A stretch of 62,674 nucleotides of DNA. It comes from Coleofasciculus chthonoplastes F2-STO-03 (lineage in GTDB: Bacteria; Cyanobacteriota; Cyanobacteriia; Cyanobacteriales; Coleofasciculaceae). How positions within the stretch are numbered: position 1 is the stretch's first letter; each line of letters begins with the position of its first letter. The DNA is taken from assembly GCA_040222015.1 (NCBI GenBank), contig JAVJWO010000210.1, positions 1 through 62,674 on the forward strand. The letters run 5' to 3'. Position numbers and translations under genes: made by a program. The notes under the pieces are model-generated. The model made no database searches. It was not told the origin of the DNA and saw only the letters and a list, made by a program, of their open reading frames with translations. Of the stretch, positions 1 through 62,674 are shown piece by piece.

Positions 1-24
1 TTTGCGTCGATTAAACCCAAAACC

Positions 25-1275
25 CTAATCCCCCTGCGCTTCCCCCGCCACTCGCGGCCGATCTTTCACCCCCCAACCCCCCCCGGATACACCCTGAATC
101 GACTCCGCCGCCCCCCAACTCACAAACGGAATCACCCGATATCCCTTTTCCCACAACCTCCAAACCCCATCTCCCTCCACCGCAAACGGTTCCGTCAGCA
201 CCCAATTGGGTAATCCCTGATAATGGACACGCGGCGCATTCACCGCCTCGGCGATATCCAACTCATAATCAATCCAATTGGTAATCACCTGCACCACCGT
301 AGTCGGAATCGTCGCCCCCCCAGGGGAACCCGTCACCAACACCACCTGGTCATCTTTCTTCACAATTGTTGGACTCATCGAACTCAACGGTTGCTTCCCC
401 GGTTCAATTTGATTCGCCTTCCCCTGAACCAAACCAAACTGATTCCCCTCCCCCAGCTTCACCGTAAAATCATTCATCTCATTATTCAGAAAAAACCCCG
501 TATCCTTTGCCATCACCTTAGCGCCAAACAGGGAATTAATCGTATAGGTAACCGCCACGGCATTACCAAACTGATCCACAATAGAATAGTGCGTCGTATG
601 CGTCCCTTGAGGCATATCCTGGATATGCAACGCCTGGGGATTCAGCGCCCTCTCGCCAATTTGTTCCCGAATCTGCGCTGCATACCCTTGACTCAACAGG
701 CGCTTCACGGGAATCTCAACAAAATCCGGATCACCCAAATAGTAATTCCGATCCCGATAAGCAAATAGCGCCGCTGACAAAAAGGAATGCAGACTCTCCA
801 CCGAACCCCATCCCCACTCCCCCAGGGGATACCCCGCCAACACGTTCAACATCTGACACACCGTCACTCCCCCTCCCGGCGGTGGCGCGGTTACCACCTC
901 ATACCCCCGATACTCACAGCGCAACGGGGTATCCTGACGCACCCGATACCCAGTAAAATCCTCAAGTGTCAGCATCCCGCCATTCTCTTCACTCGCTTGC
1001 ACGATCGCATGAGCTATTCTACCCTGATAAAAAGCCGAAGCTCCCGATCGCGCGATCGCACTCAACGAAAGAGCCAACTCCTCCTGTACCAACCGTTCCC
1101 CCACCTGAAAGGCTTCCCCCTCATCCAAAAAAATCGCCGCCACAGTCTCCTGTTGGGAAAACACCTTAGTATGAAGCTGCAACCGTTCCATATCCCCCGG
1201 TAACAGACTAAACCCCCCCCCGCCAATATTCCCACAACAGGGATGAACCACCGCCAAGGCATACCCCACCCCCAC
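25..1275 (-). pseudogene. ggt: gamma-glutamyltransferase, 5'-truncated and internally deleted
   Basis: Has the GGT motifs YALAVVHPCCGNIGGGGF, TTHYSIVD (Thr nucleophile), LNNEMNDF and PLSSMSPT. The N-terminal GMV/GGNAVDAA segment is absent, as is the DFRE...VPG segment that normally follows GGGGF. Confidence 0.8.
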
Positions 1276-1431
1276 CGCTTTAGCTCTAATGATTTCCCTC
1301 TAGTCTCTTTTTTTGAGACAAAGGGGTTGTTGTTTTATTTATTTTGTTATCCCACCCTTTCTCGCCGTCGGATCGCGCCTCTATAGGAATCACCGTGCTG
1401 GTAACGCGGTGAGGATATCAAGTTTGATTCA

Positions 1432-2430
1432 TTACCGTTCTGTCGCCACAGCTTGAGTCGAGACGGTTTCGGTTAAATTGGTTGAAGAATTGGCTCGAAT
1501 AGCGCGAAACATACCAAATCGACAAAGCCCAGAACCGAAGGCTAGCCGCATCAGGAGAATCGTCGGCACTTCTCGCACAGACTTGATAAAACCTGATAGA
1601 CCAAACTGTAACCATCCCTGGGGTCGAACTATGCCTTGCCAGATAGTATCAAGCCAAGATGGAAGCGTTTCGTCTGTCCAATCTGCGGTTGCTACACTGC
1701 CCTCAACCAGTCCGGTTTCCTGCAACCGTTCCGAAAACCCTTCAATACTGGAAAACGCCGGATGAGACCACTGATCCAAGAGTTGCCGCATCACCGGACG
1801 TTCCCAAAAATTAAGTGGTTTCTGGCGATCATCCCGTTGATTCCAGTCAGCAACAACCAGAATACCACCAGGCTTGAGTACCCGCATTAATTCTTTGGCA
1901 AAACGAGCTTTATCGGGAATATGAGGACCCACTTCAATTGACCAAACCACATCAAAACTGGCATCTGGGAAAGACATTGCCATGGCATCATCGACTAAAA
2001 ACGTTGCATCTAAGTCCTTTGGCGTTAACTCCTGAGCGCGTTTTATTTGTTGGGGACTAATGCTAATTCCGGTTACGGCAAACCCGTAATCCCGTGCTAA
2101 AATGCGACTGCTGCCGCCAATGCCACACCCGACATCTAAAACAGTGGTTCCTGGGGATAATTTATCGAGTCCTCCCCAACGCGCCATTTCGTGGACAAAA
2201 TCTGATTTTGCGGCTAAAAAATCCTTTTGTTGAGGCGGTGAGCCATAATGCCCTAAGTGAATATGTTCGCCCCAATAAAACTCTAAAATACCATCTTCTG
2301 TCCATTGGTCATAAGAATTGACCACCGATTCAGACGATTGATAGCGGCGACCCGTGACGAGATAGAGTAGGATAGCGATCGCGAAGAGTCCCAGCAGAAG
2401 TCCCAGAAGCGGAAAAAACAAATTCATCAA
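1432..2430 (-). CDS. SAM-dependent methyltransferase, MPBQ/MSBQ methyltransferase type (tocopherol/plastoquinone pathway)
   Basis: N-terminal TM helix, YDQWTEDGILEFYWGEHIHLGHYG and SAM motif VLDVGCGIGG; resembles the Synechocystis Sll0418 family. Confidence 0.85.
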   Translation of the reverse strand: MMNLFFPLLGLLLGLFAIAILLYLVTGRRYQSSESVVNSYDQWTEDGILEFYWGEHIHLGHYGSPPQQKDFLAAKSDFVHEMARWGGLDKLSPGTTVLDVGCGIGGSSRILARDYGFAVTGISISPQQIKRAQELTPKDLDATFLVDDAMAMSFPDASFDVVWSIEVGPHIPDKARFAKELMRVLKPGGILVVADWNQRDDRQKPLNFWERPVMRQLLDQWSHPAFSSIEGFSERLQETGLVEGSVATADWTDETLPSWLDTIWQGIVRPQGWLQFGLSGFIKSVREVPTILLMRLAFGSGLCRFGMFRAIRANSSTNLTETVSTQAVATER

Positions 2431-2588
2431 CGTTAAACCCTCAAATTTTTGACCCTGTTGATAATCGGGTTCAGAGTTGCCTGATTACCCCACGTTAAGT
2501 ACCTGGGCATAAATACTGTACCCTGTACTAACAAATATTAACAAGCCTAAAACCCTTACTGTTCCCTGTTCCCTCCACGATAACGATT

Positions 2589-5225
2589 TCAATCCTCACA
2601 CTGCTTCTGACAGGCATCTAAATAAATTTGAGCCACTTGATCAACGGGATTAATATGTAAACACTCTTGGAATATTTGGGCGGCTTCTTTAAATAAATGT
2701 TTACTATACAGAAATAGAGCCTTCTCAAAATCAGGCTTTGTCATTAACTTTACCGAGCGAAGTTCTGGTGGATCTGCCTCAAATATTTCAAAAACCGATA
2801 CCATTTCACTTTTCCCCTTAACCTGAACTTGACCGATAATCCGGAAGGCATATTCAACCGGATGATTTAGCTGTAAAAACGTGTGGTGAGAAATTAGTAA
2901 GGATACCCCATACTCTTTCGTAAGCTGTTCTAAGCGAGCGGCTAAATTGACCGCATCACTAATCACAGTACCATCCATGCGATTGTGTCCGCCCACGGTT
3001 CCCAGCATCAGCGAACCGGTGTTAATCCCAATCCCAATCTGAATCGGCGGACGATCTGGACGTTGCCGCGTTTTATTATAATCAGTCAACCGATTTAACA
3101 TATCAATTCCGGCGCGAACCGCATCATCAGCACTACCATTAAATAGCGCCATAATCGCATCACCGATATATTTATCAATAAAGCCATCATGTTCAACAAT
3201 AGCGGGTTCCATGCGTGACAGATAGGCATTGATGAATTTAAAATTATCCTCTAAGCTCATCCGTTCTGAGAGAGTGGTAAAGGAACGAATATCTGAAAAT
3301 AGAATAGACATTTTCTTCTGCACCGCCTCGCCGAGTTTGACATCAACAATACTTTTTTTATCCAGCAATTCCAGGAAATTTTCTGGTACAAAACGTTCAT
3401 ACGCTTGATTCAGTTGCAGGAGTTGAGCCGTGAAATCCTTGCGTTCAGCTTCAGCTTTTTTACGTTCAGTAATATCTTGAAACGCCGCGATCGCAAAGGT
3501 TACTTTGCCCTTTTCAGCAAAAATCGGGATACCCCAAGCTTCAATCGGAATAATCTGATCGCCCTGGTGAATTTCAATGTCATCAGCCGTGGCACTTTCT
3601 CCCATTAACGCTTGCACTACCGGCAATAATTCCGCTGGGTAGAGTTGGTCAGTGCCAGCAATATAAAATTGATAAACCTCGGCAAATTGTTCAGCAAAGG
3701 TATCAGGAACCACGCCTTTACCCATTAACTGTTGCGCCCGTTGATTCAGGTAATAGGTTTTTCCGCTTGCATCTAATACCGCTACCCCAACCGGCACCGC
3801 TTCCAGGAATTGGGCTAATCGGCGTTCACTTTCTCGTGCGGCTTCTTCGGCTTGTTGATGTAACTCCTCCTCAATCGCATCGGAATGAGCTGTCGTGGTT
3901 TCCAGTAATATTTCTAAGTCAGCATTGTAGCGCTGTAATTCCCAGGTTTGGTAAAGCGCGATCGCCATTGATGATCCGATCAACGCCGCCATCGGGGAAA
4001 CCACGGGTAACCACCAATTAGCCAGAAACGCCCCATAACTGCCAACCACCAGAATACTACCCATGAAGAACGTGCCGAAACCGACAACCATCCATCGGGG
4101 AAAAATCCTATCCGCGAATTGGTTCGCTTGTTGGAGTTTCCAGCTTCCTCCAGCGCCAATCAAAGACCAGACGACAATCCATAACCACTCGACTGGATCA
4201 ATCCAAATTGTCAGCCAAGACAGTTGGTTTATTCTATCAATGAAAGGAATTAAAGGGCGTCCATCAATCGCCTTAATTAAAGGGCGTCCCGCCATCGCCC
4301 CACTAATGATCTGACTGGCGATATTGGCATGAATAATCACGCCCGGTGTTTGCTGACGCGAACCGATGGTATTTTGACTATAGGGTGTAAAGAATAAGTC
4401 GTTAGCACTTTGTCCGGTAGCGCCAATCAGAACAATGCGATCGCGCATCAAATCCGGTGATATCCGATTCTCTAAAATATCAGCAATGGATACAGTTTGG
4501 AAGTTCTCTTTCTGTCCGCGATAGTTTAAGAGGATTTGATAGCCACCCACATCAGCATTAACATAGCCACCCTCATTCCCTGTCAATGGCACAAATTCCA
4601 CCTTACCCAACTGCAAATGACTCTTGGCTTCATCCGTCATTTGCAGGGTAATCCCTTCGGCTTCTAGATACATTAACGCCAGCTTTACCCCTAATCCCAA
4701 GTGGATGGACTCATCGTCTAATTGGACAGACAGCAATCCGCGACGAACTTTGCCATCCGCATCCAAGACTAAATCAGCCATCGCCACTTGATCCCGTTGT
4801 TTTAGGGTTGGCGATGGTGCTACCGTTTCGCCCACGACTTTTTCCACACCAATCAGGTTCGGTGTAGACTTAAATACCTCGACTAATTCCTGATGACCCG
4901 GTTCGACTGGCAAATCACGGTACAAATCCAAGCCAATCGCCCTAGGCTGTTGGGCGTTTATTTTTCTAAGTAACTGTGCTAAGACCTGATCAGGAATGGG
5001 CCACGTCCCAATCTGGGTAATATCAGACTCATCAATGGTTACCACCAGAATCCGGGGGTCAAGGGGTTCTTGGGGACGCTGCTGAAAAAATTGGTCGAGT
5101 GTTGCCCATTCGAGAAGCTGAAACGAACCCGTCCAAGCCGTAGCGATTACCAATCCGGCGACAGTGGGGGCAGTGATCAGTACCCCTTGCCATTGAGAAA
5201 TATGCTGCTTGAGCTTTTGCCACAT
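2589..5225 (-). CDS. CHASE2-TM-PAS class III adenylate/guanylate cyclase
   Basis: CHASE2 motifs (WPIPD, AIGLDLYRD, PGVIIHA), three TM helices, a PAS domain, and cyclase motifs FSDIRSFT, DKYIGDAIMA and DAVNLAARLE. Confidence 0.92.
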   Translation of the reverse strand: MWQKLKQHISQWQGVLITAPTVAGLVIATAWTGSFQLLEWATLDQFFQQRPQEPLDPRILVVTIDESDITQIGTWPIPDQVLAQLLRKINAQQPRAIGLDLYRDLPVEPGHQELVEVFKSTPNLIGVEKVVGETVAPSPTLKQRDQVAMADLVLDADGKVRRGLLSVQLDDESIHLGLGVKLALMYLEAEGITLQMTDEAKSHLQLGKVEFVPLTGNEGGYVNADVGGYQILLNYRGQKENFQTVSIADILENRISPDLMRDRIVLIGATGQSANDLFFTPYSQNTIGSRQQTPGVIIHANIASQIISGAMAGRPLIKAIDGRPLIPFIDRINQLSWLTIWIDPVEWLWIVVWSLIGAGGSWKLQQANQFADRIFPRWMVVGFGTFFMGSILVVGSYGAFLANWWLPVVSPMAALIGSSMAIALYQTWELQRYNADLEILLETTTAHSDAIEEELHQQAEEAARESERRLAQFLEAVPVGVAVLDASGKTYYLNQRAQQLMGKGVVPDTFAEQFAEVYQFYIAGTDQLYPAELLPVVQALMGESATADDIEIHQGDQIIPIEAWGIPIFAEKGKVTFAIAAFQDITERKKAEAERKDFTAQLLQLNQAYERFVPENFLELLDKKSIVDVKLGEAVQKKMSILFSDIRSFTTLSERMSLEDNFKFINAYLSRMEPAIVEHDGFIDKYIGDAIMALFNGSADDAVRAGIDMLNRLTDYNKTRQRPDRPPIQIGIGINTGSLMLGTVGGHNRMDGTVISDAVNLAARLEQLTKEYGVSLLISHHTFLQLNHPVEYAFRIIGQVQVKGKSEMVSVFEIFEADPPELRSVKLMTKPDFEKALFLYSKHLFKEAAQIFQECLHINPVDQVAQIYLDACQKQCED

Positions 5226-5313
5226 TTAGGATGAGCAATCAAAATTAACATGAGTAGTCCCCTGATTGCTATGGCGAATCATTCTCTATTCCTTACTGTA
5301 GCTCAACTCAAGC

Positions 5314-5603
5314 TGAATCGTGGCTCAAGCAGTTTGACTCAACCCCATAGATTTAAATTCCCACTAAACTAGCCGAAATTTGATAGACCGTAGTGGCGTG
5401 GCACAGCTAAAATAGGGTTTTGTTTGTAGTAAGCACTTTAGTGCTATAACGCTTAGCTGGAGAGGGCTGAAGCCCTCACTACGAACCAATTCTAATCCAT
5501 CAATTAAGGTGTGCCACGCCAGTAGGGTGGGCATTGCCCATCAGCCTCAAGTCAGCAACATTCAGCTTAAATTCAGTTGAATCGTGGCTCAAGCAGTTTG
5601 ACT
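5314..5603. repeat. 26-bp direct repeat TGAATCGTGGCTCAAGCAGTTTGACT (5314-5339 and 5578-5603)
   Basis: Two identical copies read directly; they flank a REP/MITE cluster. Confidence 0.85.
5394..5521. mobile_element. 128-bp MITE with 12-bp TIRs inserted into a GTAG-REP
   Basis: TIRs are TGGCGTGGCACA (5394-5405) and TGTGCCACGCCA (5510-5521), with GTAG on both flanks. An uninterrupted copy of the target, ACCGTAGGGTGGGCATTGCCCA, is at about 20001. Confidence 0.75.
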
Positions 5604-5612
5604 TAACCTAAC

Positions 5613-5822
5613 CTAGTAACTATCTTCGCTGCCTACGGTATGCAGCGCTAAATCGTTATTAGCACGGTTGAGTCGATCCGCGATCGCGGATCGAAGTTTC
5701 AGCGTGATTGATGGCGTAGCCAATACCTCTTGGGCTTGTTCTCGGTAGATAGCACTGGTTACCGGATCAACTTGGTCAATTTTCTGTAAATTTGAAAATA
5801 CTGTATCCGCAGAAATGGTCAT
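5613..5822 (-). CDS. small hypothetical protein
   Basis: ORF MTISADT...AIADRLNRAN...EDSY with plausible helical composition; start codon uncertain (5822 or 5843). Confidence 0.6.
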   Translation of the reverse strand: MTISADTVFSNLQKIDQVDPVTSAIYREQAQEVLATPSITLKLRSAIADRLNRANNDLALHTVGSEDSY

Positions 5823-6117
5823 CGGATTAAACCCTTCCATCACATATAATTACGATCTTGACTTAAGTATCGAACGGATGGCAATAGGTGAATGATTAAA
5901 ATAAAACAAAAATTATTCGACACCCAACAAGGAGTTATCGCCACCCTCAACGCCTCACGCCAACGCTTTCAAGCCTGTCGAGAAGCGAATCAAGTGTTGT
6001 AAATCGTCCTCAAACCCTTACTGTTCCCTGTTCCCTGTTACACACCGAGCGAAGCCGAGGTGTTCCCTGTTCCCTAATCTCAACCGTTAACTTTAATTGT
6101 GTCCACCTACTTACATT

Positions 6118-7770
6118 ATGAAAATTCCCTTATCTCGTCAGAAACGGCAGATTATTCAATTTCTCGGTTTATTCTGTTGCTGTTGTATCCTGATTATTAG
6201 TTGTGGTGGGCAAAATACACCCACCGATAATACTACAAGTTCCGTCACTAGCATCAGTAGTCTTGAACGCATCGCTGTGGGTTCTGTTGCCAAACCCCGA
6301 ACCCTTGACCCCGCTGATGCCTATGAAGTGGCGATTAGTGATATTATTACCAGCTTAGGCGATCGCCTCTATACCTACGAGGGAGATACAGATACGCTTA
6401 TTCCTCAACTGGCGACAGAACTCCCGCAAGTCAGTGATGATGGGTTAACCTACACGATTCCTGTGCGTCAGGGTGTTACCTTCCATGATGGCACACCTTT
6501 TAACGCAGACGCCATGGCATTTTCCTTGAGGCGGTTTAGTGAAAACGGGGGTAAACCTTCCGCCCTACTTTCTAACATCATGGAATCGGTGGAAGCCACA
6601 GGGGAATACGAACTCACAATTAAACTAAAAAATGACTTTGCTCCCTTCCCTTACCTACTAGCCTTTCCTGGATTAAGTGCAGTTTCACCTCAAGCTTATG
6701 AAATTGGACAAGGCAAATTTAAACCCAATGATTTTGTGGGAACAGGTCCCTATAAACTGGTTTCCTTTGAACCAAATTTAGTCAAGGTAGATGTTTTTGA
6801 GGACTATTGGGGAGAAAAACCACCCAATCAAGGGATTGACTTTCAGTTTCTCAGCAGTCCCGCTAACTTGTACAATTCCTTTACCACAGGTGTGGTTGAT
6901 ATTGCCTATCGTGACTTAGATGCCGATCAAATTCTCAGCCTTAAAGAGGATGCTGAATCCAAAGGGTATCAGGTACTAGAAAAACCCAGCAGCCGCGTAG
7001 ACTACATGGTGCTAAATGTCAAGCAGAAACCCTTAGATCAGGTAGAAGTCCGACAAGCGATCGCGGCGTTAGTGGATCGCCCGTTAATCATTGATCGCGT
7101 CTATCGGGGTCAAGCGGAACCCGCTTACAGTATTATTCCCGACACCTTTGCCACCAGCAAACCGGTATTTAAAGAACCGTATGGGGATGGTAATGTGGAA
7201 AAGGCAAAAGAACTTTTAACCGAGGCAGGGTTTTCTGCTGAAAATCCGTTTGTACTGGAAATTTGGTACAGTTCCGATAGCCCTCAACGCCAACAAATTG
7301 TTACGCTTCTCAAGGAATATGCCGAGCAAAAAATGGAGGGTTTGATGCAAGTTCAACCGCAACCAGTTGAATCCACGACTCTCTTTGCCAATATTCCCAA
7401 AGGCATTTATCCCAGCTATTTAGTGGCTTGGTTTCCTGATTTTGGCGATGCAGATAATTACATCAGCCCCTTTTTCAGTTGTACGAAAGGAGCAGCGGAA
7501 ACTGGATGTCAGGAAGGAGCTAGTCAAAGTCAAGGTTTCTTCTATTACAGTGAGCAAATGAACCAACTCATTGATGCTCAACGAAAGGAACAAGATCCCC
7601 AGGCGCGACAAGAACTATTTGAGCAAATTCAATCGCTAATTGCTCAAGATGTGCCGCTGATTCCTTTGTTGCAGAAAAAAGAATTTGCGTTTGCTCAAGA
7701 CAACTTACAGAACTTGGAAATTAACCCAATTATCGGTATATCGTTTTGGCAGGTTGATAAAAATGCTTAA
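6118..7770 (+). CDS. peptide/nickel ABC transporter substrate-binding lipoprotein (family 5)
   Basis: Lipobox-like IISC, TLDPADAYE, TFHDGTPFNA and GTGPYKL motifs. Confidence 0.92.
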   Translation: MKIPLSRQKRQIIQFLGLFCCCCILIISCGGQNTPTDNTTSSVTSISSLERIAVGSVAKPRTLDPADAYEVAISDIITSLGDRLYTYEGDTDTLIPQLATELPQVSDDGLTYTIPVRQGVTFHDGTPFNADAMAFSLRRFSENGGKPSALLSNIMESVEATGEYELTIKLKNDFAPFPYLLAFPGLSAVSPQAYEIGQGKFKPNDFVGTGPYKLVSFEPNLVKVDVFEDYWGEKPPNQGIDFQFLSSPANLYNSFTTGVVDIAYRDLDADQILSLKEDAESKGYQVLEKPSSRVDYMVLNVKQKPLDQVEVRQAIAALVDRPLIIDRVYRGQAEPAYSIIPDTFATSKPVFKEPYGDGNVEKAKELLTEAGFSAENPFVLEIWYSSDSPQRQQIVTLLKEYAEQKMEGLMQVQPQPVESTTLFANIPKGIYPSYLVAWFPDFGDADNYISPFFSCTKGAAETGCQEGASQSQGFFYYSEQMNQLIDAQRKEQDPQARQELFEQIQSLIAQDVPLIPLLQKKEFAFAQDNLQNLEINPIIGISFWQVDKNA

Positions 7771-7850
7771 GCCTGTTACCTTAGCGCCGTGATTTCGACC
7801 TGATCAACTGGTTCAGACGGTTATGTACAGATGTGCATATTATAATTGAG

Positions 7851-8117
7851 ATGGTTTACCAGTGGAATCGGGACAAGGCAATAGCCAACCTTCGTAAACA
7901 TGGCATCGACTTTGCTGATGCAGTATCTGTTTTCTCGGATGCTCTGGCAATTTCCATTCTAGACGAGCGGTTTGATGAAGAACGATTCGTCACAATTGGG
8001 ATGGATGCTTTTGGCAGAATATTGGTAGTTGTCTACACGCTGCGGGATGATCAGATTCGGATTATTTCTGCCCGAAAAGCAACTCGGCAAGAACGACAGC
8101 AGTATGAGGAGGGATAA
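7851..8117 (+). CDS. brnT: BrnT family toxin (ribonuclease)
   Basis: W..DKAIANLRKHGIDF, EERFVTIG and RIISARKA motifs. Confidence 0.9.
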   Translation: MVYQWNRDKAIANLRKHGIDFADAVSVFSDALAISILDERFDEERFVTIGMDAFGRILVVVYTLRDDQIRIISARKATRQERQQYEEG

Positions 8118-8122
8118 TCTTC

Positions 8123-8380
8123 ATGGAAGCAGAATATGACTTTAGTCAAGGAAAACGGGGCGCTATTGACCCAACATCATTAGGCAAAACCCACATCACA
8201 ATCCGGCTAGATAATGAAATTCTCGCGTGGTTTCGTGAGCAAGTTCATAATGCAGGTGGAGGAAACTACCAAACCTTGATTAATGAAGCCTTACGCCAGC
8301 ATATTCAGCAAAACCGCCAATCTTTGGAGGACACCTTACGTAAAGTTGTGCGTGAAGAACTTGAGCGTATTGAGCGTTGA
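8123..8380 (+). CDS. brnA: BrnA family antitoxin
   Basis: EYDFSQGKRG, ITIRLD.EILAWF and YQTLINEALR motifs; lies directly after brnT. Confidence 0.9.
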   Translation: MEAEYDFSQGKRGAIDPTSLGKTHITIRLDNEILAWFREQVHNAGGGNYQTLINEALRQHIQQNRQSLEDTLRKVVREELERIER

Positions 8381-8697
8381 CACCAAATTCGCTTCAGAAA
8401 CCCCCTTTATTTTTTGGATACTTGTTTCGTTTATCCCTTCTGCCCTCTGCCATAGGTGAATCTCCTCTTCTTGTTGATACCCAGTCCCTGGGTGAATCTA
8501 TCTTGCTTAGGTGGGTCACTCTGCTACTGTGCAACACAACTACAATTGTGGATTAGATTTGCCGATTTTATGGGCGCAAAGCTTTGCGCCCCTACAGGTT
8601 GTGGATGTCGGGTTTGACATGCACCCAACTATAGCAATTCTATATAAGATTGCTATATAAACCTGTATTAATCCTACTCGCCATAATTTGAATTCGG

Positions 8698-9723
8698 ATG
8701 TCTCGTTCTCGTGCCTTACTCTACTATGTCATCGCCCGGTTGCTTCTCGCACCGTTAATGATGTTTACGATTGTTACTATCGTATTTTTACTCCTCCGCG
8801 CTACGCCAGGAGATCCAATTGATGCGGTCATTGGTAATCGTGCGCCTGAAAGTGTAAAAGCCGAATTTCGGGAACGGTTGGGATTAAATCAACCGTTACC
8901 TTTACAGTATGTGAATTATTTATTCAGTTTACTCCGCCTGGATTTAGGCAGTTCAATTAGTGACCAAGGACGAGATGTTTGGCAAGTGATTCAGCAATAT
9001 TTCCCCGCGACGGCAGAAGTAGCAATATGTAGTATGATCGTCGCGATAACGGTAGGAATTGGTGTGGGTATTTTTTCCGCCTCTCGTCCCGGTACAGTCT
9101 TTGATTTAGGGGGACGACTATTTGGGATTATCACCTACGCCTTACCGATATTTTGGGCAGGAATGATTGTCCAATTAATCTTTGCCGTACAGTTAGGATG
9201 GTTTCCCCTGGGTGGACGATTTCCGGCATCAGTAACTCCGCCCACAGGATTCACTGGACTGTATACAGTTGATAGTCTGTTGCAGGGGAATTTCAACCAA
9301 TTTTTTACAGCCTTATATTATTTAACTCTACCTTCGTTAACCTTAGGAATTCTCCTAAGTGGAATTTTTGAGCGTATTGTCCGGGTGAATCTCAAGCAAA
9401 CGCTGAAGTCTGATTATGTAGAAGCTGCACGCGCTAGAGGAATTCAGGAAGGGACAATTTTGCTGCGTCATGCGTTGAAAAATGCCTTGATTCCGGTGAT
9501 TACAGTAATGGGTCTTACGTTTGCTTCATTACTAGGGGGTGCGGTGTTAACAGAAGTGACCTTTTCCTGGCCCGGATTAGCCAATCGATTATATGAAGCG
9601 ATTCAGTTACGAGATTACCCGACGGTGCAGGGAATTATGGTGTTTTTTGGGGCAATTGTGGTGATAGCGAGTATTGCGATTGATATTATCAATGCTTTAA
9701 TTGACCCGCGTATTCGCTATTAA
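8698..9723 (+). CDS. peptide ABC transporter permease (DppB/OppB family)
   Basis: PGDP, LGLNQPL, EAA loop DYVEAARARG, C-terminal DPRIRY. Confidence 0.93.
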   Translation: MSRSRALLYYVIARLLLAPLMMFTIVTIVFLLLRATPGDPIDAVIGNRAPESVKAEFRERLGLNQPLPLQYVNYLFSLLRLDLGSSISDQGRDVWQVIQQYFPATAEVAICSMIVAITVGIGVGIFSASRPGTVFDLGGRLFGIITYALPIFWAGMIVQLIFAVQLGWFPLGGRFPASVTPPTGFTGLYTVDSLLQGNFNQFFTALYYLTLPSLTLGILLSGIFERIVRVNLKQTLKSDYVEAARARGIQEGTILLRHALKNALIPVITVMGLTFASLLGGAVLTEVTFSWPGLANRLYEAIQLRDYPTVQGIMVFFGAIVVIASIAIDIINALIDPRIRY

Positions 9724-10233
9724 TTGTTCATTGTTTAGTAACCCCCGCCACGGCGATTAAAATCCCTCTGGGACTATAGTGGTACTAATACCAAATTCGC
9801 CTTTATTACCCCCTTTTGCCACGGCGATTGAAATCGCTGCTACACAAACTTGCGTCCGCCTGCGCGGACTGGGTTATAACGGGGATGACTAAGCTGTCAT
9901 GCATTTAAATTGCGTATTAGTAGCGAGCAAGATGCAAAGCCTGCGGCATGGCTTCGCTTAACGCACTACAAGAATTTCGTCATTGTGTAAGCTAAAGGTG
10001 ATTGGTGATTTGGCGACTTGAACTCACGATCGCATGTCTCAGAAAAACGAAATTCAATGTACAATAAAATCTTTACCGATTGGACGCAAACCCGATGAAC
10101 TAATTCCGCCTTACCAGGAACCCTTTGTGCCGCTTTCCCAATGTCCCGGACGGCGAAATCAGCTCAATAAGCAGGCGTTTCATTCAGGAAGTTATCCGAT
10201 TACCCGCCGATTATTTATCATTGTTAAACAAAT

Positions 10234-11184
10234 ATGTCACAGAAGAACGAAACTGGAACACTTATTGCTGCGTTGGTAATTACACTTGTTATATTAGCCG
10301 GTGGTTTTTGGTGGTTTACTCGTCAATCGGGTATGAATTTGGGAACATTGACAGGAGGCGAGAATAACTCGACTCAAAATCCATCCCCACCCACTCAACC
10401 TGTTAATCCGGGAACGCCAGCCGCGAATCCCAACACGGCTTTTGCACCGCCTCAAACTGTCCCCAGTGGTACAATTGTTCGGATCGCCGGTTCGACGAGT
10501 ATGGTGCAAATTAATCAAGCCTTGAAACAAAGTTTTGAACAGCAGTTTCAAGGTACAACTGTGGAAACCCAAGCTGGGGGTTCAGATCAGGGGATTCGGA
10601 CGCTGTTAACTGGAGGTACAGATATTGCGGCGATTTCTCGTCCTCTAATCTCCCCAGAACCGTCCCAAGGCTTAGTGGCTGTACCTGTGACAAAAGATGC
10701 GATCGCGATCGTGGTGGGTGAGGCAAATCCCTTTCAGCGAGGCTTAACTCAGGCGGAAGTTCAGCAAATTTTTCAAGGACAGATTACCAATTGGTCACAA
10801 GTCGGTGATGCTTCAAAACCGATTCGCGTGATTAATCGTCCCCCGGTTAGCGGAACTCGTCAGGCGTTTCAAGAACTGGTACTCAATGGTGGGCAATTTG
10901 GTACAGCTTCTAATATTGTCACAATGCAGCAAGATGCAACAACTCCAATTTTGCGAGAATTGGGCAACAACGGAATTAGTTATGCCACCTACGCCCAGGT
11001 TGCGGATCAACAAACGGTGCGAACTGTACCCGTCGATGGGTTAACTCCAGAAGCGGCGAATTATCCCTATCAACGAGAACTTTACTACGTCTACAAGCAA
11101 CCTGCAACTCCTCAGGTGCAAGCCTTTCTGGGTTATGTTGGTTCACCCCAAGGACAAGGTGCGATCGCGGCGACTAATCAGTAA
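10234..11184 (+). CDS. PstS-like phosphate-binding (PBP) domain protein with N-terminal membrane anchor
   Basis: IAGSTSM, GSDQGI, DIAAISRPL, RPPVSGTR and YPYQRELYYVY motifs. Confidence 0.85.
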   Translation: MSQKNETGTLIAALVITLVILAGGFWWFTRQSGMNLGTLTGGENNSTQNPSPPTQPVNPGTPAANPNTAFAPPQTVPSGTIVRIAGSTSMVQINQALKQSFEQQFQGTTVETQAGGSDQGIRTLLTGGTDIAAISRPLISPEPSQGLVAVPVTKDAIAIVVGEANPFQRGLTQAEVQQIFQGQITNWSQVGDASKPIRVINRPPVSGTRQAFQELVLNGGQFGTASNIVTMQQDATTPILRELGNNGISYATYAQVADQQTVRTVPVDGLTPEAANYPYQRELYYVYKQPATPQVQAFLGYVGSPQGQGAIAATNQ

Positions 11185-12144
11185 ATGGATATGGAGTCAA
11201 AAGTAGCTAAAGATACATTTAACCACCGAGTTTTCACGGTGAAATCCTTTAGTAACGATGTGAGTATCAAATCTCAGTTTCAACGACAGCTTTGGCAGGC
11301 AATTGACAGAATCAACACCTTACCCATAGCGGCTCAGTTGACACCGAAGACTGTACCTTTACACCGTGTATCTACTTATAATTATGTATGCTATCGGTCT
11401 GCGATCGCACTCAAGTTATCTTCGGCTTGGCAACAGACTCCCTTAGACATCGCCCATCAGCTTACCGCCGCTTTGTTGACGCTTTCTCAAGAGTCTGCTG
11501 ACGCGATTGGTATCAATTTTACCGTTGAAGTATTGCCTCCAGGCTGGATTATTTTCCGACTTAGCGATCGCGCCTTAGCCATCTACTTACAAGGGTGCTT
11601 TAAAATTACCCCTTTTCCATCAGTCCCCGAAAATTACTTAAACGAGAAACTTCAGAAAAAAGGGGGAGCCGGGGATAGGGAAAAACAACAACAAAATCAG
11701 CTAAATTCTGACAAAATTTTTCCCGTTCAATATATTCATGCCCGTTGCTGTTCGCTTTTACGCTTGGCTGACGAGCAGGGGTTAATTCAGGTATTAATTA
11801 CGATCATTTTCCCAAATCCAATTCCTTGGGTTGAAGTAGCAAGAGAGTCGGATCGGGAGTCGGTGCACCTACGTTTAACCCATCCTGCTGAATGGGAGTT
11901 GATTGTCCAGCTTTTAGATTTGTTAGACGTGATGAGTGCTTCCGATTGTCAGCGTTGGGTTAAACAAGGATTGGCTGTAAGTGAGGCTTATGAGCAATTT
12001 GACAAATCCTGCCGAATTTGGGGAGAGGTGAAGATTCATGACTTGCCCTTGGCTCAAGCGAGATTGGGGTTAATCGGGGTTACGCAGGTGGTGTTGCGAT
12101 CGCTCCTGGAAAAATTGGGTGTATCTGCTCCTAGAGCGTTGTAG
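11185..12144 (+). CDS. DALR anticodon-binding domain protein (ArgRS-like, lacking the catalytic domain)
   Basis: ArgRS N-domain-like SAIALKL...PGWIIF and DALR motifs VQYIHARCCSLLRLA and AQARLGLI...LLEKLGVSAP. Confidence 0.8.
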   Translation: MDMESKVAKDTFNHRVFTVKSFSNDVSIKSQFQRQLWQAIDRINTLPIAAQLTPKTVPLHRVSTYNYVCYRSAIALKLSSAWQQTPLDIAHQLTAALLTLSQESADAIGINFTVEVLPPGWIIFRLSDRALAIYLQGCFKITPFPSVPENYLNEKLQKKGGAGDREKQQQNQLNSDKIFPVQYIHARCCSLLRLADEQGLIQVLITIIFPNPIPWVEVARESDRESVHLRLTHPAEWELIVQLLDLLDVMSASDCQRWVKQGLAVSEAYEQFDKSCRIWGEVKIHDLPLAQARLGLIGVTQVVLRSLLEKLGVSAPRAL

Positions 12145-12267
12145 GCACTGGGGAAGATGGGGGAGCAATGTCCCAGACGTAGCATGCTACGTCTGGGATC
12201 TGGGGGAGAAGAAATTAAATTTAGAGCTTATTTGAGGAGCATAGAAAAACAACTTTTCTTACGAGGC

Positions 12268-12296
12268 GTGACATTTTCCACTTATTCCGGTATCAT
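12268..12296 (+). promoter_or_regulatory. sigma70-type promoter of the Yfr2-like RNA
   Basis: GTGACA (12268) followed 17 bp later by TATCAT (12291-12296), 7 nt before GTGTGAGGAG. Confidence 0.6.
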
Positions 12297-12303
12297 TCTG
12301 AAT

Positions 12304-12365
12304 GTGTGAGGAGCGAACCAGCGAGGGAACCGAGACGAAACACGGACAGTCGTCGGTTCCCTTTC
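12304..12365 (+). ncRNA. yfr2: Yfr2-family cyanobacterial small RNA
   Basis: 5' GTGTGAGGAG, then a stem AGGGAACCGA/TCGGTTCCCT enclosing GACGAAACACGGACAGTCG (a GAAACA-type loop); promoter immediately upstream. Confidence 0.75.
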
Positions 12366-12379
12366 TGATCTAGGGAATG

Positions 12380-13296
12380 TCACAGAATTAACGCTTCAAT
12401 GGCTGTGGCTAAGCCATCTTGTTCAACCGAGGGAGCTACCCACTGCGCGATCGCCTGAACTTCGAGAGGCGCATTGCCCATGGCGACGCCAAACCCTGCA
12501 TAGTCCAGCATTTCGATATCGTTAAAGTTATCGCCAATTGTCATAATATTTTGGGCAGATAATCCCAGCAAGTCTTCGGCTAGGTAGCGCACGGCTTCTC
12601 CTTTGTTGACGAGGGGATTGGTGGCTTGAACAGACCCTACTAACCCCATCTAAATCAAAGATTCTAGATAGGGACTGCGCTCAACTTTCGTTCAAAGAAG
12701 GTGGCGACTGATTTAGTCAGGTAAAGTTCAGCGGGGGTGTATTGCTGGCGCAATCTGCTAAATAATTGGTCGATAACCGTTGTATCCTGACAGAGGGCTA
12801 ATACCTTGGTGGGTTCGTTGGTGAGTACCTGACGCAAGTCACCCACTGATAGCGGTTGAATATCTGCCCGTTGAGCATAGCGCTGGGTTTCGGGGGTCAT
12901 TTCCCGAACATACAACTGATCGTTGATATAGAAATGGACGGAAAGCTGCGATCGCAGCATGTCACTCTCAAAATAATCCAATAATTGTTCAGCCCTAGCA
13001 CGGGAGACGGATAAATGGCGGTGAATTGTCTCTGTGGCGGGATCTTGAATCCATGCGCCTTGATACGCCAGAATCGGTAGGGTAGAACCCACCTGCCGAT
13101 GGAAGCGTAAAGCAGAACAGTACATGCGTCCGGTTGCGATCGCGACTTGAATCCCCTTTGCTTGTACCCTAAGAATGGCTTGCTTGACAGGTTCTGTAAT
13201 CGTGTTGGATTCACCTGCGATCGTGCCATCAATATCCAGAACCAGTAATTGAATGTCCAGGCTATCTCGCTCTTGAGGTTCTAAGGATTGGGACAT
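12380..13296 (-). pseudogene. Cof-type HAD-IIB hydrolase interrupted by a 65-bp insertion
   Basis: Motif I LDIDGT and ATGR are in the 5' ORF; NKG and GDNFNDIEML are in the 3' ORF. Removing 12626-12690 restores ...TFFE-ATNPLVNKG in frame. Confidence 0.9.
12626..12690 (-). mobile_element. 65-bp miniature IS200/IS605-like element
   Basis: On the minus strand it follows TTGAA and ends in TTCAA, with an internal hairpin CCCTATCTAGAATC-TTT-GATTTAGATGGG. No duplication longer than 2 bp. Confidence 0.6.
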
Positions 13297-13370
13297 CTGT
13301 TTTATAGTGTTTATTTAGGGCTTACTGAATTAAGCTGAAAGCTATACTATACAAGGGTTTTAATCCATTT

Positions 13371-14708
13371 TTACACAGGGCGATACCGGGGAAAACTTGG
13401 TAACTCAATTGATGACAATGACTTAATTTTTTTCGGGCGTCGTAGGGGATAAACCACAGGTGAGGGCCAATTGGGTTGGGGGAGAGTCACCTCATTCTCT
13501 TCATCCCATTCATCTTCAGTCGCCTCAGTCTCTGCTGAGGATAGTTCGGATTCATCACCGGTTTCTGTGTCCCTTCCGGGTTCGAGCATCCAAGGGTTTG
13601 GCTCCTGAACTAAATCGTATGCGACTTCTGATAATCCTGAAGCTTGCGCCAGGGAGTTCATTTCCGCCAGAAGTTGTCGTTCGGCTTCTAACTCCGCCGC
13701 CGTACTGTCTGAAATCGGGGTTACGGTTGAGTCGATTGGCGTTGTTAATGGGTGAGACTCCGAGGGTTCAGTAACGTCTTCGGTATCTGAAGCAGATGTC
13801 GCCAATAATGAATCGAGCTGGAGGGGACGATTCCAAAGGGGTTCGGTATCAGTTGAGGATTCATCGACTAAGAAATCCTGTTGAGCGGACCAAGGTTGGA
13901 TCGGTTGGGCTTTGGGGACAACACCGCCTACATCCCGTTTTGGACGGGTGGGTTGGGCAACGCTATCCTGACGATTCGGCATTTCCAGGCATTTTTCCAG
14001 GGCGACTTTGAATTGTAAGGTTTGCTGTTGTTGTCGGTGTAAGCGGGTTTTAAGTTCTCGACAGGTATTGGCGGATTGCAGTAAGTGATGGGATTGTTCG
14101 TTATTCCGTTGCTGGGTGAGAGCGCATTCCCGTTCTAGTTGTGCCACTCGTTCTTGAGAGCTTTGTAGTTGCTCGGACAAGGTTTCAATCAGAATTTGCT
14201 GGCGAGTTGCGGCTTGATGGGAGGATTCTAGGGTATGGAAGAGACGAGTTAATTGGTCTTGCAGCGTGTTAAGTTCCTCGCCTTGGCGGACAATTAGACT
14301 ATCCTGCTCTTGCGATCGCACCATCTCGGCGTTTAAGGCGTCCTGTTTTTCACTCAGGGCGTTCTGCAGTTGGGCAATTTGTTCCAGCAAGCGGCGATTG
14401 CGCTGGCGCATTTTTTGGGCAAGGGCAAACCAATCCGCGTCTTTGTTGCGAGATTCTGCCAGGGTGGGGAGTGATTCAGGATAGCTTGTGTCTGCCTCAA
14501 CGTTGACTGTGGAGTCTGACTCGACGGTTTGGTCGATTTCCACATCCGGCTGTGGTTCATCCTCATTCATGTCGGCTATCTGAAAGAGGTTGATCAGCGT
14601 CTCAGATGCAGGATTCTCTTGCTCATCGGGGTTGGGTTCAGCACTCTCATCTGTCCATTCACTGGACTCCGGGAGAGGCTCTTTATTGGGGGTGTCAGAA
14701 TCACTCAT
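13371..14708 (-). CDS. hypothetical coiled-coil protein with acidic disordered termini
   Basis: Long Q/E/L heptad region; C-terminal WPSPVVYPLR...IELPSFPR. Confidence 0.75.
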   Translation of the reverse strand: MSDSDTPNKEPLPESSEWTDESAEPNPDEQENPASETLINLFQIADMNEDEPQPDVEIDQTVESDSTVNVEADTSYPESLPTLAESRNKDADWFALAQKMRQRNRRLLEQIAQLQNALSEKQDALNAEMVRSQEQDSLIVRQGEELNTLQDQLTRLFHTLESSHQAATRQQILIETLSEQLQSSQERVAQLERECALTQQRNNEQSHHLLQSANTCRELKTRLHRQQQQTLQFKVALEKCLEMPNRQDSVAQPTRPKRDVGGVVPKAQPIQPWSAQQDFLVDESSTDTEPLWNRPLQLDSLLATSASDTEDVTEPSESHPLTTPIDSTVTPISDSTAAELEAERQLLAEMNSLAQASGLSEVAYDLVQEPNPWMLEPGRDTETGDESELSSAETEATEDEWDEENEVTLPQPNWPSPVVYPLRRPKKIKSLSSIELPSFPRYRPV

Positions 14709-14889
14709 AGCTCTTCATCCAGAGGGTCACAAATCAACCCAATTATGAATTATGGGTTATAAATTTTAATAAGACACAAAACTCGCCAGATTACAAATTG
14801 TGCTGGGAGAATTTGAGAACCGCCGAAGACGAGTGATAAGAGCATTGGCATAAAGTACCTCTGCTCCTCTGCCCCTCTGCCTTTGTTTT

Positions 14890-15945
14890 TCATGACTCCT
14901 TGACGAGAATGTCTACCAATAAATCTTGATGCATCAACGCCCGATCCACTAAGGATTGGATTTGATCGCGGCTCTTGGAATTACCATTGGCATAGTAATC
15001 GATCCAGGTATGCGCGATCGCGTTTGGGTCATCGGGTATGTCGGTTAACTTCCATCCGGGCAAGTCAAGTTCTGCCATTAGGGAATCAACCTTCGGGTCA
15101 TAGCTTAAGGCAAAACAGCGACAGTCTTGGGCTGCTGCCATAATCAGACTGTGGTAGCGCATCCCAATTGCCATTTCTACTCCCCGAAACAATCCTTTTA
15201 ATTGTTGGGGTTCATCGAGCTGAAAAATCTGATGGGTATCCGGAAGCTGGGAGGCAATGGATTGGGCGATGCTCAGATCTTGAGATGCCTGAAATGGCAC
15301 CAGTAGTATACAGGTTTTGGTTGCCCCCTGAAAGTTTATCAGAGCTTGGGTGAGGTTGGCAAGACGCTCTTGGGTAAGATGGGGGTGCGATCGCAAGGTG
15401 ACGGCGACTCTCGGTGCAGGTAAGTCCCATAATCCAGGGACTGGGGTTGAGTCTAATGCCCAGACTGGATCAGGAGCAACCCGAAACGGAACCTGCCAAT
15501 CGGCGAGGAGGGCGGCTGAGGTGCGATCGCGCACACTGACGCCTGTACATCCCTGAAAACATTTTCGCGCCATCCAGCGCGTTAGAGGACGCTGCAAGGG
15601 ACCAATTCCCTGCGCCCAAGCAATGGTTTTTAAGCCCCGCTTTTGAGCTAATCCCATAAGTCCACTGTAGTACACTGGACTCATGGCACTGGTGGCGTCT
15701 TGGATTAAACTCCCACCCCCCCAGATCAAACTATCGGCTTGGTTAAAGGCTTCTAGGACACGAAACGCTGAGGTGCGATCGCAGGTTTCTACCCCATACC
15801 GTTTACGTGTCTGGTTCGGATTACCAGAAAGCACCAGTGGTGTTATCGATTTAGGCAACATTTGTAGCAACGACGCCAGTAACGCCTCATCACCCCCATT
15901 GCCCTTGCCATAATATCCGCATACTATTGCCCGTTTCTGCCCCAT
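14890..15945 (-). CDS. csaB: polysaccharide pyruvyl transferase CsaB
   Basis: CGYYGKGNGGDEA, GGGSLIQD, AQGIGP, SVRD, GMRYH and SYDPKV motifs. Confidence 0.92.
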   Translation of the reverse strand: MGQKRAIVCGYYGKGNGGDEALLASLLQMLPKSITPLVLSGNPNQTRKRYGVETCDRTSAFRVLEAFNQADSLIWGGGSLIQDATSAMSPVYYSGLMGLAQKRGLKTIAWAQGIGPLQRPLTRWMARKCFQGCTGVSVRDRTSAALLADWQVPFRVAPDPVWALDSTPVPGLWDLPAPRVAVTLRSHPHLTQERLANLTQALINFQGATKTCILLVPFQASQDLSIAQSIASQLPDTHQIFQLDEPQQLKGLFRGVEMAIGMRYHSLIMAAAQDCRCFALSYDPKVDSLMAELDLPGWKLTDIPDDPNAIAHTWIDYYANGNSKSRDQIQSLVDRALMHQDLLVDILVKES

Positions 15946-16103
15946 GCCCTGATTTGTGATCCGTGTTTGCCTATCAGTTTAGGACAGTCCGCGATCGCTG
16001 TGTCGATTATGTTTAAGATAGTTATGTCGTTTTATTGTTACATTTGTAATACGTTGAGATTACTAACGATCTGTTTCTGGCGATCGCACATCCAATTCAC
16101 AGA

Positions 16104-17033
16104 ATGAATCCTAACTTAATCCTGCCCGTCGGCACACAAGTTGTTAGTCGTGTCGAGGTAAAAAATTCTGCCAATGAACCCTTATGTGTACGCGGTGCGG
16201 TTGGTGTTATCGTCAAATCACCCACCGATAATTCCCATGCGTATCTTATCCGTTTGCCAAACAACGTTGAAATCACCCTAAATCGACAGGAATTTAGTAT
16301 CCGCAAGCATTTTCAAAACGAAGGATTACAGCAAGCCGCCGATAGCCTGAGTGATTACAATTTATACGAATATGTCATCTATCGTTGTATTGTCGGGTCT
16401 AGAGCTTTTGGTTTAGATCAGGAAACCTCAGATATTGACCGTCGCGGGATTTACTTACCCCCTGCTGATATTCATTGGTCACTTTACGGCATTCCCGAAC
16501 AGTTAGAAAATCAGGAAAATCAGGAATGTTATTGGGAATTGCAAAAGTTTTTAATCTTAGCGCTTAAAGCCAATCCCAATGTTCTAGAATGCTTGTATAC
16601 ACCCTTAGTCGAGACAGCAACCCCCATCGCCAAAGACCTACTAGACCAGCGAGAAATGTTTCTCTCGCAATTAGTCTATCAAACCTATAACGGTTATGTA
16701 ATGTCCCAATTCAAAAAAATGGAGCAAGATCTCCGTACAAAAGGACAGATTCGCTTAAAACACGCCATGCATCTGATCCGCTTGTTATTATCAGGGATTA
16801 CAATTCTCAAAGAAGGCTTTGTTCCCGTTAAAGTCGAGGACTATCGACAGCAATTGCTAGCGATTCGCCAGGGAGACATGGCGTGGGAGGAAGTAAATGC
16901 TTGGCGGTTAGCGTTACATCATCAGTTTGATGAAGCCTTGAGAAAAACCTCATTACCCGAACGCCCAGACTATGAAAAAGCCAACACCTTCTTAATAAAA
17001 GCACGGCGAAGTCGCTCGTCGTTGTGCTTGTAG
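16104..17033 (+). CDS. RlaP/YcgL-like DNA pol-beta superfamily nucleotidyltransferase with N-terminal extension
   Basis: GSRAFGL...SDIDRRGIY, LKANPNVLECLY and KHAMHLIRLL motifs. Confidence 0.85.
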   Translation: MNPNLILPVGTQVVSRVEVKNSANEPLCVRGAVGVIVKSPTDNSHAYLIRLPNNVEITLNRQEFSIRKHFQNEGLQQAADSLSDYNLYEYVIYRCIVGSRAFGLDQETSDIDRRGIYLPPADIHWSLYGIPEQLENQENQECYWELQKFLILALKANPNVLECLYTPLVETATPIAKDLLDQREMFLSQLVYQTYNGYVMSQFKKMEQDLRTKGQIRLKHAMHLIRLLLSGITILKEGFVPVKVEDYRQQLLAIRQGDMAWEEVNAWRLALHHQFDEALRKTSLPERPDYEKANTFLIKARRSRSSLCL

Positions 17034-17181
17034 TTGCGCTGTCTTCGCCCTAAACGTTTACCTCCCTTCCTATAATGAATAATGGATCAAAATATTTGCC
17101 ACACATCATAACCTTGTAGAGACGTAGCTACGTTTCTACTAACCCTTATCTGTTTAGAAAATTAAATCGCAAATAAACCTC

Positions 17182-18117
17182 ATGTGTGATACATTTGTTG
17201 CCCTACCAAACTCAACACTCAACGGTGATATTATTTTCGGCAAAAATAGCGATCGCCCCCAGGGTGAAATTCAAGATGTTGTCGTCATTCCCGCCAGAAA
17301 CTACAACTCAAACACAACAGTTGAATGCACCTATATCTCAATTCCCCAAGTTGAGAAAACCCTAGCCGTGATCCTCTCCAAACCCCGATGGATGTGGGGC
17401 GCAGAAATGGGGGCAAATGAATGTGGCGTTGTGATTGGCAATGAAGCCGTTTGGACAGTTGAACCCTATAAAACTAAGGGTTTGCTAGGCATGGATTTAG
17501 TCCGGTTAGGATTAGAACGAGGCAAAACAGCATTAGAGGCGCTTCATGTCATCACCCAGTTGCTAAAAGAATATGGACAAGGAGGGAATTGTGCCGAAAA
17601 TTTTTCCATGAATTATCATAACTCATTTATTTTGGCAGACTCCCAAGACGCCTGGGTATTAGAAACCGCCGGTGAGTATTGGGTAGCTGAACGAATACAA
17701 CAAGGAACCCGCTCAATTTCTAATAATCTCAGTATTCGGAATTCAGGTGATCTGCGCCATCCAGAGATAATTAACTATGCAGTGAATCGGGGATGGTGTA
17801 CGGGAGAGGAAGATTTTGATTTCGCCAGCATCTTTTCGGAAGGAGGATATTCAGAATCACTATCCATTGATTCCAGAGAAGGGCGAGTCAGACAGTTATG
17901 TCAAGTTAATGAAGGCAAATTTTCGATTGAGACAGCACAATCAATTTTACGAGAACACAAGGGAAACATTTGTATGCACGGCGCCTTTGAAAGTGCCGGA
18001 AGTCAAGTTTCGTCTCTATCCCACGATGGATGCAAACACTGGTTTATTGAGCAGCCGTTTCCCTGTCAGCAAACTTATAAACAAAAGCGTTTTTTAGTCG
18101 ATTCAGTGTCAGTATAG
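17182..18117 (+). CDS. C69 family (secernin/dipeptidase-like) Ntn hydrolase
   Basis: N-terminal MCDT nucleophile, FGKNSDRP, WMWGAEMGANE and GLLGMDLVRLGLER. Confidence 0.88.
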   Translation: MCDTFVALPNSTLNGDIIFGKNSDRPQGEIQDVVVIPARNYNSNTTVECTYISIPQVEKTLAVILSKPRWMWGAEMGANECGVVIGNEAVWTVEPYKTKGLLGMDLVRLGLERGKTALEALHVITQLLKEYGQGGNCAENFSMNYHNSFILADSQDAWVLETAGEYWVAERIQQGTRSISNNLSIRNSGDLRHPEIINYAVNRGWCTGEEDFDFASIFSEGGYSESLSIDSREGRVRQLCQVNEGKFSIETAQSILREHKGNICMHGAFESAGSQVSSLSHDGCKHWFIEQPFPCQQTYKQKRFLVDSVSV

Positions 18118-18285
18118 CCTCGTTCCCCGGCTTTACCTCCGGTAGTCGCGGCTCCATCCGCCAAGAATTTCCGGATCAAAATTGGTAAAAATTGTAGCTT
18201 AAGTTGACACGGATGCCGCCTATTAGAGGCGTATCCACCTACTAAAAGTGTCCCTGGAAGACTACTCACTGGTTTTAGGCAAGTC

Positions 18286-19059
18286 ATGATTGAAAGACAA
18301 AATCGCTTACTTCCCGCTGTTGGCAAACAGCCGTATCCACTATTATTTGTCACCATTAGCGGGTCACATTTGTATGGGTTTCCCTCACCCGATTCGGATT
18401 ACGATTTGCGCGGTAGTCACATTTTACCAATACAAGACGTCATCGGACTAGAAACCGGACGTGAGACGATTGAAGTGTCGCAAATTCGAGACGGATTGGA
18501 ACTAGATTTAGTTACTCACGATATCAAAAAGTTCTTTTCTCTACTCCTAAAAAAGAATGGATATGTCTTAGAGCAATTGTACTCTCCGCTTATTGTTCAT
18601 ACAACACCAGAACATCAAGAACTCAAAGCGATCGCGCAAGGGTGCCTCACTCGCCACCACAGCCATCATTACTTAGGTTTTGCCCGCACTCAATGGCGAC
18701 TGTTTGGCAAAGAATGTCCGCGTCGCATTAAGCCCTTGCTTTATGTCTATCGGGTTTTACTCACGGGTATTCATTTAATGAAAACGGGTGAAGTGGAAGC
18801 CAATTTGCTCAAATTGAATGAAGAATTTGAATTATCATATATTTCCGATTTAATTGCCCAGAAATTAGCCAGTGCGGAAAAATCTCCGATAGAAGAGGGA
18901 GATTTAGCGTTTTATCGGGGAGAATACGAACGGCTGTATGAGGAATTATAACAAGCCAGTCAGTCGAGTGAACTCCCTGCCGCACCCTCGGCAAAAGAGG
19001 CGTTAAATGACCTGCTAATTCGGTTACGCTTGAATGGGGAAGATGGGGCAAATAAATGA
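18286..19059 (+). pseudogene. second RlaP/YcgL-like nucleotidyltransferase with an in-frame TAA at 18949-18951
   Basis: SGSHLYGFPSPDSDYDLRG, KNGYVLEQL and KPLLYVYRVLLTG motifs. The frame continues past the TAA as QASQSSELPAAPSAKEALNDLLIRLRL, which looks like the family C-terminus. Confidence 0.8.
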
Positions 19060-19225
19060 CATCGTGTCTTGCTACGCAAGGATTATATAAATCCCCAAAA
19101 ATCAATTTTAACAAAAAGTAATTTTTGTTGGTAGTGCGAGCATCTTGCTCGCTACCCATTCCCAATTTAAATGTATAACAGCTTATGTCTGTATAACGAT
19201 GTTCAAGGAAAAATCAAGCCAAATC

Positions 19226-19945
19226 ATGGCAACTCTCATTCAGATTTGGCGATCGCAAGCTAATAAGCCTCTGTTCTGGAAGCTTGCTATTATCCCGATT
19301 TTAGGTGTAATCCTAACAGTTGCGGGGCTTTGGGTATTTCTATAAATTGCGGATGAGGTGTTAGAAAAGCAAACTCAGGCAATTGACACAACCCTAATGT
19401 TGCTGGTTAAACAATTTCATTCACCGCTGCTGGATTGGGTAATGCGGGGTGCTTCGATTATTGGTGGAACCGTAGTTTTTACTCTAATGTGTTTAATTTT
19501 AGGGGCAATATTTTGGGGGCGACAACAGCGGGTTTATTTGACCGCGTTAGCGATTACAGCTATTGGTGGAACTGGATTAAACCTGTTAATTAAACAGTTA
19601 TTTAACCGTCCACGTCCCCAACTCTGGCAAATTACCACGGGTGAACCCAATACATCAAGTTTTCCCAGTGGTCATGCCATGTTATCACTGGTTATCTATG
19701 GTTTTATTGGCTATTTACTAGCCCGTCATTTTCGCCGTTGGCGGTGGTGGATTGTCAGCTTAATTATTGTATTGATTGTCCTGATTGGCTTCAGTCGGGT
19801 TTATCTGGGTGTTCATTGGTTCACGGATATTGTAGCCGGACAAGCGGCGGGATTAACCTGGCTGATGGCTTGTTTGTTAAACCTTGAGATTTACCGACGC
19901 TATCACCAATACCGTAAAAAATCACCGCCGTCACTCTCATCCTAA
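19226..19945 (+). pseudogene. PAP2 family phosphatase with an in-frame TAA at 19343-19345
   Basis: K..FNRPRP, SFPSGH and SRVYLGVHW..D motifs. The N-terminal TM segment (GLWVFL*IADEV) is in the same frame. Confidence 0.8.
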
Positions 19946-20091
19946 TTTGAGGACAATGGCACGCTCAATAAGCATTTTTATTCACCGAAATTCTTGATAT
20001 ACCGTAGGGTGGGCATTGCCCACCAGCCAAAATTTCAGTACCCTTCAATTTAAGGGTTATGGAGTTGTCGCAGCAATAAAGCAAAACCACC

Positions 20092-20547
20092 ATGGAAGCG
20101 GTTATCTTAATCGGAATTCAGGCGTCAGGGAAATCATCATTTTGCCGCGATCGCTTTTATAACACTCATATCCGGATTAATCTGGATATGCTCAAAACTC
20201 GACATCGGGAAAAGATTCTGGTTCAAGCTTGTCTTGATGCTCAACAGCGGTTTGTTGTGGATAACACGAATCCAAAGCCGGCAGATATGGCGCGTTATAT
20301 TGTACCCGCGAAGGAAAATAGATTTCGGGTAGTGGGGTATTATTTTCAATCGGTTCTAGAGGATTGTAAGCGACGAAATTCTCAACGCAAAGGGAAACAA
20401 GTGATTCCTGTACCAGGGATTTTAGCAACGCATAAAAAGCTTGTTTTACCGCGTTGGGATGAAGGGTTTGATGCGCTTTATTATGTGAAAATGGGGGTAA
20501 ATTATTCGTTTATTGTCAAAGAGTGGGATCAATACAGCAAGGGATAG
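20092..20547 (+). CDS. AAA_33 / polynucleotide-kinase-like P-loop protein
   Basis: Walker A GIQASGKS, VVDNTN, RNSQR lid and EGFD motif. Confidence 0.85.
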   Translation: MEAVILIGIQASGKSSFCRDRFYNTHIRINLDMLKTRHREKILVQACLDAQQRFVVDNTNPKPADMARYIVPAKENRFRVVGYYFQSVLEDCKRRNSQRKGKQVIPVPGILATHKKLVLPRWDEGFDALYYVKMGVNYSFIVKEWDQYSKG

Positions 20548-21355
20548 TTGTACTTATATCTTGCGCCACTCCCGTTAAACCACCTTGGGTTCAAACCCAA
20601 GGATTAACGCGAAAGTCAGCTAAGGTTGTCAAGTTCTAATAATTTAAACTATTAGTTTATCCAGAACGGTTTAAATTTTCCAATCATGTTACTGTCTTAA
20701 CAAAACGTCATAATTGCTCGTTTTTTACCTCTGTTTGGGAAAAAGCTACGATTTTTCAGGGGTTTCGGCGATTGTGAGGGGATTGTACCATTTTAAGGTA
20801 TACTCTTTACTGTGGGTGTTTTGTAAGTCAAAATAATCTTGACCCAGCTAAATCCCTTGAATATTCGTAGAACTTTGTATAATTTATGGTTTTCGTCTCA
20901 CGCCCAATATCCCATTGGACGCATGTATTTTGTTAAAGTTACGATAAAAATTATTGCCAAGTATTGACAAAAACACAGATTACACAGATGAGATGGTATG
21001 TTCCCAAACACTGAATAGTGAGAGACACAGATTGACACAGACAACTAAACTGAAGTTCCCCCCATTCAGATGTACTACACCCAGGCTAAAGCATTACACC
21101 GTAGGGGTTTTAGCGCTAAAACCCCTCAAAAATCGTACATAAGTAGCACTTGCCAAAATAGCGCGTTGGCGGAGCCTGTTCCTTCAGAACGTATCGCTAA
21201 TGATTGCAATATGACAAGAGATCGGTTGAAACCCACGCTACATCAAGGTTGAGCGCGATTGTACCCATGTAGGGCGGCTAAAAAATCGCGGAAAGCCGCA
21301 CGGTGAGGCAGTTTTGATTTTTTGGCTGGGGGAACTTCAGTTTAAAAGGTCAGCA

Positions 21356-21703
21356 TCAGCGCCGAGGAATAATAATGTTACTACCTCTATGTCTCAGTCT
21401 TGGTCTATTCACTGAGGGGCAAATATCACTGACTCGCGTTGAACCAGTAGGGACAACTTTCTCTCTCCAGTCCGAACAACGAATCTTAGCAGAATTTCTT
21501 TGAGTCACTCTGATTAAATCATTGGGATTCAGAGATTCAGGAGCATTGATACGTCTATACCGTAACCAGTGACTGCGTTTCAGTTCGACACTACCAATTG
21601 AGAGTAGGTGATATTGAGCAGGAAACGCCACAGTCGGATAAATCATGCTGATTCCTACCGTTAAAGTCAATAGTGTCCGCAGATATAATCTTCGTACTTT
21701 CAT
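21356..21703 (-). CDS. hypothetical secreted protein, possibly truncated
   Basis: Signal-peptide-like N-terminus; overlaps the stop of the upstream fragment by 4 bp. Confidence 0.55.
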   Translation of the reverse strand: MKVRRLYLRTLLTLTVGISMIYPTVAFPAQYHLLSIGSVELKRSHWLRYRRINAPESLNPNDLIRVTQRNSAKIRCSDWREKVVPTGSTRVSDICPSVNRPRLRHRGSNIIIPRR

Positions 21704-22184
21704 GGCAACTCCTCAGTCTTTAAACGTTGTTGTGCCTCGTAAAACCATTCATCCTCTTCTGGTCTATGTCTATCTGGAGGTCCTGGATATTTATCACAGT
21801 TAACCCACGCCTCTAACGCTTGTTTATCTAACTCTTCCAATGCCTGTGCTAACAAACAATAAGCCGAGGCTTGCTCAGTTGGGGATTGGTCAAAAACCAC
21901 CACCAGGCTGCTGATGGAGGATGAAAACTTGCTCGCCAGTTGGCTAAGTCAACACTTTGAACAATTTTTTCGGTTTGTCCCTTGAGGCGTTCGTCGAGTT
22001 GCAGCAGAGCTAGGAGAAGTTGGGCTGATTGGTGAGAAGATTGAGAAAGGGCTACTCCAACGGCGTCACGAGCGATTAAAACGTCTAGGATTTGCTCCGG
22101 TGATGGGGACTCAACTGCCTCGACTGTATGCAAGGCAGTATCATAATCCTTTAATGCCGTCTCTAATGGAGAGCTCATTCTCAA
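21700..22184 (-). pseudogene. TPR-type protein remnant (N- and C-terminal fragments joined out of frame)
   Basis: The N-terminal ORF (LIARDAV...WRASFHPPSAAWWWFL) switches frame near 21890 to a C-terminal fragment (AYCLLAQALE...PEEDEW). Confidence 0.55.
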
Positions 22185-22310
22185 TCCCAGAGATTTTTTC
22201 TAGATTTTGGATAATATCCAGTATGCCACAGCTTAAATAACAGCACTGGCTTGGATAAAGCAAAAGCATTATCCATTCAAGCTATTTAGGGGACTACCTT
22301 GGATTCTCGG

Positions 22311-22560
22311 GTAGGGGCGACCCGCTTGCATAAATGAACAACTGTATCCACTCAATTGGGTCGGGTCGCCCTCCACTTACGGCAGATTGCAGGGGGAGTG
22401 ACAAGCTAGGGCGGGTGCAAGTTGTTCATTTAGTGAGGAGGGCGGGTGCAAGTTATTCATTTATCGGTGGGGAGGGCGGGTGCAAGTTGTTCCGTTATTG
22501 GTGAATATTTGAATTGAGTCCCTAAACCCGCCCCTACAATTGTCCCTAAACCCGCCCCTA
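22311..22560. repeat. cluster of GTAG-type REP hairpins
   Basis: GTAGGGGCGACCCG...CGGGTCGCCCT, three copies of AGGGCGGGTGCAAGTT and two copies of CCCTAAACCCGCCCCTA. Confidence 0.8.
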
Positions 22561-23382
22561 GACTATTGCTTTATCATCTTGATTCACGACCCGATTTAAT
22601 TTACCACTGTGATACCCTTCTAAATCTAGGGTGACATATAAAAAGCCTAAATCTTGAAACGCTGATACCAGAGTCGGTAAATCCATGGTCAACACAAATT
22701 GTTTAATTTGTTCCGGCGATAATTCAATGCGTGCGGTATCCCCTTGGGAACGCACCCGCAAATTTTTCCACCCTAATTTCCGTAAATAAACTTCTGCCCG
22801 CCCTACCCGTTGCAGTTTCGCGATCGTAATTTCTTCGCCGTAAGGAAAGCGAGAACTTAGACAAGGTTGTGCAGGTTTATCCCACCAGGGAAGTCCTAAC
22901 TGCTGTGAAAGTTGGCGCACTTCCGCTTTCGTCACCCCCACTTCCGCTAAAGGCGATCGCGCCCCTCGTTCTTGCGCCGCTTGAATTCCTGGGCGATAGT
23001 CCCCCAAGTCATCAGCATTGACGCCATCCACGACATAGGGATAACCCCGTTGCAGCGCCAAAGGTTTCAGCGTATCGTGAAGTTCACTTTTGCAAAAATA
23101 GCAACGATTAACCGGATTCGCCGTATAATTAGGATTATTCATTTCATCGGTTTGCACCAATTCATGAGGAATGCCAATCACCGCTGCTTGAATCCGGGCA
23201 TCTTCCAATTCTTCAGGTAGCAGAGACGGGGATTCGGCAGTTACAGCTAAAGCGCGATCGCCTAAAGCCTGATAAGCAATCTTGGCAACTAAGGTGCTAT
23301 CCACTCCTCCAGAATAGGCAATCAATGCCCGATCCATTTGAGCAAATAAGCGGGTGAGTTGTTCAAGTTTATTATTTAACAT
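22558..23382 (-). CDS. larE: ATP-dependent sacrificial sulfur transferase LarE
   Basis: PP-loop AYSGGVDS, NRCYFCK, DYRPG, PCLSSRFPYG and LRVR motifs. Confidence 0.9.
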   Translation of the reverse strand: MLNNKLEQLTRLFAQMDRALIAYSGGVDSTLVAKIAYQALGDRALAVTAESPSLLPEELEDARIQAAVIGIPHELVQTDEMNNPNYTANPVNRCYFCKSELHDTLKPLALQRGYPYVVDGVNADDLGDYRPGIQAAQERGARSPLAEVGVTKAEVRQLSQQLGLPWWDKPAQPCLSSRFPYGEEITIAKLQRVGRAEVYLRKLGWKNLRVRSQGDTARIELSPEQIKQFVLTMDLPTLVSAFQDLGFLYVTLDLEGYHSGKLNRVVNQDDKAIV

Positions 23383-23481
23383 AGTTGTCAAGACAGATGA
23401 CTCCAAGGCAGAAGGCAGGAGGCAGAAGGCAGAAGTTATGCCTTATTGTAGGGGATTGTAGGGGATTGTAGGGGCGGGTTT

Positions 23482-23653
23482 AGCCGTTTAATTGGCGGGT
23501 ATACCGATAAGTTATCAACAAAACCCGCCCTCTTATCGTTTATATTTGAGCGGAATGGTAAATGACGAGCCGTTTAATTGACGGGTATACCGATAAGTTA
23601 TCAACAAAACCCGCCCTCTTGTCGTTTATATTTGAGCGGAATGGTAAATGACG
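23482..23653. repeat. 86-bp tandem duplication containing a REP arm
   Basis: 23482-23567 and 23568-23653 differ at only two positions. Confidence 0.9.
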
Positions 23654-23711
23654 TAGCTTGCTTGGAGAAGAGCGAGTATGACACAAACAAAGGACAAATG
23701 ACCAATAACAA

Positions 23712-24827
23712 TTAAGCCAAAAGCGATTCCCCTTGTTCATCCGAAGTTGCCAACTCTTCTAAACGTTCCTGTTGATCCTGGGTAATACAAGATTGAATCA
23801 CAGACTCCAAATCCCCTTCCAGCAAGCTATTCAGAGAATAGTTTTGACTCAAGCGATGATCCGTGACCCGATTGTCCTTATAATTATACGTGCGAATCTT
23901 CTCCGATCGCGAACCCGTCCCCACCTGCGATCGCCGCATCGAGGTTACCGCTTCCTGTTGCTCCCGCAGCTTCATTTCATACAATTTAGCGCGGAGAATT
24001 TGCAACGCCCGCTCTCGGTTTTGCAGTTGAGAACGCTCCTCAGTACAGAAGATCCGAATCCCCGTCGGCTTGTGGAACAGATCAACCGCCGTTTCCACCT
24101 TGTTCACATTCTGTCCACCAGCGCCACCGGAACGGGCTGTGGAAACCTCTAAATCCTTCGGATCAACCTCAATTTCCACATCATCCACTTCTGGCATTAC
24201 CGCCACAGTCGCGGTTGAGGTATGAACTCGTCCTCCTGCTTCCGTCACCGGGACTCGTTGCACCCGATGAACACCCGCTTCAAACTTCAGCTTGCTATAA
24301 ACCTGTTCCCCTTGAATTTCCAGAATCGCCTCTTTAAAGCCACCCATGTCAGCCGGGGACTCGCTCAATAGCTTCACCCGCCAGTTCTGAGTTTCGGCAT
24401 AACGCGAGTACATTCGTACCAAATCCCCCGCCCAAATACTGGCTTCGTCGCCCCCGGTTCCTGCCCGAATCTCCAACATGATGTTCTTCTCATCATTCGG
24501 ATCACGCGGCAAGAGTAAGATTTTCAGGCGTTTTTCCAGTTCCTCAAGCTTGGTTTGCAGTTCCTCAACTTCCAGGGCTGCCATTTCATGCATTTCCGCA
24601 TCCCCATTGGCTTCCTTAAGGATTTGCCGAGCGCCAGTTAGTTCCTCCTGGGCTGTTTTCCAGAGTTCGTAGGTGCTAACCACTTCCTCTAGGGACGAAC
24701 GGGCTTTTGCCACCCGCTGAACTTCCACCGGATCAGTGGCAATATCCGGGTCAGCCAAACGGCGCGTTAATTCGTGAAAGGTTTGTTCAACCGATTGTAA
24801 TTTATCGAGTAGGTAAGTTTCCGCCAT
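23712..24827 (-). CDS. prfA: peptide chain release factor 1
   Basis: PVT anticodon motif and GGQ motif. Confidence 0.97.
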
Positions 24828-24935
24828 GGTTACAGCGATCGCTCCATTAAAATAGCCTAAAAAAGCATTGAAGAGCGAAGTCTAACTAGTAAGAGTTAGG
24901 CTCCGCTACCGTCGAACACACTTCAAGCTACCTCG

Positions 24936-25181
24936 CTATTTCTCTTTAGACGATTGCTGCTCCGAGGCATTTCCTTCTAACATGCCGTATTTCCGCATAA
25001 AGCGTTCCACACGACCTTCCGTGTCAATAATTTTTTGGGTTCCGGTGTAGAAGGGATGATTTCCCGACCACACATCAACATGAATTTCCGGCTGGGTTGA
25101 ACCAACCGTCATCACAACTTCTCCGTTGCAATAGACTTTGGCGTCTGGATACCACTGGGGATGAATATCAGGTTTTGGCAT
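24936..25181 (-). CDS. rpmE: 50S ribosomal protein L31
   Basis: KPDIHP...HPFYTG...GRVERF. Confidence 0.97.
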
Positions 25182-25266
25182 GGTTACTTTCCTCTATAAG
25201 CAAGCGTTTCTTCGTTCTGTAGTTTTGGGCAAGTCCCCCCAATTTATCTATTGTATTACCCAAATT

Positions 25267-25683
25267 CTAACGCTTCGAGTATTGGGGAGCTTTGCGGGCT
25301 TTATGTAAGCCATATTTCTTCCGTTCTTTGGCACGGGGATCGCGCGTTAAATACCCTTCCATCTTCAACGGAGAGCGATTTCCCGGGTCAAGTTCACAAA
25401 GCGCCCGCGCCACACCTAAGCGAATCGCATCCGATTGTCCCGTCAACCCACCGCCGTGAGCATTGACTAAAATGTCGTAATCATTTTCTAGACCCAGGGT
25501 TTCCAAGGGTGATTTGGTCACCATTAAATAGGCTGGATTGAGATTAAAGTAGACATCGCCGGGACGCCCGTTAACAACGAGTTGACCCGTCCCTGGAACT
25601 AGGCGCACCCGGGCAACTGAGGATTTACGGCGACCCGTTCCCCAGTAAACAGCGCGATTTTCCATCGGTTCTGTTGCTTGCAT
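25267..25683 (-). CDS. rpsI: 30S ribosomal protein S9
   Basis: GTGRRKSS...KAPQYSKR. Confidence 0.98.
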
Positions 25684-26138
25684 TAGTCTTGTTCTCCTGG
25701 AATAGTTTTAATGGTTAAGGTTCGAGGCTTTTGAGCGTCATGGGGATGAGCTGCACCCGCGTAGACTTTCAGCTTAGTAAAAAGTTTACGACCGAGGGAA
25801 TTCTTTGGCAGCATCCCTTTAACCGCCTTTTCAATAATCCGTTCTGGTATACGGGCTTGTAAATGGGCAAAGGTTTCCGTCTTCATCCCACCCGGACGAC
25901 CGGAATGGCGGCGATAGAGCTTCTGGCTGCTTTTTTTTCCGGTGACGACGACTTTCTCGGCATTGACCACGATAACGAAGTCCCCTGTATCCAGATGCGG
26001 GGAATAGATCGGTTTATTTTTCCCTCTAAGAATCATGGCAATTTGAGTGGCCAATCGTCCCAGACGTTGACCTTCGGCATCAATAACGTACCAATTTTGT
26101 TCTAGGGAATCCTGAGTTGGCAGGTAAGTTTTTTCCAT
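25683..26138 (-). CDS. rplM: 50S ribosomal protein L13
   Basis: WYVIDA..LGRLA...GMLPK. Confidence 0.98.
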
Positions 26139-26171
26139 GAGTTTTATTTGATTACTTCAAACGGTAAACAG

Positions 26172-27023
26172 TTAACCTAAACACACTTGAGGGGGCGTCT
26201 CGGTCGGCAAGATAAACTTCGGCTGAGTATCAAACCACGTTTTTGGCGGAAACGGCGAGTTAGGGTAACCCACTCGTAACAAACACAGACCCTTTGCTGG
26301 TGCTGAATATTTAATCCGCTCCCGTTGTTGATTCACCCACAGTTGAGTAAACTCGTGGGGATCAAGGTTGCCCCGCCCTACCTCCACCAGCATGCCGACG
26401 AGTAGCCGCACCATGCCGTATAAAAATCCATCCGCCTGAATTTCAATATGAATAAATGAACCATTCCGGTAACAGTGGGTGTCCTGAACCGTGACCCAGG
26501 AATGCTTCCGTCCAGAGTTGGCGCGATGGAACGCCGCGAGGTGGTGTTTTCCCCGTAGCGGATTGAGTGCTTCCTGAATCCGATGTTCATCTAAGGGAGC
26601 GTGATAGTAATGCCAACTAAACGGTCGCACAAACAAGTTGGGACAAGCGTCTGTATAGATACTGTACCGATACCGACGCCAAATCGCCGAAAAGCGAGCG
26701 TGCCAATTGGCGGGTACGGGGGCTGATGCCCGAATCAAGATATCCTCCGGTAGTCGGCTATTGAGCATCGGCATCCACCGCTCACCGGGAATCGGAGTAC
26801 TACTGTTAAAATGGGCGACTTGGGCAGCGGAATGAACCCCTGTATCAGTACGCCCTGCAGCGTGTAAGGTTACAGGTTTTCCTTCGACGGTGGACAGAAC
26901 TTGCTCAATGTCCGCTTGTACCGTGCGATGGTGAGGCTGTCGTTGCCAACCATAGAACTTTGTGCCCAGGTATTGAATCACCAGGGCAATGCGTTGAGTT
27001 GGCTTAGCCTCGCACTCGGACAT
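26172..27023 (-). CDS. truA: tRNA pseudouridine(38-40) synthase
   Basis: YLGTKFYGWQ, AGRTDTGVH and FLYGMVR motifs. Confidence 0.96.
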   Translation of the reverse strand: MSECEAKPTQRIALVIQYLGTKFYGWQRQPHHRTVQADIEQVLSTVEGKPVTLHAAGRTDTGVHSAAQVAHFNSSTPIPGERWMPMLNSRLPEDILIRASAPVPANWHARFSAIWRRYRYSIYTDACPNLFVRPFSWHYYHAPLDEHRIQEALNPLRGKHHLAAFHRANSGRKHSWVTVQDTHCYRNGSFIHIEIQADGFLYGMVRLLVGMLVEVGRGNLDPHEFTQLWVNQQRERIKYSAPAKGLCLLRVGYPNSPFPPKTWFDTQPKFILPTETPPQVCLG

Positions 27024-27032
27024 GACTTGAGT

Positions 27033-27383
27033 TCACACCAGCTCGATAATTGCCATTTCCGCATTATCCCCACGACGGCGCAGGGTTCTGAGTACGCGAG
27101 TATACCCACCGTTACGATTGCCATAGCGATCATTCACCCCTTCAAACAAGGCATGAACTAACTGCTTGTCGTAAATATAACCCAAGGCTTGACGGCGAGA
27201 CGCTAGGGAGCCATCTTTTGCCAAGGTAATCATTTTTTCCACTTGGGAACGCACAGCTTTTGCCCGCGTTTTAGTGGTGGTGACTCGACCATGACGAATC
27301 AACTCTGTAGCTAAGCTTCTGAGCAGCGCTCGACGCTGGTCGGCTGGTTTTCCCAGTTTGGGTACGCGACAACGATGACGCAT
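27033..27383 (-). CDS. rplQ: 50S ribosomal protein L17
   Basis: MRHR...GGYTR...RRGDNA. Confidence 0.98.
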
Positions 27384-27479
27384 TTTCTTTTATTCCTCTA
27401 CAATCCCACAACAACGAAAACTTTTTCAATCAAATGGCTAATCGAGTTGACGATTAGCCATTTAGTCTCAATCCTTACC

Positions 27480-28427
27480 TTAAGTTGGTTTAGCCGATTT
27501 TTCGTGGGGCAATGTAATCCCCAAGCGTTTTTGCAAGGCATCGATGACTTCTTCGGCAGACTTTTGACCAAAGTTCTTGATTTCGAGCAGATCCTCCTGG
27601 CTATAATCTAGTAAATCAGCAACGGAGTTAATTTGCGCTCGCTTGAGGCAGTTATACGCCCGCACCGACAGTTGCAGTTCTTCAATCGGAATTTGGCTGG
27701 TTGGATCTTCATCTTCAGGACGACCCACAGGCTCTGGCTTCAGCTCGATATCTTTCAGGGGATTGAATAAATCCACCAGAATATTAGCGGCTTGACTCAG
27801 TGCTTCCTGGGGTGACAGGCTGCCATTTGTCCAAACATCTAAAATTAAGCGGTCTTTTTCCAGGGAACCGTCAATACGAGTATCCTCGACGCTGTAGTTG
27901 ACCTTGGTCACCGGCATGAATACGGCGTCAAGTTGCAGGAAATCGACTGAAGATGTTTCATCACGACCCCGTTCTACAGAGCGATATCCTTTGCCTCTTT
28001 CTATACGGAACTCCATTTCCAGTTTGGCACCGTCGGCTAGGGTCGCGATATACTGACCGGGATCAACAAATTCTACGTCCGACGGTAGGTCAAACTGAGC
28101 CGATCGCACGGTTGAGGGGCCAGTGATCATGACTCGACCAATATGGGGTCCGGGTGTATAACTTTTGAGGACGACTTCCTTCATATTCAGAAGAATTTCT
28201 AGGACATCCTCTCTGATTCCCTCAATGGTGGCAAACTCATGATTGACTCCAGCAATCCGGACAGCCGTAATCGCTGTACCTTCTAGGTTAGACAGGAGAA
28301 CCCTTCTCAGGGCATTCCCAACTGTTGTACCTTGACCGCGTTCGAGAGGTTCTAGGACAAATTTGCTATATTGACTTTGATTCTTTAGTGTTTTGGATTC
28401 TACGCACTCAATCTGAAACTGCGCCAC
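27480..28427 (-). CDS. rpoA: RNA polymerase alpha subunit
   Basis: EPLERGQGTTVGNALRR and LSVRAYNCLKR; GTG start behind a GGAGG RBS. Confidence 0.98.
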   Translation of the reverse strand: MAQFQIECVESKTLKNQSQYSKFVLEPLERGQGTTVGNALRRVLLSNLEGTAITAVRIAGVNHEFATIEGIREDVLEILLNMKEVVLKSYTPGPHIGRVMITGPSTVRSAQFDLPSDVEFVDPGQYIATLADGAKLEMEFRIERGKGYRSVERGRDETSSVDFLQLDAVFMPVTKVNYSVEDTRIDGSLEKDRLILDVWTNGSLSPQEALSQAANILVDLFNPLKDIELKPEPVGRPEDEDPTSQIPIEELQLSVRAYNCLKRAQINSVADLLDYSQEDLLEIKNFGQKSAEEVIDALQKRLGITLPHEKSAKPT

Positions 28428-28696
28428 GGAGTGACCTCCCTCCTTTAATTCATAGGAACCCATCAAAAGCACCAAGCGAGTACTTTTGAATTTTTGTTGC
28501 GCCTAACCCACAATTTGGTACAAGTGGCAATAAGCAAAGTATTAGTGGTTGGCATAATTCGCTCAATGCTGACACTTGATTTTGTTGTCGAGTCGAGACG
28601 GATGCGGGTTAAACCAACGTGAAGGTTTGATTGAGATATACCCTAAATCAAACTCTGGCTTTGGCTTCCCCAATTCCCGCTCCCAATTTCCCGTTC

Positions 28697-29089
28697 CTAG
28701 ACGCGGCGTCGTTTCGGGGGACGGCAACCATTATGAGGAATTGGCGTGACATCCCGAATTAGGGTAATTTCTAGTCCTGCCCCTTGCAGGGCGCGAATAG
28801 CCGTTTCTCGACCTGCACCAGGACCGCTAACCATTACCTCAATTTGACGCATTCCTTGGTCTATCGCTCGACGGGCGGCGTTATCGGCAGCGGTTTGAGC
28901 GGCAAAGGGGGTGCCTTTCTTAGCTCCCTTAAACCCACTTGATCCCGCCGATGCCCAGGAAACAACATCACCTCGCGTGTCAGAAATGGTGACAATGGTA
29001 TTGTTGAAGGTGGACTGGATGAATCCCATTCCATTGGGAACGTTTCGTTTCTGCTTTTTTGTACCAGTTTTTTTAGTTGGTCGCGGCAT
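28697..29089 (-). CDS. rpsK: 30S ribosomal protein S11
   Basis: STFNNTI...[13 protein letters not shown]. Confidence 0.98.
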
Positions 29090-29138
29090 ATCGCTTTAGT
29101 TGGCTATCTTAATGATGGGTGTGAACTGAATAAGAGTG

Positions 29139-29522
29139 TTACTTCTTCGCTGGTGCTTTTTTCTTACCGGCAACGGCAATACGTCTACCCCGGCGGGTAC
29201 GGGCATTGGTGCGGGTTCGTTGACCGCGCACAGGTAACCCTTGGCGATGACGACGCCCGCGATAGGTACCAATATCAACCAGGCGCTTGATATTCATGGC
29301 TTCCCAGCGCCTTAAGTCTCCCTCGACTTGATAGTCGCCCTCTACCACTGATCGCAGGCTGGCTACGTCAGCATCGCTTAAATCCTTGACGCGGATATCC
29401 GGATTAACGCCCGTTTTTGCCAGAATTTCTTTGGAGCGAGATAGACCAATTCCGTAGATGTAGGTTAGACCAATTTCTATTCGTTTATCACGAGGTAGGT
29501 CTACACTGGCAATTCTTGCCAC
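29139..29522 (-). CDS. rpsM: 30S ribosomal protein S13
   Basis: ARIASVDLP...[13 protein letters not shown]. Confidence 0.98.
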
Positions 29523-29582
29523 GGTATTTTTCTCCCTTTTGCTGGTTTTGTGCTACAAATGAGTCTTATAGAGTCTGGTGGA

Positions 29583-29696
29583 TTACCCCTGACGTTGTTT
29601 GTGCTTGGGGTTTGGACAAATAACCATTACTCGACCTCTACGTCGAATAACGCGACATTTTTCGCAAATTTTGCGGACGGATGCTCTAACCTTCAT
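29583..29696 (-). CDS. rpmJ: 50S ribosomal protein L36 (not in the ORF track)
   Basis: Translated by hand: [37 protein letters not shown]. Confidence 0.97.
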
Positions 29697-29783
29697 GGTT
29701 TTTTTAGTGACAACGCAAGCACATTATTATATCATTTTTTGGTTTTCGCGTCAAATAATTCCCGAAATCAACCCTACCGATTT

Positions 29784-30008
29784 TTATTTTTTGCGAAGTC
29801 GGTAGGTGATTCGCCCCTTGCTCAAGTCATAAGGGGTCAGTTCAACTTTGACGCGATCGCCCGGTAAGATTTTGATGTAGTTACGGCGAATTTTGCCAGA
29901 AATATGGGCAAGGACGTTGAAGCCATTATCCAAATCAACCCGAAACATGGCGTTCGGCAAGGATTCGGTTACCGTCCCTTCCATTTCAATTAAGTCTTGT
30001 TTAGCCAA
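29784..30008 (-). CDS. infA: translation initiation factor IF-1
   Basis: ESLPNAMF...HISGKIR...GRITYR. Confidence 0.98.
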
Positions 30009-30223
30009 TTTTGTCGTTCCTCAATACAATTGGTCACTGATTACCCTCCACACAGATAGAGATTGAGATTTGTCCAGGGAGTGTTAACTTATGTTATCAA
30101 AATCCTCCCGCAAAGAGCCTGTCCCAATTAAGGGAAGCCTTAGAAATAGTAACGACTTACCAGAGAGGAGAACATCCCTCAAAAGTGAGACGGCGTTCCT
30201 TTTCCGGCTTGAGCATTGATGAC

Positions 30224-30778
30224 TTAACTCGACATCACCTGCTTGAGAGAGTCCGTAACCGCCTCCATTGGTCTATCCCCATCAATCTCGCGTAAGATTG
30301 AGTGATCGCGGTAAAACTCAATCACCGGCGCCGTCTGTTGGCGGTAGACGTCTAGGCGTCGCCGAATCGTCTGCTCATTATCATCTTGGCGTCCCCGTGA
30401 GAGTAACCGTTTCAGGATGGATTCATCGGGGACATCCAAATAAATGGCATAATCGCACCGCTGATCGAGATCCTGAAGTAGATTTTCCAGAAAAGCCGCT
30501 TGGCTAACATTACGAGGAAACCCATCTAAAATCCAACCCGCTTTAGTATCAGATTGTTTGAGGCGATCGCGAATCAAATCCAGAATCAATTCATCTGGCA
30601 CCAACTCCCCTCGTTCCATATAGGACTGCGCCTTTTGTCCGAGTGGTTTAGATGCGGCGATCGCACTCCTTAGAATATCCCCAGTAGATATGTGAGGAAT
30701 CTGATAAAGCTGAGCGATATGCTGAGCTTGTGTTCCTTTTCCTGCCCCTGGTGGTCCTAAAAAAACTAATCGTGTCAT
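30224..30778 (-). CDS. adk: adenylate kinase (short LID type)
   Basis: [16 protein letters not shown] and LDGFPR motifs. Confidence 0.97.
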
Positions 30779-30786
30779 TGGTTATT

Positions 30787-30848
30787 TGTCATTCGTCCTT
30801 TGTCCTTTGTCCTTTGTCCTTTGTCATTTGTCCTTTGTCATTTGTCCT
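30787..30848. repeat. STRR heptamer array (TGTCCTT/TGTCATT)n
   Basis: Tandem heptamers; related arrays at 37137-37222, 41696-41741 and 60638-60670. Confidence 0.9.
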
Positions 30849-30978
30849 CTCCTCTGTCAATTTGATGTCTTTTCTACAACGCGGCTCAAATCCAGCTCTC
30901 ACCTCTATAGAAAAACTGCCGATTTAGGGTTCATCAACACTGAACAAAGGACAAGTAACCAATGACATAGCCCAAATT

Positions 30979-32325
30979 TTACTGCTTAACCATACCCTCG
31001 TAACGCTGTGAAATCACATACGTTTGAACTTGTTTCGCCGTGTCAATTGCCACACCGACCAAAATCAGTAACGAGGTAGCCCCTAGCCCTCTAAACGTGG
31101 TCACTCCCGTGGCACTTTCGACAGCCGTTGGCACAACCGCCACCAGTCCCAGGAAAATAGCACCCAAAAATGTTAACCGATTCAGCACTCGCTCAACATA
31201 GTCGCTTGTGGCTTTACCTGGACGAATTCCCGGAATACTCGCTCCCATTTTCTTCAAATTCTGCGACATATCAACCGGATTCACGATCAACGACGCATAG
31301 AAATAGCTGAAAAAGAGAATTAACACCAGATAAACCAGTACATACAGCCACGGTGTCGGGCCATTCGGGCTGATATAAAGTGCCACCTGATTTACCCCTT
31401 GCATGAGCGAACCTAAAAAGCCTTCACCCGTGCCACCACGAGCAAAGCCAGCCAAAGACGTAGGCAGAATCAACACCGCTGAGGCAAAGATAATCGGCAT
31501 TACCCCACCTTGGTTCAGTCGTAGTGGCAAATAACTCGTCCGTTCTCGATAGAGGCGACGTCCAACTTGTCGTCTTGCCGAAATAATCGGAATCCGGCGC
31601 GTTCCCTCCTGAACGAAGACAATCCCGACAATCATCACCAGGAAAACCAGGAGCAAAATGACCACCTTACCTGCCATTTCTCTCCCCCCCGTCTGCGCCA
31701 ATTCAATCGTTTGACCCAATGTCCGAGGCAAAACTGCCACAATATTGACAAAAATCAACAAAGATGCACCGTTACCAATCCCGCGTTCGGTAATCACTTC
31801 CGAAATCCACATCACAAACATTGAACCCGCCGTGATGGCTAGCACAGTTTCCACAAAGAACAGAGTTCCGGGATTTGTGGCAAATCGGCTGGCAAATATT
31901 GCTAGACCCACACTTTGCAATATTGCCCAACCCAGGGCAACATACCGGGTAATCTGAGAAATTTTCCGACGTCCGGCTTCCCCTTCATTCTTCTGCAAAT
32001 TTTCCAGCGTGGGGATAGCTGCCGTCAGCAACTGTAAGATAATTGACGCATTAATATAGGGCAAAATCCCTAGGGCAAAAATTCCCAAAGCCGAGAATCC
32101 TCCCCCAGAGAAAAAATCTAAAATGCCAGCGATGGGAACGTTGCCACCTTGGATGGCTTGGGCAAGTTGTTCCCGATCAATTCCCGGTACAGGTAAAAAG
32201 ACACCAAACCGGGCTAGGATCAACAAACCGATGGTCAAAAGCAACCGACCTCTAAGACCGGCAGCTTGTGCCATCTGCATAAATGTTTCTTGAGCCGTTG
32301 GAGCTTTGTCTCGACTGACGACCAT
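30979..32325 (-). CDS. secY: preprotein translocase SecY
   Basis: FALGILPYINASII, GIGNGASL and IPGIRPG motifs. Confidence 0.98.
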   Translation of the reverse strand: MVVSRDKAPTAQETFMQMAQAAGLRGRLLLTIGLLILARFGVFLPVPGIDREQLAQAIQGGNVPIAGILDFFSGGGFSALGIFALGILPYINASIILQLLTAAIPTLENLQKNEGEAGRRKISQITRYVALGWAILQSVGLAIFASRFATNPGTLFFVETVLAITAGSMFVMWISEVITERGIGNGASLLIFVNIVAVLPRTLGQTIELAQTGGREMAGKVVILLLVFLVMIVGIVFVQEGTRRIPIISARRQVGRRLYRERTSYLPLRLNQGGVMPIIFASAVLILPTSLAGFARGGTGEGFLGSLMQGVNQVALYISPNGPTPWLYVLVYLVLILFFSYFYASLIVNPVDMSQNLKKMGASIPGIRPGKATSDYVERVLNRLTFLGAIFLGLVAVVPTAVESATGVTTFRGLGATSLLILVGVAIDTAKQVQTYVISQRYEGMVKQ

Positions 32326-32541
32326 AAAGGGGTACCTCCAGATGACACAGTGTTGACCTCTCCCTGGTATAAATAAACAGGGATTCTAATAGGATACTTC
32401 GGGGCTAATTAAAATCGCGTCCCTTCGGATCGTATTAGAGTTCCAGATCAATAACCTGGATGGCGCGGTCAAAAACGCCCTACGGACCTTGGTTAGATCA
32501 AGACCTAACTGTATCTCTACTTTTGTGACATACTCCCACGC

Positions 32542-33498
32542 TCAATCATAGATTAGAGCGCGGGCTTCTCCATCCCGTTTCCGAGACTTCGCGTTTTTGA
32601 GTGAGGCGATGCCCAACCCCACTTTTTTAATCAAAATACCTGAACACAAGTCTCTGGGCATAGATGCACCGCAATGAGGGCAGTCATGCCAACGCTCTGA
32701 CAGAGACTTAGAGACTCGGTTTAAGCAAACAGCACAATGCTGAGATGTCCCCGCAGGATTCACTTTGATTACCCGCTTACCAGCTTTTTCAGCTTTGTCA
32801 GGCAGTATTTCATTGAGGAATCCTGCTATCCCTGCATCTGCGAAACTCTTGTTCAACCCTGACTTAGCAGATTGACCATTAGGAAGAAAGCTACCCTCCT
32901 CATCCTGCTTGGGTTTATTGCGCCGAGCCATATTAGAAACCTTGAGATCTTCGATAAAAACCACATCGGCTCTATCTAATAGTTGTCCGGCTACTTCGTA
33001 GTGCCATTGCTTTCGTTGCCGAACAATACGCTGGTGCAGCCTAGCAATCCGTTGATTGAGCTTTCGTCTTGCCTTAGACCCAATTGCCCTTAAATCTCTT
33101 TTGCTCTGGAGTTTGCCCAGGTTATTTTCAGATTGGCGGTAGAACTTTGGTGGCTTAACCAACGTCCCATCGGAACAAGCAGCAAAATACTCCAAACCAG
33201 CATCAACCCCCAAGCTATTATCTTCCGTTGGTTTAATGTCTACAGTTGGATTATTGGGAACTGACTTGTCCTCCAAGGTTAGTGTGACATACCAACCATC
33301 AGCCTTCTTGGTGATTAAAGCCCGTTTGATGATAAAACCATCGGGGGTAGGGCGATGCTGAATAAACTTGATTGCTCCAAACTTCGGGAAGATAATTCGA
33401 TTTCCCTGAAACTGACAACGCAACATATCGAGCCAACGAGTCAAACGACAACGTTGTTCGTAATTCGGCTTTAAACGGTACTGGTAGGAGGTGATCAT
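32542..33498 (-). CDS. tnpB: RNA-guided endonuclease TnpB, internally deleted
   Basis: HTH YQYRLKP, RuvC GVDAG / FIEDL / RD and Zn finger CAVC..CPHC. The helical region after LRCQ appears to be missing (318 aa). Confidence 0.9.
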   Translation of the reverse strand: MITSYQYRLKPNYEQRCRLTRWLDMLRCQFQGNRIIFPKFGAIKFIQHRPTPDGFIIKRALITKKADGWYVTLTLEDKSVPNNPTVDIKPTEDNSLGVDAGLEYFAACSDGTLVKPPKFYRQSENNLGKLQSKRDLRAIGSKARRKLNQRIARLHQRIVRQRKQWHYEVAGQLLDRADVVFIEDLKVSNMARRNKPKQDEEGSFLPNGQSAKSGLNKSFADAGIAGFLNEILPDKAEKAGKRVIKVNPAGTSQHCAVCLNRVSKSLSERWHDCPHCGASMPRDLCSGILIKKVGLGIASLKNAKSRKRDGEARALIYD

Positions 33499-33544
33499 CG
33501 GTTATGATTGTACTGTAATTTGCATACTATAACCCCAAATATCA

Positions 33545-33680
33545 ATGGCGACAATAACAATTAGACTTCCAGATCAAGAACTGAATGATCTAAAGAAATA
33601 TTGCCAACAGAACGACAGGACACAGACCGATGTAATTAGGGAATACATACATTAGAGGACTTGCAGATCGTACCGATTGA
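33545..33680 (+). pseudogene. CopG/RHH-like small regulator divergent from tnpB, frameshifted
   Basis: MATITIRLPDQELNDLKEYCQQNDRTQTDVIREY, then an ATAC duplication gives TAG at 33653. Removing it gives ...EYIRGLADRTD*. Confidence 0.7.
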
Positions 33681-33802
33681 CAATTCCGCTTCACTCCATT
33701 GTCGGGCTATCCTTCCCGACGCTGACCCTATCGGGTACAGCGCGGGGCTGTCGCCCAAAGCTCAAACTATTAGCAGCACCATTACCCGCCAACGCTAAAA
33801 AG

Positions 33803-34252
33803 TTACGCCTCAATTACTTCACAACTCCCGCCAGCCGCCTCAATTTTTTGGCGGGCGCTAGCCGTGAAGGCAGCAGCTTTAACATTTAGCGATACATTCA
33901 ACTCCCCGTCGCCCAGAATTTTCAGCGGTCCGTCGTTAGTGGTGACGATACCCGCTTCCATCAGTGACGATAATGTCACCTCTGTACTGGCAGGGAGTGA
34001 TGCCAACTTACCTACATTTATCGTAGTGTAATGTTTGGGATTAATCACCGTAAAGTGTTTTAGCTTAGGTAAGCGGCGGTACAAAGGCATCTGACCCCCT
34101 TCAAACCCCGGTCTTGTACCCCGACCTGATCGCGATTTTTGACCCCGCATGCCAAAGCCACAGCTAGCACCTTGACCCGCGCTAATCCCGCGACCAACAC
34201 GACGACGACGTTTCTTTGCACCTTTTTGGGGTGCTACAGTATGGATTCTCAT
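33803..34252 (-). CDS. rplO: 50S ribosomal protein L15
   Basis: RVGRG...[15 protein letters not shown]. Confidence 0.98.
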
Positions 34253-34354
34253 AATTTAGATCGTGAACCTCAAAACTCTCTCATTTAGGGCGGATTTTGG
34301 ACAAAGGTTACTATTCATGGCGAAAAGCGAGTCCCTAAACCCGCCCCTACACAA

Positions 34355-34876
34355 TCAGACATAGAGCTTCTCAATCTCAACCCCGCGTTCTTGCGCCACT
34401 TCGGAAAAAGTCCGCAGAGCATCTAGGGCATTAACGGCAGCTCTGGCATTATTCAAGGGATTATTAGAACCCAATTGCTTGGCTAAAATATTACGAACCC
34501 CTGCCAATTCCAACACCGTCCGCACAGCGCCGCCGGCAATTACCCCTGTACCGGGTGCAGCAGGTCGTACCATAACCTTGGCACCAACAGCCGCTCCATT
34601 AGAGGGGTGAGGAATGGAATTCGACTTGGTTAACGGAACGTCGATGACTTGCTTTTTGGCATCGACAACCCCTTTGCGAACAGCGCCAATCACATCACTG
34701 GCTTTGCCCACACCAACGCCTACCTGACCACGCTCATTGCCAACGACAACGATGGCACGGAAACTTAATTTTTTACCGCCTTTGACCACCTTGCTAACCC
34801 GACGGATTTGAATAACCCGTTCTTGCCAGGCGCTGTCTTTTTCTTTAGCGCGGCTACTTTTGCGACGATTTGCCAT
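34355..34876 (-). CDS. rpsE: 30S ribosomal protein S5
   Basis: RVSKVVKGG...PGTGVIAGG. Confidence 0.98.
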
Positions 34877-34901
34877 AATTTAAATTTTGCTTTACTTACT
34901 T

Positions 34902-35264
34902 CTAGAAGTTTAACCCAGCTTCACGCGCCGCTTCTGCCAAAGCTTTCACGCGACCATGGTAAAGGTTTCCTCCCCGGTCAAAAACAACCTGAGATATGCC
35001 TTTTTCCAATGCTCGCTGGGCAATTAACTGACCCACTTTAACCGAGGCGTCACAGGTGGCACCTGATTTTACCTCTGACTTCAGTCCAGGTTCTAAAGTA
35101 GAAGCTGCCACTAGGGTATGTTGCTGAAAATCATCAATAACCTGCACATAAATGTGCTGATTTGAGCGAAAGACCGCTAATCTTGGACGTTCAGCACTAC
35201 CTTGGACTGTCCGACGCACGCGCCGATGTCTACGGTGGACTGATTCTTTACGAGTAAGTTTCAT
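34902..35264 (-). CDS. rplR: 50S ribosomal protein L18
   Basis: [14 protein letters not shown]...[11 protein letters not shown]. Confidence 0.98.
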
Positions 35265-35308
35265 GGTTTTCCTTGGGGATCTACTACTGGTACTCGTGTG
35301 TTTGACAT
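35261..35308 (-). pseudogene. 15-codon N-terminal remnant of iscB/isrB (start of the PLMP domain)
   Basis: [15 protein letters not shown] resembles the V.VVD..GKPLMP N-terminus; its TGA overlaps the rplR ATG (ATGA). Confidence 0.7.
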
Positions 35309-35324
35309 TTGGTATAACCCATAA

Positions 35325-35523
35325 ATGTTTTAGTCTCTTCGCCCAACTGCATTAGCGTGTCTTGGCTTTACCCAACGCTCTGACCACTAGAGCCTAGAGT
35401 GGTACAGACTAGAGAAGCATCTGTACGTCCGTAACTAATGCCGTCTCAACGGGCTATTCAACAGTTGCCTCACCGGAAGTGGTTCCGGCAATCCCCACCC
35501 GTCTTTACAGTGGGGTAGTTGAA
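35325..35523 (-). ncRNA. HEARO/omegaRNA-like scaffold of an IscB/IsrB (IS200/IS605) element
   Basis: The minus strand begins TTCAACTACCCCAC...GTGGGGATTG, then TTGAATAGCC, GATGCTTCTCTAGTC and GGGCGAAGAGAC, followed by the iscB-like start. Confidence 0.75.
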
Positions 35524-35525
35524 GG

Positions 35526-36065
35526 TTACTTCTTACCTGCTTTACCAGCTTTACGTCTAATCATTTCACCGGCATAGCGAATGCCTTTCCCTTTATAAAC
35601 TTCAGGGGGACGCACCGCGCGAATTTTAGCCGCTGTGTTGCCGACGATTTCTTTATTGATCCCGCTAACAATCACGTTAGTATTCCCTTCAACGGCTAGC
35701 TGCACGTCTTGGGGAGGGACAATTTCCACGGGTTGACTGTATCCGACATTCAGAATTAAGTTACGTCCTTGAACTTGGGCGCGATAACCGACACCTTGGA
35801 TTTCTAAACGTCTCTGAAAGCCTTGGGAAACTCCTTCAACCATGTTGGCAACCAGGGTACGAGACAATCCGTGGCGCTGACGGGCAAGTCTGGATTCATC
35901 CCGTCGCCGCACTTGAATGGTTTCGCCTTCTTGTTCAACGGTGACTTGTTTCGGTAGAACTCGTTGGAGTTCTCCTTTGGGTCCTTTGACGGTAACCTGT
36001 TGACCTTCAATGGTCACGGTCACTTTATTGGGAATTGTTATCGGGCGTTTGCCAATACGCGACAT
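35526..36065 (-). CDS. rplF: 50S ribosomal protein L6
   Basis: MSRIGKRP...[11 protein letters not shown]. Confidence 0.98.
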
Positions 36066-36128
36066 AATTTTATACTCCTTATCCGGGCAAAAGAATTCAA
36101 AAGAGCTGAAGTGCTGATTTGATCCGTG

Positions 36129-36530
36129 CTACCAGATGTAACACAGCACTTCACCACCAACTCCTTGTCGTCGGGCTTCCCGGTCAGTCATGATGCCACT
36201 GGACGTGGAAATAATCGCAATCCCAATACCACCCAGAACTCGCGGTAATTCCTTGCGGTTTTTGTAAACTCTGAGACCGGGTTTACTCACCCGTTTCAGC
36301 GCTCGGATAATAGGTTGACGAGTTTTTCCTTTGTATTTCAAAGAAATCACTAAGTATTTTTTGATGCCTTCTCCAGCTTCTTCAAACTCGGCAATAAAAC
36401 CTTCCTCTCTCAAGACCTGGGCAATTGCACGGGTCATTTTTGTTGCTGGGACATTTGTTGTTTGATGCCGCACCAAGCACGCATTCCGAATGCGGGTCAG
36501 CATATCTGCAATTGTATCGTTTGCCGCCAT
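36129..36530 (-). CDS. rpsH: 30S ribosomal protein S8
   Basis: [13 protein letters not shown]...SKPGLRVY. Confidence 0.98.
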
Positions 36531-36554
36531 TAGTTCCTTCCTATTCTTACAGGC

Positions 36555-37100
36555 TTATTTCTCCCGGAAAGGCATTCCCATCTCTTTGAGTAAAGCGCGA
36601 CCCTCTTCATCGGTGTTTGCGGTTGTGATAATTGAAATATCCATGCCACGAATTTGATCGATACTGTCGTAGTCTATTTCCGGGAAAATCAGTTGTTCTC
36701 GGATGCCTAAGGTGTAGTTACCGCGACCATCGAAACTGCGAGGGCTGATCCCGCGAAAGTCACGAATTCGCGGCAGGGCTAAGCTAATTAGGCGATCCAA
36801 AAACGAGTACATCCGTTTCGATCGCAGGGTCACCATGACCCCCACGGGCATTCCTTCACGGATTTTAAATCCCGCGATCGCTTTTTTTGCACGGGTGACC
36901 ACAGGTTTTTGACCGGTAATGATCGCCAGTTCACTCAATGAGGATTCCAGGGCTTTCGCATTTTGAGAGGCTTCTCCTAATCCCCGGTTGACGGTGATTT
37001 TGGTCACACGCGGGACTTGATGGATGTTTGTATACCCAAACTGTTCTTTAAGTTTGGGAACAATTGTGTCTTGATAGAGTGTTTTCAATCGGTCAGACAT
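36555..37100 (-). CDS. rplE: 50S ribosomal protein L5
   Basis: ITGQKP...LPRIRDFRG...FDGRGNY. Confidence 0.98.
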
Positions 37101-37255
37101 GGTGGTTATCCTTTTTCCCTGGGCTTGGTCAGGGGGTGTCCTTTGTCCTTTGTCCTTTGTCCTTTGTCATTTGTCCTTTGTCATTTGTCCTTTGTCATTT
37201 GTCCTTTGTCATTCGTCCTTTGTAATGACTCAAAGGACTTGACGAAGAGAAGATA

Positions 37256-37606
37256 TTAGTCGATGATTTCACCCGTTTTCTTCAGCATTCGTACCTTGCG
37301 TCCCTCTTCAGTCAAGGTATAACAGATACGACTTGCAACTTTTTGCTTTTCCGAATAAAGCATGACATTGGAACTGTGAATCGGGGATTCAATTGTAGCA
37401 ATTTGACCCGTTTCGCCTTCTTGCTGAGGCTTGACGTGTTTGGTTTTGACATTCACGCCTTTGACGACAACCTTACTGTCTTTCGGTAAGGTTTGCAGAA
37501 TTTCTCCGACCTTACCTTTATCGTGACCACTAATCACTTGCACAGTGTCGCCTTTTTTGATATGCATTTTGTAGCGCGGTGGCGCATTTTCTGTCTTTTT
37601 AGCCAT
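37256..37606 (-). CDS. rplX: 50S ribosomal protein L24
   Basis: KOW motif [16 protein letters not shown]. Confidence 0.98.
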
Positions 37607-37974
37607 CAGAGTACCTCCGGCGCTAAGGACACAATTTTCGTGTAATTTCTTTCCCGTAGTTCTCGCGCTACTGGACCAAATACACGAGTTCCTCTGGGAT
37701 TACCTTCCGGGTTAATAATCACAGCCGCATTATCGTCAAAACGAATACTCATGCCGCTTTCCCGGCGCAATCCTTTACGAGTGCGGACAATAACCGCCCG
37801 AACAACATCGGACTTTTTAATTGCCATGTTAGGAATCGCATCCTTAACCACAGCAATAATCACGTCACCCACACTACCGTAACGTCGGTTTCCAGAACCG
37901 AGGACGCGAATGCACATTACTTTACGCGCACCGCTATTGTCAGCCACATTTAAATAGGTTTGTTGTTGAATCAT
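37606..37974 (-). CDS. rplN: 50S ribosomal protein L14
   Basis: VADNSGA...FDDNAAV...GTRVFGPV. Confidence 0.98.
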
Positions 37975-38117
37975 CTGATTTGTGCTCTTGATTCAGAGTT
38001 ATGAGTTGTGAGGCAAGTCGGAGTGGATTTCACGATTATCGTTTCTCACCGATTCGTGAACATTTAAAACCCAAAACCAAGTTCCTTCGAGGGTGGCGAA
38101 GGGTCAATACGCCTTAA

Positions 38118-38366
38118 TTAAATTGAGGCCCTATTGAGAATATCCGTAACCTGCCAGCGTTTCGTGCGACTGAGAGGTCGGGTTTCTTGAATGCGGACGC
38201 GATCGCCTTCTTGACAGCGATTTTCTTCATCGTGTGCCTTGTATCGCTTGGTATTGACAATGATTTTGCCGTACTTCGGGTGGGGCGATCGGTTTTCGAC
38301 AGCAACAACCACGGTTTTATCCATTTTGTTGCTCACAACCAAACCAACTCGTTCTTTTACTGCCAT
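38118..38366 (-). CDS. rpsQ: 30S ribosomal protein S17
   Basis: [11 protein letters not shown]...[11 protein letters not shown]. Confidence 0.98.
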
Positions 38367-38372
38367 CGTGAT

Positions 38373-38768
38373 TTACTCCTCTTCTTTTGCCTCAGATGGT
38401 GAGGATTCAGGGGTGACTTCAGTCGCCTCGGGTTCACTCACTGACTCTTGCTCATCGGCTTGAACCGACTCTTCCACCTCGGCTTGAGTGGGTTGAGTCG
38501 TGGCTGTAGCCGTTGTCGCGGCATCGGCTGAATCACTCACCGTTTGTGGGGTTGTCTCTTCAGACACTGCTGCCAATTGCCGCTCTCGCGCGACAGTCAT
38601 CATCTGAGAAATGCGATGTTTGAGATGCTTAAACTGATGGGGTTTTTCCAAACGGCGGGTGGCTTGTTGCAACCGCAGTTCAAATAGCTCACGCTTGGCA
38701 GCTAAAATTTCATCCGCTAACTCTTGATCGCTTAAGGTTCTGGCGTCGTCTATTTTGGGCAAAGGCAT
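38373..38768 (-). CDS. rpmC: 50S ribosomal protein L29 with acidic C-terminal extension
   Basis: L29 core (ELFELRLQQAT..LEKPH) plus an E/S/T/A-rich tail of about 65 aa. Confidence 0.95.
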   Translation of the reverse strand: MPLPKIDDARTLSDQELADEILAAKRELFELRLQQATRRLEKPHQFKHLKHRISQMMTVARERQLAAVSEETTPQTVSDSADAATTATATTQPTQAEVEESVQADEQESVSEPEATEVTPESSPSEAKEEE

Positions 38769-38774
38769 AAATAC

Positions 38775-39188
38775 TTATTCCCCTTCACGAGTAACGAACT
38801 TTGTTTTAATGGGAAATTTGTTAGCCGCTAGACGCATGGCTTCGCGGGCAAGGGGTTCGGGAACACCAGCGATTTCATAGAGAATTCGACCGGGTTTAAC
38901 CACAGCTACCCAATATTCAGGTGACCCTTTCCCGGAACCCATACGAGTTTCAGCGGGACGCATGGTCACAGGTTTATCTGGAAACACGCGAATCCAGATT
39001 TTTCCGCCCCGGCGAATATAGCGAGTCATGGCTCGACGACCGGCTTCAATTTGACGAGCCGTAATCCAGGACGGTTCAGTCGCTTGCAAGCCAAAGTCCC
39101 CAAAATTGAGGGAGTTGCCGCGAGTCGCTTGACCTCTCATCCGCCCGCGATGCTGTTTGCGGAATTTTGTTCGTTTAGGACTTAACAT
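38775..39188 (-). CDS. rplP: 50S ribosomal protein L16
   Basis: [12 protein letters not shown]...RMGSGKG. Confidence 0.98.
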
Positions 39189-39282
39189 AGTTATTTTTGT
39201 CCGTTATCGGTTATTCGTGGTTGTTTATCGTTTGCCCGTTGTCACCTCACCCCAGACAAAGGACAAATGACTCTTCAAATGA

Positions 39283-40008
39283 CTATTCATTAGAACGATC
39301 TTCAAATTGCTGGCGACGCCGTTGTTGACGACGACGGGGTTGAGCCGTTGGCGGGGGAGCGACTTCTTCGGTAGACGGAATGATTTCGCCTTTGAAGATC
39401 CAGACTTTCACACCGAGAATCCCGTAGATGGTGCTAGCGGTACGGTAGGAATAATCAATATCCGCTCGCAGGGTATGTAGGGGAACTCGACCTTCACGAG
39501 TCCACTCCGTTCGCGCAATTTCAGCACCATTCAGGCGACCACTCACTTGCACTTTGATGCCTTGGACATCTGCCCGTTGCGCCCGTTGAATCGCTTGACG
39601 GACAACTCGACGGAAGGATACCCGGCGTTCGAGCTGTTGGGCAATGTACTCGGCAATTAGCTCCGCATCGGCATCCACCCGGGCGACTTCAATGACATTG
39701 ATGCGAATTTGACGATTGCTCCCTAAAAGGTCTTGGAGACCTGTACGCAAGGATTCAATGCCACTACCGCCACGACCAACCACGACACCAGGTCGCGCTG
39801 TATGGACTTCTAAATCAATTTGATCGGCTTTGCGTTCGATCCGGATCATCGAAATTCCGGCGTTACTCAGATTTTTTTCGACGTATTGTCGGATGATGTA
39901 GTCCTCTTGCAGGACTTCTGGGTAACGCTTGGTATCAGCAAACCAACAGGAGCGATGCTCTTGAGTGATACCTAAGCGAAAACCAATTGGATGAATTTTT
40001 TGTCCCAC
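39283..40008 (-). CDS. rpsC: 30S ribosomal protein S3
   Basis: GTG start; [12 protein letters not shown]...[10 protein letters not shown]. Confidence 0.98.
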
Positions 40009-40067
40009 GAAACCTTCCTTTACTTTGTGTTTGTCCGTTGTCAATCGTGATCATTGATAACGATTAA

Positions 40068-40430
40068 CTAGTCCTCAACTTGGGGTGAAACCGCCACCGT
40101 TATATGACAAGTTGGCTTGCGAATCTGATAAGCTCGACCTTGGGCTCTGGGGCGATAGCGCCTAAAGCTGGGTCCCATATCAGCAGAAGCATGGCTAATC
40201 ACCAAGTTTGTTGGATCTAAACCCGCATTATGTTCGGCATTCGCCACGGCGGATCGTAGGACTTTCAGCACGGGTTCGCACGCCCGGTAGGGCATAAATT
40301 CTAGAATAATCAGGGCTTCGCGGTAGGAACGTCCGCGAATCTGATCAAGAACCCGCCTAACTTTCAAGGGGGACATACGAATGTAACGTGCGATCGCTTT
40401 GGTTTCTACTGTCGTATCTATCGTCGCCAT
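40068..40430 (-). CDS. rplV: 50S ribosomal protein L22
   Basis: [10 protein letters not shown]...PRAQGRA. Confidence 0.98.
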
Positions 40431-40499
40431 AGTTTTTGTGATCTCTAATGGGGAAGAGCGAGATAAAAGCTGCCAACTCCGCGAACAGCATCGTGCCGA

Positions 40500-40775
40500 T
40501 TAACGCGCCCGGCGATCACTTTTAGAATGACCGCGAAAGGTACGAGTTGGGGCAAATTCGCCCAGTTTATGCCCCACCATCTGCTCATTGATAAAAATCG
40601 GCACATGGGTTCTGCCATTATGAACGGCGATGGTATGACCCACCATTTGCGGCAGAATGGTTGAGGCGCGTGACCAGGTTTTAATCACCTGCTTTTCGCC
40701 TTTAGTATTTAAGGCTTCAATCTTACTCAGAAGACTGTCGGCAATAAATGGACCTTTTTTTAACGAACGACCCAT
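40500..40775 (-). CDS. rpsS: 30S ribosomal protein S19
   Basis: RSLKKGPF...[11 protein letters not shown]. Confidence 0.98.
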
Positions 40776-40815
40776 AATCTCAACATTGTAAATGGTCAGT
40801 GATTGGATACAAGCG

Positions 40816-41679
40816 TTAAGCTTGACGCCCACCCCGTCCTCGCTTCGAGGATTTGCGCCGACGGCGGACAACTAAAGCCGTGCTTTGTTTTTTCGGCTTC
40901 CGAGTTTTAGCACCCAAAGTGGGTTTACCCCATGGTGTGACTGGACCTGATCGACCAATAGGCGCTCTACCTTCGCCACCACCGTGGGGATGATCCACCG
41001 GGTTCATGACGCTTCCTCTGACTTTAGGACGGCGTCCCAAGCGACGGCTACGACCGGCTTTCCCTAAACTGAGGTTACGAGCATCACTATTCCCAACCTG
41101 TCCAATCGTGGCATAGCAATTTCGCTGCACCATGCGAACTTCCGTCGAGGGTAACTTCAGCGTGACATACTTTCCTTCTTTGGCAACGACTTGGGCACTC
41201 ACCCCAGCCGCACGGACGATTTGACCGCCTTTTCCGGGTACCATTTCTACGTTATGCACGCTGGTTCCTAGAGGGATATTGCTCAGAGGTAAAGCATTAC
41301 CCACCTCAATCGGAGCATCGGGTCCAGAAATCACAGATGCGCCCACTTCTAAACCAGCCGGATGCAAAATATAGCGTTTTTCGCCATCCTGATAGTAAAG
41401 CAGGGCAATCCGGGCGTTCCGGTTCGGGTCATATTCAATGGATGCTACTTTAGCCGGAATATTGTGCTTGTTCCGGTGAAAGTCGATGATGCGATAGAGG
41501 CGCTTGTGTCCACCTCCCCGACGCCGACTGGTAATCACCCCCCGATTATTGCGACCCTTGGGACGGTGATTAGATGTCGTTAGCGATTTTTCTGGTTCAT
41601 CGCGGGTAATCTCGGCAAAGTCTGAGATCGTAACCTGACGGGTACTAGGTGTATAGGGTTTATAACTACGAGTTCCCAT
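40816..41679 (-). CDS. rplB: 50S ribosomal protein L2
   Basis: EYDPNR...[13 protein letters not shown]. Confidence 0.98.
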
Positions 41680-41839
41680 AAAACTATCCTTTATTTGTCA
41701 TTTGTCATTCGTCTTATGTCATTCGTCTTATGTCTTATGTCCCTGAAAACTCGGTCGGGGCGGGTTTAGTTGCATCTGGATTGGGTAATAAAAGATAGTA
41801 GTCAAACCCGCCCCTACACATTCAACACTCACCATTGTT

Positions 41840-42145
41840 TTATACGTCTGGGAACAGGGTAATTGAGTCTTCAGGCGCTAAGGTGACAATTGCCCGTTTA
41901 TATTGGGGCTTGTACCCGATAAATCTGCCGACGCGACGCTTTCTGCGAGGTGGCATTAAGGTATTTACACCCGTAACTTTGACATCAAAAAGGCTTTCTA
42001 TTGCCGCTTTGATTTCAGGTTTAGTGGCTTTGGGAACAACATCAAAGACGTATTTGTTATCTTCTAGTAGCAACGTGGCTTTTTCCGTCACAATTGGGCA
42101 AAGCACCATGTCTGCCAGGTCGCGGGGGTTAGTAGATTTAGTCAC
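41840..42145 (-). CDS. rplW: 50S ribosomal protein L23
   Basis: PIVTEKA...KRAIVTL; GTG start. Confidence 0.96.
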
Positions 42146-42770
42146 TGTAAACCTCCTGAATTTTGGCAAGGGCTGTATTGGTGGTGACAATTTTGTCAGC
42201 GTTCAATACATCGTAGACATTTAAGCTGTCAGCATAGATTAGCTTGAGGCTTGGCACATTACGCGCTGACAAATAAACCTGCTGTGCGGGTTGCGGTAGA
42301 ATCAAAAGGACTTTCTGATTGGGATTAATTCCCCAACGCGCGATCGCGTCCATCAAGTCTTTGGTTTTAGGACGGGGCAGTTGATCGGCAAACTCTTCGA
42401 CCACAATCATATCCTCAGCTCGACCCTGCAATGCTGTTCGCAGTGCTAAGCGCCGCTCTTTGCGGTTCATCTTCAGGTTATGATCTCTAGGCTTGGGACC
42501 AAAGATGATGCCCCCACCTCGCCACAAGGGTGAGCGATTTGTGCCAGCCCGAGCGCGACCTGTTCCTTTTTGCCGCCACGGTTTACGTCCGCCCCCTCTA
42601 ACTTCGGCGCGGGTTTTCGTGGATGCGGTTCCTTGACGAGCATTGGTCATTTGTCTAACTAATGCTCGATGAACAATGTGAGACGCACTATCTTCTTTGG
42701 CGACTTTCAGCTCTAGGGTTGCCTGTCCCACTTCTTCCCCTTGCCAGTTTCGCACTATACAATCGACCAT
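42138..42770 (-). CDS. rplD: 50S ribosomal protein L4
   Basis: RQGTAST...[12 protein letters not shown]. Confidence 0.98.
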
Positions 42771-42864
42771 AGTTTTTAGTCCTTAGTCTTTATTCTGGTT
42801 GTTCATAATTCATCGGTGGGTATAAACAATGAATAATGAACAATCAACAATCAACAATGCATGA

Positions 42865-43500
42865 CTATCGCCCGACTTTATTCGTGGGTGCAATATTTAA
42901 AAGCGCTCCTGGCTTACCGGGAACTGCCCCTTTAATAATCAGTAGGTTTCGCTCTGTGTCTACGCGCACCACCTGTAGTTTGCGAATGGTCTGACGTTTA
43001 CCGCCATAACGACCTGCCATTTTCTTCCCGGGGAAGGTACGACCGGGCGTTGTTCCGGCACCAGTGGAACCGGGTAAGCGGTGGTTTTTTGAACCATGCG
43101 CCATAGGTCCGCGCTTAAAGTTATGGCGTTTTTGATAGCCAGCAAAGCCGCGACCAATTGTATTACCAGAGACATCGACCAGTTGACCCGCACTAAATAT
43201 TTCGGCATTAATAACTTGACCGAGTTGAAATTCGTCGGTGTTATCTAGGCGATATTCGCGCAGGTGACGTAAGGGGGGAGCCTCAGATTTGGCTAAATGC
43301 CCCTTTTCTGGCTTATTGACTGCCTTGTCTTTAACTTCGTGATAGCCCAGTTGCACAGCACTGTAGCCATCCGTTTGCTTGGTTTTGATTTGAGTCACCC
43401 GACAAGGACCAGCTTGAACGACTGTGACAGGAAGGGCGCGTCCTTCCTCGTCAAAGACTTGGGTCATGCCGAGTTTCGTGCCGAGGATACCGACAGACAC
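42865..43500 (-). CDS. rplC: 50S ribosomal protein L3
   Basis: GTG start; [11 protein letters not shown]...GRGFAG...HGSKNHR. Confidence 0.98.
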
Positions 43501-43940
43501 GGGCTTCTCCTTTCTAGACGGTACAGCGAGGCAGGTTTGGCGTTGATTCACAAGTGAATCCGCTAGTGCCTCAGCAGGTTATCTTCCTGACTAATCGACA
43601 GGGATTTCCTCGATTGAGGGTAATTCTTGCCTGGTTAGTTGTGGAAATTTGGGTTAGTACTGACTAACCGCGTCGCCGTGGAACGCTGGGACTTAAAGAG
43701 TTATCTCCTCAGTATCCCCACGAGGCGAATGGCAATTGCCTAAGGTCAGAAGCTGCTACTACAAGCGCCTTATGGCTTTTTTATCTGAGTTCGCTCTAGT
43801 TCTAAAGTAGAACGAGCTGCTCTCAACTTGGTGGTGGTGGTTTGACTGGATAAATCCAAGACCACAGCTTCTGTTGACCTGAGTTGCGATCGAGTAAGTC
43901 GCGATCGCGCAACTGGCAATTAATTTGGTCACAATTGCTC

Positions 43941-43969
43941 AGTATAGAATAATTCCCTAATTTTGTCTA
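43941..43969 (-). promoter_or_regulatory. putative promoter of the ribosomal superoperon
   Basis: Minus-strand TAGACA-N17-TATACT, about 440 bp upstream of rplC. Confidence 0.6.
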
Positions 43970-44260
43970 GGAAATTGGCGACAATTTTATGGATCTGAGT
44001 CAGCTCGCCTGGAAAGCCGCACCAATGGGGGTGTTTGTTAGATTGAATTTACTCGACTGAGGCAGTCTGGAAGTGAAGACAGAAGGAGTAGCCCAGTGAT
44101 ACAGACTCTTCGTTGCATATCTTCTCTGGCTTACCTGTTCCATCATCCAGACACGGGGGGATCGCTTCTGTAACTGAAATCGCGTCTTCACAAGCCTTGT
44201 GAAGGACAGGATGTTTTTGGGTAACATTGGAGAAAGGGAGCAACTGACTCAATTGAAAAA

Positions 44261-45331
44261 ATGGATGCTAAAAATGTTTTGAAGTCTTATCCGGAGAAAG
44301 CAAGGATTTTTCCTGAAGTATACCCTAGTCACACTAACCTAGAACAGGTAACCTCAAAAAGAAATCAACTGTACACTGACGAGCGTACGCCACTGCCAAA
44401 TTGGGGAACTTTTTTCATTGAGCTAGGTCGTCGTATTGCAGAATGGGGAACTGGCTCAAATCGGTTAGTAGTGGCACTTGCTATTCCTACTAGAGCTTAC
44501 GCTGCCGCCTTAACTGCCTTTGGTGTAGTCCTTACAAGAGCTACTCTTTCCAATTCTCATATTGAGGATACGAACAAGTATTTTGAGCGACTATGTAATT
44601 TATCCCAAGGTACACCTGTCACTTTCTTCTACAAAGGCAGAAAGTTTCAAGGTTTTTATGAAGGTGTTGATAAAATCAGTGGTCAACAGCGACTTAGGAT
44701 TCGAGTTGAAAGCCGCGAGACAGGGGGATTAACCTATCTAGTGCCGTTAGAAGAAGCTCACAAGATTGAAATTAGAACTACTCCTATACGAAATCTTCCT
44801 AAAAAGCAAAATGGCAGAAAATTTTTTACTCACAGTAAATTTATTGAGGATATTATTGGTGTAGAGAAAGCTAAGAGTTGCTTTAAAAAATCTCAGATTG
44901 ATTGTATACTTTTGGGCAAAAGAAATATTTTAAAGAAAGAAATAACGCAAACAAATTTTGCGGGAAGTCCATCATTTAAAAAAAAAGGAGTATTGCAAGA
45001 TGTGTTACGAGTGCGACATTTTTTCTCGACTGACAACCTAGCTTATCGTTCAGAGGTGTTTTCAGTTACGGCTAGAAAACGTCCTCGTCTATCAGATAGC
45101 ACAATTCCCTTTGTAACTATATTTGATGGTGCATCTAGTTTTATTAAATGGCGGGATGACTGGCGTAGTTGTCACTGGATTATCTTATTGGATAGAACAG
45201 AGATACATTTTCAAGAAGCAGTTGATATCGTCAATCAGGATTATATAAATCGTGTAGATGAAGAGGGAATACCAAATTTGCCATCGCGCCCCCCTGGAGT
45301 TGAACTTGTTAATTATCAGGAAGCAGATTAA
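44261..45331 (+). CDS. uncharacterised protein, first gene of the DISARM-like cassette (possibly the N-terminal half of a DrmE-like protein)
   Basis: 356-aa AT-rich ORF whose stop overlaps the next start (TAATG). Degenerate strand-Asp motifs (VTIFDG, IILLDR) but no intact Walker A. Confidence 0.7.
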   Translation: MDAKNVLKSYPEKARIFPEVYPSHTNLEQVTSKRNQLYTDERTPLPNWGTFFIELGRRIAEWGTGSNRLVVALAIPTRAYAAALTAFGVVLTRATLSNSHIEDTNKYFERLCNLSQGTPVTFFYKGRKFQGFYEGVDKISGQQRLRIRVESRETGGLTYLVPLEEAHKIEIRTTPIRNLPKKQNGRKFFTHSKFIEDIIGVEKAKSCFKKSQIDCILLGKRNILKKEITQTNFAGSPSFKKKGVLQDVLRVRHFFSTDNLAYRSEVFSVTARKRPRLSDSTIPFVTIFDGASSFIKWRDDWRSCHWIILLDRTEIHFQEAVDIVNQDYINRVDEEGIPNLPSRPPGVELVNYQEAD

Positions 45332-46896
45332 TGATTGATATGTCTCTGTCAGACGTTAGAAAAATTTACGATTGTAGCAACCGTGTCAAAATTACATATC
45401 ATCCAGTAGAACAGAGCAACTTTGAATATTTTTGTGTGGCACTCAAAAATTTTAAGCGTTTGCTGAATGAAGCTGCTGAAGATGATTACTGGAGAGATTT
45501 TTTGTATCCTCTAAGACGGTATCAATTTGAATTATGTGCATCACCGTTACCATTTAATACTACCTCAGCATCTGACTATATAAACTTAGCGAATCTTCAG
45601 AAACAACTGTCACGCCTGAAACTTAGTTATCCAGATTTGTTTTTACCTGCTAGTGAGATTTTAAGTCAACTAGATATTTTATCAAATTCTTCTTCAAATC
45701 CTCTTTTATCTATTTATTCATCAATATATAAATCTAACAAACAAAGAAAGATAGTTTTACTACTAAAAGAATCACGCCTGATACCTCCAGTAGAAGAATT
45801 AATATCTCAAATTAATTTACTAAACACAGTAAAAGTTATCGTCGCTTCACAACTTCGTAGTTTGGTCTGCTATGACAAAGTAATTCTTATTGGTTCCCCA
45901 TATTGGTTTCCCAAATACGTTTTAACAGCACCGCGTACTTCGGAGATTGATATAGTGTACTATCGTTGGATTAGAAGTAAATGGAAAGACGAACCCGTAT
46001 TTATTGGTTCAGTTAACTCCTCTCAGTCACCGATTAATACTGAAATAAAAAATACTGTGAAAGAAGTTCAACCCAAGATAGATAGTGAGATAATTGCCGC
46101 TAAACTAGAACCCAAAGATGTTTTAATGCCTACTATTGACTGGAGCGATATAAGCCAGAAAATTAGTCAGTTACATTCCGTTAATAGTGATAGGGAAGAA
46201 ATAGAAGCAAAGCTGTTCCTCTTAGAAGGAAGTACATCGGCTGTTTTTTTAGATAGAGAGGCTAAAACATTTGTTATAGATCTACAAGAAGAAGTTAGTT
46301 CAAGGGTACAGAGAATTTCTGTCGCTGATATCGAAGCGGATATGTTCATCCTATTACGGACAAGTGGTGGTGGTGATTACATTGTGCCTGTAGCCAATCG
46401 GATTTTAAAGAACTCAGGAAAAGATGTGGAAAAGATTAGAAACTTGCAACAAGAGTGGAAAGGTCGTCTGAAACTAGCTGTAAAGCGTCAAGGTTTACAT
46501 TCTGTTAGTCAAAATCTGGTTAAACAAGGTTCTAAAATAGCCAAGAATGAACTTAATATCCGAAACTGGATGTCTGAGTTAAGTATTAAACCTAGAAAAG
46601 AAAAAGACTTTGAAGCAATTTTAAATTTTGTAGGATTGGGGGATAGATGCAATGAATTTTATGAAGCGGCATATTGGCTGGATACATCTCACAGAAGCGC
46701 TGGTAAACATATTCGGAAGTTACTGCTTCAGGAAGTTTGTAATGCTGATCTCACTCAACTAGAACAACTAGGCAGCATGGAATTTGAACTAGAGCAAGCA
46801 GATGGAGGTAGTATGACGGCTTTCAGAGTAGTAGATATTGCTCCAGAAATTCATAATATTTCTATCTCCAAAATTGCACAGATTTTTGAAATTTAG
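45331..46896 (+). CDS. uncharacterised protein, tentatively DrmE-like C-terminal region
   Basis: 521 aa, 12 bp upstream of the helicase. The C-terminal pattern (FILLR..., WK.RL, IRNW...IKPR..DFEAI) recalls DrmE-type proteins. Confidence 0.65.
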   Translation: MIDMSLSDVRKIYDCSNRVKITYHPVEQSNFEYFCVALKNFKRLLNEAAEDDYWRDFLYPLRRYQFELCASPLPFNTTSASDYINLANLQKQLSRLKLSYPDLFLPASEILSQLDILSNSSSNPLLSIYSSIYKSNKQRKIVLLLKESRLIPPVEELISQINLLNTVKVIVASQLRSLVCYDKVILIGSPYWFPKYVLTAPRTSEIDIVYYRWIRSKWKDEPVFIGSVNSSQSPINTEIKNTVKEVQPKIDSEIIAAKLEPKDVLMPTIDWSDISQKISQLHSVNSDREEIEAKLFLLEGSTSAVFLDREAKTFVIDLQEEVSSRVQRISVADIEADMFILLRTSGGGDYIVPVANRILKNSGKDVEKIRNLQQEWKGRLKLAVKRQGLHSVSQNLVKQGSKIAKNELNIRNWMSELSIKPRKEKDFEAILNFVGLGDRCNEFYEAAYWLDTSHRSAGKHIRKLLLQEVCNADLTQLEQLGSMEFELEQADGGSMTAFRVVDIAPEIHNISISKIAQIFEI

Positions 46897-46908
46897 GCAA
46901 AGGTAATA

Positions 46909-49900
46909 ATGGCTAAACATATACAAAACAGAGAAAATATCATTCAATTTTTACGAGAAGAACTTGTCGGATCTTCACCCCAAGGAGAACCCAAAGACTG
47001 TTCTGGGGAAGTAAATTTCCAATCTGAACAAGAATTCTATCGTCCTTGGCGGCAAGCAAATGGTGAAGAGATTCTTCAGCGAGACCCTCCTCTAGTTCGC
47101 TATGGCGTAGGTGTTCTTTATCCACTGGGTAAAAAACATGAAGACGAAGAATCTCAGAAAGACAGGGAAACCGATGAAATTAAACCTGATGAAACTGAAT
47201 CTGTGATTGAAGAAAATGCCTATCAAAGTCTTGAAGAAAGTCAAAAAGAGATAACAAAGAGTACGGAAAGTGAATCAGATAATTTTGACTTGTCAACAGC
47301 TAATACCTATCTACCTAGTAGCATGGGTGTAAGTTTTTTAGGAGAATTTCATCAAGATTCACAGCTATTGGTTAAAGCCTGGGGTGGGTGCTATCGAGCC
47401 AAAATTGTTAAAGTGTCCGGAAAGGAAAGAACTTGGTGGTTGAGGAAACCCATAGAATTTACAGTTGAGTTCGATGGCAATCAACTCTGCCATCAACAAG
47501 AAAAGAGACTTAATCAAACTGCGAAAATACAGGGACTAGATTTGAGCGTAGAAGTATTTTCTCGACCCGATCCAGAAAAACGAGAGGGAGTTCGTCTAAT
47601 CACAGTTTGTCTAGTTAATCGCAGTAGTAGTGGTGTTCTTGGTCGTCATGAAATAAATTTATTCCAGTCAGGCTTTGAAGCCACTCTAGTTTCCCAAAAG
47701 GGAGAGGCGCACATTTTACCCTATCCAGGTCAACGTCTCTCTGGGATTGAAGATGATGAGGAAGAGCAATCTCTGGCGCTGCTTTACCGTCACATGAAAA
47801 CGTATGGGGTGGGACATGGTTGTGCAGCAAATTGGGATAAAGAAGCGACTAATGACCGAGTTAAAACTGTCATAGCTGAGTGCTTGCCTACTTTTGAAAC
47901 TCCTAGTATTACGCCTGGCATAAAACGTGAGGATGGTAGTAGCTTAGAAGTCCCTATGGCTACCTTAGCCGGGTTAGTGGAGGGCGACGATGGCTTTGCT
48001 GCTTTGCAGGAAGTTGTTGAACGCTACGAGAATTGGATCGAGGTGAAACGAAATGAAATTACCACGCTTGAGGAACAATACCATAATGCAGCACGCAGTC
48101 ACTTGGATGAATGTGAAAGAGCGGCTCAGAGAATGAGAGATGGGCTAAATTACTTACAGCATGATACTAGAGCCAAGAGAGCGTTTCAATTAGCCAACCA
48201 TGCCATCTTACTGCAACAGATTAGCAGTCGCGGTAGTCTTCGGAGGGCAAACTACGATAAAAAAGCCAGAAAGTTGAATTTTTCTGCACCCTATCAAGCG
48301 CCTAATTCCCTGCAAGCTGGAGAAAATAGGGGTAAATGGCGTGCATTTCAAATCGCTTTCCTACTCATGTCTCTTGAATCTACTGCTCAGGGGAATAGTC
48401 CAGAGCGTGAGACAGTTGAACTGATTTGGTTTCCTACAGGTGGTGGCAAAACTGAAGCCTATTTGGGTTTGTCAGCGTTTGCTCTATTCATGCGACGGTT
48501 GAACAACAAAGATGATGCTGGAGTTCATGTGCTGATGCGCTACACGCTCAGGTTGTTGACAGCACAACAGTTTCAGCGAGCGTCAGCATTATTATGTGCA
48601 ATGGAGTACCTCCGTCGCCAACATCCTGAACTGGGGAAAGACTCTTTTTCTATTGGGATTTGGCTGGGGAGTGCGACAACCCCTAATACTCGGAAAGATG
48701 CAGTCTATAGCTTGAATCAACTACAAAGGAGTTCATCAGCAGAAAATCCTTTTATTATTGGCAAATGCCCTTGGTGCAACGCTCAGATGGGGCGTTATGA
48801 TGGACAACTACCAAGGGGAGTCCCAAAGGTTTTAGGATATCAGCCAAGTGCTGGTACTGTAGTTTTCAAATGTCCCGATCAGGCTTGTGAGTTTAAAAAT
48901 GGACTTCCTATTTATGTCATTGATGAGGACATTTATTACTATCGTCCTTCGTTAGTTATTGGTACAGTAGATAAGTTTGCCCAGTTAGCTTGGAAGCCGA
49001 AAGCACGGGCTTTATTTGGCATTGACTCTGATGGGCAACGGCAAAATTCTCCACCAGGACTAATTATTCAAGATGAGTTACACCTGATTTCGGGTCCTTT
49101 GGGCTCAGTTGTGGGGCTATATGAAACGGTGATTGAAGAACTTTGTACCGACAGGCGTGGTGAGCAAGCAATTAAACCAAAAATAGTTTGTTCTACCGCA
49201 ACCATACGCCGCTATGCTGACCAAGTGAAAGCGCTCTATGGACGAGAGGATGTAGTATTGTTTCCACCACCAGGATTAGATGCGTCGGATTCATTTTTCT
49301 CTCGCTATGCCAGAAATGAGGATGGCACATTACGATCCGGTCGAATTTATGTAGGTGTTCATGGACCGGGTTTGAAATCTTTGCTCACGGCTCAAGTACG
49401 AACATCAGCAGCTCTTTTGCAAGCGCCAGTTCCTTTGACTGCTGAGGAACAAGACCCTTGGTGGACTTTACTAATGTTCTTTAATAATCTCAGGGAATTG
49501 GGCTTTACGCTTTCCCTGTTGCAGTCAGATATTCCTGGTCACTTTAAGGTAATCCAAAATCGGCTCGGTTTGGACAGGCAACAAACACGCCGCATCTGGC
49601 AACCGTTGGAACTGACTGGGCGTATCCGCAGCGATCAAGTTCCTGAAGCGATCGCCAAACTAGAGATTAAATGTGATAACACAAATAATCAGCATCCGAT
49701 AGATGTCTGTTTAGCGTCTAACATTATCGAAGTCGGGGTTGATATCGACCGCCTATCGCTTATGGCTGTAGTGGGTCAGCCTAAAACTACGTCTCAGTAT
49801 ATTCAGGTGACAGGTCGTGTGGGGCGTAGATGGTGGGAACGTCCTGGTTTGGTTGTAACGTTGTATAGTCCTACCCGCCCCCGCGATCGCTCCCATTTTG

Positions 49901-50379
49901 AGAAATTTCGTAGCTATCACGAACGGCTTTATGCCCAAGTTGAACCCACCAGCGTTACTCCCTTTTCTCCCCCAGTCTTAGACCGTGCCTTACACGCAAT
50001 TATGGCAGCTTATGTCAGACAAGCCGGAGATGAAGAGATAGCAAAAAGCCCAGATCCGTATCCAGACAATCTGATTGAGCAGTTACGGGAAATTCTCATA
50101 CCTCGAATAGAAGCCATCGATCTAAATGAGGTAGAAAATTTCCAACGGGTTTTTGACAAACGTGCCTCAGAATGGCAGCGCTGGCAAAGAACACATTGGC
50201 AAGGAACTCGCCAAACCGCCGATGACATCTCTTTGCTAAGAGTTGCAGGTGATTACGCTAGTCCAGAATGGCAGCGTTTATCTTGGGCTACACCGACATC
50301 TATGAGAAACGTAGACGCAGAATGCCAAGCGGAAATTACTCAACTTTACTTACTTGAAGGAGGGGAAGAAAATGCCTAA
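46909..50379 (+). CDS. drmA: DISARM DrmA-like SF2 helicase
   Basis: YGVGHGCAANW, Q-motif WRAFQ, Walker A FPTGGGKTEAY, RYTLRLLTAQQ, Zn site CPWC...CPDQAC, QDELH, STAT, EVGVDI, QVTGRVGR, RPRDRSHFE and SMRNVD. Confidence 0.88.
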   Translation: MAKHIQNRENIIQFLREELVGSSPQGEPKDCSGEVNFQSEQEFYRPWRQANGEEILQRDPPLVRYGVGVLYPLGKKHEDEESQKDRETDEIKPDETESVIEENAYQSLEESQKEITKSTESESDNFDLSTANTYLPSSMGVSFLGEFHQDSQLLVKAWGGCYRAKIVKVSGKERTWWLRKPIEFTVEFDGNQLCHQQEKRLNQTAKIQGLDLSVEVFSRPDPEKREGVRLITVCLVNRSSSGVLGRHEINLFQSGFEATLVSQKGEAHILPYPGQRLSGIEDDEEEQSLALLYRHMKTYGVGHGCAANWDKEATNDRVKTVIAECLPTFETPSITPGIKREDGSSLEVPMATLAGLVEGDDGFAALQEVVERYENWIEVKRNEITTLEEQYHNAARSHLDECERAAQRMRDGLNYLQHDTRAKRAFQLANHAILLQQISSRGSLRRANYDKKARKLNFSAPYQAPNSLQAGENRGKWRAFQIAFLLMSLESTAQGNSPERETVELIWFPTGGGKTEAYLGLSAFALFMRRLNNKDDAGVHVLMRYTLRLLTAQQFQRASALLCAMEYLRRQHPELGKDSFSIGIWLGSATTPNTRKDAVYSLNQLQRSSSAENPFIIGKCPWCNAQMGRYDGQLPRGVPKVLGYQPSAGTVVFKCPDQACEFKNGLPIYVIDEDIYYYRPSLVIGTVDKFAQLAWKPKARALFGIDSDGQRQNSPPGLIIQDELHLISGPLGSVVGLYETVIEELCTDRRGEQAIKPKIVCSTATIRRYADQVKALYGREDVVLFPPPGLDASDSFFSRYARNEDGTLRSGRIYVGVHGPGLKSLLTAQVRTSAALLQAPVPLTAEEQDPWWTLLMFFNNLRELGFTLSLLQSDIPGHFKVIQNRLGLDRQQTRRIWQPLELTGRIRSDQVPEAIAKLEIKCDNTNNQHPIDVCLASNIIEVGVDIDRLSLMAVVGQPKTTSQYIQVTGRVGRRWWERPGLVVTLYSPTRPRDRSHFEKFRSYHERLYAQVEPTSVTPFSPPVLDRALHAIMAAYVRQAGDEEIAKSPDPYPDNLIEQLREILIPRIEAIDLNEVENFQRVFDKRASEWQRWQRTHWQGTRQTADDISLLRVAGDYASPEWQRLSWATPTSMRNVDAECQAEITQLYLLEGGEENA

Positions 50380-52282
50380 AGGACCTATTAGACGCGCCCA
50401 ATTAATTGCACCTTATGGGGTGGGTGCAATGATAGTCGTGAGGGATGGAACATCATTGATTACGGCTGGTTTAGATCACTGGTACGAGCGTGAAAATGGT
50501 CGTGATGATGTTGACCGCTCAGAATTTAGAGTCGAGGAATGGCGGTTGGCACAGCAGTTAGGAGTGGATCACTTCCGACTTCCCCCAGACTTTAGAATAA
50601 TTAAAGGGGAATCAGTTCCTAATGCCTATCTCACCATCCCGTTTCTACGCTTTCCTCAATGGCATTACTGTCAATACTGCGGACACCTTAAGGAGTTGAA
50701 ACTGCCTCAACGGAGTAAAGAAAAATGCCCCAAATGTGAAGAGCAGAAAAGAAATAGGTACTTGGTGCAGGTTCCGATTATTGCAATGTGCGATCGCGGT
50801 CATATTCAAGACTTTCCTTGGCGCGAGTGGGTACATCGTTCTGACAATCCAACTTGCAAAAAACCAATGCGTTTGGTAGGGACAGGGAGCGCAACTTTAG
50901 GAGGATTGAGTGTTCAGTGTGAGTGTAAAGCGAAACGCTCTCTAGCCAATATTACTGAAACGCGACCTGGAGATAATGGAAGTGAAACCACATTTCTTAG
51001 TAAACATCTTAATGAAAAGCATGATGATGATTCTGATCGTCAGGAGTTTCTCTGTCAAGGCAAACGTCCTTGGTTGGGGACTGAAGAAAGTGAACCTTGT
51101 TCTCGACCCTTGAGAGGTTCCCTCCGCAGTGCGTCTAATGTATATTACTCTCAGGTACGGAGCGCCATTTATCTAAAAAGGGGCAATGATAGCGAACTAA
51201 TTTCTATTCTGGAAGAACCACCTATTTCAACGCTAATCGAACTACTAGCTAAAGGGAACGTTGATCTAATAACACCAGATTGTTTGCGAGGGCAACACCC
51301 ACAACTGTTGCAACCATTCTCCAATGAGGATATTAAAGTTGCCCTAAACGGTATACTCTCAGAAGAAGATAACAACTCAGACGAGATTTTTGTTGAGGGG
51401 GATGATCCAGAAACCCATTTCCGTCGTCCAGAATTTAACGTGCTGCGTACTGAACGTGACGAAAAGCAACTTAAAATCAGAAAGATTGATTTGAATGACT
51501 ACGATCCAGATATAGCCCAATACTTCTCCCAAATCATGCTAGTTGACAAGCTGAGGGAAACTAGAGCTTTAACTGGATTCACCCGGATTTTTCCGGAAAA
51601 TGAGCAAAATATAAATTTATTACAAGCGCTGCTGCGGCGCAATCCCTTACCACCACAGGATTCATGGTTGCCTGCTTATGTAGTTTATGGTGAAGGCATT
51701 TTTTTGGAGTTCAATGAGAGGCGACTTCAGCAGTGGTTAATTCAAACTGGCGATGCAGTTCAACAGCGAATTCAACCTCTAGTACAACGTTACCAACAAG
51801 TACAAGAAAAAAGGCACTTACGCGATCGCCCTCTCATGCCGCGATTCATCCTTTTACACACCTTTGCTCACTTGATCATGAATCGTCTCACCTTCGAGTG
51901 TGGGTATAGTTCGGCTGCTCTGCGAGAAAGATTATATATATCCGATAATCGCGAGGCTCCCATGGCTGGGGTTCTGATTTATACTGCTGCTGGGGATTCC
52001 GAGGGAACAATGGGAGGACTGGTGCGGATGGGTAAACCCGATTATTTTGAGCCAATGTTTCATGCAGCACTTGAGGATGCTAAATGGTGTTCTGCCGATC
52101 CTGTTTGCATGGAAATCGGTGCTAGGGGGGGACAAGGACCTGATTCATGTAACTTGGCGGCTTGCCACAACTGCTCTTTAGTGCCTGAAACAGCCTGTGA
52201 GGAATTCAACCGCTTTTTGGATCGAGGGGTTGTTGTCGGTGATATCAACAACCGTAGCCTTGGTTTTTTTTACCTAAGATGA
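50372..52282 (+). CDS. drmB: DISARM DrmB-like DUF1998 protein
   Basis: RRAQLIAPYGVGA, CQYC..CPKC and C.RGH..DFPW, then DUF1998 motifs HTFAH, CSADPVC and AACHNC..VPETACE.FN..LDR; overlaps drmA by 8 bp. Confidence 0.9.
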   Translation: MPKGPIRRAQLIAPYGVGAMIVVRDGTSLITAGLDHWYERENGRDDVDRSEFRVEEWRLAQQLGVDHFRLPPDFRIIKGESVPNAYLTIPFLRFPQWHYCQYCGHLKELKLPQRSKEKCPKCEEQKRNRYLVQVPIIAMCDRGHIQDFPWREWVHRSDNPTCKKPMRLVGTGSATLGGLSVQCECKAKRSLANITETRPGDNGSETTFLSKHLNEKHDDDSDRQEFLCQGKRPWLGTEESEPCSRPLRGSLRSASNVYYSQVRSAIYLKRGNDSELISILEEPPISTLIELLAKGNVDLITPDCLRGQHPQLLQPFSNEDIKVALNGILSEEDNNSDEIFVEGDDPETHFRRPEFNVLRTERDEKQLKIRKIDLNDYDPDIAQYFSQIMLVDKLRETRALTGFTRIFPENEQNINLLQALLRRNPLPPQDSWLPAYVVYGEGIFLEFNERRLQQWLIQTGDAVQQRIQPLVQRYQQVQEKRHLRDRPLMPRFILLHTFAHLIMNRLTFECGYSSAALRERLYISDNREAPMAGVLIYTAAGDSEGTMGGLVRMGKPDYFEPMFHAALEDAKWCSADPVCMEIGARGGQGPDSCNLAACHNCSLVPETACEEFNRFLDRGVVVGDINNRSLGFFYLR

Positions 52283-52312
52283 TATCCCTACTTGAAGTGA
52301 GCATTCACAATC

Positions 52313-52401
52313 AGGAGTTACGCACCACCACCATAACTATTGGTCAAGGTGCGTTACGCTGCGCTAACACACCCTACCGATAGAGGCTTTGCGTAAGTCC
52401 T
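52313..52401. mobile_element. 89-bp MITE-like element
   Basis: TIRs AGGAGTTACGCA and TGCGTAAGTCCT (11/12 match), with an internal hairpin GGTGCGTTA..TAACACACC. Confidence 0.65.
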
Positions 52402-52535
52402 ACCAATGTTAACGATCTGGACTATAGATACACTTATTTGGGAAACTAATTGAATAGCTAAACCTGCTTCATTATATAGAAAATATTTAGGGACGCACCG
52501 ACGTGCGCCCCTACCCATCCTGTTGATAATGCTCA

Positions 52536-52745
52536 CTATTTTTTCGCCAGATCAGGGATAACCAACATAAACAGAATACCGAAAACAATAATAGCCAGAG
52601 CTTGTTCTGTGGTCAGTAGATTCGGTCTGACCAAATACAAGACAGCAAAGCCAAGCAACGCAATTGTCAGATTCCGAGACAGCAGCCCCGGCATTACCAG
52701 AGTCGCAATGATGCAAAATGCGATTATTGCAATGGCTACTTCCAT
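52536..52745 (-). CDS. small membrane protein
   Basis: 69 aa, almost entirely hydrophobic helices; AGGAA upstream of the ATG. Confidence 0.6.
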   Translation of the reverse strand: MEVAIAIIAFCIIATLVMPGLLSRNLTIALLGFAVLYLVRPNLLTTEQALAIIVFGILFMLVIPDLAKK

Positions 52746-53191
52746 GGTTCCTGTTTCCTTGTTTCGGGTAATTACAGGGCGTTTAGCAAGGCAGAAAGCC
52801 TAACTGATCGCCTACTATCAATCAGCCGTTACCTTTAACCAGATTCCTCGTGGACAAGACTTGCCTGTTTCTGTCGGGCTGGCTTGTGTACGGGTTCCCC
52901 CTATACGCTATACGGCACTCGGCAACGTAACTCTAAACTATCTCAAAACCGCTCATAAGTCAGTAGTGAGTAACTGCTCATTTGGACTCTACGCGATCGC
53001 AACCCCTGGAAAACACGTCTATTCCCTATCCCAATAAGGCTTTCCCTGACTCCGAGTCCGGGTAAACTTGTGTTAAAATCTTAAAAGAAAGTGGCACATT
53101 TTAGCAACTATTTGGGTTAAACATGGCGGTTTAGCTCACTTTTTGCGCTTTTTTTGCCTAAATCCTGAATTTTTATGGAGTTTTTCGTTCT

Positions 53192-55786
53192 ATGAGTACA
53201 TCCCAAGAGCGGATTGTCCCGACAAATCTTCGCAGCGAAATGTCTAGGTCATACCTAGAATATGCCATGAGCGTCATCGTGGGTCGGGCGCTACCCGATG
53301 CGAGGGATGGACTCAAGCCAGTACATCGGCGGATTCTCTATGCGATGCATGAACTGGGACTCACGCCCGATCGCCCCTTCCGTAAATGCGCCCGTGTTGT
53401 GGGTGAAGTCTTAGGGAAATATCACCCCCACGGCGATACAGCGGTGTACGATGCCTTAGTTCGCATGGCGCAGGATTTCTCCATGCGATCGCCCCTAATT
53501 AACGGACATGGTAACTTTGGCTCGGTGGATAATGATCCACCAGCGGCAATGCGTTACACAGAATGCCGCTTGCAATCCTTAGCCACAGACTCCCTACTCC
53601 GGGATATTGAGTCGGAAACTGTCGATTTCCTGGATAACTTCGATGGATCACAACAAGAACCGATCGTCCTCCCCGCCCGGGTTCCCCAGATACTCCTGAA
53701 TGGATCATCGGGTATTGCTGTTGGTATGGCAACCAATATCCCGCCCCATAATTTGGGTGAATTGGTGGATGGCTTAGTCGCCCTAATCCATAACCCAGAA
53801 ATCACCGAAAAAGAATTGATGCGGTATATTCCCGCCCCTGACTTTCCCACGGGCGGTCAAATCCTGGGCAGATCGGGCATCAAAGACGCCTACACCACCG
53901 GGCGCGGTTCAATCACCATGCGGGGTGTGGCGCAAGTTGAAACCATAGAACACCGGGGACGCCCTGATAAAGAAGCGATTATTGTCACCGAACTACCCTA
54001 CCAAACCAATAAAGCGGCACTGATTGAAAAAATTGCCGAACTGGTTAATGATAAGCGCATTGAAGGCATTTCGGATATTCGGGATGAAAGCGATCGCCAG
54101 GGAATGCGGATAGTGATTGAACTGAAGCGGGATGCCTATCCCCGTGTGGTTCTCAACAATCTCTACAAGCAAACTCCCATCCAAAGCAATTTTGGTGCCA
54201 ACATGCTGGCATTAGTCGGGAATGAACCCCAACTATTGACCATCAAACAGTTCCTCGAAGTTTTCCTCGAGTTCCGCATCGAAACAATTACCCGGCGCAC
54301 CCAATACGAACTTCGCAAAGCCGAGGAACGGGATCATCTGTTGCAAGGGTTACTCATTGCCCTAGATAACTTGGATGCGGTAATCGCTGTAATTCGTGCC
54401 GCTGCCGATACCGCCACCGCCAAGAGTCAATTAATCGACCAATTTGGACTGTCCGAAGCCCAAGCTGATGCCATTTTGCAAATGCAACTGCGACGCTTGA
54501 CGGCATTAGAAGCCCAGAAAATTCAAGCCGAACACGAAGAGTTACAAGTTCGCATTGCGGATCTACAAGATATTCTGGCGAATCGACAGCGCATCCTAGA
54601 AATTATCGAAACTGAAGCGCTTCAGATCAAAACAACCCATAGTACACCTCGCCGCACGGTGATTCAAGAGGTGGAAGGGGAACTGGATGATATTGACCTA
54701 ATCGCCAATGAAAAAGCAATAATTTTAGTCACGGAACAAGGGTATATCAAACGGATGCCCATTCACTCCTTTGCTGCCCAAGCTCGGGCAACCCGGGGCA
54801 AAGCCGCCGCCCGGATTAAGGAGGATGACGGGGTTGAGCATTTCCTGAGTTGCTGTGATCACGACACCCTCCTATTTTTTAGCGATCGCGGTGTGGTTTA
54901 CTCCCTACGCGCTTACCAAATCCCCGCCACATCTCGTACCGCCAGAGGGGTACCGATCGTGCAAATGCTGCCGATTCCCCACAATGAAAAAATTACCTCA
55001 GTTGTACCGGTTTCTGAGTTCACCGATGATGTGTATTTGGTGATGTTAACCCGCAAAGGGTATATCAAAAAAACGGTGTTGGATGCCTTTAGTAATATCC
55101 GGGCAAATGGTTTAATTGCCATTTCTCTAGGTGAGGGCGATCAACTGCGCTGGGTGCGTCTATGCCGAGCTGAAGATAGTATTATCATTGGTTCGAGTAA
55201 GGGAATGGCAATTCATTTTAAAGCCGATCATGACCAACTCCGTCCCCTGGGTCGGGCTACACGGGGGGTTAAGGCGATGAAGCTGCGCTCTAAGGATGAG
55301 TTGATCAGTATGGATATTCTCCCGGCTCAAGTTGTGGAGAGACTGATTGCTACAGCCGATGAAGAGGCGGAAATGGAAGACGATACCAGCAGCAGTGATG
55401 AACTCAATGGGGAAGAGATTCACGAAACCGCCGGTCAAGGACCCTGGGTTTTGGTGGTTACCACAGGCGGTTTAGGCAAGCGAGTGCCAGTGTCTCAATT
55501 CCGACTGCAAAATCGCGCCGGAATGGGATTAGTGACGATTAAGTTCCGCCATAGCAAAGATAAACTCGCCGCGTTGCGGGTGGTGAATGAAGGGGATGAA
55601 TTGATGGTGGTGACGATGCGAGGCATTATTATTCGCCAAGCCATTGATGCCATTTCCCCTCAATCCCGAATGGCGACAGGGATACGAGTACAACGCTTAG
55701 ATGAGGAGGATGCGATCGCAGCGGTGGCGTTAGTTCCTTTATCGGGTTCTGAGGAAGAAGCTGAAGCATTGGATGAGGCGTTGTAA
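53192..55786 (+). CDS. gyrA: DNA gyrase subunit A
   Basis: [21 protein letters not shown], catalytic AAMRYTE, GyrA-box variant QARATRGK and C-terminal pinwheel repeats. Confidence 0.95.
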
Positions 55787-55986
55787 CGTCAATTAGGCAA
55801 CAGGGAACGGGGAACAGGAAACAGTGAGATAGGGCGGGTTTTGTTGTTCAGTTATTTCTGAATAGCTGATTGTAGTTCCTAAACCCGCCCCTACAATTTT
55901 TATAGAATTCTAATCTCTCTAGCTCCCTTCTTGCTCCCCTCTCCCAAGCTTGGGAGGAGGGGCTGGGGGTGAGGGCTGGCTTACCT

Positions 55987-56967
55987 TCATTTGGTTTCCT
56001 CTGGTGAGGGAGAAGAAGAATCCGGAGACCAAACCCCACGATCAACCGTCATCGATATAATTCCAGCAATGGCAGCGGCTATTCCCAGAATTCCCCCCAC
56101 TATTTTCCCCACCTTCACCCATTCCGCCTTCGTTTGCGGAAATCCAGGAACCCTTATCCCCCGCCTGATTCCCAATAACGCTAACCACTCCTCCATTGTT
56201 TGCGGGCGATCGCCATATTCCAATTTCATACCCTGGACAATCGACTGATTCACCCGCTCAGAAATATCAAACTTTAGCGTCTTCGGTTCAACTAACTCAA
56301 CAATATCATCCAAACGATCTAACGCCGTTGCGGGAAATTTCCCCGTGAGTAAAACATACAATGTTGCAGCTAATGAATAAACATCCGTATACGCCCCCCG
56401 TTCTCGGTTTGTTGAACTTAACTCCACCGGGGCGAATTGCTTATCTTTCCAACGGGAAGTTAACGGATTATTAAACTCCCCCGCTAAATCAAAATCAATC
56501 AGCACCGCCTGCTGCTTTCCGGCGCGTACCATAATATTCTCTGGCTTCACATCCCGATGCAGCAATCCCTGTTGATGCACCTCAATTAGCGCTTCACCCA
56601 CCTGCTGGATATAAACCAAGGCTTCCTTTTGGGGTATGGGTAGCGTCAAGTCAGAGAGTTTAATCCCGGCGATATACTCCATCACAATACAAAAAATTTG
56701 CGCCTCTTTAAACGTGCGGTAAACTCGGACAATATGAGGATGTTTGCAGCGTTCCAGCTTCAGCGCCTCATCACAAAACTTTGACTCGATGCTAGTTTGT
56801 TCTGCATCTGGAAGGTGACTGAGAATATCCTGATTTAGGGTTTTGACGACAAAATCCTTTCCGGTATCATCCTGAACCCGATAGGTAATCGCACAACGTC
56901 CTCGTCCTAATTCCTGTTGTATCGTGTACTTGCCATTTTGTAACGTCTGTCCCGTTGTCCAAGCCAT
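55987..56967 (-). CDS. Hanks-type Ser/Thr protein kinase with C-terminal TM helix
   Basis: LGRG, VVK, HRDVKPEN, LIDFD and TDVYSLA motifs. Confidence 0.92.
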   Translation of the reverse strand: MAWTTGQTLQNGKYTIQQELGRGRCAITYRVQDDTGKDFVVKTLNQDILSHLPDAEQTSIESKFCDEALKLERCKHPHIVRVYRTFKEAQIFCIVMEYIAGIKLSDLTLPIPQKEALVYIQQVGEALIEVHQQGLLHRDVKPENIMVRAGKQQAVLIDFDLAGEFNNPLTSRWKDKQFAPVELSSTNRERGAYTDVYSLAATLYVLLTGKFPATALDRLDDIVELVEPKTLKFDISERVNQSIVQGMKLEYGDRPQTMEEWLALLGIRRGIRVPGFPQTKAEWVKVGKIVGGILGIAAAIAGIISMTVDRGVWSPDSSSPSPEETK

Positions 56968-57187
56968 TACCGTAAATCCAAGACGTTACCTTATTCTGAC
57001 ACAAGGGCAATTTGTCTTATGTCATTGGTTTATGTAAGGGTTTGAGGACTATTTACAGAACTTAATATAGTTTGGGCTTTTTCCACAAACCTACTTAGGC
57101 GGGCATGATGTAATAAGAAACAAGAATAAGGAACCTGGGCGTGTTGATAACCTTTAACAAAATTGATGTTTCGGTACTTATCAGCGG

Positions 57188-57227
57188 ATTGATCAGATAA
57201 TTATTAATTAATAATTATCTGATCAAT
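57188..57227. repeat. perfect 40-bp palindrome
   Basis: ATTGATCAGATAATTATTAA|TTAATAATTATCTGATCAAT. Confidence 0.95.
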
Positions 57228-57251
57228 TGTTAACCCTAAATAAAACAACGA

Positions 57252-58043
57252 ATGGATATCGTAGAATACAATCGCATCAAGCTGACCATCCGCCATCGAC
57301 CTCTGTTGCTGTGGCTTTTGAGTAGTATTCTTGCCGCCGTCGGGCTAGGGGTAATTTCCTTTCAAAGTGGGTCAGCCCTAACCTGCCAGCGAGCGGCACA
57401 AACAGGCAGTTGTGAATTAGTCAACTCCGGTTTAGTCGGAACAGAGGTTAGAACTATTCCGTTAGAGAGTTTACGAGATGCCAGCATTGAGATCAATCCC
57501 AGGAATGAGAATAATGATACTTATCGGGTTGTCCTCTTGACTAGAAGCAGTGAGATTCCCTTGACGTCGAACTATAGTGCCGATAGTAATCAGCAAGAGT
57601 CTATTGCTTCCCAAATTAATACTTTTATTATGAATCAAGACCAGGTATCCCTGAACGTGCAGCAAGACGAGCGCTGGTTTAGTTATCTGTTTGGCAGTTT
57701 ATTGATCGGGGTGGGGTTGTTCGTGGCGGTGCATAAAGGGAAAGTCGTTACCTTGAGCTTTGATAAAGTGCGCGATCGCATGATGCTCAAGCAACGGGGT
57801 TTGCTCAGGGGTACAACCATAGAACTCCCTCTTGCCGAGATTGTTGATGTGACGATAGAAACGATTAGAGATGCCAAAGATCGCCAGATAGAGCGAGTGG
57901 CTCTGGTTTTGAACTCGGGTAAGCATCTTGCCATCACTCCCGATGCTGATCCATTCTGGGACTACAAAAAAGTGGCTCACTGCATTCGCCTCTTTCTAAA
58001 TCTCAACTCGGAGCCGTCATCGGGAAAGACGCCACAGATCTGA
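57252..58043 (+). CDS. hypothetical membrane protein (two TM helices)
   Basis: TM, then LTCQR...CEL, YRVVL...IPLT, a second TM and a second similar module. Confidence 0.75.
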   Translation: MDIVEYNRIKLTIRHRPLLLWLLSSILAAVGLGVISFQSGSALTCQRAAQTGSCELVNSGLVGTEVRTIPLESLRDASIEINPRNENNDTYRVVLLTRSSEIPLTSNYSADSNQQESIASQINTFIMNQDQVSLNVQQDERWFSYLFGSLLIGVGLFVAVHKGKVVTLSFDKVRDRMMLKQRGLLRGTTIELPLAEIVDVTIETIRDAKDRQIERVALVLNSGKHLAITPDADPFWDYKKVAHCIRLFLNLNSEPSSGKTPQI

Positions 58044-58275
58044 GCAGGAGAAGCTGGGGGAGCAATGTAGAGACGTGCCATGGCACGTCTGGGAGATGAG
58101 AGCGGGTTTTGAACCAACGTTATCATCAATAGCTGGCGCGAAGTCCCTAAACCCGCCCCTACACACTATGCCTTCTTTCCGAAGCGAAGGATCGAAACTC
58201 AAAACTTTCTAACAACGCGCTAACCTATTCCTGGTAGGCTGATAGCTGAGATTAACAGCAGCGTAGATGGCTAAT

Positions 58276-60636
58276 ATGGGACTGAATCGGCGGACTTTCC
58301 TGCAAAAAGCTGGCTGGGGTCTAGCGGCACTGGGAGTCAGTGAAACGGTACTATCACTCCTTGGTGATAAAAGTTTAGCCGTGCCTTTGTTGGAGCGTTA
58401 TTTTCAGGTGCTGGCACAACCCGGTGGACGTAAGTTGGCACTTCTGGTGGGGATCAATGAGTATCCGCGCACGACAGCTTTGGCAGGGTGCGTAACGGAT
58501 GTAGAGTTGCAACGAGAACTGTTAATTCATCGGTTTGGGTTCCAGGCGAACGATATCGTGACGCTGACGAATAGCCAAGCCACTCGCGAGACGATTGAAA
58601 CCACGTTTATTGAACATTTGACCAAGCAAGCCGAGGCGGGTGATGTGGTTGTCTTCCACTTTAGTGGTTACGGCAGCCAAGTGCAGATGCCGCAGTCGGA
58701 GAAAACCGTCGCTTCGTCGATGGGCTGGCAAAACAGTTTTGTACCCGTTGATGGGATCTTACCCACAAAAGGCGAACCCGCTGCTAATGATTTTTTAGCT
58801 GAAACCTTGGTATTGCTGTTGCGATCGCTAGCGACGGATCAGGTGACAACAGTCCTTGATACCAGTCATACGCAAGCGGTGAATATCCTCAAAGGCAGTC
58901 TAAAAGTACGCTCTTCTCCCCGCAAACCCGCCCTAGCGCCTAATCCCGACGAACTGGCGTTTCAAGAACAACTGGTGCAGCGGATCAAAGCCTCATCCAA
59001 ACCCTGGAAATCATTAGATAAATCCATGCAAATGCCAGGATTGGTGTTAACGGCGGCGGGTTCGTCTCAACCCGCAACTGAGACGCAGTGGAATGGCTTT
59101 AGTGCGGGTTTATTCACCTATGCTCTAACTCAGCATCTTTGGCAAGCCACGGCTGCAACCAGTGTTCAGATTAGCGTCAGTCGCACCACTGGGATGATTA
59201 ATCAATTCGCGGGTAATGATCAACAGCCTCAGTTAACGGGTCAAAAGAGCCAAAATTCCTTGCTTGCCTATTACTTATCCCCCAATCCTCCCTTGGGGGC
59301 AGATGGAGTTGTCACGGGGATTGAAGAGAATGGCAAAGTGGCACAGCTATGGTTAGCGGGATTACCGGCACCTGTGTTGGAGTACTATAATCCCAATTCG
59401 GTTCTAGAGTTGATCGATGGGGAATCGCTGAGTTTACCGCCGTCGCCGCCCGAAAATTCCTCAGCTACGGATAACCTCGCCCAACCTGTCCCTAAATCCG
59501 TTCAACTCCAACTGCGATCCAAAGACGGGTTAACCGCCAAGGCACGTATACTGAGTGGCAATGGTGGGGAAAAAGTGCAACCGCAAGTGGGTCAACTGGT
59601 ACGCGAACGGATTAGAGTTTTACCCCGAAATATGGGTTTAACGATTGCCCTGGATACTCACTTAGAACGCATTGAACGGGTGGATGCAACCAGTGCCTTT
59701 GCTAGTATTCCTTCGGTGTCATCCGTTGTAGTTGCTGGGGAACAAGCAACAGATTATGTGTTTGGCAGAGGAAAAAAACAGGCAACAGAAACGTCAGAAC
59801 CGAAGTTTAAAGGAGGCTATGGACTCTTTTCCCTTGCCCGGAACCCAATTCCTAATAGTCTAGGCGAGGAGGCGGAGGCAGTTAAATCAGCAGTGAATCG
59901 CTTAAATCCCAAATTTAAAACCTTATTGGCAATGAAATGGCTGCGGTTGACCGCGAATGAAGGGTCATCGCGCCTGGGGATTCGGGCGTCGCTGGAAATG
60001 ATTGCCCCGGAAACTAAGACAATCATCCAACGGGAAACCTGGCGCACGTCTGTTGGGTTCGCTACCAATAAAACGAAGAAAAATGCGAGTAATACATCGC
60101 CCTCGGTGGGATCAGCAACAATGCCCAAGTTACCCATTGGTAGTCGGGTGCAGTATCGCGTAGAAAATTATAGCGATCGCCCGTTGTATTTCATGGTGTT
60201 GGGTTTGGAAAGTAGCGGCGGTGCGATCGCGTTTTATCAACAACTCCCTTCCCCGGAAGGATTGGAGTCAGAGCAAAATCCACCGCTGATTAGTGGTGCG
60301 ATCAAACCTGGGGAAACTCTGATTCTGCCCCAACCTTCGGCATCTTTTAATTGGATGATTCCCGGTCCTGTGGGTGTGGCGGAAATTCAACTGATTTGCA
60401 GCCCTTCTCCGTTCAAAGGTGCGATCGCGGCATTAGAAGCAGCCATGCGTCCTAAGGGAGAGGGAGAACGAGTGGGGGATTTGTTTAATCCCCTAGAAGT
60501 CACACGGGCGATTCTACAAGACTTGGATCAGGCGAGTAAAATTACTCCGGATAGTCTAGATATCGGTTCTGATGTGTATGCATTGGATGTGAATGCTTGG
60601 GCAACCTTGAGTTTTAGTTATCAAGTGGTTTCTTGA
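58276..60636 (+). CDS. caspase-family pseudo-orthocaspase with Tat-like N-terminus and DUF4384-like C-terminus
   Basis: NRRTFL, KLALLVGINEY and LAGCVTDV. The catalytic dyad is substituted: FSGYG (His to Tyr) and LDTSH (Cys to Ser). Confidence 0.88.
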   Translation: MGLNRRTFLQKAGWGLAALGVSETVLSLLGDKSLAVPLLERYFQVLAQPGGRKLALLVGINEYPRTTALAGCVTDVELQRELLIHRFGFQANDIVTLTNSQATRETIETTFIEHLTKQAEAGDVVVFHFSGYGSQVQMPQSEKTVASSMGWQNSFVPVDGILPTKGEPAANDFLAETLVLLLRSLATDQVTTVLDTSHTQAVNILKGSLKVRSSPRKPALAPNPDELAFQEQLVQRIKASSKPWKSLDKSMQMPGLVLTAAGSSQPATETQWNGFSAGLFTYALTQHLWQATAATSVQISVSRTTGMINQFAGNDQQPQLTGQKSQNSLLAYYLSPNPPLGADGVVTGIEENGKVAQLWLAGLPAPVLEYYNPNSVLELIDGESLSLPPSPPENSSATDNLAQPVPKSVQLQLRSKDGLTAKARILSGNGGEKVQPQVGQLVRERIRVLPRNMGLTIALDTHLERIERVDATSAFASIPSVSSVVVAGEQATDYVFGRGKKQATETSEPKFKGGYGLFSLARNPIPNSLGEEAEAVKSAVNRLNPKFKTLLAMKWLRLTANEGSSRLGIRASLEMIAPETKTIIQRETWRTSVGFATNKTKKNASNTSPSVGSATMPKLPIGSRVQYRVENYSDRPLYFMVLGLESSGGAIAFYQQLPSPEGLESEQNPPLISGAIKPGETLILPQPSASFNWMIPGPVGVAEIQLICSPSPFKGAIAALEAAMRPKGEGERVGDLFNPLEVTRAILQDLDQASKITPDSLDIGSDVYALDVNAWATLSFSYQVVS

Positions 60637-60785
60637 TTTGTCATTCGTCATTCGTCATTTGTCATTCGTCAATATCTGGATTATTTCCATATCGATACCC
60701 CGCCAATAAGGATGACTTGTTGGTGGTAGAGATTCCTCCGGTTGGATTGCGAAGTAAACTTAGTCAGAGTGTTAGGATTTGTAAC

Positions 60786-62531
60786 ATGGCTAATTCTCGT
60801 ATCCAAAAATTATTGGGCTATCTGCGCCCTCATACCACTCAGGTATCATTAGGCATCCTGGCTCTGCTGATTGTCAATGCCGTGGGGGTCTACATTCCCC
60901 TCTTGATTCGGGATAGTATTGAGGAACTCCGCATCGCCTTCGCCTTTGATCAGGTTTTGCGGTTAGTCGGACTGATCTTTATCCTGGCATCCTTGATGTG
61001 GGCGATTCGCATGGCATCGCGTATCCTCATCTTTGGAGTGGGGCGTCGGGTGGAATTTGACCTCAAGCAAAAGATTTTTCAGCATCTGCTTACTCTAGAA
61101 CCGTCTTATTTCTCGACGAATACAGCCGGTGATTTGATTAACCGCGCCACGAGTGATGTGGACAATATCCGCCGCCTTGTCGGGTTTGCGGTGTTGAGTT
61201 TAGCCAATATTGTCTTTGCCTACGGCTTGACGCTACCCGTGATGATGTCGATTGAGTGGCGGCTGACGTTCTTGGCGCTGGCGGTTTATCCAGTTATGTT
61301 GCTCACGGTGCGTCTGTTTAGTGATAAACTGCGTACCCAACAACAGACGGTTCAGGAAGAACTCTCTAGTCTTAGCGAACTGGTTCAGGAAGATATGAGT
61401 GGTATCTCCCTGATTAAAATTTACGCCCAGGAAGAAAATGAACGGCGTGCCTTCCGAGGTTTGAATCAACGACTTTTATCGGCAAATCTGGGATTAGCCA
61501 GCACTCGTAATGTCCTGTTTCCGGTGATTGAAGCCCTATCCTATATCAGCTTACTCCTGTTGATGTGGTTTGGATCGGGTGCGATCGCGCGGGGGGCGAT
61601 TACCATTGGGGATTTTGTCGCCCTGATTCTTTATGCGGAACGCTTAGTCTTCCCCACCGCCTTACTCGGATTCACGATTACCACCTATCAACGGGGTGAG
61701 GTGAGTATTGACCGAGTAGAGTCAATTTTAACCATTGAACCCAAAATTAAAAATGCCCCAGATGCGATCGCGCTTCCACAACCGATTCAGGGAGAGTTGA
61801 AAGCCGATCGCCTCAGCTATACGTTCCCTGATGCCAAAACTCCCGCCCTGCAAGCCGTTGACTTTCATATTCATCCCGGTGAAACGGTGGCAATTGTCGG
61901 TGCGATTGGTTCAGGAAAATCAACCCTGGCAAATGTTTTGCCTCGCCTGTTAGATATTGCGCCAAGTCAGTTATTTCTGGATAGCTTCGATGCCACTCAG
62001 ATACGCTTACCTGATTTAAGATCCGCGATCGCCTATGTTCCCCAAGATAGCTTTTTATTTAGTACCAGCCTAAAAAATAATATTGGCTACGGCGCACCGG
62101 GAAGTGAACAGCCGGAGATAGAACAGGCGGCTAAACAAGCCCAAATTCACTCAGAAGTTCTCAATTTTCCCCAACACTATGAAACAATGGTGGGAGAACG
62201 GGGAATTACTCTGTCTGGTGGTCAGCGTCAGCGAATTGCCCTGGCTAGGGCTTTAGTGATGGATGCGCCAATTCTGATTTTAGATGATGCCCTCTCTAGT
62301 GTGGATAATCAGACGGCAACCCAAATTTTGGCAAATCTTTCCACAGGCGTTGACCGCAAAACGGTGATTTTCATCTCCCACCAACTCTCAGCCGCCGCTA
62401 CCGCTGATCGGATTTTTGTCATGGATGCGGGAAAGATTGTGCAAATGGGGACTCACACTGAACTTATCCAACGTCCAGGGCTTTACCAAGACTTGTGGAG
62501 TCAGCACCAGATTGAGGAAGTTTTGCATTAG
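60786..62531 (+). CDS. ABC exporter, fused permease/ATPase (MdlA-like)
   Basis: TM domain, GAIGSGKS, LSGGQRQR, ILDDALS and H-loop. Confidence 0.93.
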   Translation: MANSRIQKLLGYLRPHTTQVSLGILALLIVNAVGVYIPLLIRDSIEELRIAFAFDQVLRLVGLIFILASLMWAIRMASRILIFGVGRRVEFDLKQKIFQHLLTLEPSYFSTNTAGDLINRATSDVDNIRRLVGFAVLSLANIVFAYGLTLPVMMSIEWRLTFLALAVYPVMLLTVRLFSDKLRTQQQTVQEELSSLSELVQEDMSGISLIKIYAQEENERRAFRGLNQRLLSANLGLASTRNVLFPVIEALSYISLLLLMWFGSGAIARGAITIGDFVALILYAERLVFPTALLGFTITTYQRGEVSIDRVESILTIEPKIKNAPDAIALPQPIQGELKADRLSYTFPDAKTPALQAVDFHIHPGETVAIVGAIGSGKSTLANVLPRLLDIAPSQLFLDSFDATQIRLPDLRSAIAYVPQDSFLFSTSLKNNIGYGAPGSEQPEIEQAAKQAQIHSEVLNFPQHYETMVGERGITLSGGQRQRIALARALVMDAPILILDDALSSVDNQTATQILANLSTGVDRKTVIFISHQLSAAATADRIFVMDAGKIVQMGTHTELIQRPGLYQDLWSQHQIEEVLH

Positions 62532-62534
62532 TTA

Positions 62535-62674
62535 CAGGGAATAGGGAACAGGGAACAGGGAACAGGGAACAGGGAACAGGGAACAGGGAACAGGGAACAG
62601 GGAACAGGGAACAGGGAACAGGGAACAGGGAACAGGGAACAGGGAACAGGGAACAGGGAACAGGGAACAGGGAA
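62535..62674 (+). repeat. STRR (GGGAACA)n running to the window end
   Basis: About 20 tandem heptamers; shorter copies at about 2561, 6023 and 55800. Confidence 0.95.

Follow-up and report, generated by a model that had tools for sequence, protein, structure and literature searches.

Why are the genes for ribosomal proteins L6 (rplF) and L18 (rplR) of Coleofasciculus chthonoplastes F2-STO-03 separated by 261 nt, what is this DNA, and what keeps it there? The window analyzed was the whole 62,674-nt stretch of contig JAVJWO010000210.1. Its genome is designated G000 (7.72 Mb, 219 contigs), and the other G numbers are relatives with which it was compared. A preliminary description of this DNA, made from the letters alone, had placed about 260 bp between the rplF stop and the rplR start and interpreted them as an IscB/IsrB omegaRNA relic whose mini-ORF is coupled to rplR.

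Layout and identity of the rplF-rplR spacer

The features of the locus, all on the minus strand, are listed in the direction of transcription. The literature statements attributed below to PMC9581776 and to bioRxiv 10.1101/2023.03.14.532601 come from excerpts of those papers.

35526..36065, minus: rplF (L6), 179 aa, from the ORF list; flanks conserved in 40/40 relatives
35528-35526, minus: rplF stop codon, TAA
35524..35543, minus: presumed 20-nt guide segment, directly 5' of the scaffold; placed by analogy with the IsrB omegaRNA layout (PMC9581776, excerpts)
35265-35525, minus: rplF-rplR spacer, 261 nt
35265..35523, minus: inserted remnant, 259 nt, omegaRNA scaffold plus isrB codons 1-15; missing from 20 empty junctions
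35327..35523, minus: HEARO/IsrB omegaRNA scaffold core, starting TTCAAC; RF02033 match
35309..35326, minus: 3' linker with a small GGU-UAU-ACC hairpin; read by eye in the 12-row subfamily alignment
35261..35308, minus: mini-ORF, isrB codons 1-15, PLMP domain cut before LMP; from the translation
35270..35274, minus: AAGGA from isrB codons Q-G-K, Shine-Dalgarno-like, putative function
35261..35264, minus: ATGA, the rplR start codon plus A; target-adjacent motif of integration
34902..35264, minus: rplR (L18), 120 aa, intact, start as in relatives

On the minus strand the spacer begins TAA-CC-TTCAACTACCCC and ends CCCCAAGGAAAACC-ATGA, also given as GATCCCCAAGGAAAACC-ATGA. Its length of 261 nt agrees with the earlier estimate, and the other direct readings of the preliminary description were borne out as well. 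Excising 35265-35523 gives TAA-CC-ATG, and AACC is present at both junctions. Translation of the frame 35308..35261 yields the 15-codon mini-ORF, whose TGA stop overlaps the rplR ATG, and AAGGA was read within the remnant at -10..-6 of rplR, i.e. 5 nt before the ATG. The presumed guide consists of the final 18 nt of rplF, including the stop, plus the CC spacer. The 19-mer at 35524-35542 is unique in the G000 genome at ≤3 mismatches. The linker hairpin is GGA..UCC in paralogs versus GGU..ACC at rplF-rplR. In IsrB omegaRNAs a Shine-Dalgarno hairpin, SL7, is located just before the ORF (PMC9581776, excerpts), and the linker at 35309..35326 appears to occupy the place of SL7 and of the native isrB ribosome-binding site.

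The preliminary description had also pointed to HEARO-like stems. A covariance model search of the window in E-value mode matched RF02033 (HEARO) at 35327-35523(-) over the entire model (positions 1-211/211) with 56.9 bits (E 5.6e-11), and a genome-wide search returned a HEARO match at the same place (E 2.0e-10). The scaffold does not reach the gathering score of 83 bits, and Rfam at gathering thresholds gave 0 matches in the entire window. The second listed match, RAGATH-32 (12.8 bits, E 2.5), was set aside as noise. In the G000 genome 37 HEARO matches were obtained at E≤0.01, 26 of them above the cut-off, with the rplF-rplR copy at rank 30. Two same-subfamily copies preceding intact IsrB ORFs in this genome scored 39.8 and 27.8 bits, and others were unreported by the search. 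We attribute the low score of the scaffold to a divergent subfamily that is under-represented in the model, not to decay.

The 12-row subfamily alignment gave a consensus of 48 pairs, 35 of which have compensatory changes. The rplF-rplR scaffold forms 45/48 of these pairs, a count to be read with caution because this element, with its two orthologues, supplies 3/12 rows and biases the consensus in its own favor. Copies beside intact ORFs (G024, C178 and C162) form 45-46/48 pairs, and copies beside broken ORFs (G003, G006 and C179) form 39-41/48. All three changes seen among species fall outside helices or at their edge. MFE folding of the spacer gave no signal over shuffled sequences (z -0.51), and folding around the rplR start was no better than shuffles (z -0.66). 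The earlier reading is refined in that the RNA is not a decayed piece; the whole scaffold is kept.

The scaffold was compared with HEARO and with the DtIsrB-omegaRNA (PDB 8DMB; PMC9581776, excerpts). The start is shared (G/TTCAAC, stem 1) and the entire model aligns; a small hairpin precedes the ORF at the place of the Shine-Dalgarno hairpin, and the helices covary in the subfamily. In the DtIsrB system an NTGA motif is found at the far side, as at rplF-rplR, and the DtIsrB N-terminus, ITRVPVVGVDGRPLMP, resembles the RVPVV..GKP of the mini-ORF. The remnant differs in its score (56.9 against a cut-off of 83) and in having 15 codons in place of the protein gene.

Relatives contain more of that gene. 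In the congeners G003 and G006 a scaffold at 90-91% identity is followed by a 163-aa frame, an IsrB with two internal deletions, and 14/15 residues of the mini-ORF are identical to the start of the G003 ORF. In G024, from another genus of the same family, a scaffold at 78% identity is followed by an intact 399-aa ORF. This protein matches Pfam RRXRR alone. Among solved structures it is closest to DtIsrB, to which it aligns over the full length (8dmb, E 7.6e-41); IscB chains align with the N-terminal part alone. Nine HEARO-linked ORFs of G000 were scanned for comparison; 4 have an HNH domain (IscB) and 5 lack it (IsrB, 367-432 aa). The five IsrB ORFs start RVPV..G(K/R)PLMP, a pattern shared by the mini-ORF, which is therefore read as isrB codons 1-15, the cut falling immediately ahead of LMP in the PLMP motif. 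It ends after GKP; no RuvC is left and the IsrB gene itself is gone. Thus, of the proposed IscB/IsrB origin, the IsrB part stands and the IscB part does not, the intact G024 relative being without HNH.

The idea that isrB loci elsewhere share this scaffold held for the relatives, at 90-91% and, with an intact ORF, at 78%. In the genome itself BLAST of the spacer found the spacer alone, a single copy. No scaffold copy above 91% with an ORF was present in the 40 relatives. An exact 34-mer had four matches among 185,579 species genomes, which are two orthologous inserts and two G003/G006 paralogs; the same 34-mer and a degenerate 33-mer gave 0 matches in metagenome contigs. The best G000 IsrB is 57% identical to the G024 protein. 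That no close cognate IsrB and no source copy turned up in these collections weighs against homing, as does the fact that IsrB nicks DNA without double-strand cutting.

Insertion at ATGA and loss of the far end

A segment of 901 nt around the site was searched for in 40 relatives. It matched end to end (96%) in G004 and G007 alone, both of the same genus, which places the insert in 2/8 congeners and 0/32 other relatives. Junctions were read at 23 loci, comprising the own genome, G004, G007 and 20 others. In 20/20 of the others the rplF TAA is followed by 2-3 nt and the rplR ATG, as in TAA-CCG-ATG (G005) and TAA-CA-ATG (G001 and G002). In the remaining 18 relatives the match coordinates show no middle segment between the flanks. 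An ancestral spacer, which the preliminary description had named as the finding that would speak against it, is not what these junctions show; the insert is confined to 2/40 relatives. Given also the covariance-model match and the isrB loci that share the scaffold, none of the refuting findings named in that description was obtained.

For ten further elements of the family the far end was located via paralogues or by comparing filled with empty sites. ATGA adjoins 8/10 (C216, C173, C87, C178, G024, G003 with its orthologue G006, and two standalone elements of 449 and 387 nt) and TTGA adjoins 2/10 (C162 and C179). The rplR ATG plus A was therefore identified as the target-adjacent motif. HEARO, as treated by Weinberg et al. 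in 2009, is reportedly inserted next to ATGA or TTGA.

PMC9755519 does not deal with ATGA or TTGA, with mobility or with cyanobacteria. For IsrB the TAM is NTGA, TTGA and ATGA both being cleaved, and the omegaRNA is laid out as a 20-nt guide plus scaffold (PMC9581776, excerpts). The omegaRNA lies at the right end (RE) of the transposon and the TAM at the left end (LE), and the GstIscB motif TTCAT equals ATGAA on the opposite strand (bioRxiv 10.1101/2023.03.14.532601, excerpts). The empty site, that is the rplF end plus TAACC and then ATGA, fits a guide-plus-motif target; the preliminary description had proposed such a target from its reconstruction, and the ten family elements adjoining ATGA or TTGA agree with it. 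The AACC at the right junction corresponds to isrB codons K-P, as in G003, and there is no target duplication. In adjoining the motif of its family without such a duplication, the remnant behaves as expected of an IS200/IS605 iscB/isrB transposon; such a transposon has both ends, however, and the remnant is without the LE end.

ATGA begins a long ORF in 3/10 of the other elements, namely ndhK (Oxidored_q6), an SNF2 helicase (both by Pfam) and a 129-aa ORF. ATGA sites at start codons were thus found in 4/11 elements (p 2e-4 against all ATGA sites, with an assumed base rate of ~3%). Against a guessed 20% for tolerated sites the excess at start codons was not significant (p 0.16); each of the two base rates is an estimate rather than a measurement.

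Homology to G003 extends to GGAAAACCAT, after which G003 continues with TAATGCC (L-M-P) and the window with GAAACTT (rplR). The right junction reads GGAAAACC-AT-GAAAC, with just 2 nt (AT) common to both parents. The far end of the full element of this lineage is CCGTATAGACGGACGGGG...GGTTTTG followed by ATGA, with a hairpin. This LE hairpin and terminus of G003, G006 and G024 is missing at rplF-rplR, while the omegaRNA-side end (RE) is present, and the deletion spans isrB codon 16 through the element terminus. A microhomology deletion via ATCCCnAAGG, found in isrB codons 10-13 and in the LE terminus, was considered and rejected; the junction comes after AAAACC, outside the similarity, and AT alone is shared. 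The G000 genome contains 17 PF01797 (Y1) matches for TnpA, 16 of them over the cut-off. With one transposon end lost and no second copy in the genome, the remnant appears to be immobile, and excision by TnpA would not be expected. We are nearly certain of its identity and origin as a truncated IsrB-type OMEGA element of the IS200/IS605 family, inserted at the rplR ATGA.

Divergence of the insert and its flanks among species

In the comparison of G000 with G007 the insert differs at 1/261 positions; G004 likewise differs from G000 at 1/261 and has a 4-nt duplication in addition. In the same two comparisons rplF+rplR have 39/903 and 37/903 differences, third codon positions of the cluster have 267/2795 and 196/2795, and other non-coding DNA is ~11% divergent in both. 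Fisher tests gave p values from 1e-3 to 7e-10. Moving outward from the insert, the flanks begin to differ after 29-94 nt. A co-conversion tract was looked for within 110-120 nt and not seen, carriers being no more alike than carrier and empty species, a comparison that yields an upper bound alone. The flanks beside the insert are conserved coding DNA, and tract ends are bounded only.

Over 3,038 columns of flanking DNA the nearest genome to G000 is the empty G005 (3.0%), with G004 at 4.3% and G007 at 5.7%. Grouping of the three carriers as a clade was rejected by the AU test on the flanking DNA (p 0.00027), the distances being already known when this group was chosen. In the flank tree 4/8 inner forks are poorly supported, and homoplasies in the flanks indicate that these species recombine frequently. 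A single gain together with a single loss would explain the carrier pattern as well, an observation that counts against spread. Since the copies are younger than their flanks and the carriers form no clade, movement by homologous recombination is indicated, in tracts of <~100 nt per side. It is probable, in our judgment, that the remnant spread between lineages in this way rather than by pure vertical descent.

Other elements of the family provided controls. A standalone HEARO element at the ndhK start, common to five species, has 2/225 differences in the RNA and 3-5/224 in the rest, with flanks at ~5%. A full-length IsrB element located at one site in G000 and G005 has 0/224 differences in the RNA, 3/1155 in the ORF and 0/64 in the end, with flanks at 133/1201 and 59/911. 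The silent sites of its ORF are as unchanged as its RNA, and therefore a recent arrival by recombination, not RNA selection, accounts for this element. The dead G003/G006 element has 3/262 differences in the RNA and 20/539 in the rest, with flanks at 99/1838 and 101/3006. Judging from this last pattern, RNA-level selection may contribute to the low divergence. Near identity in three species with 4-6% divergence in the adjoining genes means that the insert at rplF-rplR either is young and in the course of spreading or continues to be used, and the comparison lends indirect support to persisting activity or a recent spread.

Possible homing and the alternatives

No promoter-like or terminator-like sites were found on the minus strand at this locus, and because a terminator-like site is missing from that strand, the remnant is presumably transcribed within the spc operon mRNA. 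Contigs of the RNA library X1 cover 35087-35331 and 35535-36065, and none extends over 35332-35534. The X1 contig bridging rplR and the element has 0 differences. An X12 contig spans the whole insert in a G004-like form, and an X13 contig carries the empty site. Being contigs, these sequences reveal neither transcription nor the ends or abundance of an RNA. As for translation, ancestral L18 synthesis would have been coupled to L6 termination 2-3 nt upstream, a coupling that the insert would break. The fossil isrB codons may replace it, in that the mini-ORF, which brings its native ribosome-binding site, ends AUGA on the rplR start and the Q-G-K codons supply the AAGGA.

The explanation that we favor, with some reserve, is an immobilised, truncated IsrB element that was spread by recombination, homing being the most likely cause. 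A transposon with an IsrB omegaRNA integrated between rplF and rplR in operon orientation, exactly 5' of ATGA. The rest of isrB and the far end with its hairpin have been deleted, leaving the complete scaffold and codons 1-15. The 5' flank of the RNA, which is the rplF end, would serve as the guide. An IsrB nickase from elsewhere in the genome would load the scaffold and nick empty alleles (TAACC followed by ATGA), and repair of a nicked allele would copy the insert in. That homing is driven by the remnant RNA together with a borrowed IsrB is the tentative part of this explanation. Potential machinery in G000 consists of the five HNH-less IsrB ORFs (367-432 aa) and the 17 Y1 TnpA matches. Standalone omegaRNAs working in trans with IscB have been reported (PMC9581776, excerpts, citing its ref. 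4).

A more far-reaching version, which we consider rather doubtful, is that the remnant is a homing element made of a guide RNA alone, a natural 'guide-RNA drive' that operates without a nuclease gene or transposition and uses spc transcription and a borrowed IsrB. It would copy itself into empty rplF-rplR junctions of incoming or sister chromosomes, and such copying would be its route across three Coleofasciculus species in tracts of <100 nt.

Several known systems resemble the remnant in part. The standalone trans omegaRNAs, as far as the excerpts describe them, likewise have no nuclease gene of their own and reside in genomes with several IscB/IsrB proteins; the remnant differs from them in lacking one end, in sitting in an essential operon and in being fused to a host start codon. 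In the published retention/homing model for GstIscB, again from excerpts, the guide is the flank beside the omegaRNA end, the TAM is at the other end and the empty site is the target, all of which is the same here, and the remnant agrees with the orientation bias relative to the upstream gene and with the GstIscB motif, in that ATGAA is also the sequence at rplF-rplR. That model involves TnpA excision and restoration, whereas for the remnant no excision is expected and the nickase would be needed in trans. An insert much younger than its flanks is what the model predicts for guides matching their own empty site. Homing endonuclease genes, inteins and group I introns likewise are either present or absent at one exact site, are incongruent with the tree and combine a near-identical insert with diverged flanks and short tracts. 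Here, in contrast to homing endonucleases, the nuclease would be an RNA-guided nickase encoded elsewhere, and the element encodes the guide RNA alone. No description of an omegaRNA remnant within a ribosomal operon, or joined to the start codon of a host gene, turned up in open-access papers and preprints.

Alternatives to homing were weighed against the same data. An inert fossil would have been ancestral to six close species, lost via an empty allele in the G005/G001/G002 lineage, and left unchanged by chance or by ordinary gene flow. We regard this as unlikely, though the tree needs 2 changes only and has weak inner branches, the flank homoplasies mean that recombination among these species is frequent, and no cognate IsrB was found. 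A neutral stretch of 261 nt is expected to have ~18-25 differences at the third-codon rate and 1 was observed; gene flow should homogenise the flanks, yet rplF/rplR differ by 3-5% to within 29-94 nt. The dead G003/G006 element, moreover, has diverged (20/539 outside the RNA) and lost pairs (40-41/48), against 45/48 in this copy. Quite improbable is a cis element co-opted by the host, in which the structured RNA and the mini-ORF are under purifying selection for L18 translation or for processing or stability of the spc mRNA. It would account for the overlap of the mini-ORF stop with the rplR start, for the AAGGA 5 nt upstream, for an insert that destroyed the ancestral coupling to rplF, and for a very low divergence whose three changes lie outside or at helix edges. 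Such a role, however, needs only about the last 60 nt, and all 200 nt of the scaffold are equally unchanged; 6/8 congeners do without the insert, and the folding around the rplR start described above is no better than that of shuffles. The full-length IsrB element elsewhere is equally low in divergence in its ORF, which makes cis selection unnecessary for the pattern.

Two further readings can be given very little credence. The first is that TnpA inserted the remnant as it is, as a miniature IS200/IS605 element (PATE or MITE) that can still move. In its favor, the genome has the 17 TnpA matches and contains standalone HEARO elements, 387 and 449 nt long, in which both ends are present. The right junction, however, falls within isrB codon 16 and not at a transposon end, and the LE hairpin is missing. 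There is a single genomic copy, and all four exact matches among species genomes are orthologous inserts or G003/G006 paralogs. We consider this reading highly improbable. The location inside a ribosomal protein operon would suit an RNA that served the spc operon ancestrally as a leader or in autoregulation, but there is no Rfam leader match, and the segment is missing from 38/40 relatives and homologous to a transposon RNA. The junction comparison refutes this reading, whose probability we put at practically nil.

In the papers considered, as excerpted, the retention and homing role of OMEGA nucleases rests so far on laboratory assays. A divergence of 0.2-0.4% in an insert whose flanks diverge by 4-11% is the population signature predicted by homing, and it is seen both for the remnant and for a full-length IsrB element of the same genus, which makes the prediction testable with genomes alone. 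The locus also shows that insertion of an element with a preference for ATGA at a start codon is tolerated in an essential, translationally coupled operon, the first isrB codons presumably providing L18 with a leader ORF and a ribosome-binding site. Should the RNA still be functional, the minimal selfish unit would be a guide RNA alone, made from an operon that ranks among the strongest in the cell. If the homing reading is true, these inserts would be field evidence of OMEGA systems homing between species in nature.

Presumed target and the start of rplR

The presumed target of the IsrB remnant between rplF and rplR, that is, the end of rplF plus a 2-nt CC spacer, was compared with the empty junctions of related species. 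In G005, a Coleofasciculus relative with an empty junction (L035, set against window 35526-35545), all three differences from the window in the last 120 nt of rplF lie inside the 20-nt presumed target, a count that was made post hoc. All three are synonymous (AAA>AAG, GGT>GGG and AAG>AAA), and the G005 rplF-rplR spacer has one additional G. The 2-3 nt adjoining ATGA, the rplR start codon plus A, mismatch the guide in every empty congener. Target escape would be one explanation of these differences, and plain drift of the spacer another.

Within the mini-ORF formed by isrB codons 1-15, the codons R-V contain ACGAGUA, a perfect complement of the UACUCGU that lies in rplR codons 4-6 (window 35243-35249 and 35289-35295, minus strand). 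The predicted 7-bp helix would hold both the AAGGA motif and the AUG inside its loop. The fold around the rplR start was not better than that of shuffled sequences (z -0.66).

HEARO and IsrB elements at other loci

Elements were read at three further sites in this genome (G000) and its relatives.

L005:1277-1725 (G000 contig C30), same orientation as ndhK: standalone HEARO element, 449 nt, both ends present
L062:3199-3690 (G003) and L063 (G006): closest paralogue of the window element, IsrB-coding
L091:263-1705 (G000 contig C178) and L104 (G005): full-length IsrB element, one site in both

The exact 3' neighbour of the 449-nt HEARO element is the ATG of ndhK (247 aa, Oxidored_q6). The element is found in G000, G001, G004, G005 and G007 and is missing from G002; between species its RNA differs at 2/225 positions, versus ~5% in the flanks. 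The full-length IsrB element differs at 3/1443 positions between G000 and G005, while its flanks differ by 11% and 6.5%, and divergence is back 87 nt and 42 nt beyond the element ends. The same site is empty in G007 and G001. The IsrB of the G003/G006 paralogue has two internal in-frame deletions, with the RuvC-I region among the parts lost. These deletions are a second, independent route of nuclease loss with the RNA kept in the lineage of the window element.

Spacers and a second element in the ribosomal cluster

Window 37137-37223, 41693-41741 and 42825-42859, intergenic spacers: heptamer tandem repeats, TGTCCTT/TGTCATT and relatives
Window 32531-33760, between rplO and secY: TnpB insertion sequence
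Window 32542-33498, minus strand: TnpB ORF, 318 aa, OrfB_IS605 and Cas12f1-like TNB domains

The heptamer-repeat spacers are strongly divergent between species (e.g. 57/155 positions at 37101-37255). In the rpsE-rplO spacer (window 34253-34354), 45-47 of 102 positions differ from G007 and G004, and just 6-8 differ from G005 and G001. This mosaic pattern points to recombination between these species inside the operon.

At the rplO/secY site of G007, G004, G005 and G001 the TnpB element is absent and the flanks abut directly. Because this element sits in the same cluster as the IsrB remnant, the ribosomal operon is host to relics of two different OMEGA-type elements.

Follow-up and report, generated by a model that had tools for sequence, protein, structure and literature searches.

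A reduced DISARM-like cassette with a putatively split DrmE and no linked methylase in the cyanobacterium Coleofasciculus chthonoplastes

The window analysed here is a stretch of 62,674 nucleotides of Coleofasciculus chthonoplastes F2-STO-03 (contig JAVJWO010000210.1), in which the listing of open reading frames gives four consecutive plus-strand ORFs (Table 1). The cassette is flanked by the divergent rplC on one side, and by a short repeat, a hydrophobic minus-strand ORF of 69 residues and gyrA on the other. ORF1 and ORF2 overlap in a TAATG, and a gap of 12 bp separates ORF2 from drmA. Two starts are available for drmB: the ATG at 50372 gives a protein of 636 residues and an 8-bp overlap with drmA, and a TTG at 50354 gives 642 residues and a 26-bp overlap; the DrmB proteins of two relatives (L024 and L098) start at MPKGP, matching the window's ATG. 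The initial annotation of four co-oriented, tightly coupled ORFs was thus correct in order, strand and the first two junctions, but it combined 642 residues with the 8-bp overlap, which requires the 636-residue protein. Its description of the flanks holds, including the MITE-like repeat, as positions 52291-52460 give 115 blastn matches across the genome; loose ends also occur there among the contigs assembled from sequencing runs. Neither the cassette nor its flanks contain a methylase, PLD or NERD gene, in agreement with the reported absence of a methyltransferase and a PLD nuclease. ORF1 and ORF2 are AT-rich, with GC contents of 0.385 and 0.352, respectively, against 0.454 for the genome.

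Table 1. Coordinates of the cassette genes, the repeat and the segment ends in the window
Feature	Position	Strand	Length	Description
ORF1	44261..45331	+	356 aa	Putative N-terminal half of split DrmE
ORF2	45331..46896	+	521 aa	Putative C-terminal part of split DrmE
drmA	46909..50379	+	1156 aa	SF2 helicase with intact motifs; acidic stretch where the trigger loop would lie
drmB	50372..52282	+	636 aa	DUF1998/MZB protein
5' end of mobile segment (cassette leader)	44048..44260	+		Identity with L022 and L029 begins at 44048
Multi-copy short repeat (MITE/REP-like)	about 52310-52405			Common to L022; not system-specific
3' junction	52450..52460			L022 continues into the 5' end of a 5mC methylase; the window joins the conserved chromosome directly

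The four reading frames are genuine, none of them is disrupted, and all evolve under purifying selection. Compared to two related loci, L022 and L029, dN/dS ranges from 0.16 to 0.34, except for ORF2 against L022 (0.66, on 17 changes). The changes specific to the window comprise 52 nonsynonymous and 54 synonymous ones (pN/pS 0.28, p 1e-10), and pN/pS is 0.23-0.28 on every branch. All four frames and their motifs are intact in both the window and L022, despite a dS of up to 0.19. This selection may predate the methylase loss discussed below, as the signal carries no date relative to it. In the contigs of sequencing runs, a piece beginning at 44048 is found in 4 of 4 runs; the contigs of DNA runs X2 and X6 depart from the window at 52454, that of X6 continuing for a further 1662 bases. 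Two RNA runs also yield contigs over the cassette, at a depth of about 2-43 against 400 on the flanks, and such contigs cannot show transcription.

The last two genes encode the DISARM core, as the initial annotation had claimed. ORF3 matches DrmA in PADLOC (E 7e-217) and in the Serratia structure (PDB 7s9v, E 2e-140), and scores 936 bits against NCBIfam DISARM_DrmAS, just below the cut-off of 950. ORF4, a separate DUF1998 gene following drmA, scores 439 bits against NCBIfam DrmB_fam (cut-off 240) and matches DrmB of PDB 7s9v with an E value of 5e-72. Motif inspection bears out that the machinery is intact: DrmA retains PTGGGKT at 509, DELH at 722, STAT at 762 and QVTGRVGR at 966, and the C-terminal cysteines of DrmB are all present.

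By sequence comparison, ORF1 and ORF2 correspond to the two halves of the known DrmE subunit, rather than to new subunits. ORF2 just reaches the cut-off of Pfam DrmE_C (27.0 of 27 bits), and 61 of 75 ORF2 homologues match NCBIfam DrmE_fam at E values up to 0.1. These homologues cover model positions of about 330 to 836 of 838, which leaves an N-terminal gap of the size of ORF1. Against a reference set of 13 collected fused DrmE proteins, hhalign placed the ORF1 profile at residues 82-321 (E 2.4e-5), followed by the ORF2 profile at residues 340-869 (E 3e-24). The ORF1 match is modest (probability 75.5, score 45.4, 215 columns); in the controls, three unrelated profiles stayed at or below 20.5 and 60 block shuffles at or below 18.5, and a reversed alignment scored 15.0. 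Against one fused DrmE sequence taken alone, the ORF1 profile gave no match; no usable ORF1 match was found in the ESM Atlas, and 8000 candidates contained no longer relative of ORF1, which is weak evidence. The leading genes had been described as uncharacterised, which is true of PADLOC and NCBIfam, as the window's two proteins fall below the DrmE models of both and a PADLOC scan of six ORF2-family members matched no model, but not of Pfam. The reading of the two ORFs as new families was rejected, since their profiles match, one after the other, the N-terminal and the C-terminal portion of DrmE; the two distinct accessory subunits proposed at first are better explained as a split DrmE.

Structure models of ORF1 and ORF2, with pLDDT values of 84.5 and 86.1, respectively, suggest that the pair forms the two lobes of a helicase fold devoid of ATPase motifs. 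The ORF1 model resembles helicase domain 1, a RecA1-like lobe, with a middling whole-fold Z-score of 7-8 that is not relied on alone, and has a Tudor-like barrel inserted at about residues 115-170. The modelled ORF2 consists of a helical insert and a RecA2-like lobe, followed by DrmE_C; its N-terminal half resembles the insert and domain 2 of Hef, Dicer and RIG-I-like helicases (Z-scores of 10.6-10.8, RMSD of 3.6-6.7 over 189-213 residues). Neither the Walker A GKT nor the Walker B DE of an active SF2 helicase is found in ORF1 and ORF2. By our reading, ORF1 has PTRAYAA (residues 76-82) and FDG (residues 288-290) at the corresponding places, conserved in this degenerate form, and a GxxGK[ST]-like string occurs in only 1 of 69 ORF1 homologues, 1 of 75 ORF2 homologues and none of the 13 fused DrmE proteins. 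Moreover, the two proteins are predicted to bind each other as a heterodimer: the complex scored 0.81 against 0.00 for the best control, at a mark reached by 116 of 157 solved pairs and 2 of 215 mismatched pairs, and the runs shared at least 88% of contacts with partner pLDDT values of at least 79. The predicted interface includes the invariant P76 and T313 of ORF1 and the nearly invariant Y13 and F224 of ORF2. Two halves of one split gene are prone to score well through their resemblance to solved helicases, so the prediction supports binding and is no demonstration of it.

To place the cassette among its relatives, 73 split-type loci (7 from genomes and 66 from metagenome contigs) were fetched via one or two short patterns; the sample is biased and includes some near-duplicate pairs (L067/L068 and L077/L080). 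ORF1 lies 5' of ORF2 in 52 of the 52 loci with room for it, and the proposed order of ORF1 and ORF2 followed by drmA and drmB recurs. A gene overlooked in the initial annotation, encoding a NERD nuclease-UvrD helicase, lies between ORF2 and drmA in most relatives (54 of 64 readable loci); in the other 10, drmA follows directly. A 5mC methylase gene is found in the fetched flank of 27 of 31 full cassettes, counting the stub in L022, and adjoins 24 of the 26 with enough flank (1 kb or more upstream and 1.4 kb or more downstream). The family is therefore not methylase-free, contrary to what had been proposed, and even the closest relative, L022, keeps a methylase stub where its identity with the window ends. 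The methylases adjoining cassettes across the branch belong to several clades, and an HhH-GPD glycosylase or Vsr gene often follows. Gene content thus indicates a full form of the branch consisting of drmE-N, drmE-C, NERD-UvrD, drmA, drmB and a 5mC methylase, with no drmC.

The initial annotation had allowed that homologous loci might consistently carry both drmC and a methyltransferase; the methylase part agrees with the relatives, but tblastn with two DrmC queries gave no match in 80 split-type loci, a search of moderate sensitivity given that the two queries detect each other only at an E value of 7e-4. A Pfam scan of 69 neighbours found one PLD, in a 559-residue gene two places upstream. 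Type II or IV nucleases of the TdeIII, Eco47II, XcyI, Mrr/AspBHI and HNH families lie beside several cassettes. The absence of drmC is itself no novelty, as DrmC is reported to be dispensable and often missing in the available text of PMC9142583. With 796 clusters at 50% identity (E under 1e-30), the branch is large. A search of 400 other phylum genomes found no member of the ORF2 family, and a search of 400 from the order found it in one. None of 75 pattern matches in viral contigs was confirmed as phage carriage. In the literature searched, including the available portions of PMC11090510, PMC9252829 and PMC11529989, no description of a split DrmE or of this branch was found; the supplements of a preprint on the YprA family (10.1101/2025.09.15.676423), whose accessible text mentions uncharacterised DISARM-like classes, may list it.

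Within this branch, the window groups with copies from Coleofasciculus, Scytonema, Rivularia, Nostoc plasmids and several metagenome loci in a NERD-less clade, which has a support of 100 in the DrmB, DrmA and ORF2 trees (FastTree or quick IQ-TREE; for ORF2, a quick tree) and is nested among NERD-bearing loci. This topology indicates that the cyanobacterial clade lost NERD-UvrD once, and as its copies form one clade, the nuclease-free four-gene core represents a stable lineage. NERD-less copies also occur outside it (L038, L058, L063, L100 and L102). Methylase content within the clade is patchy: among ten copies, an intact adjoining methylase is found in three (L023, L030 and L031), a stub in one (L022) and no methylase nearby in four (the window, L024, L098 and L099/L159), and L029 and L033 lack enough flank. 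Copies without a methylase do not group together but sit at scattered tips of the tree, and in one such copy an IS separates ORF1 from ORF2.

The history of the window copy is suggested by comparison within the genus. Of 9 genus genomes, 2 carry the segment 44048-52454, and the other members have different cargo between rplC and gyrA. L022 occupies the same site and is 96.7% identical to the window over this segment. The L022 frame beginning where this identity ends is a composite, of which residues 29-107 are 62% identical to the methylase of the Scytonema cassette and residues 106-276 share 92% identity with an HTH gene that occupies the site in G1016. Because this stub lies exactly at the end of the window's identity, the cassette appears to have arrived with a methylase right after drmB, which the window copy's ancestor then lost recently, after reaching the rplC-gyrA hotspot. 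Alternatively, the stub in L022 could stem from an independent insertion.

Elsewhere in the genome, where the initial annotation had proposed a search for orphan copies, both a methylase and a drmC are found. An unlinked 5mC methylase (G000:C171:30254-31435) has intact motifs and is 72% identical to the methylase of L030; the three intact methylases adjoining clade members group with it at 100/95. TdeIII- and Eco47II-family enzymes are the partners of these adjacent methylases. Two of the three point towards the cassette and are accompanied by a restriction enzyme of their own, so both may simply be its neighbours on an island. We take the recognition sequence of TdeIII to be GGNCC and presume that the clade of the C171-type methylase is Sau96I-like. 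Eco47II goes with GGNCC in the available text of PMC10305163. GGWCC is depleted in the genome, with an observed/expected ratio of 0.42-0.44, and the target of the C171 methylase is probably GGNCC/GGWCC, not HIP1. The suggestion that the cassette relies on the host's own methylation is therefore possible with C171 as the candidate, but not in the GATC/CGATCG (HIP1) form, which was rejected since nothing links these motifs to the cassette and the relatives' adjoining methylases come from another clade. The C171-type clade occurs in all 5 cassette-bearing genomes searched, and also in 16 of 41 family, 23 of 201 phylum (at different E cut-offs) and 6 of 8 genus genomes searched; as it is common anyway, its presence in trans is a lead, not proof. 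A search with two queries found no TdeIII- or Eco47II-like restriction partner of the C171 methylase in G000. A separate class 1 DISARM with drmC, unlinked to the cassette, lies on C52. A NERD-UvrD gene in trans was not found in the host genome, later searches giving helicase-domain matches only.

Compared to known systems, the cassette is a reduced, unnamed variant of class-2-like DISARM rather than a new kind of defence. It shares with class 2 (drmE-drmA-drmB-drmC-drmMII, Bacillus paralicheniformis type) the DrmA, DrmB and DrmE homologues in the same order and, in its relatives, the 5mC methylase. It differs from class 2 in that its DrmE is split into two genes and that both drmC and a linked drmMII are missing, and most of its relatives carry NERD-UvrD in addition, together with an HhH-GPD glycosylase or Vsr. 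Strictly, the locus would thus fall outside class 2, and we propose that it works like class 2. The fused-DrmE loci (L096 and L117-L128), which the trees of DrmA and DrmB separate from the split clade, are similar in carrying Dcm (12 of 13), NERD-UvrD (8 of 13) and only rarely a DrmC-like PLD (1 of 13), but their DrmE is one gene of 816-940 residues. With class 1 of Serratia sp. SCBI (PDB 7s9v/7s9w) the cassette shares the DrmAB core with its helicase motifs; an acidic stretch of DrmA aligns to the trigger loop (Serratia residues 176-232), and valine 1135 matches V1296 by offset only, outside the displayed alignment. In contrast, DrmD, DrmMI and DrmC are absent from the cassette, drmD and drmMI lying in the separate C52 locus, and a DrmE-type accessory takes their place. 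The YprA-family systems ARMADA, Druantia, Dpd, BRIGADE and TALON also have a YprA-like helicase and DUF1998; in the window, however, these are separate genes, BrxHII and PglX genes are lacking, and the ARMADA partners are absent from the cassette. Only DISARM consistently keeps the two parts as separate genes, according to the accessible part of 10.1101/2025.09.15.676423.

Taken as a predicted function, each step of which we infer, we lean towards a DrmAB motor with a dead-helicase DrmE adaptor, in which self is marked by a host methylase in trans. This model is favoured on the basis of Serratia DrmAB biochemistry and class 1 and class 2 genetics, as far as the available texts report them. DrmAB would load onto 5' single-stranded overhangs of incoming DNA, with its ATPase damped by 5mC, as described for Serratia DrmAB together with trigger-loop autoinhibition in the available text of PMC9142583. 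The DrmE heterodimer would serve as an ATPase-dead, helicase-shaped DNA-binding adaptor; in the accessible part of 10.1101/2021.12.28.474362, DrmE is essential for class 2 and its function is reported as unknown. Self would be marked by the unlinked 5mC methylase, with C171 as the best candidate, and unwinding may stop the invader DNA, or it may be cleaved by a nuclease that is recruited in trans, such as the class 1 DrmC of C52. Tentatively, and with more doubt, the cassette might represent a working, nuclease-free, four-protein cyanobacterial DISARM. Its split DrmE would be an ATPase-dead, Hef/RIG-I-shaped DNA sensor that contains a Tudor-like barrel, and the system would need no methylase in order to spread, since it would read host GGNCC/GGWCC methylation or none.

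Three other explanations are less probable than marking in trans. It is rather unlikely that the four proteins form a methylation-independent system that senses DNA structure via the DrmA trigger loop and the DrmE pseudo-helicase, needing neither methylase nor nuclease; this corresponds to the proposal of the initial annotation, except that ORF1 and ORF2 are taken as split DrmE. Such independence would fit the 4 of 8 clade members with enough flank that have no methylase nearby, the purifying selection on the cassette, and the reports that class 1 tolerates methylase loss (available text of 10.1101/2021.12.28.474362) and DrmC is dispensable; against this, the methylase is kept beside nearly all relatives, the methylase-less copies are scattered and one is interrupted by an IS, and for class 2, which depends on drmA, drmB and drmE, losing drmMII is reported to be deleterious (available text of 10.1101/2021.12.28.474362). 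The class 2 genetics is second-hand here, from the accessible parts of PMC9142583, 10.1101/2021.12.28.474362 and PMC9252829.

Less likely again is a recently disabled remnant, whose methylase was deleted at a turnover hotspot, leaving four silent or useless genes not yet decayed. The site does swap cargo within the genus, the L022 methylase is broken, fragments of methylases and restriction enzymes surround the Bacillus plasmid copy L100, ORF2 is split in the Priestia copy L102, and the RNA-run contigs are no evidence of transcription; yet the intact frames and motifs of the window and L022 at their divergence, and the low pN/pS on every branch, argue against decay. We give least weight, as improbable, to a role as helper, either of restriction-modification or of the class 1 DISARM in the same genome, in which the helicases would process Type II ends or give DrmC a new specificity and do little alone. 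The nucleases beside several cassettes and the host's drmC-bearing class 1 locus are consistent with such a role, but these nucleases vary by locus and are often absent, and the queries used found no TdeIII- or Eco47II-like enzyme in G000.

With nuclease and methylase naturally deleted, two questions on DISARM become testable: which activity destroys an invader when DrmC is missing, and whether class 2 self-protection needs methylation. Given that the branch is large and none of the six scanned ORF2-family members matched a PADLOC model, many copies are probably reported as incomplete. The natural split offers two DrmE halves of soluble size, a fold assignment of dead helicase lobes with a Tudor-like barrel, and a predicted interface that can be tested. 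If true, the four-protein nuclease-free form would be the smallest DISARM and would provide a first handle on the role of DrmE.

The host genome carries two classes of DISARM. In addition to the four-gene cassette of the window, a class 1 system on another contig (C52) comprises drmD, drmMI, a DUF559 gene, an ORF of 708 residues that is UvrD-like, drmA, drmB and drmC. Its drmMI is split over two ORFs of 1148 and 308 residues, and its DrmA (941 residues) has a shorter N-terminus than usual. The 5mC methylase family has 11 matches in this genome, corresponding to about 10 genes. The word GGCC is nearly missing, with 622 occurrences against 21647 expected from overlapping words, and GGWCC is depleted ~2.3-fold.

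Among the relatives of the cassette, an HhH-GPD glycosylase adjoins the methylase, at the place expected for Vsr, in loci L026, L038, L040, L045, L056, L065-L068, L072, L074, L076, L077, L080, L081, L085 and L089; it probably repairs G:T mismatches arising from 5mC deamination. AIPR proteins occur in several loci, where they either adjoin drmB or separate drmE from the methylase. In the Nostoc plasmid copy of the cassette, a reverse transcriptase and its partner gene, 2 kb upstream, are possibly another defence system. In the fused-DrmE locus L122, an N6/N4 methylase replaces Dcm, and both DrmA and the gene at the DrmB position are very divergent.

Features in the window, the host genome and related loci
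Feature	Location	Strand	Basis
Class 1 DISARM (L157, L158)	G000:C52, about 91200-107150		
AIPR protein	L039:17465-19570		
AIPR protein	L124:11401-13434		
AIPR protein	L127:5883-7937		likeness to L124
Reverse transcriptase (753 aa) and partner gene (696 aa)	L099:4622-8985 (AP018322)		
Sole fused-DrmE locus with DrmC-like PLD	L122:7072-17398		
rplC-gyrA interval	window 44030-52460; L150-L153		
Hydrophobic ORF, 69 aa, before gyrA	window 52536-52745	-	
Ser/Thr-kinase-like ORF, downstream of gyrA	window 55987-56967	-	own motifs

The hydrophobic ORF before gyrA lies outside the system, because this stretch is also conserved in members of the genus without the cassette. Between rplC and gyrA, G859 has a single small gene, G1016 a DUF6932 and HTH pair, and G1066 a two-ORF DpdJ-like helicase with DUF5591, GmrSD_N and HEPN genes, while G1095 carries the same cassette as the window plus a metallophosphoesterase-TPR-macro protein of 1572 residues. 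Within the genus, this interval is a hotspot for cargo.
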